Notes: a model not told the origin generated them from the sequence alone. A stretch of 64,000 nt of DNA from an uncultured Thermoplasmata archaeon (GCA_963768855.1 CAVYJM010000018.1:64001-128000); one strand, 5' to 3'. Positions 1-64,000 are shown, counted from the first letter of the stretch. Numbers and translations are program-made.

Positions 1-496
1 CGTCCGCGTTCTGGATGTCCACGGGAAGATCGATGTGGACCGGAGCGTAGCGGCCGTGGGACGCGACATGGAACGCCTCGCGGAAGACGCGGGGCACCTC
101 CTCGGGTTCTTCGATCCGCCAGTTGTGCTTCACGATGGGCATCATCAGGCCGAACGTGTCGACCTCCTGGAACGAGTCGTTCCCCATCACGGCGGTCGCG
201 ACCTGGCCCGTGATCGCGACCATGGGTGAGGAGTCCATGTAGGCCGTCGCGATGCCCGTGATCAGGTTCGTCGCGCCGGGCCCGGAGGTCGCGATGCACA
301 CGCCCGGCTTCTTCAGGATCCGCGCGTAACCGTCGGCCATGTGGGCCGCGTTCTGTTCGTGGCGGCAGAGGATGTGCCGCAGCCCCGAGGAATAGAGCTC
401 GTCGTACAGGGGGAGGACCGCGCCGCCGGGGTGGCCGAAGACCACGTCGACGCCCTGCTCCTTCAGCGTGTCCACCGCGATTCGAGCACCTCTCAT
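1..496 (-). CDS. ilvB: Acetolactate synthase large subunit, N-terminal part (runs off window start)
   Basis: My translation from ATG at 496: MRGARIAVDTLKEQGVDVVFGHPGGAVLPLYDEL...HILCRHEQNAAHMADGYAR, a typical ThDP-enzyme N-terminus; not in the ORF track because it is truncated. Confidence 0.93.
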   Translation of the reverse strand, partial: MRGARIAVDTLKEQGVDVVFGHPGGAVLPLYDELYSSGLRHILCRHEQNAAHMADGYARILKKPGVCIATSGPGATNLITGIATAYMDSSPMVAITGQVATAVMGNDSFQEVDTFGLMMPIVKHNWRIEEPEEVPRVFREAFHVASHGRYAPVHIDLPVDIQNAD

Positions 497-515
497 GAGA
501 TCCCACCAACAAAGC

Positions 516-573
516 AGGCCGCCAGGGCCTCCTCGTTTCGAGGCCCTAGCGACCCTGGGCCCGCGGCCTTTTT
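516..573 (-). promoter_or_regulatory. Structured 5' leader of ilvB (nested inverted repeats followed by a U-rich stretch)
   Basis: AGGCCGC/GCGGCCT outer stem, GGGCCTC/GAGGCCC inner stem and CCAGGG/CCCTGG alternative pairing; TATA-like TTAAATA at about 639-645. Confidence 0.45.
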
Positions 574-637
574 CGGATACACACCGGGGCACGGTGCGCC
601 GCGGGCGACTTGAGCACGACGTAGGACTTGGCGAACG

Positions 638-1624
638 CTATTTAACATTTGCCGACACCGACTCCGTCAATTGCCGAACATTCCCGACACCCGCCGAAAC
701 GGGCTCCCGCACGGGGGTGAGCCATCCGCGGTAGCGCGGGTCCTCGCCCCGGACCGCGGTGAAGAAACCCCGCTGGATCTCGAGCGTCACGGGGCCGGCA
801 TGGCCCGGACCGACCGCGTGCCAGTCCACCTCCCGCACGGGTGTGACCTCCGCGGCGGTCCCCGTGAGGAAGAGCTCGTCCGCCGCATAGAGATCCGAGC
901 GGGAGAGGGGCGCCTCCCGCACCTCGTATCCCAGGTCCGCGGCGATCCGCAGGACCGAATCACGGGTGATCCCGGGGAGGAGGTCTTCCGATCCCGGCGG
1001 CGTGACGACCGTTTCGCCTGAGACGACGAACACGTTCTCGCCGGTCCCCTCCGCGACGCGGCCCGCGTCGTTGAACAGGATCGCCTCGTCGAACCCGGCA
1101 CGCATGGCTTCCTGGAAGGCGAGGCACGCGTTGACGTAATTCCCCGCGAGCTTCGCCGCGCTCGGCACGCTGTTCGAGGGCGTCTTGAGCCACGAGACGG
1201 TCTTCACGCGGATCCCGCGGCGCATCCCCTCCTCGCCGAGGTACGCGCCCCACGGCCACACGGCGACCGCGACGTGGACCGCGTTGTCTCGCAAGGAGAA
1301 GTTCATCCCGCCCAAGCCGTAGAACGCCACGGGGCGGACGTACCCTTCCTCGAGGCCGTTGCGAGCCACGACCTCGCGGCACGCCTCGGCGAGTTCGTCG
1401 GGCCCGTAGGGCAGGTCCATGTAGAGGTACGACGCGCTCCGATAGAAGCGCGCGAGATGGTCCTCGAGGCGGAACACCGCGGGGCCGTCCGCGGTCCGGT
1501 AGCACCGCATCCCCTCGAAGAGGCCGGTGCCGTAGTGCAGCCCGTGCGACAAGACGTGGACCTTCGCCTCGTCCCAGGGCACGTAGCGCCCGTCCATCCA
1601 GATGACGTCCGTCTTCGGCGGCAT
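638..1624 (-). CDS. ilvE: Branched-chain amino acid aminotransferase
   Basis: LHYGTGLFEGMRCY, AKLAGNYVN, EGTGENVF, LLPGITRDS and FLTGTAAEVTP class IV PLP motifs. Confidence 0.96.
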   Translation of the reverse strand: MPPKTDVIWMDGRYVPWDEAKVHVLSHGLHYGTGLFEGMRCYRTADGPAVFRLEDHLARFYRSASYLYMDLPYGPDELAEACREVVARNGLEEGYVRPVAFYGLGGMNFSLRDNAVHVAVAVWPWGAYLGEEGMRRGIRVKTVSWLKTPSNSVPSAAKLAGNYVNACLAFQEAMRAGFDEAILFNDAGRVAEGTGENVFVVSGETVVTPPGSEDLLPGITRDSVLRIAADLGYEVREAPLSRSDLYAADELFLTGTAAEVTPVREVDWHAVGPGHAGPVTLEIQRGFFTAVRGEDPRYRGWLTPVREPVSAGVGNVRQLTESVSANVK

Positions 1625-1637
1625 GCGATCGTTCCGC

Positions 1638-1796
1638 TCAGGCTGTCTCGTCCAAGAGGGGCGCGAAGTAATCCATGTACTCGCGCGTGAAGGACGTCAC
1701 GACCCCTCGCGGCATCGCGTTCGGCTTCGCTCGGCTCACAGGGTCCGCCTGTTCGCGGGCCGGGTCACTCGGGAGAGTCTTCGCTCTGACCACCAT
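1638..1796 (-). CDS. Small hypothetical protein (52 aa) between the leader and ilvE
   Basis: MVVRAKTLPSDPAREQ...MDYFAPLLDETA; ends 13 nt before the ilvE start; no recognisable family. Confidence 0.35.
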   Translation of the reverse strand: MVVRAKTLPSDPAREQADPVSRAKPNAMPRGVVTSFTREYMDYFAPLLDETA

Positions 1797-1802
1797 CGAA
1801 CC

Positions 1803-1859
1803 ACAAAACCTGTGCAGGCAGCGGATCGAGGCGGTCGTGCGTCTAGCACAACCGCTTCG
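1803..1859 (-). terminator. Attenuator-like hairpins plus U tract after the leader peptide
   Basis: GCGGUUGUGC-UAGAC-GCACGACCGC stem (1855-1831) with the leader stop codon in the loop, then CCUGCACAGG-UUUUGU (1818-1803). Confidence 0.55.
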
Positions 1860-1896
1860 TAAGCACAATAACCAGGAGAATCTGGTGGTGCTGCAT
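1843..1896 (-). CDS. Putative ilv leader peptide MQHHQILLVIVLTKRLC
   Basis: ATG CAG CAC CAC CAG ATT CTC CTG GTT ATT GTG CTT ACG AAG CGG TTG TGC TAG: seven consecutive Ile/Leu/Val codons, directly after TATA-like ATAATTATA (1925-1933). Confidence 0.7.
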   Translation of the reverse strand: MQHHQILLVIVLTKRLC

Positions 1897-1960
1897 CCTG
1901 CGGGGGCGCCCAAAGCGGCGTGGGTATAATTATCTTTCGTCCAAGGCGATTTATTTCGCG

Positions 1961-2935
1961 CTACGACGTGACAATCGAAAAGTGCGGACCTCGATTCTTC
2001 ACCAAAGCCCGAATCGGGAGCGAGTTGTCAACGACCGACGTGAAGGCGTTGGCGCTCGCTCCGTCCGACGCGAACGCATCCCGCATCGCCTTGGCGGAAT
2101 GCTCAGCGGCCTGCCTCGTGCTAGCAAGGGCGAAGACCGTGGAACCGGAGCCGCTGATCGCGAACCCGGTGGCGCCCGCGTCGAGGGCGGCGCGTCTCGC
2201 ATTTTGGTACCCACGCAGAAGGGGGGATCGCGCCGGTTCGGCAAAACGATCCTCCAGGCAGCGACCTGCCAAGACGGCCTCCCCGCGCACCAGAGCGAGC
2301 GCGAGGGTCGAGGCCTTGCCCACGTTCGAGACCGCATCTTCCAGGGAGACCTGGCGGGGCAGGACCTTGCGCATGTCCGCGGTCTTCAGGACGAAGTCGG
2401 GGACGGCGATCGCGAGGTGAATCCGCGAGCTCACCGCCTCGCGTGCGAGGACGAACGGTTCCGCGGATGCGATCGTCACGAATCCGCCGAACAAGGCTCC
2501 CGCAATGTTGTCGTAGTGGCGTCCGGAAACCGCGGCCTCCCCCGCGGCCGCGCCCCGGAGGAACCCCGCGACTCCGATGCGCTTCGATTCCGAAGGAAAC
2601 GCCTCGAGGAAGGCGAGGGCGGCCGCGGCGCAGGAGGCTGCGGAGCTTCCGAGACCCCGCGCCGCCGGTATCCCCTTGCGCACCCGGACGGAGAGGTGCG
2701 TGCGGACGTGCGTGGCCTGCCGGAGGGCTTCGAGAACGATGCCCGCGGTGTTCTCGCCGAACCGCGCGGGGACGGTCCCCGCCCCGGGGCCCTCGACGGA
2801 CAGCGAATCCTCGTCCGCCTCCCGGATCGATACGGTGTCGGTCGGGCCGCGGATCGCGAGACAGAACACGTCGAATCCGGGTCCGACGTTGGCAATCGTG
2901 GCGGGGGCGCGCGCGGTCGTCCAGCCGGCAGCCAT
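1961..2935 (-). CDS. thrB: Homoserine kinase
   Basis: APATIANVGPGFDV, PAARGLGSSAAS (GHMP motif), HYDNIA and ISGSGST; start set at ATG 2935. Confidence 0.9.
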   Translation of the reverse strand: MAAGWTTARAPATIANVGPGFDVFCLAIRGPTDTVSIREADEDSLSVEGPGAGTVPARFGENTAGIVLEALRQATHVRTHLSVRVRKGIPAARGLGSSAASCAAAALAFLEAFPSESKRIGVAGFLRGAAAGEAAVSGRHYDNIAGALFGGFVTIASAEPFVLAREAVSSRIHLAIAVPDFVLKTADMRKVLPRQVSLEDAVSNVGKASTLALALVRGEAVLAGRCLEDRFAEPARSPLLRGYQNARRAALDAGATGFAISGSGSTVFALASTRQAAEHSAKAMRDAFASDGASANAFTSVVDNSLPIRALVKNRGPHFSIVTS

Positions 2936-2945
2936 GCGGGGGTCC

Positions 2946-3233
2946 TCAGCCCCCGGCAATGGCGGGGAGCAAATCAACCGTTGCGTCCCGCGGGACCGGG
3001 GTCTCGAGGCCGCCCAGGTACCGGGTGTCTTCACCGTTCACGTAGACGTTCACGAACCGCTTGAGCGCGCCGTTGCCGTCGAAGATCCGCGCGCGGAATC
3101 CGTCGCCGTACCGCTTCGCGACCTCGTCAAACAGCTGCCCCACGGTCCCCTCGAACTCGAGGCTGATCTCCCGCTCGCCGCGGGTTGCCGTCGCGATCGG
3201 GGACGCCAGCACCAACTTAACCAAGGGTTGCAC
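2946..3233 (-). CDS. MoaD/ThiS-family ubiquitin-like sulfur carrier (SAMP/CysO-like)
   Basis: 95 aa with FVNVYVNGED and C-terminal LLPAIAGG diglycine. Confidence 0.9.
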   Translation of the reverse strand: MQPLVKLVLASPIATATRGEREISLEFEGTVGQLFDEVAKRYGDGFRARIFDGNGALKRFVNVYVNGEDTRYLGGLETPVPRDATVDLLPAIAGG

Positions 3234-4458
3234 CTCCTAGGAATCGATCGACTGCCGCAGAATCGGGAGCCACAGGAGTGAGCTCGGGCAGGACGCCGTT
3301 CCACACCGCCGGCGCCTTGAGCCCGTTCCCCGTGATCAGGAGCACGACGCGCTCGCCGCGGTCGATCCGCCCGTCCTCCACCGCGCGCCTCAGGGTGGCC
3401 ACGGTAGTCCCGCCCGCGGGCTCCGCGAAGACGCCCTCCGTTCGGGCGAGGAGCCTCTGGCCCTCGAGGATCTGCTCGTCCTGCGGAGCGTCTGCGAAGC
3501 CGCGCGTGCGGCGCATGATCTGGATCGCCTCGAAGCCCGACGCGGGATCGCCGATCGCCAGGGATTCGGCGATCGTCGCGGGCCGTTTGACCGGCTGCGG
3601 GCGCCCGTCCTTCGCCTCGAAGCCGCGAACGATCGGCGCGCATCCCTCGGGCTGGGAGCCGACGATGCGGGTCTGGCCGTCGTCCACCTGGCCCAGGTCC
3701 CTCAGCTCGTGGATGGCCTTGTCCACGGCCGTCAGGAGGAGGCCGGAGCCCATGGGCACGACGACGACATCGGGCAGCTCGAAGCCGAGCTGTTCCCACG
3801 TCTCGAACAGGAGGGTCTTGGATCCCTCCGCGTAGTAGGGCCGGAGGTTGATGTTCACGAAACCCCAGCCGCGCCGGTCCGCGGCGATCAGGGCGACGCG
3901 GTTCGCGTCGTCGTACGTCCCGTCCACGGGAACGACCGTGGCGCCGTACAAGCGGGGGAGGAGGAGCTTCGTGGGCTCCAGGTGCGCGGAGGCGAACACG
4001 TAGCAGGGGAGGCGAGCCTTGGCCGCCGCGGCCGCCGTCGCGGCGGCGAGGTTCCCCGTCGACGCGCATCCGACTGCGGGCAGCCCCCACTCGCGCGCCT
4101 TCGCAATCGCAACGGCCACGGGCCGGTCCTTGAAGGAGTACGTCGGGTTCACGGTGTCATCCTTGACCCAGACCTCCCGCAGGCCCAGGGCCTCCGCCAG
4201 GTTCTCCGCGCGGCGGAGCGGCGTGTAGCCGGGCTGGAGATCGACGCGGCTCGCCTTGTCGAAGACGGGGAGGAGCTCGTGGTAGCGCCAGAGATCCTGG
4301 GATCGATGCGCGAGGGCGTCGCGGGTGAAGGCCTCCTTGACCGCCTCGATCTCGTAGCGGACCTCGAGGGGCCCGAAACACGCGTCGCAGACGACGAGCT
4401 TGGTCGGCGGATACTCGGTACCGCATTCACGACAGCGCAATCCGCGGACGTAGCCCAT
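3217..4458 (-). CDS. thrC: Threonine synthase family PLP enzyme
   Basis: N-terminal CxxC...CxxC, NPTYSFKDR (PLP lysine), ASTGNLA, VPMGSG, EPAGG and ITGNGLK. Confidence 0.9.
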   Translation of the reverse strand: MGYVRGLRCRECGTEYPPTKLVVCDACFGPLEVRYEIEAVKEAFTRDALAHRSQDLWRYHELLPVFDKASRVDLQPGYTPLRRAENLAEALGLREVWVKDDTVNPTYSFKDRPVAVAIAKAREWGLPAVGCASTGNLAAATAAAAAKARLPCYVFASAHLEPTKLLLPRLYGATVVPVDGTYDDANRVALIAADRRGWGFVNINLRPYYAEGSKTLLFETWEQLGFELPDVVVVPMGSGLLLTAVDKAIHELRDLGQVDDGQTRIVGSQPEGCAPIVRGFEAKDGRPQPVKRPATIAESLAIGDPASGFEAIQIMRRTRGFADAPQDEQILEGQRLLARTEGVFAEPAGGTTVATLRRAVEDGRIDRGERVVLLITGNGLKAPAVWNGVLPELTPVAPDSAAVDRFLGGATLG

Positions 4459-4588
4459 GGGATCCCATCCTTGACGGGTTGGTGTGCCCGGACGCGAGGT
4501 GCGGTCATAACGGTTGTGACAGGAATTATGCGGACAGGAATACGCATATTCCCATTAGAAATAAGAAATGAAAGACGAGAACCGGCCC

Positions 4589-5179
4589 TCAGACGATCGC
4601 GGGGCTGGTGACCCAGTACTCGACCGCGGTCCATCCATCCGCCTGCCAGGTGAGGCTGAACTTGCAGTAGCTGATCCCGGGCAGGCCAATGCCGACGCCG
4701 GTCACCCAGAACACGTCTCCCACGTCGACCTCTCCGTTGTGGTCCCGGTCGAGCCAGATGACGTGATAAGGATCCTTGTGTGAGGAGGAGCCCACCAGGA
4801 GGGTGGCGTTCTGGCCACTTGCGGCCAGGGGAACCGCGACGGTGCCGAAGTTGTTGATCGTCAGGTTGACCGAGAACCCGGTCCAAGGCCAGGATGCATT
4901 GCTGTCGGAGCTCACGTTGAACGTGCCGTTGCCGTCGACCATGTAGGCGGGGGCGAACGCGATCGGAGCCGAAGGCAGCGGCTGGAGCGTCGTGACGAAG
5001 CCGTAGAAGGTCACGGCGAACACCGCGATGACGAGGACAAAGATGACAATGAGGAACGTGAAGCCGCGGCGGTCCGCGAGGCGCGGTCCTCGGAGGAATC
5101 CCCGGAGGCCTGGGGCGCGGGGAGGGATCGATGGGCCCCGCGGCTCCTCGCTCCCGGGCGTAGCGCTTGGGGACTCCAT
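4589..5179 (-). CDS. Hypothetical membrane-anchored surface protein
   Basis: One hydrophobic helix after RRGF; beta-rich C-terminal domain with DRDHNGEVDVGD; CTTAAC box about 26 nt before ATG 5179. Confidence 0.7.
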   Translation of the reverse strand: MESPSATPGSEEPRGPSIPPRAPGLRGFLRGPRLADRRGFTFLIVIFVLVIAVFAVTFYGFVTTLQPLPSAPIAFAPAYMVDGNGTFNVSSDSNASWPWTGFSVNLTINNFGTVAVPLAASGQNATLLVGSSSHKDPYHVIWLDRDHNGEVDVGDVFWVTGVGIGLPGISYCKFSLTWQADGWTAVEYWVTSPAIV

Positions 5180-5369
5180 CAATGCTACGGGACCGTCGGC
5201 GGTAGTTAAGGTCTCGTCCTGCGACAAGGGTTCATGCACTCCCGGTCCGTGCGGCGTACCGGCGGACGGAGGCGGTCGCGGGCTCCCCGCGTCGGTCGTG
5301 CCGCTGACGAAATTCCCGGCCAGGCACCGATTGGCGCCGCCCTGAGACCCCGATTGGCTCGGTGAGAAG

Positions 5370-5444
5370 TGGGCCCGGCCAGATTCGGACTGGCGACCTT
5401 CCGGTTATCAGCCGGACGCTCCAACCAGGCTAAGCTACGGGCCC
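5370..5444 (-). tRNA. tRNA-Ile (GAT)
   Basis: GGGCCCG acceptor stem, TCCGG-CTGATAA-CCGGA anticodon arm, GCCAG-TCCGAAT-CTGGC T arm, discriminator A, no CCA; TTTAAA box at 5472-5477. Confidence 0.93.
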
Positions 5445-5754
5445 GCGCTGGCGCAGAAGACCGGGCTCGATTTAAACGTTCCCCCGCAGTACTCGTGCGG
5501 CGCCCGAGGACGGCGTCGTGTCCGCACTCCGAGCGATGAGCGCTTAGCCCGGTGCCGAAGATTTAGTTCGGTCGCTGGCCTTTCGGCCAAGACGTGAACG
5601 ACGCTTCCCAGCAGGAAGAACCGAGAGGCCTGCGGCGCACGCACCTTATTCAAGATGAAGAGTCCGTACCGTGTCCTGACGATCGCGTCTTTGCGTTCCG
5701 GACAAGAGTGCAGAGAGAAGACAGCGATTCGCGGAGACGAGGCAAGGCGATGAC

Positions 5755-6336
5755 TTGAGCGACACGACAACGGGCTTCCTCAAGGTGTTGAACCCTGACG
5801 ACCACTCGGCCGGCGGCGGAACGGCCTCGGCAATCGCCGGATCGATGGCGTCCGCCCTCGTGGCCATGGTGGCACGTCTCTCCATCGTTCCGGACGCGCC
5901 CATGCCCGAGGAATCCTATTGCCGAATCAGCGAGGAGGCGGCCGACCTGTCGAAGCGCCTGCTGCTGGGCGGGGAGGAAGACTCCCGCGCCTTCAGCGCC
6001 ATCTTGACCGCCTTCCGATTGCCCAAGACTTCCGAGTCGGAGAAGAAGGCACGGACGGCCGCCATCCAACACTCGACGATTCTGGCGGCGCAGGTCCCCA
6101 TGAAGAATGCGGAACGATGCGCCCGCGTCATGGAGCTTGTGACTGAGCTCCGAGGGCGCTCCAACCCGAGAGCGGCCTCCGATCTGGAATGCGGAGCGTA
6201 CCTGGCCCACGCGGGACTCCTGGGTTGCGTCGCCAACGTCCGGGCCAACCTCCCATCCATCCGCGATCCCGCGGTCGTCGCCGAGCTGGAGGCTCGCATC
6301 CACAACCTTGCCGGGCCCTTGGGGACCCACACCTAG
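5755..6336 (+). CDS. Formiminotetrahydrofolate cyclodeaminase / cyclohydrolase family protein
   Basis: SAGGGTASAIAGSMASALVAMVARLS, EDSRAF, QVPMKNAE and SNPRAASDL; located upstream of the urocanase. Confidence 0.88.
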   Translation: MSDTTTGFLKVLNPDDHSAGGGTASAIAGSMASALVAMVARLSIVPDAPMPEESYCRISEEAADLSKRLLLGGEEDSRAFSAILTAFRLPKTSESEKKARTAAIQHSTILAAQVPMKNAERCARVMELVTELRGRSNPRAASDLECGAYLAHAGLLGCVANVRANLPSIRDPAVVAELEARIHNLAGPLGTHT

Positions 6337-6436
6337 CCCGGCTGGAGCGCGAAGCATCCGACATTAAGGTTCAAATAGCATGGGTCCGCCTGAGGTCGCT
6401 CGCTGAGTGCCGAGCGGGCGTTCAGCGAGGTGGACC

Positions 6437-8170
6437 ATGAACAACGAGGTCCTGTATTCCGTCAAGGCTCAACGGGGACCCACGCTGCGGTGCAAGGGCT
6501 GGAAACAGGAGTCGCTCCTGCGGATGCTCGAGAACAACATGGAGAATGCCGAAGCGCCCGAGCGGCTGGTGATCTACGGAGGCATCGGGAAGTGCGCCCG
6601 CAACTGGGAGTCGTATCATGCCATCGTCGATGCCTTGCTCCATCTGGAGAACGACGAGACGCTGGCCATCCAATCGGGCATGCCCGTGGCCGTCTTCAAG
6701 ACGCATCGGCTGGCCCCGCGGGTCGTGATGGCGAACACGAACATCATGAAGGCCACGTGGCCCATCTTCTACGACCTGCAGGACAAGAACCTGACCATGT
6801 TCGCCCAGTACACGGCAGGCCCGTGGGAGTACATCGGCACGCAAGGGGTGATCCAGGGCACGTTCGAGACCCTGGCCGCGATCGGATCGCAGCACTTCGG
6901 AGGATCCCTCGTCGGCCGGATCCTGTTCACCGCCGGCCTGGGAGGCATGGGCGCGAACCAGCCGCGGGCGATGACCATGCATGGAGGCGTCTGCCTCGTC
7001 GTCGATGCGAACCCGGACATCGTGCCGCTGCGGATCCGGAAGGGGTTCCTCGACGTGCAGGTCGACTCCCTCGAAGAGGGCATCGCGCAGGCCGAAGAGG
7101 CCAAGCGGGAGGGCCGTGCGCTCGGCATCGGATTGGTCGGGAACGCGGCGGAGTTGTTCCCCCGTGCCCTCGAGCTGGGCTGGCGACCGGACATCGTCAC
7201 CGAGATGTGCCCGTGCCACGACCCGCTGGCGTACATCGCCTCCGGATACACGCCCGCCCAGGCCGAAGCGGCGCGGCGACAAGATCGGGATCGCTATCTC
7301 CACGAGGCACGGGAGTCGATGAAGCGGCAGCTCGCTGCGATGTTGGGGTTCCACGCCCAAGGCGTCCAGGTGTTCGAGTACGGCACGAGCATCCGGAAGG
7401 AATGTCGCGACGCGGGCATGCCCGAGGCCGAGGTCATGCAGATCCCGGGGTTCGTGGCCGCATACATCCGGCCCCTGTTCATGGTCGGACGCGGGCCGTT
7501 TCGGTGGACGTGCCTCTCTGGAGAGCCCAAGGATCTGGCCACGCTCGACGGCCTCGTGCTCGAGATGTTCCCGAACGATGCGACGACGGTCAAGTGGATC
7601 ACGCTCGCCCGCAAGTCCCTGCCGATCGAAGGGCTGCCCGCCCGGGTCTGCTACCTGGGATTCGGGGAACGCAAGGCGTTCGGCCTTCGCGTGAACCGGT
7701 TGGTCCGGGAGCACGTGCTCGCCGGTCCGGTCGCCTTCTCGCGAGACAACCTGGATTCGGGATCGATCGTGAACCCCACCTTCGAATCGGAGAAGATGCG
7801 GGACGGGAGCGACCTCATCTCGGACTGGCCCTACCTGAACGCCTTGCTGAACACCGCGGCGATGGCGGACCTCGTCGCGATCCAGGCGAACTACTCGATG
7901 GGGGAGGCGGTCCACACGGGGGTCACGATGATCGCCGACGGGAGCGAGGAAGCGGACCTTCGCCTGGAGGCCTGCCTGACGACGGATTCGGGGATCGGGG
8001 TTGTCCGGCACGCCCAGGCCGGATACGAGACGGCTCGGCGCACGGCGGAGGGCACTGGTCCGTTGACGCACGAACGGATCCAAGTCCCGCTTTGGTGGAC
8101 CCCCCACGCAACCTTTGGCCCGGAGGCTGGGGCGCGGGACAGACGGGGACCCCACAACCGAGAGACCTGA
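6437..8170 (+). CDS. hutU: Urocanate hydratase family protein (divergent active-site motifs)
   Basis: LRCKGWKQE, LVIYGGIGK, TAGLGGMGANQP, GRGPFRW and GLPARVC; the canonical HHGGGVG motif is absent. Confidence 0.85.
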   Translation: MNNEVLYSVKAQRGPTLRCKGWKQESLLRMLENNMENAEAPERLVIYGGIGKCARNWESYHAIVDALLHLENDETLAIQSGMPVAVFKTHRLAPRVVMANTNIMKATWPIFYDLQDKNLTMFAQYTAGPWEYIGTQGVIQGTFETLAAIGSQHFGGSLVGRILFTAGLGGMGANQPRAMTMHGGVCLVVDANPDIVPLRIRKGFLDVQVDSLEEGIAQAEEAKREGRALGIGLVGNAAELFPRALELGWRPDIVTEMCPCHDPLAYIASGYTPAQAEAARRQDRDRYLHEARESMKRQLAAMLGFHAQGVQVFEYGTSIRKECRDAGMPEAEVMQIPGFVAAYIRPLFMVGRGPFRWTCLSGEPKDLATLDGLVLEMFPNDATTVKWITLARKSLPIEGLPARVCYLGFGERKAFGLRVNRLVREHVLAGPVAFSRDNLDSGSIVNPTFESEKMRDGSDLISDWPYLNALLNTAAMADLVAIQANYSMGEAVHTGVTMIADGSEEADLRLEACLTTDSGIGVVRHAQAGYETARRTAEGTGPLTHERIQVPLWWTPHATFGPEAGARDRRGPHNRET

Positions 8171-8266
8171 GCGCGTTGCCGACTCTGCGCCGGCTCGGTT
8201 GCCGGAGCCCGGTGGGACCGCGAGGACCTGCCTGAATGCCCGCCCCGGGGTGATACCGGGTCCGCC

Positions 8267-10138
8267 TCACCCGAACTCGTCCGCGGGAACGCCTTCCGCG
8301 TGCCGTGGGACCTTACGGGTCACAACGTCGATCGCGAAGCTCGCGACGAGGACCACGGCACTCAGGAGGAGCACGACGCGGAGGGCTTCAGTGCCTCCTG
8401 CGACCGCCTCGAGCCCCGGGAGCACCGGAAACGCCCTTCCCGGGAACGAGCGCGGATAGGCCGTGAGCAGCACGAAGGTCACGACATCCACGACCGCGAC
8501 AAAGAGCCGCATGCCCAGGGAGCCGAGCTCGAAGAGATCGTACACGAGGAAGGCGACCGCTATGGACAAAGAGCCGAAGACCGCCACGGAGGGGGTGACA
8601 ACGTAGAGAGCCCCGGCGGCGACGTAGCACGTCAGGCCCACACCCAGAGCCAAGGAGTCGTTCCGCTCGATGGCCTTCCGGCGGTTCCGGCGCAGCCAGA
8701 TTGCGGACAGGGCGATGATCCCGAGGCTCACGAGGACCATGTAGTCCGTGATGCTAACGAGGAAGTCCTGCCCCGCCGCCGCGAGGAAGACGATGGGCGC
8801 AAGGACGAAGAGCCACGCCATTCGGGCGACGGACCGCGGCAGGAACCCATCCTCCCCCAGGGAGCCGATGTGTCTCGTCGCCGCGAGGAAGGCGGGCACG
8901 AAGGTCGTGAAGGTCGCGAGCATGAAAGCGAGGGCAGTCAGCAGCATCTGAGGTTTTCCCAGGACCGACTCGGTTACGTAGAGGGCCGGAATCTGGGAGG
9001 TGGAGAGGCCCGCGGGAGAGGGATTCGCAGCATACACAGAGAGCGCATAGAAGATGTTCACCGTGGCCGCGATCACAACGGTCGCGATCATCGCAATCCC
9101 GAAGTATCGATCCTTGTCCATCACATAGCCCCTCCGGAGCCACGAGACGACCGGGATTCGGGACGTATCGCGGGCCTCGCGGTCCAAGGCCTGGATCTCC
9201 TGGAAGCCGAAGAAGAGGATGTACAGGTACCCGGTGTTGACGATGATCGCCCCGACCCAGTCGAGGCCGGATGCTGCGGGAAACGCGAATAGGCCCCGGA
9301 AGTTCCAGCCCCCTGCGGAGCCGAGCATGTAGCTCTGGGCTACCAGGATCGCCACGAGCAGGGACGTGAAGGCGACCTGGGCGAGACCGATCGCCCGGAT
9401 GAACCGTCTCTCCAGGATCGAGTTCATGATGAACCAGAGGGCGAAGAGCCCGCCGATGACACCGACGATGAGGAAGGTCGGGAGGCCCCCGAGGCCGTAG
9501 CCCTGGAGAAGGGTGGGAAGATATCCGAAGACGAAGAGGACGAAGACGAGCACGCAGTAGGCCGCGAGGGCCGTGTTCGCCACGGCCATGGAGAAGCGGG
9601 AGATGAAGTAGCGTGCGCTCCGCACGCCGACGGCCACGCGGACGAAGGCCGGCCCGCCCACGGCGGAAAGGCCGTTCGTCTTCAGGACTCGGTAGCTGTC
9701 CGAGTTGTTCTTGGCCATGGCGACGGAAAGAATCGCCGCCAGGATCAGGGAGACGACGGAGACAATCTCGTACTCGAGGACATTCAGCGGGATGAGGAGG
9801 AACAAAGGGGATCCGAGTGTCGAACCGATGCCGATGGCCAGGATGGTTGTAAACCCATAGACCGGAGGGCGTTCGTCCGCGGGACCCCGCGCGGGCAGGG
9901 GGATTCGCACTCGGGTGAGGACCGAGGCGAGGAGAAGGCCGCCGGACAGGACGGCCGCCAGGAGCCCGACGAACGTCGCGGCGTCCGGAACCGAGAACGC
10001 ACCGAGCCCCACGACGCGCAGGGTGCCGAGCTCTCCCGCCATCCCGTAGACCGCGACGACGAGAACCAGGACACCCAGGGCCGCAGCCAGGATGCGCGCC
10101 AGACTGGCGGTGACCCGCAGAACCCTGGGCGCTTCCAT
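8267..10138 (-). CDS. APC-family amino acid permease
   Basis: About 14 or more hydrophobic segments; IGSTLGSP TM1-like and FFGFQEI TM6-like motifs. Confidence 0.75.
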   Translation of the reverse strand: MEAPRVLRVTASLARILAAALGVLVLVVAVYGMAGELGTLRVVGLGAFSVPDAATFVGLLAAVLSGGLLLASVLTRVRIPLPARGPADERPPVYGFTTILAIGIGSTLGSPLFLLIPLNVLEYEIVSVVSLILAAILSVAMAKNNSDSYRVLKTNGLSAVGGPAFVRVAVGVRSARYFISRFSMAVANTALAAYCVLVFVLFVFGYLPTLLQGYGLGGLPTFLIVGVIGGLFALWFIMNSILERRFIRAIGLAQVAFTSLLVAILVAQSYMLGSAGGWNFRGLFAFPAASGLDWVGAIIVNTGYLYILFFGFQEIQALDREARDTSRIPVVSWLRRGYVMDKDRYFGIAMIATVVIAATVNIFYALSVYAANPSPAGLSTSQIPALYVTESVLGKPQMLLTALAFMLATFTTFVPAFLAATRHIGSLGEDGFLPRSVARMAWLFVLAPIVFLAAAGQDFLVSITDYMVLVSLGIIALSAIWLRRNRRKAIERNDSLALGVGLTCYVAAGALYVVTPSVAVFGSLSIAVAFLVYDLFELGSLGMRLFVAVVDVVTFVLLTAYPRSFPGRAFPVLPGLEAVAGGTEALRVVLLLSAVVLVASFAIDVVTRKVPRHAEGVPADEFG

Positions 10139-10166
10139 CCTGCCTCGCCCTCCGGAAGTCCCTCCC

Positions 10167-10670
10167 TCAAGCCGACGGAGGGACGAGGACCGAATCCCCG
10201 AGGCTCCGAGAGGCCTGGCGCAGGGTGTACAGGGCAGCCAGGATCAAGAACAGGGCGAACGCGAACCCGAGCGCGGGGATGAGGGGGTCCGACATACCGG
10301 AGGAGGAGAGTCCGAGGGCCAGGTCCGCCAGGTAGCGTGCAATCTCGACGCGGGAGGTGAACCCGAGGATCGCGGGGACGAAGAGTACGAGCCCGACGAC
10401 GGTCAGGAGCGCGGCGAAGACGAGCTCCCCCGTGCCAATCAGGACCTGTCCCCACGGCGACAGGGGTCGGTGCCGCTCGAGGGAGGACAGGAAGTGTTTG
10501 ACGTCCCCGTCGTGGGACGCGAGGAGCCGCTCGCGGAGGCGTTTCGCGGTCGCCGGCTCCCAGCCTTCCTGGTCCCCGAGGGTCTTGATGTCGAGGATGA
10601 TGCGATCGATCGCCACATCCGCGGGATCGGAGGTGCTCCCGGCCATGGCGGGGCACTCGCTCCCCAGCAT
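10167..10670 (-). CDS. Hypothetical membrane protein (alternative start 10646)
   Basis: Soluble N-terminal helices plus two transmembrane segments. Confidence 0.65.
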   Translation of the reverse strand: MLGSECPAMAGSTSDPADVAIDRIILDIKTLGDQEGWEPATAKRLRERLLASHDGDVKHFLSSLERHRPLSPWGQVLIGTGELVFAALLTVVGLVLFVPAILGFTSRVEIARYLADLALGLSSSGMSDPLIPALGFAFALFLILAALYTLRQASRSLGDSVLVPPSA

Positions 10671-10927
10671 ACTTATGCGTTTCTCCGCGGCGCCGGCCCG
10701 GGCGCCTGCAAGCCCGAAGGCCAGCTGCGACAGACCGGGGGCGAGGTCCCCACACGATCCCCCGCTTCGCAGCCTCCTGCGCCCGGATGGCTGGCTTCAT
10801 CGCAGTGCAACCAGCCCAGCCTCCGGAGAATGATGGCCGGCATTCCCCTTGGATGAGTTGTCACCGCCGCGATTTTGGCATCGCAACGCTTATTATCAGG
10901 ACCCCGACTACGAACGACCGGGACGAT

Positions 10928-11446
10928 ATGGAGGTCCTTGAGGCCATTAAGTCGGTGAAGAGCGTGAGCAGGTACAAGCCGGACCCGGTCCCCGAGCAGA
11001 AAGTCCAGACGGTGGTCAATGCCGCGAGGCTCGCCCTCTCGGCGGACAACCTCCAGCCCTGGAAGTTCATCGTGGTCTCGGACGAGGACCGCAAGCGGAA
11101 GTTGGCGGGGATGACGACGAACAGCAAGAAGCTGCCCGACGCCCCGCTCATGGTCGTGGCCTGTGCTCGGCTCGATGAGGCCGTCGCGATGGTCGGCGGG
11201 TACATGAACTCGTACCCGGTCGACGTCGGCATGGCGGTCGCGCATCTCACCGTGGCGGCGACGAGTGAGGGGTTGGGGACCTCCTGGGTCTTCTCCTTCA
11301 ACGAGGAGAAGGTGAAGAACCTACTTGGCATCCCGGTGGATGCCCGCGTGGTGGGGTTGACCGCGCTGGGCTTCCCGGAGGCCTTCGAGCCTCCGGCCGG
11401 GCGCAAGCATCTGTCGGAGATCCTGTCGTACAACGCGTACGAATAA
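10928..11446 (+). CDS. Nitroreductase family protein
   Basis: AIKSVKSVSRYKPDPV, SADNLQPWKFIVV and EGLGTSWV; start set at ATG 10928. Confidence 0.9.
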   Translation: MEVLEAIKSVKSVSRYKPDPVPEQKVQTVVNAARLALSADNLQPWKFIVVSDEDRKRKLAGMTTNSKKLPDAPLMVVACARLDEAVAMVGGYMNSYPVDVGMAVAHLTVAATSEGLGTSWVFSFNEEKVKNLLGIPVDARVVGLTALGFPEAFEPPAGRKHLSEILSYNAYE

Positions 11447-11487
11447 GGCGCTCCCATCGGTCCCGAACCCTCCTCGACGAGCGAAGG

Positions 11488-12744
11488 ATGGCCCTCCGCG
11501 CCCTCACCCCCGGCAAAGCCGCCTACTGCAGCGACTGTGGAGCGGCAGCCCTTCCGGACTCGGAGAAATGCGGGAAGTGTGGCGCCGCGTTCGAAGGGTT
11601 CATGGACGCCGTCCTGTGCCCGATCTGCAATTCCGTCAATCCGGCGGACACGAAGGAGTGCAAGAGGTGCTCTGCGAAGTTCCCCGAGATCCAGACCGTG
11701 GACGCGGTGGCGAAGCCACCGGAGGGGAGCCCGGAGGAGGAGTACCTCCGCAACATCCTGCGACTGAGCCGGGAGAAGGCGAAGGCCCGCGTAACGCAAG
11801 CCCCGCCACCGCCCTCCAGTTCATCCGCCGAACCCGTCTCGATGACGGAGGTCGACCGGGAGGACGGCGACCTCGACGCGTACCTCTGGAAGCTCGCCGA
11901 GCCTTTCGAAAAGATGATCGACCGGCGCAAGCAGCGCCTCGAGCAGATGGACGGGCTCATCGAGCGCGCCCGCGCGCGGATCAAGACCCTCGAGAGCTCG
12001 ACGAACGACCTCGAGGTGCGCGAACGCGAGGAGCTCAAGCGGCAGATCGAGGAGCTCCTCCTCGAGAAGGAGGACATCCTGAAGATCGAGGAGGGCCTCG
12101 TCGACATGGAAAACACGTACCGGAACATCCTGCGGATGCAGCAGGACGAGCTCAAGGCGAAGGAGTCGTCCCTGCGCGCGCGGATCGAAGCGTTCCGGAT
12201 GGAGCTCGAGAAGCGCGAGCGCACGTTCGGCCAGATGCGCGAGCGCGAGTCGGACATCGTCCGGCGCGAGGACGAGTTCCGGATGCTCATGAACCGGCTG
12301 CACGAGCGCGAGAGGGAGCTCGAGAAGCGCGAGGAGCTCCTGCACGACAAGGCGCGTCTGCTCGACGAGCGCCACCACGCGATGAGCGAGGCGGAGGTCG
12401 ACCTCGAGCGGCGGCGGTGGGCGCTGGAGCAGAAGGCCTCCATGGGGACTCCTCCTGGAAAGCCCAGCGAGACGATGATCACTGTCGGCCCGGCGGAGCA
12501 GGAGATGACGGACCTCAAGGCCCGGATGAGCCAGATGGAGGAGCAGCTCGAGAAGCTGCAGGCAGAGAAGGCAGAGCTCGCGAACGAGCAGAAGTCCCTC
12601 CAGGAGTTCCGCGATACGATCAAGAGCGTGATGAAAGACCTGGATGAGCTCCTCGGGGAACTGCCCGATGAGAAGATCCGCCGGTTCGCGAAGTCGGACC
12701 GGTTCGCAACCTACGAGAAGGTCATGGACACGTTGGAGCTGTGA
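11488..12744 (+). CDS. Zinc-ribbon plus coiled-coil protein
   Basis: Four CxxC pairs at the N-terminus, a long E/R/K/L heptad region, and a short C-terminal helical module LDELLGELPDEKIRRFAKSDRFATYEKVM. Confidence 0.8.
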   Translation: MALRALTPGKAAYCSDCGAAALPDSEKCGKCGAAFEGFMDAVLCPICNSVNPADTKECKRCSAKFPEIQTVDAVAKPPEGSPEEEYLRNILRLSREKAKARVTQAPPPPSSSSAEPVSMTEVDREDGDLDAYLWKLAEPFEKMIDRRKQRLEQMDGLIERARARIKTLESSTNDLEVREREELKRQIEELLLEKEDILKIEEGLVDMENTYRNILRMQQDELKAKESSLRARIEAFRMELEKRERTFGQMRERESDIVRREDEFRMLMNRLHERERELEKREELLHDKARLLDERHHAMSEAEVDLERRRWALEQKASMGTPPGKPSETMITVGPAEQEMTDLKARMSQMEEQLEKLQAEKAELANEQKSLQEFRDTIKSVMKDLDELLGELPDEKIRRFAKSDRFATYEKVMDTLEL

Positions 12745-15700
12745 GGATGCCCGGCCTCCGTGAGAAAGCCCGCAAAACCCTCGAGAGCGGGGAGGGTGAG
12801 GCCGAGGAGCCGGAGGCACCGACCGTCGTCCGGTTTGACGCGCAGCTCGCGGAACTCGAGGCGAACGCGAAGGCGCGTGAGGGCGAGCTGCTCCGTGATC
12901 TCGACGAGCTCCGGAAGCTCTCCGAGGCGAAGACCGCGCAGATCGTCAAGCAGGAGAACGCGCTGACGACCGCGCAGGACAAGTTGAAGGACCTCGAAGA
13001 GGAGAACAGCGAGCTCGCCGAGGACGCGAAGAAGGCCTCCAAGTCGATGGAGGAGCTGCGCGAGCAGCTCGCGGAGGCCCACGTCGAGCTCGAGACCCTC
13101 CACCGCTCGAAGGAAGCGGCGCAGGACACTTCGGTCGCAGTCAAGCAGCTCGACGCCCGCCGCACGTCGCTCGAGACGCGCGAGGGATCCCTGAAGACGC
13201 GGGAGGATGCGCTGAAGAAGCGTGAGGCGGACCTGGAGCGAGCCGTGGCGACGCTCGACTCGCGCAACAAGGACCTGAAGGCGCGGGAGTCGACCGTGTG
13301 GGCGAAGCAGGAGCAGCTCGACGCGATCGCGCGCGTCGTGAAGGCGGCCGAGAAGGAAGTCGCCGGTGCGAGGGCCCAGGTCGAGGCCCGCGAGGCCGAG
13401 CTCGTCGAGGCCCGGAAGAGCCTGCAAGGCGCCGCGGAGAAGCGAGCGGCGGACCTCGAGCAGGAGATCAAGCTCCGCGACAAGGACCTCGCGAAGCTCC
13501 GCAAGGAGCTCGAGAACGTGAAGGCGGACGAGGAGGACCTCCGTCGTTCAGCCCAGGAACGGGAAATCCAGCTCACCGAACAGGTCACGAAGACGCACAA
13601 CGCGGTGGAGCAGGAGAAGGAGAAGGCATCCCGCCTCCAGGGCGAGATCGACGACCTCCGGCGCCGGGCCGGGAAAGCGGGGGAGCTCACCGCGAAGGAG
13701 GCGGACCTCAAGGCGCAGTGGTCCAGCCTCGACGCGAAGACGCAGGATCTCTCGGACCGCGAGGCGGAGGTCGCCGCGCAGCTCAAGGAGCTGAAGGTCC
13801 GCGAGGAGGACGCCCAGAGGACGGCCCGGGCGGCGGCGGAGAAATCGCTCGAGGCAGAGAAGCAACTCCGGGCAGTCAAGGACCGGGAGCGCGCGGTCGA
13901 GAAGGCGGAGAAGAAGGGCAAGGATGCGGCGGACAAAGTCGCGTCGGACCAGAAGGCCAAGGAGGTCGCCTGGGCCGCGGAGCTCGACGACCTGCGGAAG
14001 GCGATGACGGCCCGGGACCGGGACCTCGCGAAGCGCGACAAGGAGCTCGAATCGCTCCAGGGCGCGGTCAAGGCGGCGAAGGACGGGCTCCAGCGCCGCG
14101 AACTCGAACTCACCACGGAACTCACCCGCGCGAAGGCGGACCTTGACGGGGCCCGGGGTCAGGCCGAGGTCCTGGAACGGGAGCTCAAGGACGCGCGCAG
14201 CGGGACCGCGAAGGCCGGCGATCTCACGGCTCGGGAGGCATCCCTAGAGCGAACCCGCGCCGAGCTCGCGGAGCGCGAGAAGCAGATGGTGCAGGGCCGC
14301 GCGGACCTCGAGTCCCGCCTCAAGATCACACAGCGACGCGAGGAGGAACTCGAACGGCGCGAGGCAGTGCTCGCGAAGGCCGAGTCCGAATCCCAGACGG
14401 GGCTCCGGGGCCTGCGCGACCGCGAGCGCGAGGTCGTCCGCATCGAGAAGCGCGTCGACGACAAGACGAAGTCGTTCGACGCTCGAATCGCACGGCGCGA
14501 CCAGGAACTCCAAGAACGGCAGGATGCGCTCGCGAACCTGAAGCGGGACCTCGAGTCCCAGTCCGAATCCCTCAAGAAGGAGGCCCGCGAGATGACGGAG
14601 CTCCGAGAGGAGCTTGAGGCGCGGGCCGCGGACCTAGACCGCCGCGGGTCCGCGCTGGACGCCGCAGCGGACGAGGCTGCCACGACCCAGGTGGCACTGA
14701 AGGCCCGCGAGGATGCGGTCGCGAAGCGGGAGACCGTTTCGGCCGCCCTCGAGACGGACCTCCAGGCCCGCGAGGACCGGCTCGAGAAGGCCCTCGGCAA
14801 GCTCGAGAGCGAGAAGTCGGCGCTCGACAAGGTCCGCGAGGACCTCGCCGCGAGGCGCTCCGAGCTCGAGCGGATGCAGAAGGGGATCAAGCTCACCAGC
14901 TCCCAGATCGACGAACGCGAGGCCGGGCTCCTCAAGCGCGAGCAGGAGCTCGCGGAGGAGGCGAAGGGGCTCGAGGCCGCACGGGCCCAGGCGAAGGCGG
15001 CCCTCGAGGAGGTCCGCAAGGCCGAGCGCCTCGTGCAGCGGCGGGAGTCGCTCCTCGCGCGGCGGGAGGATGAGCAGAAAGAGGTCGCCGGGGCGCAGAT
15101 GGCCGTCGAGAAGGAACTCAAGGCTCGCCGGGCGGCTCTCGACCACGAGACCGCCGAGCTCGAGCAGCGGCGCCAACAGCTCGAGGGCCGCGGCAAGGAC
15201 CTCGACCTCCGCGAGAAGGAGTTCCGGTCCGCCGTGGAGGGCCACAAGGCCACGCTGGCCAAGTTCGAATCACGTGTCGAGGATCTGGAGACGCGGGAGG
15301 ACACACTCGCCTCCCGGGAAGCCGAAGTGGATCACCGGGAAGCGGGGCTCGCCAAGGGCCGCGCCGAGCTCAAGGACGGCCTCGCGGAGCTCGAGAAGTC
15401 CCGCAGGGCACTCGAGTCCGAGCGCAAGTCCCTCGATGCCGCGCGCGCGGACCTGACCTCGAAGATGCAGGGCGCGGAAGCCCGGCTACGGGAGATCACC
15501 GCGACGGAGGCCACGCTCGCGGAGCGGGAGAAGGCCGCCGAGGCCGCGGACGCAGACCTCACGAAGCGCGAGAAGGCCCTCGAGGCGGAGACGAAGGAGC
15601 TCGCGGAAGCCCAGTCGACCGCCGACGCGGACCTGCGCCGGCGGGAGGGCGAGACCCGCGCCGAGCTCCAGCAGGCGCGGCGGCTCATCGCGATCACGGA

Positions 15701-17135
15701 GAAGAAGGAGAAGGACCTCGGCCTGCGGGAGACCTCCCTCCGGGGAAAGGAGGAGGAGCTGCGGCGGCTCGAGGCCGACCTGGACCGCCGGGAGGCCGCC
15801 CTCGACGTCACCCAGAAGTCGCTGTCGCAGAAGGAGACGGTCCTCGGAGATCTCGACGGCCGCCTCGGCCAGCGGGGTAAAGAGCTCACGCGACGCGAGC
15901 AGAAGCTCGAGGAGGACGCGACGAGCCTGACGGCTCGCGCGAAGGAGCTGGAGACCACGCTGCACCAGCAGGGCCAGGAGGCGAAGGAGATCGCGGCCGC
16001 GCAGAAGGACCTCGCGCGGATGCGCTCGTCGCTGACCGTCCTCGACAAGAAGATCCGTTCCGAATCCAAACACCTCGAGCAGCGGCTCGAAACCCTGAAG
16101 GCGAAGGAGGCGGAGCTCTCCGCGCTCGAGGAGCGCCAGGCGACCGCAGGAAGCGAGCTGGCCGGCCGCGAGGAGGACCTGAAGGAGAAGCTCTCCGACC
16201 TAGCGAAAGCCTCCGCCGGTGTCGAGGACCAGCGGGCCGAGCTAGCAAAGCGCGATTCAGGCCTCCAGGTGCTCGCCGCCACCCTAGAGAAGCGCGAGGA
16301 GGACGCGGACCGCCAAGGCCAGGCGCTCGCGAAGAAGGCCTCCGATCTCGAGAAGGCTCTCGCGGAGGTCAAGGAGGAACGGGTGCGCCTCCTGGCCGAT
16401 ACCCGTCGAGCCGCGGAGGAGACCCGGGCGCTCGGTCGCGCGCGCCTCGAGATGGCCAAGCGGGAGAAGACCGTCGAGGCCGCGGCCGCCGCCGTCCGGT
16501 CGCGCGAGGACGAGGCCGCGGACATGAAGTCCAAGGCCATGACGCTCCTGAAGTACGCGGAGAAGAACGCGGAAGCGAAACGCGGAGAGCTCGAGGAGCG
16601 GATGGAAGGCGAGCAGACCCTATTGGAAGAACAGCGCGCCTCCCTTGAGGAGGTGGCCCGCGCCCGCGAGGACCTTGACCAGCGCCAGCACCGGCTGGAC
16701 ACCGCCAAGGCGGAGCACGACGCCCGCGCCAAGGCGCTCGAGGCGCGCGACGCCCGGCTGAAGCAGGCCGAGGCGGCCACCGCGAAGGAGCGGGCCGAGC
16801 TGAAGTCCCTGTGGAAGAACCTCGAGGCGGAGGGCTCGCGGGTCGCCCGGAAGGAGGAAGCGATCGAGCTGCTCGTCGCGAAGATGCTCGAGAAGGAGCG
16901 CGAGACGCTCGAGGAAGAGACGCACAAGGTGCACTCGATGGCCTCGGACCTGAAGAACAAGGACCGCTCCCTGGAGAAGGAGCAGGGCCGGCTGACCGCG
17001 CTGGAGCGGGACCTCCAGGGCCTCAAGGGGAGCCTCGAGTCGCGGGAGCGCGCAATCCGTGCGCAGGAAGAGGAGCTCGAGCGCCGGCGGGAGGACATCC
17101 GCCGGATGCGCGAGCAGATCGAGGAACTCCTCTGA
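12741..17135 (+). CDS. Giant coiled-coil protein (1464 aa)
   Basis: Continuous A/E/K/L/R-rich heptads; no Walker motif, TM helix or signal peptide; GTGA overlap with the upstream gene. Confidence 0.85.
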   Translation: MRMPGLREKARKTLESGEGEAEEPEAPTVVRFDAQLAELEANAKAREGELLRDLDELRKLSEAKTAQIVKQENALTTAQDKLKDLEEENSELAEDAKKASKSMEELREQLAEAHVELETLHRSKEAAQDTSVAVKQLDARRTSLETREGSLKTREDALKKREADLERAVATLDSRNKDLKARESTVWAKQEQLDAIARVVKAAEKEVAGARAQVEAREAELVEARKSLQGAAEKRAADLEQEIKLRDKDLAKLRKELENVKADEEDLRRSAQEREIQLTEQVTKTHNAVEQEKEKASRLQGEIDDLRRRAGKAGELTAKEADLKAQWSSLDAKTQDLSDREAEVAAQLKELKVREEDAQRTARAAAEKSLEAEKQLRAVKDRERAVEKAEKKGKDAADKVASDQKAKEVAWAAELDDLRKAMTARDRDLAKRDKELESLQGAVKAAKDGLQRRELELTTELTRAKADLDGARGQAEVLERELKDARSGTAKAGDLTAREASLERTRAELAEREKQMVQGRADLESRLKITQRREEELERREAVLAKAESESQTGLRGLRDREREVVRIEKRVDDKTKSFDARIARRDQELQERQDALANLKRDLESQSESLKKEAREMTELREELEARAADLDRRGSALDAAADEAATTQVALKAREDAVAKRETVSAALETDLQAREDRLEKALGKLESEKSALDKVREDLAARRSELERMQKGIKLTSSQIDEREAGLLKREQELAEEAKGLEAARAQAKAALEEVRKAERLVQRRESLLARREDEQKEVAGAQMAVEKELKARRAALDHETAELEQRRQQLEGRGKDLDLREKEFRSAVEGHKATLAKFESRVEDLETREDTLASREAEVDHREAGLAKGRAELKDGLAELEKSRRALESERKSLDAARADLTSKMQGAEARLREITATEATLAEREKAAEAADADLTKREKALEAETKELAEAQSTADADLRRREGETRAELQQARRLIAITEKKEKDLGLRETSLRGKEEELRRLEADLDRREAALDVTQKSLSQKETVLGDLDGRLGQRGKELTRREQKLEEDATSLTARAKELETTLHQQGQEAKEIAAAQKDLARMRSSLTVLDKKIRSESKHLEQRLETLKAKEAELSALEERQATAGSELAGREEDLKEKLSDLAKASAGVEDQRAELAKRDSGLQVLAATLEKREEDADRQGQALAKKASDLEKALAEVKEERVRLLADTRRAAEETRALGRARLEMAKREKTVEAAAAAVRSREDEAADMKSKAMTLLKYAEKNAEAKRGELEERMEGEQTLLEEQRASLEEVARAREDLDQRQHRLDTAKAEHDARAKALEARDARLKQAEAATAKERAELKSLWKNLEAEGSRVARKEEAIELLVAKMLEKERETLEEETHKVHSMASDLKNKDRSLEKEQGRLTALERDLQGLKGSLESRERAIRAQEEELERRREDIRRMREQIEELL

Positions 17136-17780
17136 TCAGCGTTCCTCGGCCGGCTTGCTCGGACCCGTGGGCGACTTCGCGGGCTGTTCCGCGGTCGACG
17201 GCCACGCGACCGTGTGCAGGTATAGGATCCCCATGCCGAAGAGGGGCACGAAGATCAGGGAGCTCAGCAGGTGGTAGAGGGTGAAGATGGGCTGCGCCTC
17301 GAGGACCTGCAGGAACGTGAGTCCCATGGGCTTCGCGATGAAGTAGTACTCGCCGACATCCGTCCAGAGGTCGTACGCGATCGTGATCGGGATGCTGATC
17401 GTCGTGACGAGGGCGATCGACCTCACCCGGTACAGGACGTGCGGCTTGAGCCGGCGACCGATGAGCCCTACGAAGAGGAATCCCGTGAACATGAAGAAGG
17501 ACATGCCCAGGATGATGTTCGTCGCGTAGATCGAGTACGGACCGCTCCACAGCAGGGGCTCCACGATCGCCATCGTGACCATGGGGACGATCACGGTCCA
17601 CCATCGCCCGAGAACGGAACCCGCGATGATGCTCACCGCGAAGACGGTCTCGAAGTTCGCCGCGTATCGGAGGAACACGACCTTCCCGAGGACCCCCATC
17701 ACGATGAGCAGGACCCCGAACGTCCGCGTCTTGCGATCGCCGAGACCCCGTTCGATCGCAGCGTGCCAGCGGGCGTTCAT
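17136..17780 (-). CDS. Membrane protein, putative ECF-type S-component (DUF6580-like)
   Basis: About 5-6 TM helices; ANFETVFAVSIIAG motif. Confidence 0.6.
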   Translation of the reverse strand: MNARWHAAIERGLGDRKTRTFGVLLIVMGVLGKVVFLRYAANFETVFAVSIIAGSVLGRWWTVIVPMVTMAIVEPLLWSGPYSIYATNIILGMSFFMFTGFLFVGLIGRRLKPHVLYRVRSIALVTTISIPITIAYDLWTDVGEYYFIAKPMGLTFLQVLEAQPIFTLYHLLSSLIFVPLFGMGILYLHTVAWPSTAEQPAKSPTGPSKPAEER

Positions 17781-17781
17781 C

Positions 17782-18222
17782 CTACGCGCCCCCCTGGTCC
17801 GTCGTGCAGCGCCACGCGACGTGGTCCCCGTCGGAAAGCGGGACGAGGTTCGCCGCGACGTTCCCGTAGGTCGTGCCGACCCAGTACTGCCACCCCGCGC
17901 CCGCGGACGGGTTCGCCGTACCGTTGATCGAGAGGACGAACACCCCCGGGGGGGTCGTGTAGTTCTGCCACATCACACGAAACCCGAGGCGCTGGGATGC
18001 TTCGAGCAGCAGGAGGAAGGGCGTGTTGCTCGTCGTCGTCACAGGACCGTACTCGGTCGTCCAGGTGCCGCCGTCAATCAGGAGGCTCACATCCCGGACC
18101 GTGCCCGGCGGGACCGGCGGCGGCTGGGTCGCCTGCACCCAGCCGTACAGGCCTGCGATCCCGACCACCAAGATCACGAGGAAGAGGACCGCCTGGGTGC
18201 GCTCCGAGAGCCTACGGGCCAC
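17782..18222 (-). CDS. DUF4430 (transcobalamin C-terminal-like) membrane-anchored protein
   Basis: N-terminal TM helix; GVFVLSINGTAN...GWQYWV motif. Confidence 0.75.
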   Translation of the reverse strand: MARRLSERTQAVLFLVILVVGIAGLYGWVQATQPPPVPPGTVRDVSLLIDGGTWTTEYGPVTTTSNTPFLLLLEASQRLGFRVMWQNYTTPPGVFVLSINGTANPSAGAGWQYWVGTTYGNVAANLVPLSDGDHVAWRCTTDQGGA

Positions 18223-19921
18223 GGCGTCGCCTCCGGTCGAACCAGACGATCACGACGAGGACGCCCCCGACCGCGCCGACGGACACCAGGGTGATCGGGA
18301 GCCACGGCACGGGGGCGGGAGGATTCGAATCCACGGGCATCGTTTCGAAGCAGTACACGTGCCCGTTATCGCTGAGGGCGAACACGGCCCCGTCCGCCAC
18401 GACCGGCGAGCCGAGGATGTACTGCAACGGGGAGGGCATGTAGGACCAGCGTTCCCCGCCCGAGCTCGCGTTCAGCGCATAGATTGTGCCATTGGCCACA
18501 TTCGTGGCGAAGAAGACCTTCCCGTCTGCGGCGGTCACGGAGGACTGGACCGGCCCGTTCGGCGTGAACGTCCAGAGGACCGCACCGGTCCCGACGTCGA
18601 GTGCGGAGACGCGTCCACCCGTGCCGAACGAGCCGCCGGCGACCACGACGGTCGACCCGACGAGCGCGGGGGAGGAGACGCCCGCGGCGACGTCCGCCTG
18701 CCACGTGACACCGCCCGTCGTCGCGTTCAGCGCATACACGATCCCGTCCTTCGCGGGCACGATCACCTCGGGGCCGTGGACCAGCGGGGAGGCCGCCACG
18801 GACGCGGGCGTCGCGTGGAACCAGGCCTGCGCCCCGGTGGCGGCATCCAGGGCGAGGACCCCGTAGGGCGGATCGTACGTGACCTGGGTCGTCGTGTTGT
18901 ACAGCCCGATGACGCCGACGTAGAGCGTCCCGTCGACGATCGCGGGGGAGGAGAAGCTGATCGAGGCCGGAGCGGCGTGCCGCCACCGGATCGTCCCGTT
19001 CGTCGCCCAGAGGGCGACGACCTCCCCGGTCCCGCCCGTCTCGTTGAACGTCCCGACGTAGGCCGTGTCGAACAGCAGCTTCGGGGACGAGGTCACGCCG
19101 CTGAACCGGGGTGCGGTGAGCAGGGTGACGTTCCATCGCTCCGTCCCGCGCCCAGCGTCGATCGCGTGAACGCGGCCATCGGATCCGCCGACAAGGAGGG
19201 TGCCATTGAACACGGCGGGGGTCGAGAGGCCATGAATCTCCGGGTTGGACCAGACGACCGTGCCGTTCGACTCGTCGAGGGCGAAGAAGCCGTCCAGGGT
19301 CAGGACGTACACCCGCCCGTACGCGACCGCGGGGCTCGAGGCGATCTCTTGGAGATGGAGGTCCTGATCCCACCGGACTCGGATGGAGCCGGGCGCGGCG
19401 CTCGCCGAGGCCCCCGTGTTCGCGATATCGGCGCGGAACTCCTGGGCCGGATATGGGTTCAGCGGCGTGGGAACGGGGTAGAGGGTCGCAAACGTCACAG
19501 GATCGAACCCGTTATCGGAGAGGGCGACCGCGTCGCCGTCGCGGAGGACAAGGCTCGAGATGCCGACGGCGGCCGAATCCCACCGGGAGCTCGTCTCGTT
19601 CCACACGTACAGGCCGACCGCTCCGGAGGGAGGCGACCGGTTCCCCATGTCGGAGATGAAGATCCCGCAGCACGTGTACCACGAGGACTGAAGCGTCAGG
19701 CCGGCGCGGGCCGCGCCCGCGAGGGCCGCCTCCCACGTCGCGTTGGGGGCCGCCGGATCGGCCATCGTCTCGTTTGCCCAGGCGAACGTCCCGTCGCCCA
19801 GATCGAAGAGGAACCGGACTGTGATCGGGGTGCCCGAGGCCGCGAGGAGCGCGGTCCCGGCGGTGGACGACGCCAGGAGAAGGACCGTGAGGGCCGCCGC
19901 CAGGACTCCGAGCAAACGCAC
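18212..19921 (-). CDS. Surface protein with DUF4430-like domain and PQQ-type beta-propeller repeats
   Basis: Signal peptide; GIFISDMG...LYVWN domain; repeated SSPA...YALNATTG..W blades; C-terminal TM helix with a basic tail. Confidence 0.8.
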   Translation of the reverse strand: MRLLGVLAAALTVLLLASSTAGTALLAASGTPITVRFLFDLGDGTFAWANETMADPAAPNATWEAALAGAARAGLTLQSSWYTCCGIFISDMGNRSPPSGAVGLYVWNETSSRWDSAAVGISSLVLRDGDAVALSDNGFDPVTFATLYPVPTPLNPYPAQEFRADIANTGASASAAPGSIRVRWDQDLHLQEIASSPAVAYGRVYVLTLDGFFALDESNGTVVWSNPEIHGLSTPAVFNGTLLVGGSDGRVHAIDAGRGTERWNVTLLTAPRFSGVTSSPKLLFDTAYVGTFNETGGTGEVVALWATNGTIRWRHAAPASISFSSPAIVDGTLYVGVIGLYNTTTQVTYDPPYGVLALDAATGAQAWFHATPASVAASPLVHGPEVIVPAKDGIVYALNATTGGVTWQADVAAGVSSPALVGSTVVVAGGSFGTGGRVSALDVGTGAVLWTFTPNGPVQSSVTAADGKVFFATNVANGTIYALNASSGGERWSYMPSPLQYILGSPVVADGAVFALSDNGHVYCFETMPVDSNPPAPVPWLPITLVSVGAVGGVLVVIVWFDRRRRRGP

Positions 19922-20021
19922 TTGATTCGCCTCGTCAACTGCACTTGATGTGATTACGATGGACTTGACTACTTAAGTACGTTGGTGCGCATCACCCTCC
20001 CAGACCGGAGCTGAGGTGTCC

Positions 20022-20813
20022 ATGAACGTCCTCCGCGACTTGCGCGAGAGCACGCAGATGCTCTTCCTGCATGAAGTGAGTGCGAACCGCCACACGCGAC
20101 TGCGGACGATCGCCGAGCGGCTCGGCATGACCGTGCAGGGGGCCTCCGACTATGCCCATCGGCTCGAAGCGGATGGCCTCCTCGTCGTCACGGGCGGCGA
20201 GTACCGGCCGACGAAACGGGGAATCGAATTCCTCCAGAACCGCGTCCGGGAGCTTCGATCGTTCGTGGAGCGGGCGGGTCGGAACATCGCCTTCGTCGAG
20301 ACGACGGCCGCGCTCGCGGGCGCGAGCCTGCACCGGGGCGACCGCGTCGGGCTGTTCATGGAGGGAGGATACCTCGTTGCCTATCCCAACCGGCCGTCGT
20401 CGTCGACGGGCACCGCTGCGGAGGAGGCTACCAAGGGGGACGGCGTGGCGGTGCGCACCCTGGAAGGCATCGTGACTCTGCATCCCGGTCGGGTCACGAT
20501 GGTCCGGGTCGGTCCGACGCCGTCCGGACTGGGGAAGGCGCCCCCCGCGGCGGTCCGTCGCGTGCGGCAACGGGCCCGCGGCGCCCTCGTCGCGACGATG
20601 GACGTCCCCGGGCTCACGGCAGCGCGAGCCCTCGGACTCCGGGCCCGGATCGAGTTCGGCGTGCTGCCCGCGGTCGTCGAGGCAGCGGAACGCGGGATGC
20701 GGGTCGTCCTCCTCCTCCCGGAGGACCGGGCTGCGGAGGCGGCCCAGGCGATTGAGGCCGCGAACAGCCGGCTCGAGGAGAAGATCCCGTACGAGAGCCT
20801 GGCGCTCGGCTGA
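20022..20813 (+). CDS. Winged-helix transcriptional regulator (archaeal COG1497-like)
   Basis: LRTIAERLGMTVQGASDYAHRLEADGLL HTH; divergent from the surface-protein operon. Confidence 0.8.
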   Translation: MNVLRDLRESTQMLFLHEVSANRHTRLRTIAERLGMTVQGASDYAHRLEADGLLVVTGGEYRPTKRGIEFLQNRVRELRSFVERAGRNIAFVETTAALAGASLHRGDRVGLFMEGGYLVAYPNRPSSSTGTAAEEATKGDGVAVRTLEGIVTLHPGRVTMVRVGPTPSGLGKAPPAAVRRVRQRARGALVATMDVPGLTAARALGLRARIEFGVLPAVVEAAERGMRVVLLLPEDRAAEAAQAIEAANSRLEEKIPYESLALG

Positions 20814-21779
20814 TCATTCTCGGATGGATACCCTATCGATCCGGCCGTCCCCGTCGCGGTCCTCGCCCGAGACGACGCGGTAGAACTCCCGTCCGGGCTC
20901 ATAGCCTTCGAGGACATCGTCCGCGAACTGGGTGAGCCCGAGGATGCTCGAGAGGGTTCCCTGATAGTGCAGCCCGCTGAGGACGACGACCGTCTTCGAC
21001 TTGTTCCACGGGTTCGGCACCTTCGCGATGAGGCCGACGTCCTCCTCCGCGTACGTGTGATGCGTCCGGGAGGACTCGACGTGCCAGACCTGCTTCCAGT
21101 CGAAGTTCACCGCGAGATGCGGGTTGAGGTCCATCATGATGATGTTCGCGACGGGCCCGCCGACGAGGATCAGGTTCTCCCGCCCTGCACCCGCGGCCTT
21201 CACCTCGGTGTCCAGGCGCGTGACGAGACCCTTGGGCGCCGTGAACAGGTGGCCGAGGAAGAAGCCGAGCTGGACCGCATAGGGGGAGTCCCTCGCCGTC
21301 GTGATGAAGGGTCCGTGCGGGTAGGGCGAGCCCACCACGATGCTGCCGTCGAAGGTCCCGCCGCGGGAGAACTCCCCTAGGAACTCCGAGACGATTCCGG
21401 ACCGGGGGAGCGCCGGGAAAGGGACCGGCGCGGCCCGTGACTTCAGGAGGACCACGAAGGCGTCCGCGGTCGGCGCCAGGACGCGTGCCGAAGCGCCGCG
21501 CTTCGCCTCCTCCCGGACGACCTTGAGGAATCCCGCGGCTTCGAGGCGTCGAACGTGGTAGTAGACCTTCTGCTCGTGGACTTTCAGGCGATCCGCGAGG
21601 GCGTTCGGATAGTCCGGCGTTTTCGCGAGCTCCTGCAGGATTCGCCAGGCCAGGGGCGACGAGACGGCGCCGATCCGCGAAGGCTTGTCGATCATCTCGG
21701 CCTCTCGGGCCACGGGACCTTCCGGGGTCTCCTCGACGAGCCATCGACGGACCATGGACTCCCTGAGGCGCTTGACCAT
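20814..21779 (-). CDS. ArsR-type HTH regulator with C-terminal domain
   Basis: ILQELAKTPDYPNALADRLKVHEQKVYYHVRRLEAAG HTH; NLILVGGPVAN in the C-terminal domain. Confidence 0.75.
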   Translation of the reverse strand: MVKRLRESMVRRWLVEETPEGPVAREAEMIDKPSRIGAVSSPLAWRILQELAKTPDYPNALADRLKVHEQKVYYHVRRLEAAGFLKVVREEAKRGASARVLAPTADAFVVLLKSRAAPVPFPALPRSGIVSEFLGEFSRGGTFDGSIVVGSPYPHGPFITTARDSPYAVQLGFFLGHLFTAPKGLVTRLDTEVKAAGAGRENLILVGGPVANIIMMDLNPHLAVNFDWKQVWHVESSRTHHTYAEEDVGLIAKVPNPWNKSKTVVVLSGLHYQGTLSSILGLTQFADDVLEGYEPGREFYRVVSGEDRDGDGRIDRVSIRE

Positions 21780-21987
21780 TATAACACTTTTCGTAACGGT
21801 CTGGATAATGTTGTAACATATTCTTTAATATAGGAGCGCCCTTCTCTCGGGACATGCGGACCGCGAGACCCTCCCCGTCTGCGTACGGGGGCGGGCTGTT
21901 ATCGGAAGGGATATGGGCCTCAGAAGGGATATACGGGTCCTGTCGCGGATGGGCCGCCGGCCCGACCGCCACCCAGGTGAGATCCGA

Positions 21988-23178
21988 ATGAAGGCCGTCA
22001 TCCTCGCCGCAGGGGAGGGAGCCCGGATGGGTCCCTTCACCGCCAGCGTGCCCAAGGTCATGATCCCCGTCGGCAACCGACCCATCATCGAGTACGTCGT
22101 CCGCGCGCTCGTCGAGAGTGGGGTCCGGGACATCCTGATGGTGATCGGCTACCGCCGGGAGCGGATCCAGTCCTACTTCGGGGACGGCAAGGCGTTCGAC
22201 GCGCGGATCACGTACATCCAGGAACCGAAGCAGCTCGGGACCGCGCACACGGTGCGCCAGGCGAAACCCAACCTGGACGGCCGCTTCCTCGTGCTCAACG
22301 GCTCGAGCCTCATCGACAAGCAGTTCGTGGGCGACCTCCTCGGCCACGCGGACGGCCCCGCGGTCGCGATCAAGGAGAGCGAGCGCCCTCAGGAGTACGG
22401 GGTCGTGACCCTCCGCGGGAAGAACGTGGTCGCGATCATGGAACGGCCCCGGGAGGTCACGTCGAACCTCATCAGCACGGGGGCCTACATCCTCGAGCCC
22501 TCCGTGTTCGACCTGATCGACCGGCAGGCCGAGGAGGGTCGGCATGACCTGCCCAGCGTCCTCTCGGAGTGGGCCAAGACGACCGCGATCACCGCAGTCG
22601 AGTCGAAGGGCACGTGGGTCGACGCCCGGTACCCGTGGGACCTCCTCCGGCTGAACGCGACGGCCCTCCTGTCGGTGCACGACATCCGCGCGGGCACGAT
22701 CGAACGGGGCGTGGTGATCCACGGTCGCGTGACGGTCGGCGAGGGCTGCACGATCCGCGCGGGCGCGTTCCTGCAGGGCCCGCTTTCCCTGGGCCCGGGC
22801 TGCGAGATTGGCGCGAACGCCGTCCTGCTGCCGTCCACGAGCCTGGGGAAGAACGTTCGCGTCGGCCCGCTCACCACGATCGCCAACTCGATCCTGATGG
22901 ATGACGTGAACCTCGGTCCCTCGAGCGTCGTCCAGGACAGCGTCCTCGGATCCGGTGTCACGTCGCGGGCCGGGCTCCTCGCCGCTTCGGGCCCCGCGGA
23001 TGTCCCGATCGAAGGGGACTACCATGCCGTGCGCCAGATCGGCGCGCTCATCGGGGAGGATTCCGAACTCGGGAACGGCGTGAGCGTGGACTGCGGGACC
23101 GTGATCAACGAGCGCGCCCGGGTCGCCTCGGGGGCGCGTCTTCGCGGGACGGTGCCCGCCGGAGCGGTGGTCCTCTAG
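21988..23178 (+). CDS. glmU: Bifunctional sugar-1-phosphate nucleotidylyltransferase/acetyltransferase (archaeal GlmU type)
   Basis: MKAVILAAGEGARMGPFT...PKVMIP, LGTAH and C-terminal hexapeptide repeats; adjacent to glmS. Confidence 0.88.
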   Translation: MKAVILAAGEGARMGPFTASVPKVMIPVGNRPIIEYVVRALVESGVRDILMVIGYRRERIQSYFGDGKAFDARITYIQEPKQLGTAHTVRQAKPNLDGRFLVLNGSSLIDKQFVGDLLGHADGPAVAIKESERPQEYGVVTLRGKNVVAIMERPREVTSNLISTGAYILEPSVFDLIDRQAEEGRHDLPSVLSEWAKTTAITAVESKGTWVDARYPWDLLRLNATALLSVHDIRAGTIERGVVIHGRVTVGEGCTIRAGAFLQGPLSLGPGCEIGANAVLLPSTSLGKNVRVGPLTTIANSILMDDVNLGPSSVVQDSVLGSGVTSRAGLLAASGPADVPIEGDYHAVRQIGALIGEDSELGNGVSVDCGTVINERARVASGARLRGTVPAGAVVL

Positions 23179-24972
23179 ATGTGCGGCATCATCGGGTATG
23201 CGGGCCAGCGGAGCGCGTTGCCGATCCTCCTGGACGGCCTGAAGCGCCTCGAGTACCGCGGCTACGACAGCGCCGGGGTCGCGATCGTCGGGAGCGGCCT
23301 GCAGATCGTGAAGGACAAGGGCTTCATCGCGAACCTCGAGGCGCAGCTGACGCCGATGACCGGGACGACGGGTCTGGCCCACACGCGGTGGGCGACGCAC
23401 GGAGCACCCTCGAAGGTCAACGCCCACCCGCACACGGACTGCCACGGGAAGCTCGCGCTGGCCCACAACGGGATCATCGAGAACTACATCGCCCTCCGGG
23501 AGAAGCTGGAGGCCGAGGGCCACGTCTTCAAGACGGAGACGGACACGGAGAGCCTCGCGCACCTCATCGAATCCTTCTACCACGGCGACCTCGAAGACGC
23601 GGTCCGCAAGGCGCTTCACGAGGTCCGCGGCTCGTATGGGATCGCGGTCGTCCATGCGGACGAACCGGGCAAGGTCGTGGGCGCGCGGAACGAGAGCCCG
23701 CTCGTGATCGGGATCGCCCCGGGTGAGACCTTCCTGGCCTCGGACGTGCCCGCCCTCCTGAGGTACACGGACAAGGTCGTCTACATGATGGACAAGGAGA
23801 TGGTCGTACTCACCCCGGGGGGTGCGCTCCTGAAGGACCTGGAGGGCCGGGCGGTCCACCGCGACGCACAGCGCATCACCTGGACCCTCGAAGACGCGGA
23901 GAAGGGTGGCTTCGAGCACTTCATGCTCAAGGAGATCCACGAAACGCCGAAGGCGATCCACGAGACCCTCCTTGGCCGCGTCGCGAACCTCGAACTCGAC
24001 GGCTTGCTCACCGAGGACGCGACGAGCGTGAAACTCGTCGCCTGCGGCACCTCATACCACGCGGCCCTCGTGGGCAAGTACATCTTCGAGGAAATCGCGC
24101 AGGTCCCTGCGAGCGCGGAGATCGCGTCGGAGTACCGCTACACGCAGGGCGCCACGGAACGGCCCCTCGTCATCCTGATCTCCCAGAGCGGGGAGACCGC
24201 GGACACGCTCGGCGCGGCGCGCGAGGCGAGGCGCCGCGGGTGCAAGACCCTGTGCATCTGCAACGTGATCGGCTCGAGCCTCTCCCGGGAGGCGGACGCG
24301 ACGCTCTACACCCGGGCCGGCGTCGAAATCGGGGTCGCGGCCACGAAGACGTTCGTCGCGCAGCTCATCGTCCTGTATCTGATCGCCCTACGGATGGGGC
24401 TTGACCGCGGGACTCTCGGATACGAGGAGGCGGAGCGGCTCAAGGACGAGCTGCGCTCACTCCCTCGTGCGGTCCTCGCGGTGCTCAACAAAGAGCCGAT
24501 GATCCAGGACCTCGCCGAGGTCTACGGCCGGGACGCGCGGGACGCGTTCTACATCGGCCGCCACGTGAACTACCCCGTCGCCATGGAAGGCGCGCTGAAG
24601 CTCAAGGAGATCTCGTACATCCATGCCGAGGCGTACGCGGCCGGCGAACTGAAGCATGGCCCCCTCGCCCTGATCACGAAGGACACGCCCGTCATCGCGA
24701 TCGCGGTCGACGACCCGACTTACGAGAAGATGCGCTCCAACATCGGCGAGGTGAACGCGCGGGGCGCGCGGATCCTCGCGATCGGGACGGAGGGGGACCG
24801 GGAGCTGCCCAAGTTCGCGGACGACCTGATCACGGTGCCGCGGATGTCGTCGATCTTCTCCCCCGTGCCCGTGAGCGTCGCCCTCATGCTGTTCGCCTAC
24901 CACGTCGCGCGCCTGCGAGACTGCCCGATCGACAAGCCCCGCAACCTGGCGAAGAGCGTCACCGTCGAGTGA
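23179..24972 (+). CDS. glmS: Glutamine--fructose-6-phosphate transaminase
   Basis: MCGIIG, LEYRGYDSAG, HTRWATHG, SQSGETAD, EGALKLKE and DKPRNLAKSVTVE. Confidence 0.98.
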   Translation: MCGIIGYAGQRSALPILLDGLKRLEYRGYDSAGVAIVGSGLQIVKDKGFIANLEAQLTPMTGTTGLAHTRWATHGAPSKVNAHPHTDCHGKLALAHNGIIENYIALREKLEAEGHVFKTETDTESLAHLIESFYHGDLEDAVRKALHEVRGSYGIAVVHADEPGKVVGARNESPLVIGIAPGETFLASDVPALLRYTDKVVYMMDKEMVVLTPGGALLKDLEGRAVHRDAQRITWTLEDAEKGGFEHFMLKEIHETPKAIHETLLGRVANLELDGLLTEDATSVKLVACGTSYHAALVGKYIFEEIAQVPASAEIASEYRYTQGATERPLVILISQSGETADTLGAAREARRRGCKTLCICNVIGSSLSREADATLYTRAGVEIGVAATKTFVAQLIVLYLIALRMGLDRGTLGYEEAERLKDELRSLPRAVLAVLNKEPMIQDLAEVYGRDARDAFYIGRHVNYPVAMEGALKLKEISYIHAEAYAAGELKHGPLALITKDTPVIAIAVDDPTYEKMRSNIGEVNARGARILAIGTEGDRELPKFADDLITVPRMSSIFSPVPVSVALMLFAYHVARLRDCPIDKPRNLAKSVTVE

Positions 24973-25912
24973 TCCCGTCCGAGCCGGGAAGGCGCGTGTC
25001 CGGCGGCACGGGAGCGAGTCCACCCGCACCGGGTTCCGGGAGCTCCTTCTCCCCTTGCGCGACGATGTAGGTGCCGAGGAGGATCAGCGCCCCGCCCACG
25101 AGGGTGAATGCGTCCAGGACATCCCCGAACATCGCGACGGACAGGACCGTGGCGACGATGATCTCCAGGAGGACGAGCAGGCTCGAGACGGTCGGCGAGA
25201 TCGTCCGCAGGCTCAGGGTGTACAGGAACATCGGCAGGAACGTCGGGATGAGGCCGAGGTAGGCGATCCCCGCCCACGAGAGCGCGTCCGAGGGCCAGCC
25301 ACCCGAGACGAAGAGGAGTGGCACCGCGGAGAAGACGGTCGTCGTCGCCAGGATCATCGCGACGAGGGCGAGGTAGTCGCCGCCTTGGTCCACCATCCGC
25401 TTCAGGCCCATCACGTAGAACGCCCACATCACGCCCGCGGAGAAGACGAGCAGGTCTCCGAGGAAGTCGCCGCCTGTGACGCTCGCCGGGTTCAGCTTCG
25501 TCGCGAGGAGGACCACTCCCGCGAGCCCGAGGACGATCCCCGTGGTCCGACGCAGGGTCACGGCCTCCTTGTAGACGAGCACCATCAGGATCGCGATGAA
25601 GACGATGTTCACGTTCACCAGCAGCGCGGTCTTCGACGCGGTCGTGTAGGCGAGGCCGATGTTCTGCAGGTTGAACGCGAGGGAGTTCACGAGGCCGAGG
25701 GCCCACACCCACGGGTCCCGGAGGAAGGACCAGCGGAGCCGGTGCATCGCCGCGAGGACGGCGAATCCGAGGAGCGCGCCGATCCCGAGCCGCGCCATCG
25801 TGATGAAGAGCGGGTCGACCTCGCCGACGATCAGCTTCGTCCCGGGGAAGGCCGTCCCCCAGAAGACGCTCGCGAGGACGACGAAGGCATAGTCTCGCCG
25901 GCGAGCGTCCAC
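24959..25912 (-). CDS. DMT/EamA family transporter
   Basis: About 10 TM helices in two EamA repeats (FWGTAFP...K; GDLLVFSAGVMWAFY); GTG start at 25912. Confidence 0.88.
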   Translation of the reverse strand: MDARRRDYAFVVLASVFWGTAFPGTKLIVGEVDPLFITMARLGIGALLGFAVLAAMHRLRWSFLRDPWVWALGLVNSLAFNLQNIGLAYTTASKTALLVNVNIVFIAILMVLVYKEAVTLRRTTGIVLGLAGVVLLATKLNPASVTGGDFLGDLLVFSAGVMWAFYVMGLKRMVDQGGDYLALVAMILATTTVFSAVPLLFVSGGWPSDALSWAGIAYLGLIPTFLPMFLYTLSLRTISPTVSSLLVLLEIIVATVLSVAMFGDVLDAFTLVGGALILLGTYIVAQGEKELPEPGAGGLAPVPPDTRLPGSDGITRR

Positions 25913-26047
25913 GGCCCCGCGGACCCCGCAGGCGCTAGTTGAGCCTTTCCATGAGGGCCGCCCGTCCTCTCCGCGAGCAAAAGAATCACGGCCGATAACC
26001 GCGCTGCCACGCTTAAGGCCGCCCGCCCGTTCTCCCGGACCGAGAGG

Positions 26048-26911
26048 ATGGAGGGAGGCCTCGGCGAGCTGGCGGCGTGCGTGGCTCACGAGACGCAGCT
26101 CGCGTCGTTTGCCGCCTCGTTCTTTTCGCCTCCCGAGCTCTTCCTGGAACGACGGCCGGAAGCGGAGCCCGTCCTCCGCGCGATCCTGCGCGCGACGGAG
26201 GACTGCCCGTTGTGCCGCCGCAAAGCGGATCGGGCGGGGATGCGACGGATCGTCCTCTCATCGGACGCGGCCCCCGCAACGCCCTCCGACATCGTCGTAC
26301 GATTGACCTGCACCCACAAGCACGGGGGACCCTGGGACTGCGCCTACCGCGCCGATGTGAAGCGGAAGATCCTCCTCCTCGGGGACGCGTCCGCGCGGAA
26401 GACGGAGCTGGTCCGGCCCGCGGTCTTCGACTTCGTCCCGGATGGATACCGCGATTCGCTCGGAGCCAAGGTCATGACACGTCACGAGACGGTGAACCTG
26501 GAGACCCAGGGGGTGGCGTTCCACATCGTGTTCACGTTGTGGGACATCGCCGGAAACCGGTTCGGCACGAAAGGCCTCCTGGCCGACTACTTCCGGGGCG
26601 CCCGGGCCGTCCTGGCCGTCTGCGACCTCTCTCATGCACGAAGTGTCGAGGAACTCGGGTACTGGCTTTCCGTGGCCACTCGCATCCTGGGAAAGACCCT
26701 AGTGGTGATCGTGGCGAAAGAACGGATCGCCCCGGACCCCTTGCCGATCGCGGAGGCGCGGTTGAAGGAGATCGTGCGGAAGCACCATGCGACCCTGGTG
26801 ATGGTGCCGTCCAAGGACTCGCACACCCTCGAGCACGTGTTCCGGGGCATCGGAGAGGAGACGATTCGGGACGTCTTCGGGACCGAGGGGCACCCGCGGA
26901 TGTACCTCTGA
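26048..26911 (+). CDS. Rab/Ras-like small GTPase domain protein with degenerate motifs and an N-terminal Cys/His domain
   Basis: KILLLGDASARKT, TLWDIAG and YFRGARAVLAVCDLS; CPLC and CTHKH...C in the N-terminal part. Confidence 0.72.
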   Translation: MEGGLGELAACVAHETQLASFAASFFSPPELFLERRPEAEPVLRAILRATEDCPLCRRKADRAGMRRIVLSSDAAPATPSDIVVRLTCTHKHGGPWDCAYRADVKRKILLLGDASARKTELVRPAVFDFVPDGYRDSLGAKVMTRHETVNLETQGVAFHIVFTLWDIAGNRFGTKGLLADYFRGARAVLAVCDLSHARSVEELGYWLSVATRILGKTLVVIVAKERIAPDPLPIAEARLKEIVRKHHATLVMVPSKDSHTLEHVFRGIGEETIRDVFGTEGHPRMYL

Positions 26912-26964
26912 GCGAGGCGACCCGCGGGGCGGATTCGGACCCCCTCAGGGCCCGCCGGTCCGTT

Positions 26965-26986
26965 GTTATCGCAGTACTGCGATAAC
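26965..26986. repeat. Perfect 22-bp palindrome GTTATCGCAGTACTGCGATAAC (candidate operator)
   Basis: Exact self-complementarity; ends 40 nt before the ATG of the next gene. Confidence 0.85.
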
Positions 26987-27025
26987 TTGATGCGCCCTGA
27001 CGGCCATGGGGCTCCCGGTACGCCC

Positions 27026-27262
27026 ATGAAGGTCGGGTGTGGGTTCGTCGAGAAAACCGTCCGCGGCCAGAGGTATCTCTACGTCTGGGCCTTCGAAGCC
27101 CGCGGATCGGGCGTCCGGAAGGTGGAGCGGTACATCGGGCCCGCGCGGCGCCCCGAGGCGCGCCAGAAAGCCCTGCGCGAGCTGGAGGTCCTTGCCTCCC
27201 GGGCGACCGCCGCGCTCGAGCGGCGGCGCGCCACGTGGCGGCGCCAGCTCGCGCCTCCCTGA
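27026..27262 (+). CDS. Small basic protein with KTVRG.RYLY...RYIGP motif (mobile-element-type DNA-binding module)
   Basis: 78 aa; the motif resembles N-terminal modules of archaeal virus/plasmid proteins (my recognition, unverified). Confidence 0.6.
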   Translation: MKVGCGFVEKTVRGQRYLYVWAFEARGSGVRKVERYIGPARRPEARQKALRELEVLASRATAALERRRATWRRQLAPP

Positions 27263-27315
27263 CCCCGGGGCGTCTCAGAAACGTTTATGGCGCGTGGCCT
27301 TGTTCGGCCCGCATC

Positions 27316-28584
27316 ATGACGTTCGAGCGCCCGCGCGGGACGAACGACTGGGGCCCTGAGGACATGGCGAAGCGCCGCTTCGTCGAGTCCGCGTTCGTGC
27401 GGACCGCCGAGGGCTTTGGATTCCGCGAGATCCAGACCCCGATCTTCGAGCCCCTCGAGCTCTTCACCGCGAAGTCCGGACCGGGAGTGGTCGACGAACT
27501 CTACGCCTTCAAGGACAAGGGCGGCCGCGACCTCGCCCTCCGTCCCGAGTTCACCGCCTCCATCCTGCGGTTCTACGTCGGCGAGCTCCGAAGCCTGCCG
27601 AAGCCCATCAAGGTCTACTGCTACGGCCCCGCCTTCCGCTACGAGGAGCCGCAGAAGGGGCGGTACCGCGAGTTCGGGCAGCTCGACGCGGAGATCATCG
27701 GGGGCGCCGCCCTCCCGTCCGACGCGGAAGCCGTCGCCCTGGCGATCGGGACGATGCGGGCGATCGGCCTGAAGCAGATCCGCGCCCGGATCGGGCACCT
27801 CGGCATGCTCCGCGCCTTCCTGCCCTTCGGCCCCGCGGATCAGGCGAGAGTCCTCCACGCCCTCGACAAGAAGAACTTCGAGATGCTCGACGACGAGTTG
27901 CAGCGCCTGGGCACGCCCGAGCTGGCGGACCCGCTCAAGCGGCTCGTCGCACTCCACGGCGACGCGGCTGTCCTCCAGGAGGCGAAGGACCTCCTCGGCG
28001 GGAAGGGCGCCGAGGCCTTCGCATACCTAGGGCAGATCGCGGACCAGCTCGCGCACTACGGCATCCCGCCCACCGAGTACGAGTTCGACATGGGCGTCGT
28101 CCGCGGTCTGGATTACTACACGGGCCTCGTGTTCGAGCTCGATTCGCCGAACCTCGGGGCCGAGAAGCAGGTCGGCGGGGGCGGCGCGTACGTCCTCGCG
28201 GAGATCTTCGGCGGCGAGCCCGTGGCCCAGACGGGCTTCGCCCTCGGCGTGGACCGGCTCGTCCTGTCCGCGGAGGCGGAGGGCCTGTTCGGCCCGACGC
28301 CCGGGGTCGACGCGTACATCGTGCCCATCGGCGACGCGATGCGTGCGCGGGCCGTCGAGATCCTCACGACGCTCCGGGCCGCGGGCCTGCGAGCGGACAT
28401 CGATCTCGTCGGTCGCGGGCCGTCCAAGAACCTCGACTACGCGAACGCGACGCGCGCCCGGTACGCCGTCCTCGTGGGCGAGCGCGAGCTCAAGGGAGAG
28501 AAGGTCGGCCTTCGCGACCTGAAGACGGGGGAGCAGCGCGAGGTCCCGCTCGGGCTCCTCGCCGAGGAGATCCGCAAGGCCTAG
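27316..28584 (+). CDS. hisS: Histidine--tRNA ligase
   Basis: RPRGTND, LRPEFTAS, FRYEEPQKGRYREFGQ, VRGLDYYTG, GGG.Y and GFALGVDRL. Confidence 0.97.
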   Translation: MTFERPRGTNDWGPEDMAKRRFVESAFVRTAEGFGFREIQTPIFEPLELFTAKSGPGVVDELYAFKDKGGRDLALRPEFTASILRFYVGELRSLPKPIKVYCYGPAFRYEEPQKGRYREFGQLDAEIIGGAALPSDAEAVALAIGTMRAIGLKQIRARIGHLGMLRAFLPFGPADQARVLHALDKKNFEMLDDELQRLGTPELADPLKRLVALHGDAAVLQEAKDLLGGKGAEAFAYLGQIADQLAHYGIPPTEYEFDMGVVRGLDYYTGLVFELDSPNLGAEKQVGGGGAYVLAEIFGGEPVAQTGFALGVDRLVLSAEAEGLFGPTPGVDAYIVPIGDAMRARAVEILTTLRAAGLRADIDLVGRGPSKNLDYANATRARYAVLVGERELKGEKVGLRDLKTGEQREVPLGLLAEEIRKA

Positions 28585-28590
28585 GCCGCT

Positions 28591-29226
28591 TCACGGCGAG
28601 AGCTTGGCGATCCGGTCGGCCCACTTCGCGAGGCGGGGCAGCCCCTTCGGGATCTCCTCCCCGATGAAGAGGAGGGGGTACAGCCCCCCGTAGATCCCAA
28701 AGTCCGCGAGGCTCGGCTTCGCGAGGATCCAGTCCCGCCCGTCGAGGATCGCGTCGACCATCGCGAGGTGCTTCTCCATGTCCTCGCGGAACTCGTCCCG
28801 CCGCATTTCCAGGACGTGCCAAGGCCCGCGGGCGCGGGTCTGCATCTCCTCGAACACCCATCGGTCGTGGTCGTCCCGCAGCTTGGGCGGCACCTTCGTG
28901 ACCGCGTACCGCCAGACGCGCTCCTCGAGGACTTGGTGGCCCCAGTGCTCCAGGACCGCGGCGAGGCCCTTCTGGCCGTACGGGTAGAGGGTCGGCTCGG
29001 GCCGCGTCCTCTCCAGGAAGTCCGGGATGTCGTACCAGAACACGGGCTTCCCCTCCCACATCAGCGTGGGCACGTAATCCTGGCCCGTCGCCGCGATCAG
29101 CTCGCCCTTGTCGTGGTAGGATACGTACACCGGGTCGAACGGGATCCCCTTGAAAGCGAGCATCCGCTCCGCCGCCACGCAGTAGTGGCTGAACGGTTCC
29201 GAGAAGAGCCGGGGTCGAGAGGCCAT
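28591..29226 (-). CDS. Glutathione S-transferase family protein
   Basis: SHYC, GQDYVPTL and SLADFGIYGGL; start set at ATG 29226. Confidence 0.85.
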   Translation of the reverse strand: MASRPRLFSEPFSHYCVAAERMLAFKGIPFDPVYVSYHDKGELIAATGQDYVPTLMWEGKPVFWYDIPDFLERTRPEPTLYPYGQKGLAAVLEHWGHQVLEERVWRYAVTKVPPKLRDDHDRWVFEEMQTRARGPWHVLEMRRDEFREDMEKHLAMVDAILDGRDWILAKPSLADFGIYGGLYPLLFIGEEIPKGLPRLAKWADRIAKLSP

Positions 29227-29251
29227 GGCGGCGCAGAGGCGCGTCTCGGAT

Positions 29252-29839
29252 TTAAGGTTGGACCCGGGTCCCGGGCGCGGGGAGGAACGCCCGCGTCTCC
29301 TCCGAGGCGGGCTCCCTCCGGACCGCCCGCGCGAGGACCGACAGGGCGAGCGCGAAGACGAGGGCGAGGTAGAGCGTCTGGTACCCGGAGTCCAAGTGAC
29401 CGAGGTCGGCGAGGAGCGCCAGCGCGTTGAACCAGATGTGGGCCGCGAAGCCAGCGCCGAACCCGAACCCGATTCCGAACAGCGGGGCCGAGGTGCGCTG
29501 CCAGATCTCCAGGGCCCCCGCGACAGAGAGCGCGACGAACGCGCCATGTGCGATCTCCCGGAACGCGAAGGCGGTCGCGCCCTGGTCCGGGTAGACGACG
29601 ACGCCTTCGACCATCCCGTCCAGGCCGCCAACCAGCCAGGGGACGAGGAAGAGCCAGTAACGGAGCACGAGGCCGGGGTCGCGGCCACCCCGGAGGATCA
29701 CCGAGGCAATCGTCAGGGCGAGGATCGCGCCCGCCAGTTTGAGGCTCTCCTCGAACGCGGGCCCGAGCAGGACCACGGCGATCGGGCCGATGTCCGGGGA
29801 GTACAGGGCCCGCAGCGGAGCCACGACGAGGAGGGGCAC
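29252..29839 (-). CDS. PrsW-like intramembrane metalloprotease (start uncertain)
   Basis: FEESLK, HGAF and HIWFN motifs within TM helices. Confidence 0.6.
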   Translation of the reverse strand: MPLLVVAPLRALYSPDIGPIAVVLLGPAFEESLKLAGAILALTIASVILRGGRDPGLVLRYWLFLVPWLVGGLDGMVEGVVVYPDQGATAFAFREIAHGAFVALSVAGALEIWQRTSAPLFGIGFGFGAGFAAHIWFNALALLADLGHLDSGYQTLYLALVFALALSVLARAVRREPASEETRAFLPAPGTRVQP

Positions 29840-29977
29840 CAGGGCAGCGAGGAAGAGACGGGTCGGTGTCTTCGCCCGTGCGCTCCGTGCCTCCCGTCTC
29901 CCGCCGATGGCGTCCGGCCCCCGCGGTCGGGACCATCGGAACGCGGGGCTTGAGGATTGCCCCGCGTCTCCGCGGGC

Positions 29978-30805
29978 TCAGCCGGAGACCGTGCGCCGGA
30001 ACATGGACGTCGTCGCGGTCAGGCTGATCGCGCCAACGGCGACAATCGTGAGCACGGCATACAGCAGCAGGTTCCAGTCGAACCCGGTAATGATGAGACC
30101 ATGGAGGGCGTCTGCGATGTAGCTCATCGGGTTGTAGGTGGCGACCTTCTGAACCCAGTCGGGCAACAGGGCCTTGGGCATCATCGCGGTGGACAGGAAG
30201 AGCAGCGGGAACGTCGTCAGGAGGCTGATCATGAGAGTGGTCTCCGAGTTCTTCGTGGCCAGACCGATGAAGGTCGAGATCCCCGACCACGCGATCCCGA
30301 AGCTCATCGCAATCGCGAACAGGAGCAGGAGCCCCGCCGCGCCGGTGGCGATCGGGACGCCGAGGGCAAACGCCAGCCCCATGATGACCGCGGTCTGGAT
30401 CACGATGCGAACGCCGTCGCTCAGGACCTTCCCCATGAGGATCGCGGATCGGTGGATCGGAGCGACGCGCATCTTGTCCATGTACCCGCTCTCCAAGTCC
30501 GTGACCATGCCCATGCCGGACTGCATCGCGGACGAGATGACTGTCTGGATGATGACGGCGGCCGTGAAGAACTGGATATAGGAGCTCGTGCCGGTCAGGG
30601 TCGCGAACGTGATGAACTGGACCGGGAACGTCCCCGGGATGGGCTCGCGGATGTTCGCGATGGACTGGAACGCCTGCGTGAAGAGGACGAACCAGACGAT
30701 GGGCTGGACGAGGCTGAAGAACAGGAACTGCGGGCGGCGAAGGGTCTTCTTGATCCAGCGCCCGAAGACGCCGTTGACCTCGGAGACGTAATAGGACATG
30801 CTCAT
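29978..30805 (-). CDS. ABC-2 type transporter permease
   Basis: Six TM helices; GYMDKMRVAPIHRSAILMGK and NPMSY. Confidence 0.92.
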   Translation of the reverse strand: MSMSYYVSEVNGVFGRWIKKTLRRPQFLFFSLVQPIVWFVLFTQAFQSIANIREPIPGTFPVQFITFATLTGTSSYIQFFTAAVIIQTVISSAMQSGMGMVTDLESGYMDKMRVAPIHRSAILMGKVLSDGVRIVIQTAVIMGLAFALGVPIATGAAGLLLLFAIAMSFGIAWSGISTFIGLATKNSETTLMISLLTTFPLLFLSTAMMPKALLPDWVQKVATYNPMSYIADALHGLIITGFDWNLLLYAVLTIVAVGAISLTATTSMFRRTVSG

Positions 30806-31911
30806 GGCGAGGACCTCCTGCGGGCGCCCCACATGACCCGGCTCGGCGGCCGGACTTCCTCCGAGCGCATCTGGTGGCCGGTGTGCTTCAGGAAGACGTC
30901 GTCCAAGGAGGGCGCCGAGAGGGTGAGCTGGGCGATCTGGACGCCGACGTCGTCGAGCATCCGGACGATCTGGGGGACGAGGCTAGGGCCGCTCTTCGCG
31001 TACACGGTCACGCCCGCGTCGTAGTTCTGGACCTCCTGGACCTCGGGGATCCGCCGCAGGGCCTCCCGGGCCAGATCCTGCACCTTCTTCGCGCCGTCGG
31101 ACTTGAGAGCGATCTGGATCACGTCCGCGCCGATCTCTGCTTTCAGGGACGAGGGCGTGCCCTGGGCCACGATCTTCCCGTGGTCGATGATGCACAGTCG
31201 GTCGCAGAGGCGGTCCGCCTCCTCCATGTACTGGGTCGTTAGGAAGATCGTCATGCCCTGCTCGTTGAGTGACTTGATGTAGTTCCAGACCGAGATCCGG
31301 TTCTGCGGGTCCAGGCCGGTCGTGGGCTCGTCGAGGAAGAGGAGCTTCGGCTTGGAGATGAGGGCCATCGCCAGGTCGAGGCGGCGGCGCATGCCGCCGG
31401 AGTACGTGCCGGCGCGCCGGTCCGCCGCGTCATCGAGCCCGACCGTCTTGATGATCAGTTCGACGCGTGACGAGCTCTCGACCTTCGGGATGTGGTAGAA
31501 ACGGGCCTGGAGCCGGAGGTTCTCTCGTCCCGTGAGGTCGTCGTCCACGCCGACGTCCTGGGCGGCGTAGCCGATGATCTCCCGGATCTTGGCGGGCTCA
31601 TCCTCCAGGTCGAGGCCGTCCACGTTGACCGTCCCCGCGGACTTCTGGATCAACGTCGTGATGATTTTGATCGTCGTGCTCTTGCCCGCGCCGTTCGGGC
31701 CGAGGAATCCGAAAACCTCGCCGCGCTTGACGTAGAACGAGATCCCGTCCACGGCACGCACGTCCGGGTCGAACGTCTTCTTGAGGTCCTTCACGAGGAG
31801 GATCGCTTCCGCCTTCGTGATCGTTCTGCGTGCGGGGGCCGCGGCGGTCTTCCCGGCTGTCCGGGGTGCCGCTTGCGGGGGGGCCAGCGATTCCTGTGCC
31901 TGAGCGCTCAT
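30802..31911 (-). CDS. ABC transporter ATP-binding protein (DrrA type)
   Basis: GPNGAGKST, YSGGMRRR, LFLDEPT and C-terminal SLDDVFL. Confidence 0.95.
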   Translation of the reverse strand: MSAQAQESLAPPQAAPRTAGKTAAAPARRTITKAEAILLVKDLKKTFDPDVRAVDGISFYVKRGEVFGFLGPNGAGKSTTIKIITTLIQKSAGTVNVDGLDLEDEPAKIREIIGYAAQDVGVDDDLTGRENLRLQARFYHIPKVESSSRVELIIKTVGLDDAADRRAGTYSGGMRRRLDLAMALISKPKLLFLDEPTTGLDPQNRISVWNYIKSLNEQGMTIFLTTQYMEEADRLCDRLCIIDHGKIVAQGTPSSLKAEIGADVIQIALKSDGAKKVQDLAREALRRIPEVQEVQNYDAGVTVYAKSGPSLVPQIVRMLDDVGVQIAQLTLSAPSLDDVFLKHTGHQMRSEEVRPPSRVMWGARRRSSP

Positions 31912-32099
31912 TGACGCGCTCAGACGTCCGAAGGATTTAAGCTCGCCGAAATTCGCCCCGCGACTTGGGCGGCGGCCTGTGCTCGATTGCACAGATATCC
32001 ACCTCCCATCGATGGCTCGGAATCCCGCCGTGGGCGCGAGGAATACCTTCTTATCCGCGAGCCCCGGTTCGCGCGCGCCCGAACGGCGGGAGGCTGGCC

Positions 32100-34080
32100 A
32101 TGGCCACGAACCCACGCGCCTCGACGAAGCTCACGAAGCCCGAGATCCTCTTCCTGACGACGCCGGACCAGGTCTCGAAGACGGCGGAACGCAAGCTCAG
32201 CGAGGCCCGCGACCTCCTAGGCCGCATCCTCGAGGTCGGCGGCAAGCGGACCGTCGCGAACACGCTCGCCCCGTTCAACGTGCTCTCCAACCTCATCTCC
32301 CTCGTGGCCTTGCAGACCCAGCTCCTGTTCAACGCGCACACGGACGCAGGCGTGCGCGATGCGGCGAACAAGGCGTACCTCGCGGCGGACAGCCTCTCGA
32401 CGGAGATCAGCCTCAACCGCCCCCTGTACGATGCCTTCATGCGACTCGACGTCCGCAAGGCCGACCCGGAGACGCAGCACGCGGTACGGAAGATCCGCCG
32501 GGACTTCCGCCGCGCGGGCGTGGACCGGGACGAGACCACCCGGGCGAAGATCCGGGCCCTGAACGATGAGATCTCCGAGATCGGCTCGGCGTTCGACCGG
32601 ATCATCAACGAAGACCGCCGCTCGATCCAGCTCGACGACGTGTCGGACCTGAAGGGTCTTCCGGAAGACTTCATCGCCGGCCACCCACCGAAGGACGGCA
32701 AGATCACGCTCACGACCGCGTACCCAGACGCGATTCCCGTGTTCCAGTACGCCGCGAAGGCGAGCGTTCGCCAGCGACTGCAACGGGAGTTCTACGACCG
32801 TGGCTTTCCGAAGAACCTCGAGGTCCTCGCGCGGCTCCTGGAGAAGCGCCATGAGCTCGCGACCCTCCTGGGCTACGCGAACTATGCGGAGTATGTGACC
32901 GGGGACAAGATGATCCGCACAGCGAAGGCCGCCTCGAAGTTCGTGGAGAAGGTCGCCCGCGCGAGCCGGGCGCGCACGGATCGGGACTACGCGCAGCTCG
33001 TCGAGCGCAAGCGGAAGGACGTGCCCGCGGCGGCGGGGCTCGACCCCTGGGACGCGAACTACTACACGGAGCGGGTTCGGGCCGAGCAGTACCGCTTCGA
33101 CTCCCAGGAGGTCCGCCCCTACTTCCAGTTCGAGAAGGTCCGCGAGGGGGTTTTCGACATCACGGGGCGCCTGTTCGGGCTGCGGTACAAGCGCGTGACC
33201 GGGGTGCCGGTCTGGCATGAGTCCGTCGACGTCTACGACGTCTACCAGGGCCGCACCCGCCTCGGCCGGTTCTACCTGGACCTCCATCCGCGCGACGGGA
33301 AGTTCAGCCACGCGGCCGAGTTCAGCCTCGTCGTCGGCCTCCGTGGCGTCCAGCTCCCGCAGGCCGCTCTCCTGTGCAACTTCCCCGATCCGCGGTCGAG
33401 CGCCGGGCCCGCCCTCATGGAGCGCACGGAGGTCGAGACGTTCTTCCACGAGTTCGGGCACCTCCTGCACGCGATCCTCTCCGGTCGCTCGAAGTGGCTC
33501 AAGACGAGCATGGAAGGGATCGAGTGGGACTTCGTCGAGGCGCCGTCCCAGATGCTCGAGGAGTGGACGCGGAAATACGAGAGCCTCGCGCGCTTCGCGA
33601 AGCACCACAAGACGGGCGAGACGATCCCGAGGGAGCTCGTGGAGCGGATGGAGCGCGCCGGCACGGTCGCCCGCGGCCTCTGGACCTCCCGCCAGGATTT
33701 CCTCGCGGCCCTCTCCCTTGCCTACTACAGCCGCGACCCGAAAGGTCTCGACACGACCGAGGTCGCGAAAGAGCTGAATGGCCGGTACTATCCGGTGCCC
33801 TGGTACGACGGCACGCATTTCCAGTGCAACTTCGGCCATCTGAACGGCTACTCGGCCGTGTACTACACGTACCTCTGGTCTCTCGTGATCGCGAAGGACC
33901 TGTTCAGCAAGTTCGCGAAAGCGAAGTCGATCCTGGACCCGAAGACGGCGGCCCGCTACCGCAAGCAGATTCTCGAGGCCGCGAGCGTGCGCCCGGCGGC
34001 GGACATGGTGAAGCAGTTCCTCGGCCGCGGGATGCGCTTCGATGCGTTCCAGGCGTGGCTCGACGAGGATGCAGGCTGGT
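32100..34080 (+). CDS. M3 family (thimet oligopeptidase-like) metallopeptidase; lacks its own stop codon and reads on to 35546
   Basis: FFHEFGHLLH zinc motif, DFVEAPSQMLEEW and FGHL.GYSA.YY.YLWS. Confidence 0.9.
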
Positions 34081-34136
34081 GGGAGAGTCGGGGTCAGCGA
34101 AATCTGCTTAACGCCGGGCGCATGGGTGCCATCCGC

Positions 34137-35174
34137 ATCCACTGGGCGGACGTTCCCGGGTTCGACGGGACGAACCCCGTCCCGCTGGTCACCCACGTGC
34201 ACGGCGCGGAGGTCCAGTCCTACTCGGATGGCGGCCCGCAGGAATGGTTCACCAATTCGGGTCTGCACGGGAAGGACTACAGCAGCCTCCCCGGCGCGGC
34301 ACGGAACGAGGCCATCTACTACTACCCGAACGAGCAGCAAACCACGACCCTGTGGTACCATGACCACGGTCTCGGCGTCACGCGGCTCAACGTGATGTCC
34401 GGACTGGCGGGCTTCTACCTGCTCCGGGATCCGGAGGACGCCGTGGCCCCGCTCTTGCCCGCCGGTCCGTATGAGATGCCGCTCGCCATCCAGGACCGAA
34501 TCTTCTACCCGGACGGACGCCTGTGGCAGCCCATCGAAGGGATCAACCCGGACCTCCACCCAATCTGGCAACCCGAGTTCTTCGGGAACACGATCATGGT
34601 GAACGGCCTCGTCTGGCCCTTCATGAACGTGGACCAGGGATGGTACCGCTTCCGGATCCTAGACGGATCGAACGCCCGGTTCTACACGCTGACCTTCCGG
34701 GCCCAGCTCGGAGCGAGCGGGCCCACGCTACCGTTCTACCAGGTCGGATCGGATGGCGGGTACCTCCGCCAGGCCGCGCCCACGACGAGCCTGACGATCG
34801 CGCCCGGCGAACGCGCGGATGTCCTGATCAACTTTGCGGGCTTGCCGGCCGGGGCGCGGGTGCTCCTCGCGAACACGGCGAAGGCGCCGTTCCCGATGGG
34901 ATCGCCTCCGGACCCGCGGGCCACTGGGCAGATCGTCCAGTTCCGCGTGACGGGGAACGCGGGCGCCTCCCTCGATCCCTCCGTCCTGGCGATGGGGCTG
35001 AATCCGACACTCCCCTTGACGGACCCGTTCCCGAACCTGCCCGCGCCGTCCCTGACACGGACCCGAGTCCTGTGGGAGGTCGAAGGTGAACTGGGACCCG
35101 AGATGGTCACGCTGAACGGCCAGATGTGGGACGGGGCTCTGTCCGAGACGCCCACCCAGGGGGCGACCGAGGTT
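34137..35174 (+). pseudogene. Internal fragment of a multicopper oxidase (CotA/bilirubin-oxidase-like), in frame with the peptidase
   Basis: THVHG, LWYHDH, PEFFGNTIMVNG, YRFRILDGSNARF and PGERADV are present; the C-terminal HPxHxH and HCHxxxH copper motifs are absent. Confidence 0.8.
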
Positions 35175-35202
35175 TTCGTTGACCGCGTCCCGGGCCTCTC
35201 CG

Positions 35203-36642
35203 CTAGTCGCCGATGCCGGCCAGGCGGCGCGCCATCTCCTTCTTGCTCTCGAGGTCGGCGAGTTGCCGAATCCCGAGGGACGCCGCGGCGGGCGATCCGC
35301 CCCCGTGCATGCAGAGCGTGGACAGCTTGCCTGGGCCGAAGACCATGCTCTCCAGGAGGCGGGCGACCCGCAGCCGCTTCTCCGCGGTCACGTCCCGCAG
35401 TCCGCGGTAGTACTTGTCCACGAACGCGCCGACGCGATCCGAACGCAGGTCGCGGTCCGAGGGCATGCAGGAGACCATCCCGCCGCCCACGTCCTCGGCG
35501 AGCCGCTGGATCTCGAACGGGAGGCGGGTCACGCTCGTCTTCGTGACGTTCGCCAGGAGGGGGTCCGGGAACCACGCGCCGGACGGGGTCACCTGACCCT
35601 GGTACGCGGCCCCGAGCGCCTGGGCGTACATCGCCTCGGAGAGATACGTCATCTCGACGAACCGATCCATTAGCTGTCGCGAGAGGCCGTTGAACTCGGC
35701 CAGGAGGGCCGCGGCGCCCGTGAGCACGTCCCCGCAGCCCGCGAGGCAGCCGCCCAGGGTCATCCGGTGCAGGAGGACGAACTTGGAGACGACGTCTCCG
35801 GTGAATTCGGTCTCGCCGGCCATGAACACGCGCTCCTTCGGCACGAAGACGTCGTTGAAGACGACGAGGGACTCGGACGAGCCGAATCGCACGTTCCCCT
35901 TGTCGAAGCCCGCCTCGAGCTTGCGCTCGTCCCCCATCTGGCGGTTGACGACCTGGGTGACACCGTCCGCGTCGAGCGGGACGGCCGCGGCAACCGCGTG
36001 GTCCCGCTCTGCCTCGGAGAACGCGGCACCCGGCTGGACGAGAATCTCGTGCGAGCCGACCGCGCCTCCGATCATCGTCTTCGCACCGCGCAAGACGATG
36101 CCATCCTTGCGCTCCTCGACGATCCGCAGGTAGACGTCGGGGTCGGGCTGGTGCTTCGGTTTCAGGGAGCGAGCGCCCTTGGGGTCCGTGAGCGCACCCG
36201 CGACGGTCAGGTCCTCGCGGCGCACCTTCGCAATGTAGCGCTGGAGGCGCCGGTGGTACCCCGTGCCGTTTCGGGCGTCCATCTCGAACGTGGTGTGCCA
36301 CAGGGCGTTCATGGCGTCCCAGCCGCAGCAGCGGCTTGCCGTGCAGACGCCGGTGCGCTGGCACAGGAAGCGGGCGACGCGCACCCGGTTCACGAGGTCC
36401 TCGCGGGACCGGTGGATCGAGCAGTAGACGCTGAAGGGGCCCTGGCCGTTGCGTTGCGTCATCGTCTCCCGGTATCGCGGGTCGCGGCTGAGGTCGTAGA
36501 TCGCGCCTATTCCCTCCAGGGCGAGCCGGGTGAACCCGTTCTTCGTCACGTCGGGGACGCGCTTGCCGAGCAGGTAAACGTCCGCCTCGAGGTCATGCAT
36601 GCTTTCCAGGTACCGCTCCTTCGTCTTCAGGGTCATCTTCAT
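35203..36642 (-). CDS. 4-hydroxybutyryl-CoA dehydratase-like (AbfD/HpaB family)
   Basis: CTASRCCGWD, GALTDPKG, HRMTLGGC and MHGGGSP; the Fe-S ligand pattern C,C,H,C is retained. Confidence 0.85.
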   Translation of the reverse strand: MKMTLKTKERYLESMHDLEADVYLLGKRVPDVTKNGFTRLALEGIGAIYDLSRDPRYRETMTQRNGQGPFSVYCSIHRSREDLVNRVRVARFLCQRTGVCTASRCCGWDAMNALWHTTFEMDARNGTGYHRRLQRYIAKVRREDLTVAGALTDPKGARSLKPKHQPDPDVYLRIVEERKDGIVLRGAKTMIGGAVGSHEILVQPGAAFSEAERDHAVAAAVPLDADGVTQVVNRQMGDERKLEAGFDKGNVRFGSSESLVVFNDVFVPKERVFMAGETEFTGDVVSKFVLLHRMTLGGCLAGCGDVLTGAAALLAEFNGLSRQLMDRFVEMTYLSEAMYAQALGAAYQGQVTPSGAWFPDPLLANVTKTSVTRLPFEIQRLAEDVGGGMVSCMPSDRDLRSDRVGAFVDKYYRGLRDVTAEKRLRVARLLESMVFGPGKLSTLCMHGGGSPAAASLGIRQLADLESKKEMARRLAGIGD

Positions 36643-36646
36643 CGCC

Positions 36647-37789
36647 TCACAGGAGTTCGTTCGAGATCACGAGCCGCTGGATCTCCGACGTTCCCTCGTA
36701 GATCTCCGTGATCTTCGCGTCCCGGTAGTAGCGTTCGAGTGGCAAGTCTCGCATGTAGCCGTACCCGCCGTGGATCTGGAGCGCCTTGCGGGTCGCCTCG
36801 ACCGCGGTGGAGGCGGCGAAGAGCTTCGCCATGCTCGCCTCCATCGTGTGCTTCTTGTGGTGGTCCGTCAGCCACGCCGCGCGGTACGTGAGGAGGCGCG
36901 CCGCATCGAGGTCCGTCGCCATGTCCGCGATCATCCACCGGATCGCTTCGAGGTCGGCGATCGGCCTGCCAAACTGCACGCGGTGACGGGCGTACTGCAC
37001 CGCCGCATCCAGGGAGGCCTGGGCGATCCCGACGGCCTGCGCCGCGATGCTGATCCGCCCGCAGTCCAGGGTCTCCATGGCGATCTTGAAACCATCCCCC
37101 ACGCGGCCGAGCAGGTTCTCCGGTGGCACGCGCACCTCGTCGAAGATCACCTCGGAGGTGACGGAGGACCGGATGCCCATCTTGTCGAAGATCTTCCCGA
37201 TCCGCACGCCCGCCGACTTCCGCGGGACGAGGAACGCGGAGATGCCGCGGTGGGCGAGGGACTTGTCCGTCATCGCGAAGACGACGAACGTGCTCGCGAC
37301 GGGGGCGTTCATGATGAAGTACTTCCGGCCCGTGAGGACGAAGTCGTCTCCCTTCCGGACGGCCTTCGATTCCATGGCGGCGACGTCGCTGCCCGCGCCC
37401 GGCTCGGTGAGGCAGAAGGATCCGAGCTGCCTCCCCTGGGCGAGCGGCCGCAGGAAGCGCCGCTTCTGGTCGTCGTTCCCGAACCAGAAGATCGGCTGGC
37501 TCGCGAGGGACACGTGGACGGCGAGCGTCACGCCAAGCGCGGCGGACGCCCTCGAGATCTCCTCGACGGCGATTGCGTAGCTGAGCACGTCGCGTCCCCC
37601 GCCGCCGAACTTCGCGGGGAACGGGAGCCCCGCCAGCCCGGCCTTGGCCAGCGCCTTCCAGGCATCGAGGGGGAACTCCGCCTCTCGGTCCCACGTGTCC
37701 GCGCGGGGCGCCACATGCTCCTCGACGAACCTTCGGGCCTTCCTTCGGACCTCGTCATGGCGGCGGTCGACGGCGAACTCCATGGGCAT
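36647..37789 (-). CDS. Acyl-CoA dehydrogenase
   Basis: LTEPGAGSD, LTGRKYFIMN, KMGIRSS, QIHGGYGY and IYEGTSEIQR. Confidence 0.95.
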   Translation of the reverse strand: MPMEFAVDRRHDEVRRKARRFVEEHVAPRADTWDREAEFPLDAWKALAKAGLAGLPFPAKFGGGGRDVLSYAIAVEEISRASAALGVTLAVHVSLASQPIFWFGNDDQKRRFLRPLAQGRQLGSFCLTEPGAGSDVAAMESKAVRKGDDFVLTGRKYFIMNAPVASTFVVFAMTDKSLAHRGISAFLVPRKSAGVRIGKIFDKMGIRSSVTSEVIFDEVRVPPENLLGRVGDGFKIAMETLDCGRISIAAQAVGIAQASLDAAVQYARHRVQFGRPIADLEAIRWMIADMATDLDAARLLTYRAAWLTDHHKKHTMEASMAKLFAASTAVEATRKALQIHGGYGYMRDLPLERYYRDAKITEIYEGTSEIQRLVISNELL

Positions 37790-37937
37790 CCCCGCAGACA
37801 CTCCGAGTTCGAGACCAAGAAGGTTGCCCATGTATTGTGCATAAACCGCCGGGAGAGCACCCGCGTTCGGCCCGACGCGCGCGAATGGGGGGCTTCAAGC
37901 CGCAAGGGCTATACCCGGCCAGGGGCTAGCCGTCCGC

Positions 37938-38477
37938 GTGACGGTCGTTGCCAAGATTGGGTTCATGGACCAGCACGGGAAAGTGCGGACCGCGGAGGGC
38001 ATCGTCGAGGTCCGCCGGTCCCCAGACGGCACGTACTCGGTTCCAGCTCCCGCGGCAGGCGAGTCCGGCCGAGTGAAGTATGATGACGAGCACGACATGC
38101 TCGAGATCGAACGACCCGGCGTCTACGTTTCGATCCATTTCCGCGGAGAGACGGAGCACACACGGTTCGAGTTCGGCGGGCACGTCTACGAGGTGGGCAC
38201 GATGGACTTCGGCGCGATCTCTATCAAGGAAGGCGGACGCCCCGTGGTCCAAGGGCACGTGACCGTGAGCGGGGTCCGCCTCCTCTCCGTCGCGCCCGAT
38301 CTGCAGCCAATCCAGCGCGAGCTCGCCTTCGGCCTCGCGCTCCACAGCGACGCGATCAGCAAGGGGTTCTGGCGGGAGGACGAGCCCTTCCTCGAGGGCA
38401 TCAAGGAGCAAATCGAGGGGGACCTGCTCGAAGGGGACGCGCGCCTCCGCCATGGGCAAGAGAAGCCCGACGAGTAG
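37938..38477 (+). CDS. Hypothetical protein (alternative start 37965)
   Basis: 179-aa ORF with genome-typical codon use; no motif recognised. Confidence 0.7.
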   Translation: MTVVAKIGFMDQHGKVRTAEGIVEVRRSPDGTYSVPAPAAGESGRVKYDDEHDMLEIERPGVYVSIHFRGETEHTRFEFGGHVYEVGTMDFGAISIKEGGRPVVQGHVTVSGVRLLSVAPDLQPIQRELAFGLALHSDAISKGFWREDEPFLEGIKEQIEGDLLEGDARLRHGQEKPDE

Positions 38478-38594
38478 CCGACCGGCGCAAGCGGACGGAC
38501 AATCACGCTAGGAGTTACGTGTCCTTCTGCGGCTGGGTTCGGTCTCGCGGCTCCGGCTGCGCCGAACTTCAACCCGTCCCGGCGAACCGCGGGC

Positions 38595-38696
38595 CTATCG
38601 TCGGCGCCGCTTGATCCGATGCTCGGGTCCCGCGCCGTGACGGCGGCGAGCGCGTCGCCGACCCGCCCGCGTCAGCCGGACTTCCTTCTTCGCCAT
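38595..38696 (-). CDS. Possible small Arg-rich protein MAKKEVRLTRAGRRRARRRHGAGPEHRIKRRRR
   Basis: ATG about 24-30 nt after a TTCAAATA box; 16 of 33 residues are R or K. Confidence 0.35.
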   Translation of the reverse strand: MAKKEVRLTRAGRRRARRRHGAGPEHRIKRRRR

Positions 38697-38964
38697 CGGC
38701 GCGGAGAGGCTGGACGCGCTATTTGAACCATGCCGTCGCAGCTCAGCGAAGGGCGCGGGATGTGCACGTCTCACTTCGATGACTCACCCCCGTGTTTGGA
38801 AGAGCGGGGGGCGGCCGTCCCATGGCCCGGTCCCCTGACTACTCGCAGGCGAGAGGCGGACACCTCCCATTCATCCGGGTCGAACGCCCCGGTCGGTAGG
38901 CTTTCTGCGAGAAGGTATTAGTAAGCCAGCCAAGATGTCAATTCGCGCGGGCAGGAGGGGGCAC

Positions 38965-39390
38965 ATGTCTGAATCCGACGCCGTCCGCAAAACGATCGAC
39001 GAGCACAATGCGAACATCTGCAAGTGGTATGCGGCCGGGGATGCGGACCGGCTCTCCCACATGTTCACGGAAGACTGCTGGCAGATGCCGCCGCACGCGG
39101 AGCCCCTCGTGGGACGTGCGGCGGTGCGGGAGTTCTGGAAGCAAGCCCTGCATTGGGGGAAGTGGAACTTCAGCCTCGAGACGCAGGACGTGGTCGCGAG
39201 CGGATCGGTCGCCGTCGAGCGGGGTCGGTACACCGTCAGCTTTTCCGCTGGCCCCTCCGCGCCGCCTGGCATGGGCTCCTCTGACGACCAGGGCAACTAC
39301 GTCGTGATGTGGCGCCGCGGCCGCGACGGTCAATGGCGCATCGTGTGGGATACGCCCGTCAGCACGGTACCCCTCTCGACCTCGCAGTAG
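38965..39390 (+). CDS. SnoaL/DUF4440 (NTF2-like) protein
   Basis: GDADRLSHMFTED, PLVGRAAVREFW, AVERGRY and GNYVVMWRR...WRIVWD. Confidence 0.85.
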   Translation: MSESDAVRKTIDEHNANICKWYAAGDADRLSHMFTEDCWQMPPHAEPLVGRAAVREFWKQALHWGKWNFSLETQDVVASGSVAVERGRYTVSFSAGPSAPPGMGSSDDQGNYVVMWRRGRDGQWRIVWDTPVSTVPLSTSQ

Positions 39391-39520
39391 TGATAGGGCA
39401 ATCCGTCGCGTGCCCTCTTGTCGGATCCCAACCTCGACCGACCCTCCGAGTCGAACGCCCGGGTCGTGATGCCTTTGACCGCCTTCGACTTGTTCGCCCG
39501 GGTGAGCGAACGTGGAAAGT

Positions 39521-39540
39521 GCCCGCCCCGTAGGGCGGGC
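39521..39540. terminator. GC hairpin GCCCGCCC-CGTA-GGGCGGGC
   Basis: Perfect 8-bp stem about 65 nt beyond the distal tRNA-Asp att copy; possibly the original downstream terminator of the tRNA. Confidence 0.4.
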
Positions 39541-39604
39541 GTGAGGGGACAACAACACGCAACGGTGGGTTGTGGCGCTACTGCGAGTCCGGGCGGGTGC
39601 ACAA

Positions 39605-39626
39605 CGGGAGAGCGACGCCCCGGTCG
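39605..39626 (+). repeat. Distal att copy of the tRNA-Asp 3' end
   Basis: CGGGAGAGCGACGCCCCGGTCG matches 48511-48531 (CGGGAGAGGACGCCCCGGTCG) apart from one extra C. Confidence 0.8.
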
Positions 39627-39786
39627 AATAGAGGAGTAACGGGCACCGTCCTCATCGATGAGTCGACCCTCGCGGCGTTCTCGGTCGGTCCGCCTCCTCG
39701 TCGAATATAATCGCCACGGGTATATCGTGGCCATCCGGATAGCCGTTTCGTGGTCAGCTCAGTTCCATCCGGAGAGAGACGCACTA

Positions 39787-40422
39787 TCACGACGTCGCAT
39801 GCTTCAGGACCAGGAACGCTTCCATCATGTCCCGTTCCTCGAGGACGAGGATGGTGTCCGTGTGGCAGCTCATCACTTGGAGGACGTTGAGCCCGTGGGA
39901 GGCAAGGCTCGCCATGAGGAATGCCAGGACGCCGGGAATCTCCTCGATGCTCTCGGGGCTCGTGACGCTCAGCTCCACGAGTCCCTTCCTGACCCGCAGG
40001 ACGTTGCCCGGGCTGATCGCCTTCGTGACCACGGGCAGCGTGTCGTCCTCGAGGATGAGGACAATGCCCTGGGAGGTGGGAATGAGTCGGATGATCCGGT
40101 TCGCAAGGAGCAGCTCGTTCACGACCTTCTCCAGGCGCACGAGGTTGTCGTAGGAGTATCGGACGGTTACGGTGGCCACCCGGGTTCGCGTCTCCAGCCG
40201 CGAACGGTGAAAAAGACGACGCAGGGCCTGCGCCCTCGCGGCGGACCGAGGCCGGACCCGGTACCGCCGACACGCCGCGAGGACGGCATCCATGCGCTCG
40301 ACGTCCAACTCCGTTGCGATCTTCCGAGCGAGGGCGGAAAGGTTGACGAGGCCGTCGGCCAAGCACTCCTTGATCGCGGGTTGGGCATCCAAGTAGCCCC
40401 TCACCTGGCGTGCGACGCTCAC
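39787..40422 (-). CDS. Archaeal ACT-domain protein with N-terminal HTH-like region
   Basis: GLVNLSALARKI; C-terminal ACT domain IPGVLAFLMASLASHGLNVLQVMSCHTDTILVL; divergent from argG. Confidence 0.8.
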   Translation of the reverse strand: MSVARQVRGYLDAQPAIKECLADGLVNLSALARKIATELDVERMDAVLAACRRYRVRPRSAARAQALRRLFHRSRLETRTRVATVTVRYSYDNLVRLEKVVNELLLANRIIRLIPTSQGIVLILEDDTLPVVTKAISPGNVLRVRKGLVELSVTSPESIEEIPGVLAFLMASLASHGLNVLQVMSCHTDTILVLEERDMMEAFLVLKHATS

Positions 40423-40543
40423 TGTTTCGCCTCGCCATCCGGAAGGTGCGTCCCATATTAGACAGTTGAGTTGGATTCTGACCTAAATTGGCCACAACGG
40501 TTATCACCTGTCCTCGGTCTGGCCCGTTCTCACAGGGAGGCAG

Positions 40544-41791
40544 ATGGTCGAGAAGGTCGTCCTCGCGTACTCGGGCGGGCTGGACACGTCCGTGGCCATC
40601 GCATGGCTCCAGGAGCAATTCGGAGTCGAGGTGATCGCGGTCACGGTGGACGTGGGCCAGGATGAGGACCTCACCGCGCTTGCGGAGAAAGCGAAAGCCA
40701 TTGGGGCCGTGTCGGCGGAGGTCATCGACGCGAAGGACGAGCTCACCGAGGAGTATCTCTTCCCGGCCCTTCAAGCGAACGCCATCTATGAGGGAGTGTA
40801 CCCCCTGAGCACCGCCCTCGCGCGCCCCCTCATCGTCAAGCACCTAGTCGCTGCCGCGCACGCCCACGATGCGGGCGCCGTCGCCCACGGGTGCACGGGC
40901 AAGGGAAACGACCAGGTGCGGTTCGAGGTGGGCATTGCTGCGCTGGATCCTTTGCTGAAGGTCCTCGCCCCCGCCCGGACCTGGGGCATGACCCGCGAGC
41001 AGGAAATCGACTACGCGCAAATCCACGGGATCCCAACCGGTGTGACGAAGCAGAAAGCCTACAGCGTCGACGCGAATCTCTGGGGCCGCTCCGTCGAAGG
41101 TGGTCGGCTCGAGGACCCCACCCTGGAACCGTCGGAGGATGCGTTCCTCTGGACCACGAGTCCCATTCTCGCGCCACCGGAGCCGCAGCTCCTTGAGATC
41201 GTCTTCGACCAGGGAGTGCCCGTCAAGGCTGCGGAGGCCGAAGACTCTGTGGAAATCGTACGGCGCCTGAATCGCTTGTGCGGTCGCAACGGGATCGGAC
41301 GCATCGACCACGTGGAGAGCCGGGTGGTGGGCATCAAGTCCCGCGAGGTCTACGAGTGTCCTGCCGCGACGGTGCTGATCGCGGCCCACCGCGCCCTCGA
41401 AGCCCTCACCCTGCCCAAGGACGTCCTTCGTTTCAAGTCCATCGTGGAGACGCGCTACGCGGAACTGGTTTACGACGGCCTATGGTACACCCCCCTCCGG
41501 GAATGCCTCCAGGCGTTCGTGGCGGAATCGCAAGCGCGCGTTACGGGACGTGTGAGCCTGAAGCTGTACAAGGGGTCCGTAGCTGTCGTCGGCCGCGACT
41601 CGCCCAATGCCCTCTACGACCACGGCCTCGCGACGTACGGGTCGGGCGATGCCTTCGACGCTTCCGCGGCAGAGGGATTCGTCAAGCTCTGGGGGCTGCC
41701 CTCCAAGGTCTGGGCGCAGGCGGGCCAGAAACGCGTCACGATGAAGAAGAAGGAGGTGACCGCCCCTGCGGCCCTTGTCCACGGTCCCTGA
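40544..41791 (+). CDS. argG: Argininosuccinate synthase
   Basis: LAYSGGLDTS, HGCTGKGNDQVRF, YSVDANLWGRS and GIKSREVYE. Confidence 0.97.
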   Translation: MVEKVVLAYSGGLDTSVAIAWLQEQFGVEVIAVTVDVGQDEDLTALAEKAKAIGAVSAEVIDAKDELTEEYLFPALQANAIYEGVYPLSTALARPLIVKHLVAAAHAHDAGAVAHGCTGKGNDQVRFEVGIAALDPLLKVLAPARTWGMTREQEIDYAQIHGIPTGVTKQKAYSVDANLWGRSVEGGRLEDPTLEPSEDAFLWTTSPILAPPEPQLLEIVFDQGVPVKAAEAEDSVEIVRRLNRLCGRNGIGRIDHVESRVVGIKSREVYECPAATVLIAAHRALEALTLPKDVLRFKSIVETRYAELVYDGLWYTPLRECLQAFVAESQARVTGRVSLKLYKGSVAVVGRDSPNALYDHGLATYGSGDAFDASAAEGFVKLWGLPSKVWAQAGQKRVTMKKKEVTAPAALVHGP

Positions 41792-43220
41792 GCCGAAGGC
41801 GTTCCCGTTCGTCGCCCAGGGCGCGACCGCGGCGTTCATTGCCTCTCTCCCTGTGGACCAGCGCCTCGCCGCAGCCGACATCGCGGGCAGCCTCGCCCAC
41901 GTGGCCATGCTCCAGAAGGCGGGGCTCCTGAACCGCCAGGAGGCGAAGAAGCTCGCCGCGGCCCTCCGGACCTGTTCTGCGGAGATCGAGGCGGGAGCAT
42001 TCCCTTGGCAGGAGTCCCTCGAGGACGTCCATACGAACATCGAGGCCCGCGTCCTCGAGCTGGCCGGTGCCGCAGGGGAGAAGGTCCACGCAGGGCGCTC
42101 CCGGAACGACCAGGTGGCCCTCGACGAACGTCTCTACCTGCGCCTCGCCATCCAGTGCCTTCTCTCTAGGATCGTCGCCCTGGAGGAATCGCTCCTCGGT
42201 CAGGCGAAGAAGGCACAGGAGATCGTCCTTCCCGCTTACACCCACCTCCAGAGGGCGCAGCCCGTCCTCCTGGCCCATGCCCTCCTCGCCCACTTCTGGC
42301 GCCTGGCCCGGGACGCGGACCGGCTCCACGATACATTCGCCCGGGTCAACGTGAGCCCCGCCGGCGCGGCGGCGGTTGCCGGGACCTCCCTGTCCCTCGA
42401 TCCTCTCCTGCCGGCCGCCCTCCTGGGGTTCGACCACGCGTTCTCCAACTCCATCGACGCGACGTGCGACCGGGACGCCCTCGTGGAGGTGACGTTTGAC
42501 CTAGCGTTGCTTGCGGTGCACCTGAGCGAGCTCGGCGAAGACCTCGTCCTGTGGTCGAGCCACGAGTTCGGGATCGCCACCCTCGGAACGGACCACCTTT
42601 CGGGGAGCAGCTTCCTGCCGAACAAGCGGAACCCTGACGTTCCCGAGCTCGTACGGGGTCAGGCCGGCGCGGTGATCGGAGACCTCGTCGGCCTCCTGAC
42701 GATGCTCAAGGGGTTGCCCCTGGGCTACAACCGGGATCTTCAGGCGGACAAGGCGCCCGTCTTCCATGCGATCGACACGGTCACGGCATCCTTAGGTATC
42801 CTGGCCCAGGTCGTCTCCCATGTCAGTTTCCCGCCGGAAGCTGGGGCCGCCATGATCGATCCCACCCAGAGCGCCGCACTCCTCGTGGAGTTCCTCGTCC
42901 AACGGCAGGTTCCGTACCGGGAGGCGTACGATCTCGTGAAGGGGCACATCCTCGACCTTGCATCCACCGGCGACGAGGCTACCCAACTCTCCCAACTGCG
43001 CATGACCTCCCACCTATTCGACGAAAGCGCGCTACCCCTCCTCAGCCCGCAAGGAGCCGTCGCGGCTGTTGTCTCCCATGGAGGGACGGGGCCCGAGCCC
43101 GTCGCGGCTCAAATCCACGAGGCGGAGGGAACGCTGGGCCAGCAGGCCTACTATCTCAATGTCATCGCGAAGAAGAACAGCCGGATCGCGGCCGTGCTGT
43201 CGGGCGAGGTAGGTCCATGA
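41775..43220 (+). CDS. argH: Argininosuccinate lyase
   Basis: EDVHTNIE, HAGRSRNDQV, PAYTHLQRAQP, GSSFLPNKRNPD and YNRDLQADK. Confidence 0.92.
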   Translation: MSTVPEPKAFPFVAQGATAAFIASLPVDQRLAAADIAGSLAHVAMLQKAGLLNRQEAKKLAAALRTCSAEIEAGAFPWQESLEDVHTNIEARVLELAGAAGEKVHAGRSRNDQVALDERLYLRLAIQCLLSRIVALEESLLGQAKKAQEIVLPAYTHLQRAQPVLLAHALLAHFWRLARDADRLHDTFARVNVSPAGAAAVAGTSLSLDPLLPAALLGFDHAFSNSIDATCDRDALVEVTFDLALLAVHLSELGEDLVLWSSHEFGIATLGTDHLSGSSFLPNKRNPDVPELVRGQAGAVIGDLVGLLTMLKGLPLGYNRDLQADKAPVFHAIDTVTASLGILAQVVSHVSFPPEAGAAMIDPTQSAALLVEFLVQRQVPYREAYDLVKGHILDLASTGDEATQLSQLRMTSHLFDESALPLLSPQGAVAAVVSHGGTGPEPVAAQIHEAEGTLGQQAYYLNVIAKKNSRIAAVLSGEVGP

Positions 43221-43319
43221 ACGCCCGACCGCATCCGTCACCACCGCCGAACCCTCGAGCGGCCGCGCTCTAGGGCTCCGGGTTCATCGCGGTGTTCTCG
43301 AGGTTCTGGAAGTGGTTCC

Positions 43320-43480
43320 ATGAATGCATGCCTGACGTGCGGAGCGGACGTTTCCGTGAAGGGAGCGGAGCAAGGAGAAATCTTCACCTGCGGGGAATGC
43401 GGGACGGATCTTGAGGTCCTGTCCCTGGAGCCGATCGTGCTCGGCCTCGCTCCGGAGACGAAGGAAGACTGGGGGAGTAG
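43320..43480 (+). pseudogene. lysW: LysW/ArgW amino-group carrier protein with a terminal -1 frameshift
   Basis: CLTC...CGECGTDLEV...EDWG; one more G in the run at 43471-43475 would give the canonical EDWGE-stop. Confidence 0.85.
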
Positions 43481-45093
<1,613 letters not shown>

Positions 45094-45109
<16 letters not shown>

Positions 45110-45385
45110 TCGAGCCAACTCACGACGGCCTTCTTCACCGTCTCCACGTAGGACCCGGCGCGCCCCGCGTCGAGGAGGCGTTACACTTCGTCGTCGAGCA
45201 AGTCGTCCCTCTGCTTGGCCTTCAAGCGGACGTACTCGCTCGGGGTCACGCCGACGGATTCACAAAACGGCCCAAGGTCCGGAGGTAGTTGTCCGCCGTA
45301 TGCCGAGCCGTGCGGGCCAAGGCGTTGTACCACCTGCGCACGTCCGGCGCTTCGAGCAGATGGCGATTGGCGGATGCGCGGCACG
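45094..45385 (-). pseudogene. N-terminal relic of an archaeal tyrosine integrase
   Basis: LLEAPDVRRWYNALAR...DNYLRTLGRF / CESVGVTPSEY...DDEV*RLLDAGRAGSYVETVKKAVVSWLDHNG; has a frameshift, an in-frame TAA (45181-45183) and no catalytic domain. Confidence 0.7.
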
Positions 45386-45435
45386 GAAGGAGCCTCCGCG
45401 GCGCGGGATATAAGATATTCGAACCCAGTTGGGAG

Positions 45436-45448
45436 CGCCCCGGTCGGG
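45436..45448 (+). repeat. Internal att copy of the tRNA-Asp 3' end
   Basis: CGCCCCGGTCGGG is identical to 48521-48533. Confidence 0.75.
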
Positions 45449-45609
45449 GGGCGCTTTACCCTGTCGCGATGGTCGGATTGACCCCCTGGTAGGATCCTAG
45501 CTTCGGTTGCGTTCCCACTATGCCGGGCCTTCGCGGCCCGGCCCGTTCCCACCGTGCAACGTGCTGGAACTCCGGGACCGTGCGCGCGGCGTATTCGCCA
45601 GACGCAGCC

Positions 45610-45693
45610 TTACTTCTGCTCTTGTGCGACCTTCAGCGTTTCTCGGCAGAACGCGGGCAGGTCCATCGGGTAGCGTGAGGTCACGAGGTTGCC
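45610..45693 (-). pseudogene. C-terminal fragment of a PfpI/DJ-1 family protein
   Basis: GNLVTSRYPMDLPAFCRETLKVAQEQK-stop with no upstream body. Confidence 0.6.
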
Positions 45694-45831
45694 GGACCCC
45701 AGTCGACATCCTCATCAACCGTCGAAACCTCCTGCAAGCCCTTCGACAGGTTGTGGTCCCCTTCGCCACATCGTCTTATAGGTTGAGGGCCGATACTGCT
45801 CGGACCGGCGGTTCTGGACTAGGGCCCTCAC

Positions 45832-46395
45832 ATGATTCCTGTACACACTCCTGGCCTCGCGCTTTTTTTCGAGCGCGCGTCCGGCCTGGGGGTTGAGTAC
45901 ACAATCGGGCCCAGGGAGCCGGTTCGGGCGGAACTCATCCGCGACTTGATGCCCTTCAGGCACGTCGCAGCGGTGGGCTTGCCTCTTGACCTTGCCCAGG
46001 ACCTTCGGCTCTCCCTCGAGGGCAAGCTGCTGGAGGTTCCAGGGGTAACTTTGGAATCCCTGGAGACCGCGGAGGCATGCGTTACCGTGAGCGAGCAGCT
46101 CGTGGCGGAATCGGGCTCCGTCGTCCTTGTCTCGAAGAACTTGGAGGAATGGAGAGCAACGGCGCTCCCCGATCGCCTCCACATATTCTGCGCAACGCCA
46201 AGGGTTTTCCCTCGCGTGACCGAGTTCCTGAAAGCGTCCTCGGCGGGATTCCAGCCGAAGACTACTGTCACCCTCGTCTCTGGTCCGAGTCGCACCGCGG
46301 ATGTCGAGATGATCCTTGTGAAAGGGGTTCACGGTCCGAGTTACGTCAAAGTGTACGTGTCCACGGAGGAGGGGCGTGGGCGGAACACCGCTTGA
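45832..46395 (+). CDS. LUD-domain protein (LutC-like)
   Basis: VAESGSVVL, LPDRLHI and LVSGPSRTADVEMILVKGVHGP. Confidence 0.88.
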   Translation: MIPVHTPGLALFFERASGLGVEYTIGPREPVRAELIRDLMPFRHVAAVGLPLDLAQDLRLSLEGKLLEVPGVTLESLETAEACVTVSEQLVAESGSVVLVSKNLEEWRATALPDRLHIFCATPRVFPRVTEFLKASSAGFQPKTTVTLVSGPSRTADVEMILVKGVHGPSYVKVYVSTEEGRGRNTA

Positions 46396-48478
46396 ACGGC
46401 GCGTGGAGTGGGGCCTTCGCGATCGCGGCCGGGTCTCCGCCATCCGTTCCGGGCTCCGGAACCTGAGACGGCAGCGGCACGAGGCCCTCACGGAACTCGG
46501 AGACGTGGCCGAACTGCGCGAAGCGGCGTCGAAGGTGAAGGACCGCAGTATCCGGGAACTGCCGCGCCTCTTGCGCGATTTCACCGCCGCGTCGGAGCGC
46601 CAGGGGGCGGCGGTCCATTTCGCCGCCGACGGCGAGGAGGCCCGGGAAATCATTTCCGGACTCCTGATCGCTCGCGGCATCAGGAAGGTCGTCAAGTCCA
46701 AATCGATGACCTCCGAGGAGATTGCCCTAAACCATGAACTCGAGGGGCAGGGCATCGAGGTCATCGACACGGACCTGGGGGAGCGCGCGGTTCAGTTGTC
46801 CGGGGAGAAGCCCTCACACATTGTCGCTCCTGCCGTCCATTTGACTCGGCATGACTTCGCCCGGCTCTTCCGAGAAAAGGAGGAAGTCGATGTGCCCCCA
46901 GACCCCGGACAGATCACCCGCGCGGCCCGGCAGATCCTCAGGACCCGGTTCCTGGCTGCCGAGGCCGCCATCTCGGGGGCCAACATCCTCGTGGCGGAGT
47001 CTGGGTCCGTCGTCCTTGTCACGAACGAGGGAAACGGACGGCTCGGCCCCTCAATGTCCCGGTTGCACATCGTTGTGGCAGGCGTCGAAAAGCTCGTGGA
47101 GACATGGCAAGAGGCAGGGCCCCTCCTCGAGCTCCTTGCGCGTTCGGCGACGGGACAACGTCTCACTGTCTACACGACCTTCATCCACGGGCCGCAGGTC
47201 CTCAACGATGGTTCCCCTCAGGAGCTCCACATCGTCTTGCTGGACAGCGGTCGCATGAGGGCGCGCGGGACCGGCCTCGAGGTGGCGCTGAAATGCATCC
47301 GCTGCGGCGCCTGCCTCAACACCTGCCCGACGTTCAGCGTCCTCGGCGGCCACGTGTTCGGGGGTCCCACCTATCCGGGCCCCATGGGCATCCTCTGGAC
47401 CGCAATGACCGAAGGTCCCGATTCCGCGAACGAGTTCTCGGATCTGTGCATCTCCTGTGGCCTCTGCTCGAGCGTATGTCCCACCGAGATCCCCTTGGCG
47501 GAGACGATCATGGAGATCAAGGCGCAGGGGGCGAACCGAAGGGGCGGTAGGCTTTCGGAGAAGGTTCTCGCCTCTGTGGGTACAATCGACCGATGGGCCT
47601 CCCTCGTGCCGGCTCTCTGGAACCGGGTGGTCACGGCACCGGTTGGCGCAGGCGTATTGAGGGCAGTAGGACTCGAGTCGAGAAGGAGCCCGCTCCTCGT
47701 CGAGCGGCCGTTGCGGCTGAAGGGGACAATCGGCCGTCCCGAGGACACCCTCGTCTACTTTTCCGATATCTACGCCCGGTTCAACCGCCCCGAGGTCGGT
47801 CGGCTCACGGAACGAATCCTCGCTGCCCTCGGCTGGAACCTATTCCATCCCAGAGGGCAGACCGAGGCCGGCATGCCGTACCTCTCCTACGGCATGGTCC
47901 AGGCCGCGCGGCGCTCCGCCCAGCAGAACCTGCGTGTCCTGGCTCCTTATGCAGAACGCGGATATCGGATTGTGGTCACGGAGCCCACGGCCCTGTACCT
48001 GTTGCGGAAGGTGTATCCGAGGTTGGTGCCGGGTCCTCGGGCGGCGACCGTCGCGGGACGAAGCCTGGGCATCGATGAGGTCATTCTCCAGGAAATTCTA
48101 CGAGGTGGACTCCAGCTCGCGAAGACGCGGCCTGCGTCCTCCCTTTTCTACCACGTCCCCTGTCATGCTCGGTCCATGGGTGCCCAGGCGTACCCAGGAC
48201 TGCTGGAGCGCGCGGGCTACAAAGTAACCGGGAGCGACGTAACATGCTGCGGGATTGGTGGATCCTTTGGGTACAAACACGGGCCTCTCGGTTACGACCT
48301 TTCGATGGTCATTGGAGAGGAGCTGTTCGACCAGGCACGGAGATTCACTCAAGGGATTATCGCCACCGAAAGCTCGGTCTGTGCCATCCAGCTTAAGGAT
48401 GGATTGGGTCTCCGAAAGGTGTTCCATCCCCTTGAGCTGTTCGAGGCCAAGCCGCCGAATCAAGCTCGGCCGGATTGA
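46376..48478 (+). CDS. LutB-like lactate-utilisation Fe-S protein fused to cysteine-rich (CCG) domains
   Basis: KSKSMTSEE, TDLGE, SHIVAPAVH, CIRCGACLNTCP, CISCGLCSSVCP, YHVPCH and CCGIGGSFG. Confidence 0.88.
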   Translation: MGGTPLERRVEWGLRDRGRVSAIRSGLRNLRRQRHEALTELGDVAELREAASKVKDRSIRELPRLLRDFTAASERQGAAVHFAADGEEAREIISGLLIARGIRKVVKSKSMTSEEIALNHELEGQGIEVIDTDLGERAVQLSGEKPSHIVAPAVHLTRHDFARLFREKEEVDVPPDPGQITRAARQILRTRFLAAEAAISGANILVAESGSVVLVTNEGNGRLGPSMSRLHIVVAGVEKLVETWQEAGPLLELLARSATGQRLTVYTTFIHGPQVLNDGSPQELHIVLLDSGRMRARGTGLEVALKCIRCGACLNTCPTFSVLGGHVFGGPTYPGPMGILWTAMTEGPDSANEFSDLCISCGLCSSVCPTEIPLAETIMEIKAQGANRRGGRLSEKVLASVGTIDRWASLVPALWNRVVTAPVGAGVLRAVGLESRRSPLLVERPLRLKGTIGRPEDTLVYFSDIYARFNRPEVGRLTERILAALGWNLFHPRGQTEAGMPYLSYGMVQAARRSAQQNLRVLAPYAERGYRIVVTEPTALYLLRKVYPRLVPGPRAATVAGRSLGIDEVILQEILRGGLQLAKTRPASSLFYHVPCHARSMGAQAYPGLLERAGYKVTGSDVTCCGIGGSFGYKHGPLGYDLSMVIGEELFDQARRFTQGIIATESSVCAIQLKDGLGLRKVFHPLELFEAKPPNQARPD

Positions 48479-48520
48479 AAGATGCGGTTCGCCTTCAAGC
48501 GGGTTTGCAGCGGGAGAGGA

Positions 48521-48593
48521 CGCCCCGGTCGGGATTCGAACCCGAGCACCCGGCTCGACAGGCCGGGATCATAGACCGCTAGACCACCGGGGC
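48521..48593 (-). tRNA. tRNA-Asp (GTC)
   Basis: GCCCCGG acceptor stem, CCCGGC-CTGTCGA-GCCGGG anticodon arm, CGGGTTCGAATCCCG T arm, discriminator G, no CCA. Confidence 0.96.
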
Positions 48594-48620
48594 AGTGGGC
48601 GATGGCAACTGAAGGGGGCT

Positions 48621-48631
48621 AATTAGGCTTT
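48621..48631 (+). repeat. Left att core, coinciding with the tRNA-Asp promoter (minus strand AAAGCCTAATT)
   Basis: Exact 11-bp match to 56021-56031; 28-38 nt upstream of the tRNA 5' end. Confidence 0.75.
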
Positions 48632-48666
48632 GGGACCGATATCGTGCTTTCCCGTGGTGCCAAATT

Positions 48667-49761
48667 TCAGTCCAGGGCAAGCGACTTCACCGCCTCGCGG
48701 TACGTCTCCATGGGCTGGAGGCAGTACGCGTCCCATGCGTCGCGGACCGCCCAGGCGCCCTGTCGTTGCAGGAAGAGCTCGGGTACGCCTTGGAGGAGTC
48801 CGTGGGTGTTCGCGGACCGCCGGAGGGTGTGCGAGGACACACGGACCTTCAGCCCGGCCCGCGCGGCGTACTCCTTGAACCTCCGGTTGTAGAGGTTCAG
48901 GTACACCTTCTTCGATGTCAGCGGGTCCCGGAAGACCGGGTCCTCGGGCTGCGGGTCCTTGAGCCGTTTCCACTCCTTGAGCCGCCGGGCCAGGCCCGCG
49001 TCCAAGAGTTTCTCCGCGTTCCAGCCGTGCTTTGACGGCCGCGGGTACGTCACCTTGGGCGGGGGTCCGAGTTCGACCTGGCCCCACGTCACGGTCCACA
49101 GGTCCTCGTGGCGGCCGATGGTCGTCCATTGGAACCGCGCGGCGAGGGACCAGGCGAAGTCCGATTCGGCCTCGGCGACGGCGAGCACGCGCTGGAGGTC
49201 CTCCTTGGAGATAGGCGCCCGGTTCTCCTTCGCCCGGTTGACCTCCTCTAGGGAGTACCGCTCCAGCTTTCGCCCCAGGTCGCGCACGCCGAGCCGGTCG
49301 AGTTCGAGTCGGTCGACCGCGTGCCGGAAGAAGCTCTGAATCGCGGAGACCCACACGTTGACCGTGTTCGGCTTCAAGGGTCGCCTTGAGTTCCAGGCAC
49401 GCCGGTAGGCCTCGAGGTCTTCCCAGGTGACCTCCCGGAGGTCGGACTTCCCGAGGGACGCCTCGACCCACTCGAACGTCGCCCGCGCCTTCTGCGTGTA
49501 CTCCCGGCGCGTGCCGGGAGCCTTCCGCTCGAGGTACGCGTCCCACTTGTCGAAGACCGGGCGCCAGGCCACGCGGACCGTGTGCTCGTCGGGTCCGTTG
49601 TCGGTGTCGCTTGCCGCGGGCTGCATCTCCCACGGATTTCGGTCGTCGTTCCTCAGAATGGGCTGAGGCAGCTCGTCGAGCGTCACGACCATGGAGACGG
49701 TCGCGCCGCTGGCGCTCTGCCACACTTGGGTTTCGCCCATCTCTGCGCACGACGACGGCAT
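48667..49761 (-). CDS. Tyrosine recombinase/integrase (start uncertain: 49899, 49761, 49740 or 49692)
   Basis: Catalytic set present: IGRHEDL (R), SKH (K), HTLRR (HxxR), QGAW (W) and WDAY (Y); N-terminal SAM-like helices. Confidence 0.92.
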   Translation of the reverse strand: MPSSCAEMGETQVWQSASGATVSMVVTLDELPQPILRNDDRNPWEMQPAASDTDNGPDEHTVRVAWRPVFDKWDAYLERKAPGTRREYTQKARATFEWVEASLGKSDLREVTWEDLEAYRRAWNSRRPLKPNTVNVWVSAIQSFFRHAVDRLELDRLGVRDLGRKLERYSLEEVNRAKENRAPISKEDLQRVLAVAEAESDFAWSLAARFQWTTIGRHEDLWTVTWGQVELGPPPKVTYPRPSKHGWNAEKLLDAGLARRLKEWKRLKDPQPEDPVFRDPLTSKKVYLNLYNRRFKEYAARAGLKVRVSSHTLRRSANTHGLLQGVPELFLQRQGAWAVRDAWDAYCLQPMETYREAVKSLALD

Positions 49762-49885
49762 GGGCCTCGGAGGCTTAGAACCTTCGGGAGGAGACCCGCC
49801 GGTCCGACGAGCGACAAAACTGTTGTGCGCAGAGATGTCGTGACGAGGGCCGACGGGTCGGTCATCGGGAGAGGCGGGCCGCGCC

Positions 49886-50134
49886 TTAGGACTTTCCATG
49901 GAGCCTCCCGAGGGCTTCGTGTACATGCGCGTCCGTGAGCCGGCGGACGGGCTCGAGGCGCTGCATGGCGCGGAGTTCGTTCTGGGACTGGAGGGAGCGG
50001 GCGGATTCCTCGGCGAACATCGCGGCGAGCTCCTCGAGGGCCGCGCTGAAGGCGACGACGGCGGACTCGGCGACCTGGCCGTCGGCGAGGCGGAGCCGGA
50101 GGAGGCGGCGCACGTCCGCGGGGCGGACAATCAT
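49886..50134 (-). CDS. Histone-fold-like protein (82 aa)
   Basis: PADVRRLLR / QVAESAVVAFSAALEELAAMFAEES / RRLTDAHVHEALGRL align by eye with helices 1-3 of archaeal HMf histones, with an extended helix 2. Confidence 0.65.
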   Translation of the reverse strand: MIVRPADVRRLLRLRLADGQVAESAVVAFSAALEELAAMFAEESARSLQSQNELRAMQRLEPVRRLTDAHVHEALGRLHGKS

Positions 50135-50346
50135 CGCCAGCGCTCCCCATGGCGGATGGTCGCGAGCTCCTTCTCCTTGTAGGCCAGGAAGCTCAGGAGA
50201 GCGGCTCGGACAAAATTCGCCCGGTCCCGGAAGTGGAACTCTGGGGCATCGACGAGGGCGTCCATCCGCTCGATTTCGAAGCGGGTGACGCTGACCGTGA
50301 CGATGTGCTCAGCTTCGACCTCGGCGCTCGCGTTCGTCTCGTCCAT
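50131..50346 (-). CDS. Ribbon-helix-helix (CopG-like) regulator
   Basis: IVTVSVTRFEIERMDALV...FRDRANFVRAALLSFL; overlaps the histone-fold gene start by 4 nt. Confidence 0.75.
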   Translation of the reverse strand: MDETNASAEVEAEHIVTVSVTRFEIERMDALVDAPEFHFRDRANFVRAALLSFLAYKEKELATIRHGERWR

Positions 50347-50657
50347 GCTTGTCCTCCTGTTCTGGTCTGAAGGCCTTCGTCTGGACCACAAGCTCGATGA
50401 GGAACTGGGGCTCGCGTCTCGGCGGGCGGTCCTCGGGGCTCACGGTCGGTCTCTCCTTCGCCGCATGGCGGCCGTCGTAGGGGGTGCTCGCCAGAAGCGG
50501 TTCCAGCGCATCCTGGGCCTCTCGGGCTCCTGGCAGGCCCTCGGGCCCGTCTGGGGCGGAAGCGTTCCCACGGCCCTTCTCGTCGTTTTTCTACCGAAGT
50601 AGAAGGTGGGTGCGGGCCGGGCTGGACCCGACACGACCCGCACCGTTGATTCGGAAC

Positions 50658-50878
50658 TCACGCCCGCCCTCCGGCGCGGCAGGGAGCACAGACGACCTCG
50701 ACCGCCTCGACCTCGGTCACGGGACCGCCGCGGTTCTTGGCCCCGAACCCGCTGCCGAGGAGGAGCGTCGTGATGAACGGCTTCCGGCATCGCTGGCACG
50801 CCGCGAGGGCGGAGAGCTCGAAGACCAGGCCGCTGGTCCGCGCCCCGAACGCCTCCCGGACGAGCTTGAGGTCGCCAT
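50658..50878 (-). CDS. Small zinc-finger protein with an apparent -1 lesion just after ATG
   Basis: ATG 50878 is one base out of frame with DLKLVREAFG...CQRC...CAPC. Confidence 0.5.
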
Positions 50879-51061
50879 CTAAATCGCCGCCGTCACGACC
50901 AAGTTCAGTCGCTCGGAGACCCGCGCGTGTCGCTCGACGACCACGTTCTTGACGTTCATGTCCGTGATGCCGTTCGCCACGAGGAACGCGTCGATGGCCG
51001 CCTTCTGCTGGGCGTCGGTCTTCGTCGCATCGACAGTCAAGACGAAGGCGTGCAAGACCAT
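50879..51061 (-). CDS. Small hypothetical protein (60 aa)
   Basis: MVLHAFVLTVDATKTDAQQKAAIDAFLVANG...; genome-typical codon use; abuts the next ATG. Confidence 0.55.
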   Translation of the reverse strand: MVLHAFVLTVDATKTDAQQKAAIDAFLVANGITDMNVKNVVVERHARVSERLNLVVTAAI

Positions 51062-51091
51062 GCTCAGGCCTCCCGCCGCCCGCGGACCCGA

Positions 51092-51505
51092 GTGACTCCC
51101 GGAGGAGGCGGAGCTCCGCGCGGTACGGGGCGACCGCCTCCTCGACGGCGAGTCGCGTCAGCCGCGACGGGCCTGGGCTGGCCTGCGAAGACATTCTACG
51201 CGCACCTCGACTACTTGGTGCGCCGCGGCGATGCGGCCCGCTCCGTGACCCGCACGGAGCGCGGCGGCGTGCGAGGCGTTTACCTGGAGGCGACCGAGGA
51301 CGGCGATTGCGCGAGCGCCCGCGCCCGCGCGACCGCCTGGCGGGAAATCCAGGATGTCACGGGGCGGGCGCGATGGCAAGGGAGGGGCCTGACGCCGCGG
51401 GAGTACTTCGACTGCCTGGAGGCGCTGGCCCGCGCCGGGGGCTTCCCCCGAAGCCCGGGCCGGGGACAGCGACGCGCGGAGTCGGGCGTCACGTGGGGCG
51501 AGTGA
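51092..51505 (+). CDS. Possible winged-helix protein (start uncertain)
   Basis: LGWPAKTFYAHLDYLVRRG followed by a beta-hairpin resembles a recognition helix plus wing. Confidence 0.4.
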   Translation: MTPGGGGAPRGTGRPPPRRRVASAATGLGWPAKTFYAHLDYLVRRGDAARSVTRTERGGVRGVYLEATEDGDCASARARATAWREIQDVTGRARWQGRGLTPREYFDCLEALARAGGFPRSPGRGQRRAESGVTWGE

Positions 51506-51508
51506 CGG

Positions 51509-51765
51509 ATGCCCGGAGGTCCGGTCGCCATCGCGGGCGGTATCCTCCTCGTCGCGGAGCGGTCTTCCTGGTCCTCGCCATCCTCCAGGCGCAAGCGGGC
51601 TGCCTCGTCAACGCGACGTGGATGCTGGGCGCGGCCGCACTCGGACTCGGGCTCGGCGGCAAGGCAACCGTCAACCTCCCCGGAGGCCTCGTCGTCGCGG
51701 GCCCCATAGGCGTCGCCCTCATCGTCGCCTCGCTCGTCATCGGCCGCATGTACGGCGGCTGCTAG
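51509..51765 (+). CDS. Small hydrophobic membrane protein with an apparent -1 lesion at about 51555
   Basis: MPGGPVAIAGGILLVA continues in another frame as GAVFLVLAILQ...VALIVASLVIGRMYGGC. Confidence 0.5.
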
Positions 51766-52038
51766 CGGCCCTCCCGTTTCGCCTCGAGGGCCTCGCCGCG
51801 ACCCCAGGGCCGCTCCCAGGGCGTCCCGGTCGCGGGACGGGCCCGAGGCCGTCCTCGAGGCCGGGCGCGTAGGGCGGGTCTCCTGCGCGTTTCTCCACCT
51901 GACATCCCCCTCCATGGACGGACAGCGGTCCCTCCATGCGGGACGACGCGCTCATTCGCCGGGCGTCGGGCAGCCTGGCGTATGCTTCGGAAGGCCCTCG
52001 AAAGGACTATATCTCCGGGAACGGGGTGGGGAGCCTCC

Positions 52039-52506
52039 ATGCAACCACCGTCGGAACCGCCGAAGAGCCACATCTGGCAGCGGCACCCGGGGCCCGTGGC
52101 GGGTCTGGTCATCGTGGGCCTGTTCGTCGTCGGCCTGACGGTCCTCATCGCTTGGCACGGTTACGGACTGACCGAGCCGCAGGCCAACGACTTTCTCAGC
52201 GCCACGCTGACCGTCACCGTAGGGCTCCTGGCTGGCGTCTTCTTCGTCGCGCAGCTGGCCATCTCGTCGCTCGCACGGCATCCGGCCGACCCGCGGCTGG
52301 GAGACCGGGAGGGCTGGGTCCTCGTATTCCTCCTCGACATCGGCGCATTGTCCCTCGCGCTGCTATTCGCGGCCGCGGGCCTCGTGGGCGCTTGGTCCGC
52401 GACCTCAGCCGTCGCGGCCGTGGCGTTCAGCTGGTTGGCCGGAATGTTCCTCATCGCCTTCGGCATCTTCTTCTTCTTCGGGCGTGCCCCGCCGGGCGCG
52501 AGCTAA
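52039..52506 (+). CDS. Hypothetical four-TM membrane protein
   Basis: Four hydrophobic segments; ATG 52039. Confidence 0.7.
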   Translation: MQPPSEPPKSHIWQRHPGPVAGLVIVGLFVVGLTVLIAWHGYGLTEPQANDFLSATLTVTVGLLAGVFFVAQLAISSLARHPADPRLGDREGWVLVFLLDIGALSLALLFAAAGLVGAWSATSAVAAVAFSWLAGMFLIAFGIFFFFGRAPPGAS

Positions 52507-54266
52507 ACTCCCGGATTCTGAAGCCCGGCGGGACACCGGGCGTGCCGTCTCGCGTTCGCACCAACGTACTCCTGGCCGGAAACGATGGGCTGATGACACG
52601 TCTCGCACACGCCGAGGACGAGCGGCCGCTCAGGAGGCCGATGCCGCTCCAGGAGGGGCCGGGGCGATGCGGGGCCGAGCGTCGACCAGGTGCTCGGGAA
52701 GACGACGGGGCCCGGCTTCCCGCGCTCCCGCGTCAGGGTGCGGGACGCCAGGGCGAGGGAATCCGGGAAGTCGTCGTGCCCTCCCGCGGCCGCGTGCAAC
52801 ATGAGGTTGCCGCTCGCCGAGATGCGGTACTCGAAGGACGCGAGCTCGCGGAGGAGGTTCGCTTGCTGGGGCAGCGTGAGCTTGTCCGCCTCGAGGGCGG
52901 CCTTCAGGCGCGAGTAGAGCTCGACCTTGGACGGTAGGCTGAAGGTCACGGGCTCGACTGGGAGGCCCTTCGCCCGGAGGAGGTCGTTGACCGCGTGCGC
53001 GGAGGCGTCCGAGTAGATGCGGCGGAAGCGCCAGAGCCCATGCAGCCACGCGACGTAGGCGACCTGGTCGACGTACGACGTCCCCTCGAAGGTCTTGAGC
53101 CAGAGGACGCGGCCGTGGCCCGACGCGTCGACGCCGACGACCGTGAGCACGGTGCGGTCGCCGCCCTCGACCCTCGCCCAGTCCGCGCCGAGGTACCTCG
53201 TCATCGCGGCGTGCTCCTCGAGCGGCGTCTCGACCAGGGGGTAGGCCTGCACGGCGCGGGCGACGAGCTCGGAGGGGAAGTACGCGTTCTGCGAGGACAG
53301 GAACGCGGCGTGGTACTCGGACTCGAAGGACAGGGAGTCCATGGACGCCCGCTCCTTCTCCAGGAACGCGGGGGCGATGAGGGGACAGCGTTCCGCGGGG
53401 ACGTGCGACCGTGCGTACAGCTCCGAGTTCCACGCCCTCCAGAGGAAGCCGCTCTGCCCGAACGGCGTCGAGATGAGGACGACCTTGCCGCCCTCCGACG
53501 CCGCCAGGAACGGGCCCGCGGCCTGGTACACGGACTCGTCGACCCACGCGGCCTCGTTGAAGACGAGGAGGGAGACGCGGCTGAAGCCGCGGATGGTCAC
53601 GCCGCCGGACATGCCGCCCGGCAGGGAGTACACGCGGCTCGCGTTCGTCAGGGAGAGTTCGGAGGAGGAGAGGTCGACAACGGACTCGCGGAGCTCGCGC
53701 CGGGAGAGGGCGAAACCCTGGAGGCGTTCCATCCACAGGTCGCTCTGCCGCTGGGAGGGTGAGACGCACACGACGACCGCGCCGGGACGGACGACGGCGA
53801 GCCAGAGCGCGTACAGCGCGGTCAGGTGGTCCTTGCCGCTCTGCCGCGACCACACGAGGGCCGTGCGGTCGTGTCCGCGGATGAGCTCCAGGGCGTCGGC
53901 CTGGTAGTCGAAGAGGGAGACGCCGAGCCAGGTCAGGAACGCGGCCGGGTCCTCGACGAACCGGCGGACGAGGTTGTCGTCAAGACGCTCTATCGCGGGC
54001 TCCGGCTCTGGGGCGAGGCCGAGGAGGGACGCGACGCGGGCCGCCAGGCCGCCCTCCTCCCGCCGGGGGCGAGGCGGGCCGCCCGAGCCGGCGAGGGTCG
54101 AGGGCCTGCGGACGCCGAGGCGCGACAGCCGCTGCCGGATGTTGTCCCGCGACGTGTCGAAGCGGTCCGCCAGGTACGCGGTCGACTTGCCCTCGAGGTA
54201 CAGGTCCCTCAGGAGGGCGTCCTCCTGGGCCGTCCACTCCCTCGGACGGCCCGGCTTCCCGGTCAC
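52503..54266 (-). CDS. Large terminase subunit (TerL)-like ATPase/nuclease with N-terminal HTH and C-terminal Cys/His motif
   Basis: LFDYQ, WSRQSGKD (Walker A), VSPSQRQS, LLVFNE (Walker B position), ISTPFG, LGADWA, YSDAS and HDDFPDSLALA; GTG 54266 follows a GAGGTG SD-like site (ORF track starts at TTG 54335). Confidence 0.85.
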   Translation of the reverse strand: MTGKPGRPREWTAQEDALLRDLYLEGKSTAYLADRFDTSRDNIRQRLSRLGVRRPSTLAGSGGPPRPRREEGGLAARVASLLGLAPEPEPAIERLDDNLVRRFVEDPAAFLTWLGVSLFDYQADALELIRGHDRTALVWSRQSGKDHLTALYALWLAVVRPGAVVVCVSPSQRQSDLWMERLQGFALSRRELRESVVDLSSSELSLTNASRVYSLPGGMSGGVTIRGFSRVSLLVFNEAAWVDESVYQAAGPFLAASEGGKVVLISTPFGQSGFLWRAWNSELYARSHVPAERCPLIAPAFLEKERASMDSLSFESEYHAAFLSSQNAYFPSELVARAVQAYPLVETPLEEHAAMTRYLGADWARVEGGDRTVLTVVGVDASGHGRVLWLKTFEGTSYVDQVAYVAWLHGLWRFRRIYSDASAHAVNDLLRAKGLPVEPVTFSLPSKVELYSRLKAALEADKLTLPQQANLLRELASFEYRISASGNLMLHAAAGGHDDFPDSLALASRTLTRERGKPGPVVFPSTWSTLGPASPRPLLERHRPPERPLVLGVCETCHQPIVSGQEYVGANARRHARCPAGLQNPGV

Positions 54267-54409
54267 GACGGCACCTCGCTCCTCCCTGGAGAGGCCCGTG
54301 AATCCTCGAGGCGCGACCTCGACGGTTGAGGGCAAACTGTCATTATGTCACCAGGGGCCGCGTCACGGGCCCGGGGTTGCCCCGGCGACCTTTTTGTACG
54401 TGGGGAGCC

Positions 54410-55012
54410 GTGTCCGAGCCCGTGAAAGTCGCCACTGTCCTGGCAATCCTCGACCTCGCCATGATGGTCGTCCTCGGGGCCATCCTCATCCTCGGGTGGC
54501 TGTTTGCGCTGGCCTTGCGCGATGCGGCCTGGGCCGTCGCGGCAGCGACGATTGCCTTGGCCATGGCCACGATGTTCCAGCTGCGTCACTCGGCGGCCCT
54601 GTCGAATCAAACCAAGGCGCTCACTGAGGCCACCCGCGACCTCAACCGAATCGAAGAAAAGCGGGACCTCCAGGCCCGTCTCGGGAGGGCGATTGCCGCC
54701 GCGGACGCCTTTCTGCTCCTCAGCCCGGACGCGGTCAAGGTCAAATTCACACAGGGGATGGTCGACGCTCAATTCAGGGGCGGTCTCTACGCGCTCGCTA
54801 ACTACACGGACCTGTTCTCCGACGACGCCCGCAAGTCGCTGATGACCTGGCGTGACTACGTCGAAGGGCTCCATCCGTTCGAGGCGGGAAAGTACCTGTT
54901 CTCCTCGCCCTCCGGTGCGGACGGGGCGAAGCAGCCGGGCGAGGTTCGAGACCTTCAGACGCTCGTCGAACGCGAGGCACGCGCCTGGCGCGAGAGGCTC
55001 GTCAAGCTCTGA
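54410..55012 (+). CDS. Hypothetical membrane-anchored protein
   Basis: Two N-terminal TM helices, then a helical soluble domain; GTG 54410. Confidence 0.7.
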   Translation: MSEPVKVATVLAILDLAMMVVLGAILILGWLFALALRDAAWAVAAATIALAMATMFQLRHSAALSNQTKALTEATRDLNRIEEKRDLQARLGRAIAAADAFLLLSPDAVKVKFTQGMVDAQFRGGLYALANYTDLFSDDARKSLMTWRDYVEGLHPFEAGKYLFSSPSGADGAKQPGEVRDLQTLVEREARAWRERLVKL

Positions 55013-55023
55013 CGGGGGGTCGG

Positions 55024-55127
55024 GGTTCCCCGGCGAGTCGTTCGTCATGGCGATACCTCGGGAACCTTTCGGGGAACCGCACCCGCCTTCCCTCCCGTGC
55101 GAGCCGGGGAACCGTCCGGGGAACCGT
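55024..55127. repeat. Iteron-like GGGAACC repeat cluster
   Basis: CCGGGGAACCGT twice in tandem (55104-55127), CGGGGAACCG (55070-55079), CGGGAACC (55059-55066) and an inverted copy GGTTCCCCGG (55024-55033). Confidence 0.65.
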
Positions 55128-55956
55128 GCTCCTTCATGTGCCGCTTGACCTCCCGGCGGAGCATGAGCATGGCCTCGGAGTTCTCCCGGACCTGGAGGGC
55201 GAGCGCCTCGAGCTTGGCGTCGCGTCCGACGGGCTGCCGCCGCTCGAAGAAGGCCTCGAGCTCGTCCCACGAGAGCTTGACCGCGGGCGGACGCACCTCG
55301 ACGCGGGCGAGGGTGCCGCGTCCGTCCTCGTGGTTGTACGCCTTGAGGAGGAGACCCTCCGCGTCGAGGTAGGTCCGCGCCTCGACTCCCTCGAACCTCG
55401 CCGACGCCCCGTCCCGGAAGGCCTCGAAGGTCAGGGTGGCCTCCGCGTCCCGGTCGAAGGGGAGGCCGAGGAGGGCGAGGACGAGGTGTACCTCGGACAG
55501 GGTGAAGCCCCGCGGGGAGAGGAGCCGCAGCTCGAGGGTCGAACCGCCCACGACGACCTCCGCGGCCCCTTCGAGATGCGGCAGTGGGACCGCGGCGGTC
55601 AGCTTGTGGTCTCCGCGGTCCTTCCAGGGGCCGAGGGCCGCGAGCCGACCCGACGAGGGGAGGGAACCGGGGGAGACCGTGTCTGGGTCGGTTCCCCCGA
55701 CGATGCGCACGTTCTGCAGGAGGACGGGGCCGAGGAGCGAATCGAGGCTCGGCCGGTGAGCCTTGCGCCAATCATGAAGGAGCCGCTTCGCGTACCCCGT
55801 CGTCACATGGAGACGGGCTGCGACCTCGCCAGGTTTGCGGGCGAGCTCCGGGTGCTCGTCGAGGTAGGCGAAGACGCGAGCTCTTGCCGTGGGGGACGCG
55901 GTCGACGTTCGTTCGTCCCCCTGGTAAAGGTTCATGGAACCCTCCGCGTCGACCAT
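55045..55956 (-). CDS. HTH-containing hypothetical protein, candidate replication initiator
   Basis: RVFAYLDEHP...PGEVAARLHVTTGYAKRLL HTH; LLKAYNHE...ARVEV segment; C-terminal coiled coil. Confidence 0.6.
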   Translation of the reverse strand: MVDAEGSMNLYQGDERTSTASPTARARVFAYLDEHPELARKPGEVAARLHVTTGYAKRLLHDWRKAHRPSLDSLLGPVLLQNVRIVGGTDPDTVSPGSLPSSGRLAALGPWKDRGDHKLTAAVPLPHLEGAAEVVVGGSTLELRLLSPRGFTLSEVHLVLALLGLPFDRDAEATLTFEAFRDGASARFEGVEARTYLDAEGLLLKAYNHEDGRGTLARVEVRPPAVKLSWDELEAFFERRQPVGRDAKLEALALQVRENSEAMLMLRREVKRHMKEHGSPDGSPARTGGKAGAVPRKVPEVSP

Positions 55957-56020
55957 GTCAGAGAGTCCTCCGGCTGTCCGTCGAAAAATGAGAAAAAGGG
56001 TTCAGGGAACGACTATTTCG

Positions 56021-56031
56021 AATTAGGCTTT
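56021..56031 (+). repeat. Right att core
   Basis: AATTAGGCTTT, exactly 7400 bp from the left copy. Confidence 0.75.
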
Positions 56032-56115
56032 TGTCTCCACGGTCCGGAATGTCGCTATCCTCTGGCTCCGGAGCGGCGCCCGCTGACTCGAGAACCTGAA
56101 GGCGCGCCCCCTTCG

Positions 56116-56700
56116 CTACGATTCGCGTCGCTCGAGGAGAGGCCACAGGGCCAGAAGCAGGATGACGCACACGAGGGCGGCCGCCAGAACGAGGGCCGTG
56201 GGGATTGTGGTCACAGGGAGCGTGCCCGCGAGGGCAAGGTCCGCCGCGAGGGTCGATCCCAGGAACGCGATCCCGGAGACCGCCACGATCCGGACGAGGG
56301 AGCGCTGCAGGGCGGACCCGAGCCGCTCCCGATCCTCTGCCTCCAGGGAGCCCACGTAGAGCGGGACGAAGCGGTCTGCGACGAGCCGCAGCTCCACCGC
56401 GAAGAGCGCCAGCGTCAGGAACCCGATCGAGGACGCCGCGTCCAGAGGCAGGAGGACAATGTGCACCGTGAGATAGGCCGCCACCAGGAGACCGAGGCCG
56501 AAGCGGCGAAGCGGGCCGTACTCGATCCGGATCCCCAGGAGGGTCGCCGCGAGCGCGACCAGGAGGGCGACCACGAAGTCCTGGCGAAGCGCCGTCGACG
56601 GGATGTCCAGGAAGTCGACCAGCGCCCACGCGAACAGCGCGAGCGCGACGAGCACGGGCAGGACCGAGAGGATGATCGCGGTCAGGCGGGACGAGGCCAC
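56116..56700 (-). CDS. Hypothetical multi-pass membrane protein
   Basis: About 6 TM helices; GTG 56700 overlaps the DUF58 gene end. Confidence 0.7.
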   Translation of the reverse strand: MASSRLTAIILSVLPVLVALALFAWALVDFLDIPSTALRQDFVVALLVALAATLLGIRIEYGPLRRFGLGLLVAAYLTVHIVLLPLDAASSIGFLTLALFAVELRLVADRFVPLYVGSLEAEDRERLGSALQRSLVRIVAVSGIAFLGSTLAADLALAGTLPVTTIPTALVLAAALVCVILLLALWPLLERRES

Positions 56701-57950
56701 GATCGCATCCTCCGGAGCGGCAAGGCAAGCGGCGTCTGCGGGTCCCAGTCCACGACCTGTGCCACCTGCCGCATCTGGGAGATCAGGTTGTCCCGCTCCA
56801 TCCGCAGGATCCGGTACGCCGTCTCGCGCTGCGTCGACCCGGCGAAGACGTGCCGCTCGATCTCTAACGGCGACGGAGAGAGGACGGACACGTCGTAGCC
56901 GCGCGCGGCGAGGACCATCACCGCCTCGAGCGCGGACCGGTCCGTGAGCGGAGTGATGAGCACAACGAGCGCGTCCCGCGGAAAGTACCGCGTCAGGACC
57001 CAAGTGACGAAGGAGAACGGCCACTCGCCGCCTGCGCGCACGTGGATCAGGTGGTCCAGGATGCGGTAGAGCTGCTTCTTCCCGAATGCGGGCGGGACCC
57101 AGTCGAGCACGTCCCGCTGGACGATGAGCCCGACGCGGTTCTTCGAGGCGAGGACGTGCTCCGCGACCCCGAGCGCGGCCCGCACGCCGACCTCGACCGC
57201 GTTCGCCGTGGTCGTGCCGACCGCGCTCTCCGCCCGCGCGTCCAGGAGGATCACGACGTCTCCAGACCGGTCGCCCTGGTACTCGTTCGAGTAGAGGTCG
57301 CCCAGCCGGGCGGAGACCTTCCAGTTGATCCGACGGACATCATCCCCGGAGACATACTCCCGGACGCCCCAGAACTCGGATCCCGCGCCGATGTGCCGCG
57401 ACGGCACGTGTCCGAACCAGGGACGCGTGCGGCGGGGCCCGAGCTGCGCCCGTCCGAGGGACTCCATCGCCGGGGCCACGGTGAGGGTCGTGGTCGCGGG
57501 GACGATGAGGTCCTCGACCCCGAGGCCCAGCGCATCGAGGGCCCGGAGCCGCAACGGCCCGATCGGATATTCGCCTTTCAGGGTGGGCCGCACGACGTAC
57601 GTGATGTCCACGGTCTCCCCCGCGGCGAGCGGGAGGATCGTGTGGTTCGACCCGCGGACGACCGCGAGCTCCGGCGGCAACGTGTCGAGGCATTCGAGGA
57701 GAGCGATCGCCGCGCCCTCGTTCTTCAGCTGGACGGCCACCTTCGCCTCCATGCCGACGGAGAGGCGGTCCCGCGACACGGTGCGCGCGACCGCCACGCC
57801 GGGCCTCGGCGGCGGGTCCAGGGACCCGAGGGCGAGGAAGACGAGGGGCGGGAGGGACAGAAGCACGAGGGGCCAGCTGCGCAGCGCGAGTCCGGCAAGG
57901 AGGGCCGCCAGGGCGATCGCGACCAGGCCGCTGGCCAGCGGGGTCCGCAT
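56682..57950 (-). CDS. DUF58 domain protein
   Basis: GSEFWGVREYVSGDDVRRINWKVSAR and VVILLDAR. Confidence 0.92.
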   Translation of the reverse strand: MRTPLASGLVAIALAALLAGLALRSWPLVLLSLPPLVFLALGSLDPPPRPGVAVARTVSRDRLSVGMEAKVAVQLKNEGAAIALLECLDTLPPELAVVRGSNHTILPLAAGETVDITYVVRPTLKGEYPIGPLRLRALDALGLGVEDLIVPATTTLTVAPAMESLGRAQLGPRRTRPWFGHVPSRHIGAGSEFWGVREYVSGDDVRRINWKVSARLGDLYSNEYQGDRSGDVVILLDARAESAVGTTTANAVEVGVRAALGVAEHVLASKNRVGLIVQRDVLDWVPPAFGKKQLYRILDHLIHVRAGGEWPFSFVTWVLTRYFPRDALVVLITPLTDRSALEAVMVLAARGYDVSVLSPSPLEIERHVFAGSTQRETAYRILRMERDNLISQMRQVAQVVDWDPQTPLALPLRRMRSWPRPA

Positions 57951-57951
57951 G

Positions 57952-58908
57952 TCACGGCACCTTGGGCACGGGCACCTGGTTCAGTACGTCCTGGAGGACC
58001 GCGGTGGTCCGCACCCCGCGAATCCACGGGTCGGGCTTCAGGATGATCCGGTGGGCGAGGGCATACGGCGCGACGGCCTTGACGTCGTCCGGCGTGATGA
58101 AGTCGCGCCGCGCGAGGGCCGCGCGGGCCCGGGACAGCTTGAGGAGGGCCAGGGAGCCGCGGGGGCTCGCGCCGATCTCCACCTGGGTGTGCATCCGCGT
58201 GCCCGCGACGATGCTGACGATGTACCCGTCGACCGCGGGGTCCACGTGGACCGTCTCGACGGCCGCCTGGAGGGCACGCACCTCGTCCCCGGTGGTGACT
58301 GGCCGGATGGGCATGTCGTCGGACTGGCGGGCCTCGCGACGGCGGAGCATCTCGACCTCCTGCTCCGCGGTCGGGTAGCCGACGTCGATCCGCAGGAGGA
58401 ACCGGTCGACCTGGGCCTCGGGCAGCGGGTAGGTGCCCTCGTGCTCGATCGGGTTCTGGGTCGCGAGGACGAAGAACGGCGGGTCGAGCGGGAACGTCTG
58501 TCCCTCCAGGGTGGCCTGCCGCTCCTGCATCGCCTCGAGGAGCGCGGACTGGGTCTTCGGCGGCGCGCGGTTGATCTCGTCCGCGAGCAGGACGTTCGTG
58601 AAGATGGGGCCGCGCCGCATGACGAACTCCCCGCTCTTGCGGTCGAAGACGTACGTGCCCGTGATGTCAGCCGGCAGCAGGTCCGGCGTGAACTGCACGC
58701 GGCGGAACTGGAGGCCGAGCGCGGCCGCGAAGGACTTCGCGATCAGGGTCTTGGCGACCCCGGGGACGTCCTCGATCAGGACGTGCCCGTCCGACAGGAC
58801 GCCCCACAGCACGCGTTCGAGGACGGCCCGTTTCCCGACGATGACGGTCTCGAGCTCGTCCATCACGGCCTTCCCGCGCTCCGCCACGTTCCCGAGATTC
58901 ACCGCCAA
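57952..58908 (-). CDS. MoxR-family AAA+ ATPase
   Basis: EDVPGVAKT, RVQFTPDLLPADITG, LADEINRAPPKTQSALLEAM and GASPRG. Confidence 0.95.
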   Translation of the reverse strand: MAVNLGNVAERGKAVMDELETVIVGKRAVLERVLWGVLSDGHVLIEDVPGVAKTLIAKSFAAALGLQFRRVQFTPDLLPADITGTYVFDRKSGEFVMRRGPIFTNVLLADEINRAPPKTQSALLEAMQERQATLEGQTFPLDPPFFVLATQNPIEHEGTYPLPEAQVDRFLLRIDVGYPTAEQEVEMLRRREARQSDDMPIRPVTTGDEVRALQAAVETVHVDPAVDGYIVSIVAGTRMHTQVEIGASPRGSLALLKLSRARAALARRDFITPDDVKAVAPYALAHRIILKPDPWIRGVRTTAVLQDVLNQVPVPKVP

Positions 58909-59510
58909 GCCTCCATGTGGTCCAAGACTTCATCGAGCGCCGTCTCGAACCCGCCGCGCATCCGGCACTCCTGCACCCACCGGTAGCGCTCGTCCGAGTC
59001 GGTCGTCGCCAGGAAGAGGAAGTTCTCCAGGAGCGGGTCGTGGATCGTCCGCCGCAGCGCGGCCCGATCCGCCTGGAGCCGCCGCATCGCCTCGGGCGAG
59101 ATGCCCCGGGAGAGGCGAGCGTGTTCCGCGAACGCCTCCCGGGCGCGCGAGGAGACGGAGACCTCGCTGTACGTCAACCCGGCGTTCGCCCGGCGGACCG
59201 CAGACGCGAGGACCGTGAGTTCGCCCGTCCGGGCACGGGGCCGTGGCACCGGCTTGACGAGAGGCTTCGGCTCCGAGGTCCGCTTGGCCACGCTGGACCA
59301 TACGAAGGCCGCAAGGGCCGCGATCACCGCGAACCCGAGGATCCATCGCACGCTGCCGCTGAACTGCGCGGCGTACAGCATGTACCCGAGCAGGAAGACG
59401 AGGCCCACGATGATCGCTGCCTCGACGAAGAGGCGCCTCAGGAGGCGCTGGTCCTGGACTCCGCGCATCTGGGCTTCCATGCGGCTGTAGAGGTCGTTGC
59501 GGCCGAGCAC
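58899..59510 (-). CDS. Hypothetical membrane protein of the MoxR cluster
   Basis: Two N-terminal TM helices; overlaps the moxR start. Confidence 0.7.
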   Translation of the reverse strand: MLGRNDLYSRMEAQMRGVQDQRLLRRLFVEAAIIVGLVFLLGYMLYAAQFSGSVRWILGFAVIAALAAFVWSSVAKRTSEPKPLVKPVPRPRARTGELTVLASAVRRANAGLTYSEVSVSSRAREAFAEHARLSRGISPEAMRRLQADRAALRRTIHDPLLENFLFLATTDSDERYRWVQECRMRGGFETALDEVLDHMEAWR

Positions 59511-59511
59511 G

Positions 59512-60432
59512 TCACACCTCCAGGTCCGCCCGGATCCGCCCGAGGCTCTGGACAGCGCGGTCGCGGTCCGCCTCCCCGAGCGCGTGCTCGCTGTACCGCG
59601 CCTCCTCGAACAGGGAGGTGAGGGACTCCGCGGAGTCCGGCGACACGGAGAGCCGCGACACCGCGAGGTCCTCCAGCTCGTGGGGGGTGAGCGGCTCCTG
59701 TTGGGAGACGCCCCGCGCGAAGAGGAAGTAGCAGAAGCGCTCGTAGCACGCCAGGATCACCGTGCGCACGTCGCCCCCGATCTGAAGCTCGGAAATCGCG
59801 GCCTGGACCGCCTGCGCCGCGCCCAGGCGCCGCTGGTTGAGCCCCCCCATGTCCTTCGGTCGTCCGAGATTCAGGCCGACGCGCAGGAAGAGGGCCATCG
59901 CGACGATCGAGACGAAGAGGGCTCCCGCCAGGAAAACGCCGAGCGGGATGCCGCCCGGCGCCTGGACCATCGTGATGTTCGACGTCCCGTTCTGGGTCGC
60001 GTTCCCCCCGGACGAGGGAGGAGTCACCTTCGTCACGATCTGAGGCCAGAGGAGAAGGACCGCCAGGAGCATCCCAAACGCCAGGAGCGTGGCGAGGACG
60101 TCCGCCCAGGTCGTCGGCCGCACGATCCGCTTGACCCGAGTCCCCCGCTGCCGCAACAAGACTGAGAGGATGAACGCCAACACCAACCCGCCCAGGATCA
60201 CGACGAACAGGACGGCGGCGGTGTGCGGGTCGAGGAGGCCCCAGGGGTTCGAGGAGGTCGTCCCCGAGTTGTCGGGGCCGGGCACCTGCTCGCCCCCCGT
60301 GTCAAGGTTCGCGAGGTTGAACGCCAGGGCGGCCGCGAGGAGAATCGCAAGGAACAGGAGCAGGGGGATGACCCAGGCGGCCCTCCCCCGCGGGATCCGC
60401 GGCACACGGAGGCGAACGCGGGAGGGTGACAT
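59512..60432 (-). CDS. DUF4129 domain membrane protein
   Basis: TM helices plus C-terminal ILACYERF...LTPHEL...LTSLFEEARYSEH. Confidence 0.85.
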   Translation of the reverse strand: MSPSRVRLRVPRIPRGRAAWVIPLLLFLAILLAAALAFNLANLDTGGEQVPGPDNSGTTSSNPWGLLDPHTAAVLFVVILGGLVLAFILSVLLRQRGTRVKRIVRPTTWADVLATLLAFGMLLAVLLLWPQIVTKVTPPSSGGNATQNGTSNITMVQAPGGIPLGVFLAGALFVSIVAMALFLRVGLNLGRPKDMGGLNQRRLGAAQAVQAAISELQIGGDVRTVILACYERFCYFLFARGVSQQEPLTPHELEDLAVSRLSVSPDSAESLTSLFEEARYSEHALGEADRDRAVQSLGRIRADLEV

Positions 60433-60477
60433 AACGGTTTGCGGTATTGCGCGCGACGCGCGGGTCACGGCCTCCCT

Positions 60478-61053
60478 TCATGCGCCGGCGAGCTCGGAGA
60501 AGAACCGCTTCCGTCGCCGGCTCCCGAGCCAGTACAGCACGACGGCGGCGGCCGCGGCAGCGGCTGCGAGGACCAAGGCGATCGCGCCGCCCGCCATCGC
60601 CGGGTTCGCAAGGCCGAGGAACTCCTGGGCGGCGGCGGGGGGAGCGAGCGTGGCGTTCGTCGGGCCGGACCCGGGGCCGGCGATGAGTCCACCCGAGCCG
60701 ACCGCGAGCAACAGGAACGCCCCGATCGCCGCCAAGACTCCCGCGCCCGACAAGGCAAGCACGATCGCGACCTTCTCGGGGTGCAGGAGCTTCCTCCCCT
60801 TCTGGGAGAGCTCGTAGTAGATCCACTTGCGGCCCTCGTCGACGCGCTTCACGAGCCCCGCGGCCTGGAGCTTCTCGAGATGCTCGAGGAGGGTCGGCTT
60901 GCTCAGGGCCAGGAGCGCGCTGAGGTCCGTGACCGTCTGTCGGCGCTCGTCGAGCTTCTTCAGGATGTCCACGCGGACCTCCGAGGCGAGAGCCTTGAAG
61001 CTCTCCTGGTCCAGGGTGATCGTCGACGGCCCGGGGAGCATCGGGGTTCGCAT
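60478..61053 (-). CDS. ArsR-type HTH regulator with C-terminal TM helices
   Basis: FKALASEVRVDILKKL...LSKPTLLEHLEKLQAAGLV...WIYYEL plus two hydrophobic helices. Confidence 0.85.
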   Translation of the reverse strand: MRTPMLPGPSTITLDQESFKALASEVRVDILKKLDERRQTVTDLSALLALSKPTLLEHLEKLQAAGLVKRVDEGRKWIYYELSQKGRKLLHPEKVAIVLALSGAGVLAAIGAFLLLAVGSGGLIAGPGSGPTNATLAPPAAAQEFLGLANPAMAGGAIALVLAAAAAAAAVVLYWLGSRRRKRFFSELAGA

Positions 61054-61183
61054 GGCCGGAAGGCCTCTTCAGGACATCCCCGTGATTCGGGATGAACCTA
61101 ACGACCGCGTTGCGCACGTCGCACGGCCCGTGCCGGCCACAACGATAAGCCGAGGACGGTCCTCCCCCCTGCGAGGTCGATCC

Positions 61184-61552
61184 GTGACCGCGCCGGTGAA
61201 GGTGAACCTCGACGAGAAGCTCGGGGCGTTCCGCGAGCTGTGGGATCCGAAGATCGTGGCCCAGGTGAACGACGCGTCCGTGAAGCTCGTGAAGGTGAAA
61301 GGAGAGTTCGTGTGGCATCACCACGAGGAGGAGGACGAGCTGTTCCTGGTCGTCCGAGGGCGGATGATCATCCAGACCCGGGACGGTGACGTCCCGCTGC
61401 ACGAAGGCGAGCTCGTCGTCGTGCCGCGCGGGGTGGAGCACCGACCCGTCGCCGAGGAGGAAGCCGCTGTCCTCTTGCTCGAGCCGAGCTCGACCCTCAA
61501 CACGGGGAACGTGCGCGATTCCAGGACGCGGGACCGGCCTGAGCGGATCTGA
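61184..61552 (+). CDS. Cupin domain protein
   Basis: KGEFVWHHHEEEDELFLV and VVPRGVEHRP. Confidence 0.88.
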   Translation: MTAPVKVNLDEKLGAFRELWDPKIVAQVNDASVKLVKVKGEFVWHHHEEEDELFLVVRGRMIIQTRDGDVPLHEGELVVVPRGVEHRPVAEEEAAVLLLEPSSTLNTGNVRDSRTRDRPERI

Positions 61553-61556
61553 GTCG

Positions 61557-62204
61557 CTATTTCGGGACCTTCTGCCAGTCGTCGAGGAAGCGCTTCAGCC
61601 CGACGTCGGTCAGAGTGTGCTGGGTCATCTTCTTCAGGACGTCGAACGGCACGGTCACGACGTCCGCGCCGAGCTTGGCGGCCTCGATCACGTGGAGTGG
61701 GTGGCGGATCGACGCGACCAGGACCTCGCAGTCCCAGTCGTAGTTCCCGAAGATCTGGACGATCTCCCGGATGACCTGCATGCCTTCCTGGCCCTGGTCG
61801 TCGAGGCGCCCGATGAACGGGCTCACGTACTTCGCGCCCGCCTTGGCCGCGAGGATGGCCTGATTCGCGCTGAAGATGAGGGTCGTGTTGACCCGGATGC
61901 CTTCCGACGAGAGGACCTTGATTGCCTTCAGCCCCTCCGTCGTCATCTGCACCTTCACGACGACGTTCTTGTGGAGCTTCGCGAGCTTGCGGCCCTCCTT
62001 GATCATCTCCTCGGCCTGGGTCGAGGTGACCTCGAGGCTGATCGGTCCGTCCACGAGGGCGAGCACGTCCTGGACGACCTCGGACCACTTCCGGCCGGTC
62101 TTCGCCACGAGGGACGGGTTCGTCGTGACGCCGTCCAGGACGCCCCACGAGGCGGCCTCGCGAATCTCATCGACGTTCGCGGTGTCGAGGAAGATCTTGA
62201 CCAT
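61557..62204 (-). CDS. tal: Transaldolase / fructose-6-phosphate aldolase
   Basis: [37 protein letters not shown] and ASIRH. Confidence 0.95.
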
Positions 62205-62328
62205 GGCGCATCGCCCGCCGCGTGCCGATAGCAGGCCCCGGTTAAGAGGGTTTCCTCCCTGAAGGAGAGCCGCCCCGACAAGGGACGGAGCAAGCTACTT
62301 ATGCGGTGGCCGCGGTCCGCGCGGCTCG

Positions 62329-63570
62329 TTGGCGTCCCCCGCGTCCCTCTGGCGGCACCGCGACTTCATGCTCCTCTGGATCGGCCAGAGCGTCTCCCAG
62401 GTGGGCAACCAGTTCACGGGGCTGGCGCTGCCGCTCATCGCGGTCCTGACGCTCGACGCGACCGCGGGAGAGATGGGCCTCCTGGGCGCGATGGGCACCC
62501 TCCCGTTCCTGCTCTTCGGCCTCCTGATCGGCGTCTGGGTGGACCGTCATCCCCGCCGGCCGATCCTGTTGCTGGCGGACCTCGGGCGCGGGGCGATCGT
62601 CGCGGCGGTCGCGGCGCTGGCCCTCGTGCGGCTCCTCGGAATCCCCACCCTGTACGTCTTCGCGTTCCTCGTCGGCATCTTGACCGTCTTCTTCGACGTC
62701 AGCTACCAGGCCTACCTGCCCTCCCTCGTGGACCGCTCGCAGCTCGTCGAAGGAAACAGCAAGCTCGAGACGTCCAACGCGATGGCGGCCGTGGGCGGCC
62801 CGGTCCTCGCCGGGGTCGTGATCCAAATCCTCTCCGCCCCCTTCGCCATGATCTTCGACGCGCTCACGTTCTTCTTCTCGTCGGGCACCTTGTGGCGGAT
62901 CCGCAAGGTCGAACCGCCGAAGGAGGCCCTCGTCCACGGCTCCGTCCTGCACGACGTGAAGGAGGGCTTGGCGGTGATCTTCCGCGACCGGCGCCTCTGG
63001 TCCATCGCCGGGTGCACGGGCACCTCGAACTTCGCGAGCGGCGCGATCTTCGTCGCCCTCCTCGTGTTCTACGCGGTGCGGTACCTCGGGATGAACGCTG
63101 CCACGCTGGGCGTCGCGACGGGCATCGGCGCCCTCGGCGGAATCGTGGGGGCCGTGAGCGGCGGGGCGATCGCGGAGCGTCTCGGCGTCGGCCCGACCAT
63201 CGTGGCCTCCGCCTTCCTCTTCGGCCTGGGGCCCGCGGGGCTGCTCTTCGCGACCCCCGCCACGGCCATCCCGTTCATCGCGATTGTCACGGCGGTCACC
63301 GCCTTCGGCTCCGTCATCTACAACATCAACCAGGTCAGCCTCCGCCAGGCCCTCGTCCCGCTTCGCCTGCAGGGTCGGATGAACGCGTCCATGCGCTTCC
63401 TCGTCTGGGGCACCCTGCCCATCGGGAGCGTCGTCGGCGGCGTCCTGGCGAGCGTCCTCGAAGTGCGGACCGCCATCCTGCTCATGGTCGTCGTGGGCCT
63501 CGGGTCGTTCCTCTGGGTGTTCTTCTCGCCGGTCCGTCGGCTCCGGACCGTGCCCGAGCCGCTTGCCTGA
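62329..63570 (+). CDS. MFS transporter
   Basis: 12 TM helices; GVWVDRHPRRPIL motif A and LQGRMNA. Confidence 0.92.
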   Translation: MASPASLWRHRDFMLLWIGQSVSQVGNQFTGLALPLIAVLTLDATAGEMGLLGAMGTLPFLLFGLLIGVWVDRHPRRPILLLADLGRGAIVAAVAALALVRLLGIPTLYVFAFLVGILTVFFDVSYQAYLPSLVDRSQLVEGNSKLETSNAMAAVGGPVLAGVVIQILSAPFAMIFDALTFFFSSGTLWRIRKVEPPKEALVHGSVLHDVKEGLAVIFRDRRLWSIAGCTGTSNFASGAIFVALLVFYAVRYLGMNAATLGVATGIGALGGIVGAVSGGAIAERLGVGPTIVASAFLFGLGPAGLLFATPATAIPFIAIVTAVTAFGSVIYNINQVSLRQALVPLRLQGRMNASMRFLVWGTLPIGSVVGGVLASVLEVRTAILLMVVVGLGSFLWVFFSPVRRLRTVPEPLA

Positions 63571-63662
63571 CCGGGCTCGCGCTCGAAGGCCGACAGAAAA
63601 AAGGGGGAAGGAGGTAATCAGAAAAGGGGAAGGGAGGGGCCACAAGGGCCCCTTGTAGTCGT

Positions 63663-64000
63663 CTAGCCGAGGGTCGTCGCAATCCGCTTCAGGAGCGGCC
63701 GGCGCTCGACGAACGAGGTGTTCTGGAGGATCCCGTCCAGGCCGAAGAACCGGCCGGGCACCAGGAAGATGAACGCAACGAACACCAAGATGTAGATGAT
63801 GTACGAGCTGACCAGCGCATTCTTGGAGAGCAGGAAGTCGAAGTACGAGCCTGCGAACCCAGCGGTCATCGCCGGAAGCGTGGACAGGTACAGGAGGCTC
63901 GACAGGAGGGCGCCACTGAGGCCGCCGACCCGCGTGAGGACCCCGAAGATCAGGGAAATCCCGATCAGCAACTCGCCGTAGACGAGCAGGTACTCGACGG
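63663..64000 (-). CDS. DoxX-family membrane protein, C-terminal part (runs off window end)
   Basis: YGELLIGISLIFGVLTRVGG and GRFFGLDG. Confidence 0.75.
   Translation of the reverse strand, partial: VEYLLVYGELLIGISLIFGVLTRVGGLSGALLSSLLYLSTLPAMTAGFAGSYFDFLLSKNALVSSYIIYILVFVAFIFLVPGRFFGLDGILQNTSFVERRPLLKRIATTLG

Follow-up and report, generated by a model that had tools for sequence, protein, structure and literature searches.

A candidate leader-peptide attenuator with a translational output upstream of a branched-chain amino acid operon in an uncultured Thermoplasmata archaeon

Results

Gene content and promoter of the locus

The window analysed here is a 64,000-nucleotide stretch of DNA from an uncultured archaeon (GCA_963768855.1 CAVYJM010000018.1:64001-128000), and all of the features described below lie on its minus strand. 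The gene ilvE (P0001, 638-1624) encodes a branched-chain amino-acid transaminase (NF005146, 411 bits with a cut-off of 279; TIGR01122, 395 bits; Pfam Aminotran_4) and is followed by the 5' part of ilvB (1-496), which encodes the large subunit of a biosynthetic acetolactate synthase (TIGR00118, 699 bits with a cut-off of 538). Next in the operon come ilvN, ilvC, thrC, hom, and ilvD, with leuA at a greater distance. A pheT_arch equivalog is present on the same contig, and the host is an archaeon of the Thermoplasmata/Thermoplasmatota. The initial annotation of this region had placed a leader peptide with an attenuator-like RNA structure upstream of ilvE. This gene is indeed downstream of the leader, but it comes second (1624-638); the next gene is a 52-codon open reading frame (ORF2, 1796-1638) that stops 13 nt before the ilvE ATG.

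The leader is preceded by a BRE/TATA-type archaeal promoter consisting of CGAAAG and an A/T-rich 9-mer (1925-1939). This box, which had been picked out at the outset, is near-invariant in all loci, and its end lies 28–30 nt before the ATG of the leader uORF in 10 out of 10 loci measured (28 nt in the window). Placing the transcription start by the usual archaeal distance from the TATA box, we infer a 5' untranslated region of ~4–8 nt, which would make the uORF near-leaderless. CGAAA is the BRE consensus in haloarchaea, where transcripts with up to 5 extra nucleotides are counted as leaderless (PMC4983044). A genome-wide A/T profile upstream of start codons, used as a test for leaderless mRNAs, gave a weak bump only.

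The IlvE encoded behind this leader is an additional paralogue. A protein search recovered orthologues (69–91% identity) in 6 of 40 relatives, the others having only a paralogue of 33–42% identity that is also present in the window's genome. Outside its own clade, the leader-linked IlvE is closest to proteins labelled Rokubacteria and Actinomycetota (54–62% identity). It may have been acquired from bacteria, and with such nearest neighbours an imported leader design is conceivable. In two lineages (L035 and L084), most of ilvE has been lost and the leader and ORF2 are kept in front of ilvB.

Distribution of the leader

The complete leader arrangement was present in all seven upstream regions obtained from the IlvE protein search. 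In a search with a 22-nt pattern taken from the stop-codon hairpin, species-representative genomes contributed 9 true loci and metagenomes another 25; three genome matches, all bacterial-titled, and six metagenome matches lacked the architecture and were treated as chance. With a covariance model, 11 of the 38 genomes of one genus proved to carry the leader, always as a single copy; 41 genomes from other genera of the order and a class sample of 151 genomes gave no convincing match. Weak R1/R2 model matches outside the genus, in the order and class samples, proved on inspection to be chance matches in coding sequence. Distant IlvE relatives (60–63% identity) yielded three divergent versions of the leader, L094, L097, and L098. 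As judged by these searches, the leader family is narrow, comprising those 11 genomes of one genus together with some metagenomic relatives, and its hosts are uncultured.

A conserved uORF rich in Ile, Leu, and Val codons

The uORF (1843-1896) has 17 sense codons followed by a TAG, with its ATG at 1896-1894 and its stop at 1845-1843, and encodes Ile, Leu, or Val at codons 6–12 and 16. Both its coordinates and its peptide are as first annotated. The seven branched-chain amino acid (BCAA) codons in a row at positions 6–12 include four that end in T, a choice that had been described as atypical. We counted codon families in 1,295 long high-GC3 ORFs of the window's genome (66% GC) and found that ATT accounts for 8%, CTT for 5%, GTT for 4%, and GTA for 2% of their respective families. 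Because these codons are scarce genome-wide, the T-ending codons of the uORF are truly atypical. Rare codons make up at least 37% of uORF BCAA codons, compared with 7.7% expected from the genome as a whole.

Far from being missing in orthologous loci, the BCAA-rich uORF is intact in each of the 34 complete related loci: its ATG and TAG are both invariant, the frame between them is always open, and the whole arrangement recurs. Its length is 17 codons, or 16 in one lineage with a single 3-nt deletion. The core clade contains 19 distinct peptides, to which the three divergent relatives are added, and the N-terminal halves of the core-clade peptides are unrelated to one another in sequence. Ile, Leu, and Val together account for 50% of codons 2–13 in frame; the two alternative frames give 19% and 3%, and the proteome as a whole 23%. 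Each of the 19 core-clade peptides contains all three amino acids, with four to eight such codons per 17-codon uORF upstream of ORF2-ilvE-ilvBNC. All 19 have I, L, or V at position 10 and Leu at position 12, and at positions 9–10 the second-position U is kept under substitution while the first and third positions vary. The rare codons 12–13 are invariant and abut arm C of the RNA structure described below. The AUG is also invariant, and it remains so where the segment that it pairs with has a mismatch or a bulge.

The divergent L094, L097, and L098 have uORFs of 17–19 codons that start 27–30 nt past a TATA-like box and end with the stop codon in a hairpin loop. One contains seven Leu codons and another four Leu and one Val; that of L094 has three Leu and no Ile or Val, which counts against a BCAA-sensor reading. 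The fixed spacing from TATA to ATG, the conserved frame, and the composition argue that the uORF is translated. Taken together, we read these comparisons as strong evidence for a composition-constrained leader peptide that is probably translated, with the caveat that the last four codons and the stop double as stem, so that conservation of the C-terminal residues is confounded with that of RNA-stem positions.

Two mutually exclusive RNA folds

The leader (146 nt) folds better than all 200 of its dinucleotide shuffles (z = -3.5). Fold I is a three-way junction in which arm A (1890-1901), holding the uORF start codon, pairs with arm A' (1814-1822) to form a closing stem around two hairpins. Hairpin B (1862-1892) lies within the uORF, and its 3' arm consists of the BCAA codons. 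Hairpin C:C' (1831-1855) has 10 bp, formed by 1855-1846, the last four sense codons, with 1840-1831, and carries the stop codon in a 5-nt loop (1845-1841). This stop-codon hairpin, noted from the start, is conserved and is kept even in the divergent L094, L097, and L098. The pairing of 1822-1814 with 1901-1890 had been read as an anti-terminator; it is both present and conserved, but that role falls away, as the stem is the closing stem of fold I.

Fold II is a long hairpin (1788-1836) in which the segment 1836-1826 pairs with arm E (1799-1788). In this fold, A' forms the apex with 1809-1812, a U run (1808-1805) lies inside, and hairpin B and a 4-bp remnant of C:C' are kept. The two folds exclude each other, since C' can pair with either C or E, and A' is needed both for the A:A' stem and for the fold-II apex. 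Among 20 sequences, duplex energies range from -11.9 to -20.7 kcal/mol for A:A', from -7.3 to -15.1 kcal/mol for hairpin B, from -13.9 to -20.6 kcal/mol for C:C', and from -17.1 to -21.5 kcal/mol for C':E. When constrained, fold I and fold II differ by -0.4 to +9.9 kcal/mol, with fold II mostly favoured, and unconstrained single-sequence minimum free energy structures are split between them.

Comparison of related loci, which the initial annotation had put forward as a check, revealed compensatory changes in both folds. For fold I, counts for A:A' and C:C' come from a model-fitted alignment of 22 sequences, a fitting that leans towards structure; 93.4% of cells are paired versus 27–56% in slid controls, and compensatory changes occur in 7 of 17 pairs (four of seven in A:A' and three of ten in C:C'), as many as none of 500 shuffles reach. 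Hairpin B cannot be aligned by sequence, and it is predicted in 20 of 20 sequences despite their differences. Its native arms pair with a mean of -11.3 kcal/mol versus -7.1 kcal/mol for arms swapped between lineages, 12% of the swaps being as good. In fold II, 89.9% of cells are paired versus 24–49% in slid controls, here in an unfitted MAFFT alignment. The C':E helix is invariant within the clade, which is partly a matter of ascertainment since the pattern searches required C'; C' is also present in the seven loci found through IlvE alone. The fold-II middle helix beside C':E has compensated changes from C-G to U-A at two positions between lineages, and L097 has rebuilt C':E with an exchange of A-U for G-C, giving 13 bp that span the SD-like run and a GUG start. 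Helix conservation, covariation, and the slid, swapped, and shuffled controls argue that both folds are selected structures.

RNAalifold also proposed a long-range pairing between arm E and the Asp-Tyr-Trp codons of ORF2, which we rejected, as two lineages break it and none shows a compensatory change. Separately, the start region might pair with arm C (a '1:2' helix), but this pairing is too weak and shows no variation.

Arm E as a translation-initiation region

Arm E (1788-1799) contains the SD-like run GGUGGUC and the start of ORF2 (ATG at 1796-1794, GTG at 1793-1791). The 16S rRNA of the window's genome ends in the usual archaeal anti-SD tail, and arm E is complementary to this 3' tail over 7 nt, including one G-U pair. 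The 5' arm of fold II (1836-1826) matches the 16S tail at 8 of 10 positions, a resemblance that makes the E-pairing arm look like an anti-SD mimic. Arm E and the ORF2 start show the arrangement typical of SD and start sequestration in leader-ORF translational attenuators: they pair with C', which alternatively pairs with C.

The ORF2 frame (1638-1796) is open from E in every sequence, with a length of 51–56 amino acids and indels that are all multiples of three. ORF2 is annotated elsewhere as a 52-amino-acid gene and has homologues in close relatives only; searches of Pfam and NCBIfam gave no family match. Of the 19 variants, 15 have an ideally spaced GUG behind E, and across the window's clade the gap between ORF2 and ilvE is 1–16 nt. 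The divergent loci connect E with ilvE more directly. In L098, the GUG immediately following E is where the gene caller places the start of a 355-amino-acid IlvE; in L097, a GUG after E opens a frame that continues without a break into IlvE, and fold II covers both the SD and this GUG; in L094, the sequestered SD is followed by an ORF of 8 codons whose end overlaps the start of ilvE (AUGA). The 16S complementarity, the open ORF2 frames, and these three arrangements identify arm E as the predicted translation-initiation region feeding IlvE. In the window's clade, an N-terminal extension of IlvE appears to have become a separate conserved small ORF.

A proposed ribosome-mediated switch and its sign

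We think it quite probable that this leader is a ribosome-mediated leader-peptide attenuator with a translation-initiation output, of one sign or the other. The full statement that we prefer, a translational attenuator for which BCAA starvation is the ON condition, is more tentative, with a probability of roughly 0.4. In this scheme, transcription would begin a few nucleotides before the uORF AUG, giving a near-leaderless uORF. In fold I, A:A' would bury the uORF start and the SD-like site and ORF2 start in E would be single-stranded (ON), whereas in fold II the uORF start would be released and the anti-SD-like 3' half of C' would pair with E (OFF). The position of the ribosome on the uORF at the moment E emerges would select the fold. 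A ribosome stalled with its A site at BCAA codons 9–11 would leave arms A and C free, allowing C:C' to form and E to stay open. A ribosome at the stop codon would cover C and the first bases of C', to about nt 60, and leave the E-complementary segment, from nt 61 onward, exposed, so that C':E could form and turn off ORF2 and ilvE; this trp-like geometry assumes bacterial ribosome dimensions. Because ORF2 ends so close to ilvE and is fused to it in relatives, its translation could relay the decision to IlvE, and possibly to ilvBNC by polarity.

In favour of starvation-ON are the stop codon, whose place in the loop is invariant, BCAA codon 10, which is conserved universally, and the biosynthetic operon. 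The transcription start site, uORF translation, and ribosome stalling are predicted elements of this scheme, as is, above all, the sign of the switch. In a partition-function simulation with a ribosome mask, E was most open with A-site codons 9–11 (30–48% in single sequences at most) and with no ribosome at all, and it was fully closed from codon 13 to the stop. On average, E was unpaired at 18% without a ribosome and at 0–12% with any ribosome. Given that E is on average at least 88% paired at every ribosome position in this equilibrium model, the switch would have to be kinetic, and the equilibrium model cannot settle its sign.

The same parts could operate with the opposite sign, a reading that we consider rather unlikely. 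A lingering ribosome would then mask A, B, or C, C' would capture E, and ORF2 and IlvE would be off in BCAA starvation; with plentiful BCAAs, the uORF would be cleared before E is made, fold I would lock itself by hiding the AUG, and extra IlvE would be produced, for example for BCAA catabolism or overflow. The simulated openness of E in the absence of a ribosome points in this direction, and the conservation with covariation of all three fold-I helices fits a ribosome-free ON state. The invariant rare codons 12–13 directly precede arm C, and a stall there would mask C and favour fold II. The leader-linked IlvE is, moreover, a second, bacterial-like paralogue that in some relatives lies away from ilv genes, for example beside urocanase, so that a catabolic role with opposite logic is possible. 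On the other hand, in this genus and in L090 the leader-linked ilvE heads the biosynthetic ilvBNC cluster, and in three relatives the spacer between ilvE and ilvB is short and lacks the window's TTAAATA box. A stop codon in the C:C' loop is not required by the opposite sign, yet its position is invariant. Finally, to our knowledge, every amino-acid leader peptide characterised for a biosynthetic operon gives induction under starvation.

The U run and transcription termination

A small hairpin (1818-1809) followed by T4 (1808-1805) had been taken as a bacterial-type terminator. Both elements are present in the window, but their combination is confined to its closest relatives. The hairpin that adjoins the U run, 4 bp in the window, is the apex of the longer conserved hairpin and shrinks to 0–3 bp in most relatives; we rejected it as a conserved terminator. 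The U run itself is 3–4 nt long and reads UUU, UUCU, or CUUU in four lineages, its spacer from stem A' varies from 1 to 9 nt across lineages, and the bases after it covary with bases before A' within the fold-II middle helix. A stable GC-rich hairpin with a U tract directly after it, the mark of an intrinsic terminator, is absent from the leader. The variable hairpin, U run, and spacer and the covarying bases past the run argue that a bacterial-type terminator is not conserved. In place of such an output, the longer hairpin pairs the anti-SD-like segment with the SD-like site and start of the next ORF, so that the output looks translational and the U-rich stretch looks like part of the translation-initiation region.

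Archaeal intrinsic termination requires only oligo-U, and a U-rich stretch lies 3' of A' in all sequences, single-stranded in fold I and buried within the hairpin in fold II. One fold could accordingly promote termination at 1808-1805, either intrinsic or dependent on FttA/aCPSF1, and the other prevent it; FttA is known to prefer U-rich nascent RNA (PMC13681488). Transcription attenuation of this kind seems improbable to us in view of the short and variable run, the inconstant spacer, an abutting hairpin of 0–4 bp, and the covariation just past the run. In addition, the strongest conserved alternative pairing uses the SD-like site downstream of the U run, where it would be of no use to termination.

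A possible switch independent of uORF translation

The least probable of the readings that we set out is a two-state RNA switch in which a protein, ligand, or tRNA binds the three-way junction and the uORF is incidental or encodes a small hydrophobic peptide with its own role. The compact, covarying junction does resemble riboswitch aptamers, L094 has few BCAA codons, and the passage of PMC1262725 that deals with the S. coelicolor ilvB leader describes mutation of its candidate regulatory codons as without effect. Independence from translation sits poorly, however, with a frame, AUG, codon length, and BCAA content that are kept while nucleotides change, with an AUG that is conserved even where unpaired, and with a promoter spacing that puts this AUG at the 5' end. 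The junction loops of fold I also contain few conserved unpaired bases besides a CUUAUUA linker. No Rfam family, T-box included, matched the window at gathering thresholds, and a search of 1600-1960 at E up to 10 returned only chance-level matches (E of at least 0.16). The idea of a T-box, in which E would pair with the tRNA NCCA end, was dropped, as no T-box feature was seen. The remaining probability goes to none of these four readings.

Discussion

Leader-peptide attenuation is a textbook bacterial mechanism that needs ribosomes translating nascent RNA. Our full-text literature searches found no archaeal leader-peptide attenuator, and we know of none that has been characterised. The initial annotation had proposed such attenuation in an archaeon. 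Of this proposal, the conserved uORF and two mutually exclusive folds have stood, but not the terminator-type output. We lean towards the view that the leader is a native archaeal ribosome-mediated sensor of Ile, Leu, and Val, in which the ribosome on a near-leaderless leader peptide would choose co-transcriptionally between two structures: a three-way junction that locks itself by hiding the uORF start codon, and an anti-SD hairpin by which the next ORF is silenced.

If this is true, leader-peptide attenuation would be documented in the archaeal domain, and there would be functional evidence that archaeal translation trails transcription closely enough to steer RNA folding. The leader family offers a compact test object of ~125 nt that combines a promoter, a sensor ORF, two covarying folds, and an SD target. 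With this leader in an archaeal host or extract, both ribosome-sensed amino-acid control and kinetic coupling could be tested. The design also suggests that such a device can be built without a bacterial terminator and on a near-leaderless mRNA. For annotation, the locus is a warning that conserved ORFs of 17 and 52 codons are easily missed.

Among known systems, the enterobacterial leaders ilvL (of ilvGMEDA), ivbL (of ilvBN), and trpL share with this leader a short uORF of cognate codons, in ilvL those for Ile, Leu, and Val, that for the first two precedes a BCAA operon, which for ilvL includes ilvE. In these systems, as here, alternative helices overlap the end of the uORF, with a stop codon so positioned that a ribosome terminating there would cover the middle segment. 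Between the stop codon and the end of the last segment lie ~65 nt here and a similar distance in trpL. The leader thus has the cognate-codon uORF and exclusive helices that characterise the trpL/ilvL class, and it lacks the terminator and a match to an Rfam leader family. In contrast to the enterobacterial leaders, this one lacks a strong terminator hairpin and U tail, and its last segment is an SD and start, which would make the output translational. An archaeal promoter, a near-leaderless uORF, and an extra stem sequestering the uORF start are further differences.

Two bacterial groups with GC-rich genomes provide parallels for individual features. The leaderless polycysteine sORF attenuators of mycobacteria (Canestrari et al., 2020; bioRxiv 10.1101/834739) also use a leaderless short ORF to sense charged tRNA. 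There, however, a stalled ribosome acts directly, by blocking the RBS-sequestering strand, whereas here the switch would involve C, C', and E together with an A:A' lock, and the amino acid and the domain of life are different. Short Ile/Val/Leu-rich uORFs also precede actinobacterial ilvB operons (Seliverstov et al., 2005; PMC1262725). In those leaders the uORF overlaps a candidate terminator hairpin with poly-U (PMC1262725). In theme, they are the nearest relatives of the archaeal leader. The gene context of an actinobacterial locus in our set, L093, differs from that of the window.

With respect to output, the leader can be compared with ermC and cat and with the SD-sequestering T-boxes of actinobacterial ileS, in which the regulated gene has its SD hidden by a sequestor helix or freed by an anti-sequestor. 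As proposed here, the ermC and cat switches are set by a ribosome stalled on a leader ORF. The trigger differs, being an antibiotic or an uncharged tRNA that binds the RNA in those systems rather than hungry codons. By analogy, the sensor of the archaeal leader is designed like that of ilvL and trpL, and its predicted output is like that of the mycobacterial Cys sORFs and ermC.

ORF2 and the history of ilvE

Between the branched-chain amino acid (BCAA) leader and ilvE lies ORF2 (window 1638–1796, minus strand), which encodes a 52-residue product with a conserved C-terminal aromatic motif and for which no known family was found. Because the start of ORF2 coincides with the start site of an N-terminally extended IlvE in more distant relatives (L098:690–760 and L097:520–625, loci of divergent IlvE homologs), the comparison of sequences suggests that either the splitting of one gene or the joining of two took place in the history of ORF2 and ilvE. 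A conserved GC-rich hairpin also lies within ORF2, at the codons for Pro-Ala-Arg ... Ala-Gly.

Most of ilvE has been lost in two lineages, represented by L035:2867–3187 (the RBG_16_67_27 lineage) and L084:1780–1900. At the former locus a remnant of the IlvE C-terminus is fused to ORF2, and at the latter a short remnant ORF ends at a TTAAATA box. In both lineages, ilvB is still preceded by the leader and ORF2.

In the window, a TTAAATA box overlaps the ilvE stop codon in the ilvE–ilvB spacer (494–645, minus strand), and a structured segment of about 120 nt lies 3' of the box. Spacer comparison identified the box and a conserved GC-rich block as common to the relatives' loci L002, L003, and L084; in L004–L006 the spacer is 40–90 nt long and lacks the box. 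A 23-codon GTG/ATG frame in the window's spacer is not BCAA-rich and is not preserved in L003.

Leader architecture and gene neighborhood

A leader of different build was found at a 61%-identical ilvE–ilvBNC locus (L090:2750–3010). Its 17-codon uORF begins approximately 35 nt past a TATA-like box, contains few BCAA codons, and has a stop codon that adjoins a different hairpin. The same U-rich stretch is then followed by GGGAUUUCG and an AUG, and the ilvE start is overlapped by a short ORF.

The 28–30 nt interval between the TATA box and the uORF AUG (window 1900–1924) is GC-rich and self-complementary in most lineages, and its sequence is not conserved. If transcription starts at the predicted position, this interval would lie outside the transcript. 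Upstream of the leader (window 1961–4458, minus strand), genes for a GHMP kinase, a member of the ThiS family, and a PLP-dependent protein with a PALP domain share its strand. A canonical thrC is present in the downstream ilv cluster.

A candidate leader upstream of leuA

The same genome's leuA is also preceded by a leader (L074:7280–7480, contig C18 ~55280–55480, minus strand). At this one locus, the sequence contains a candidate 22-codon frame with a Val-Leu-Leu run. A C-rich arm containing the 3' end and stop codon of this possible frame can pair with a G-rich segment, whose alternative partner is a CCUCC-containing arm immediately 5' of the GGUGG Shine-Dalgarno (SD) sequence of leuA. Judged from sequence, this arrangement looks like a four-segment, SD-sequestering attenuator.
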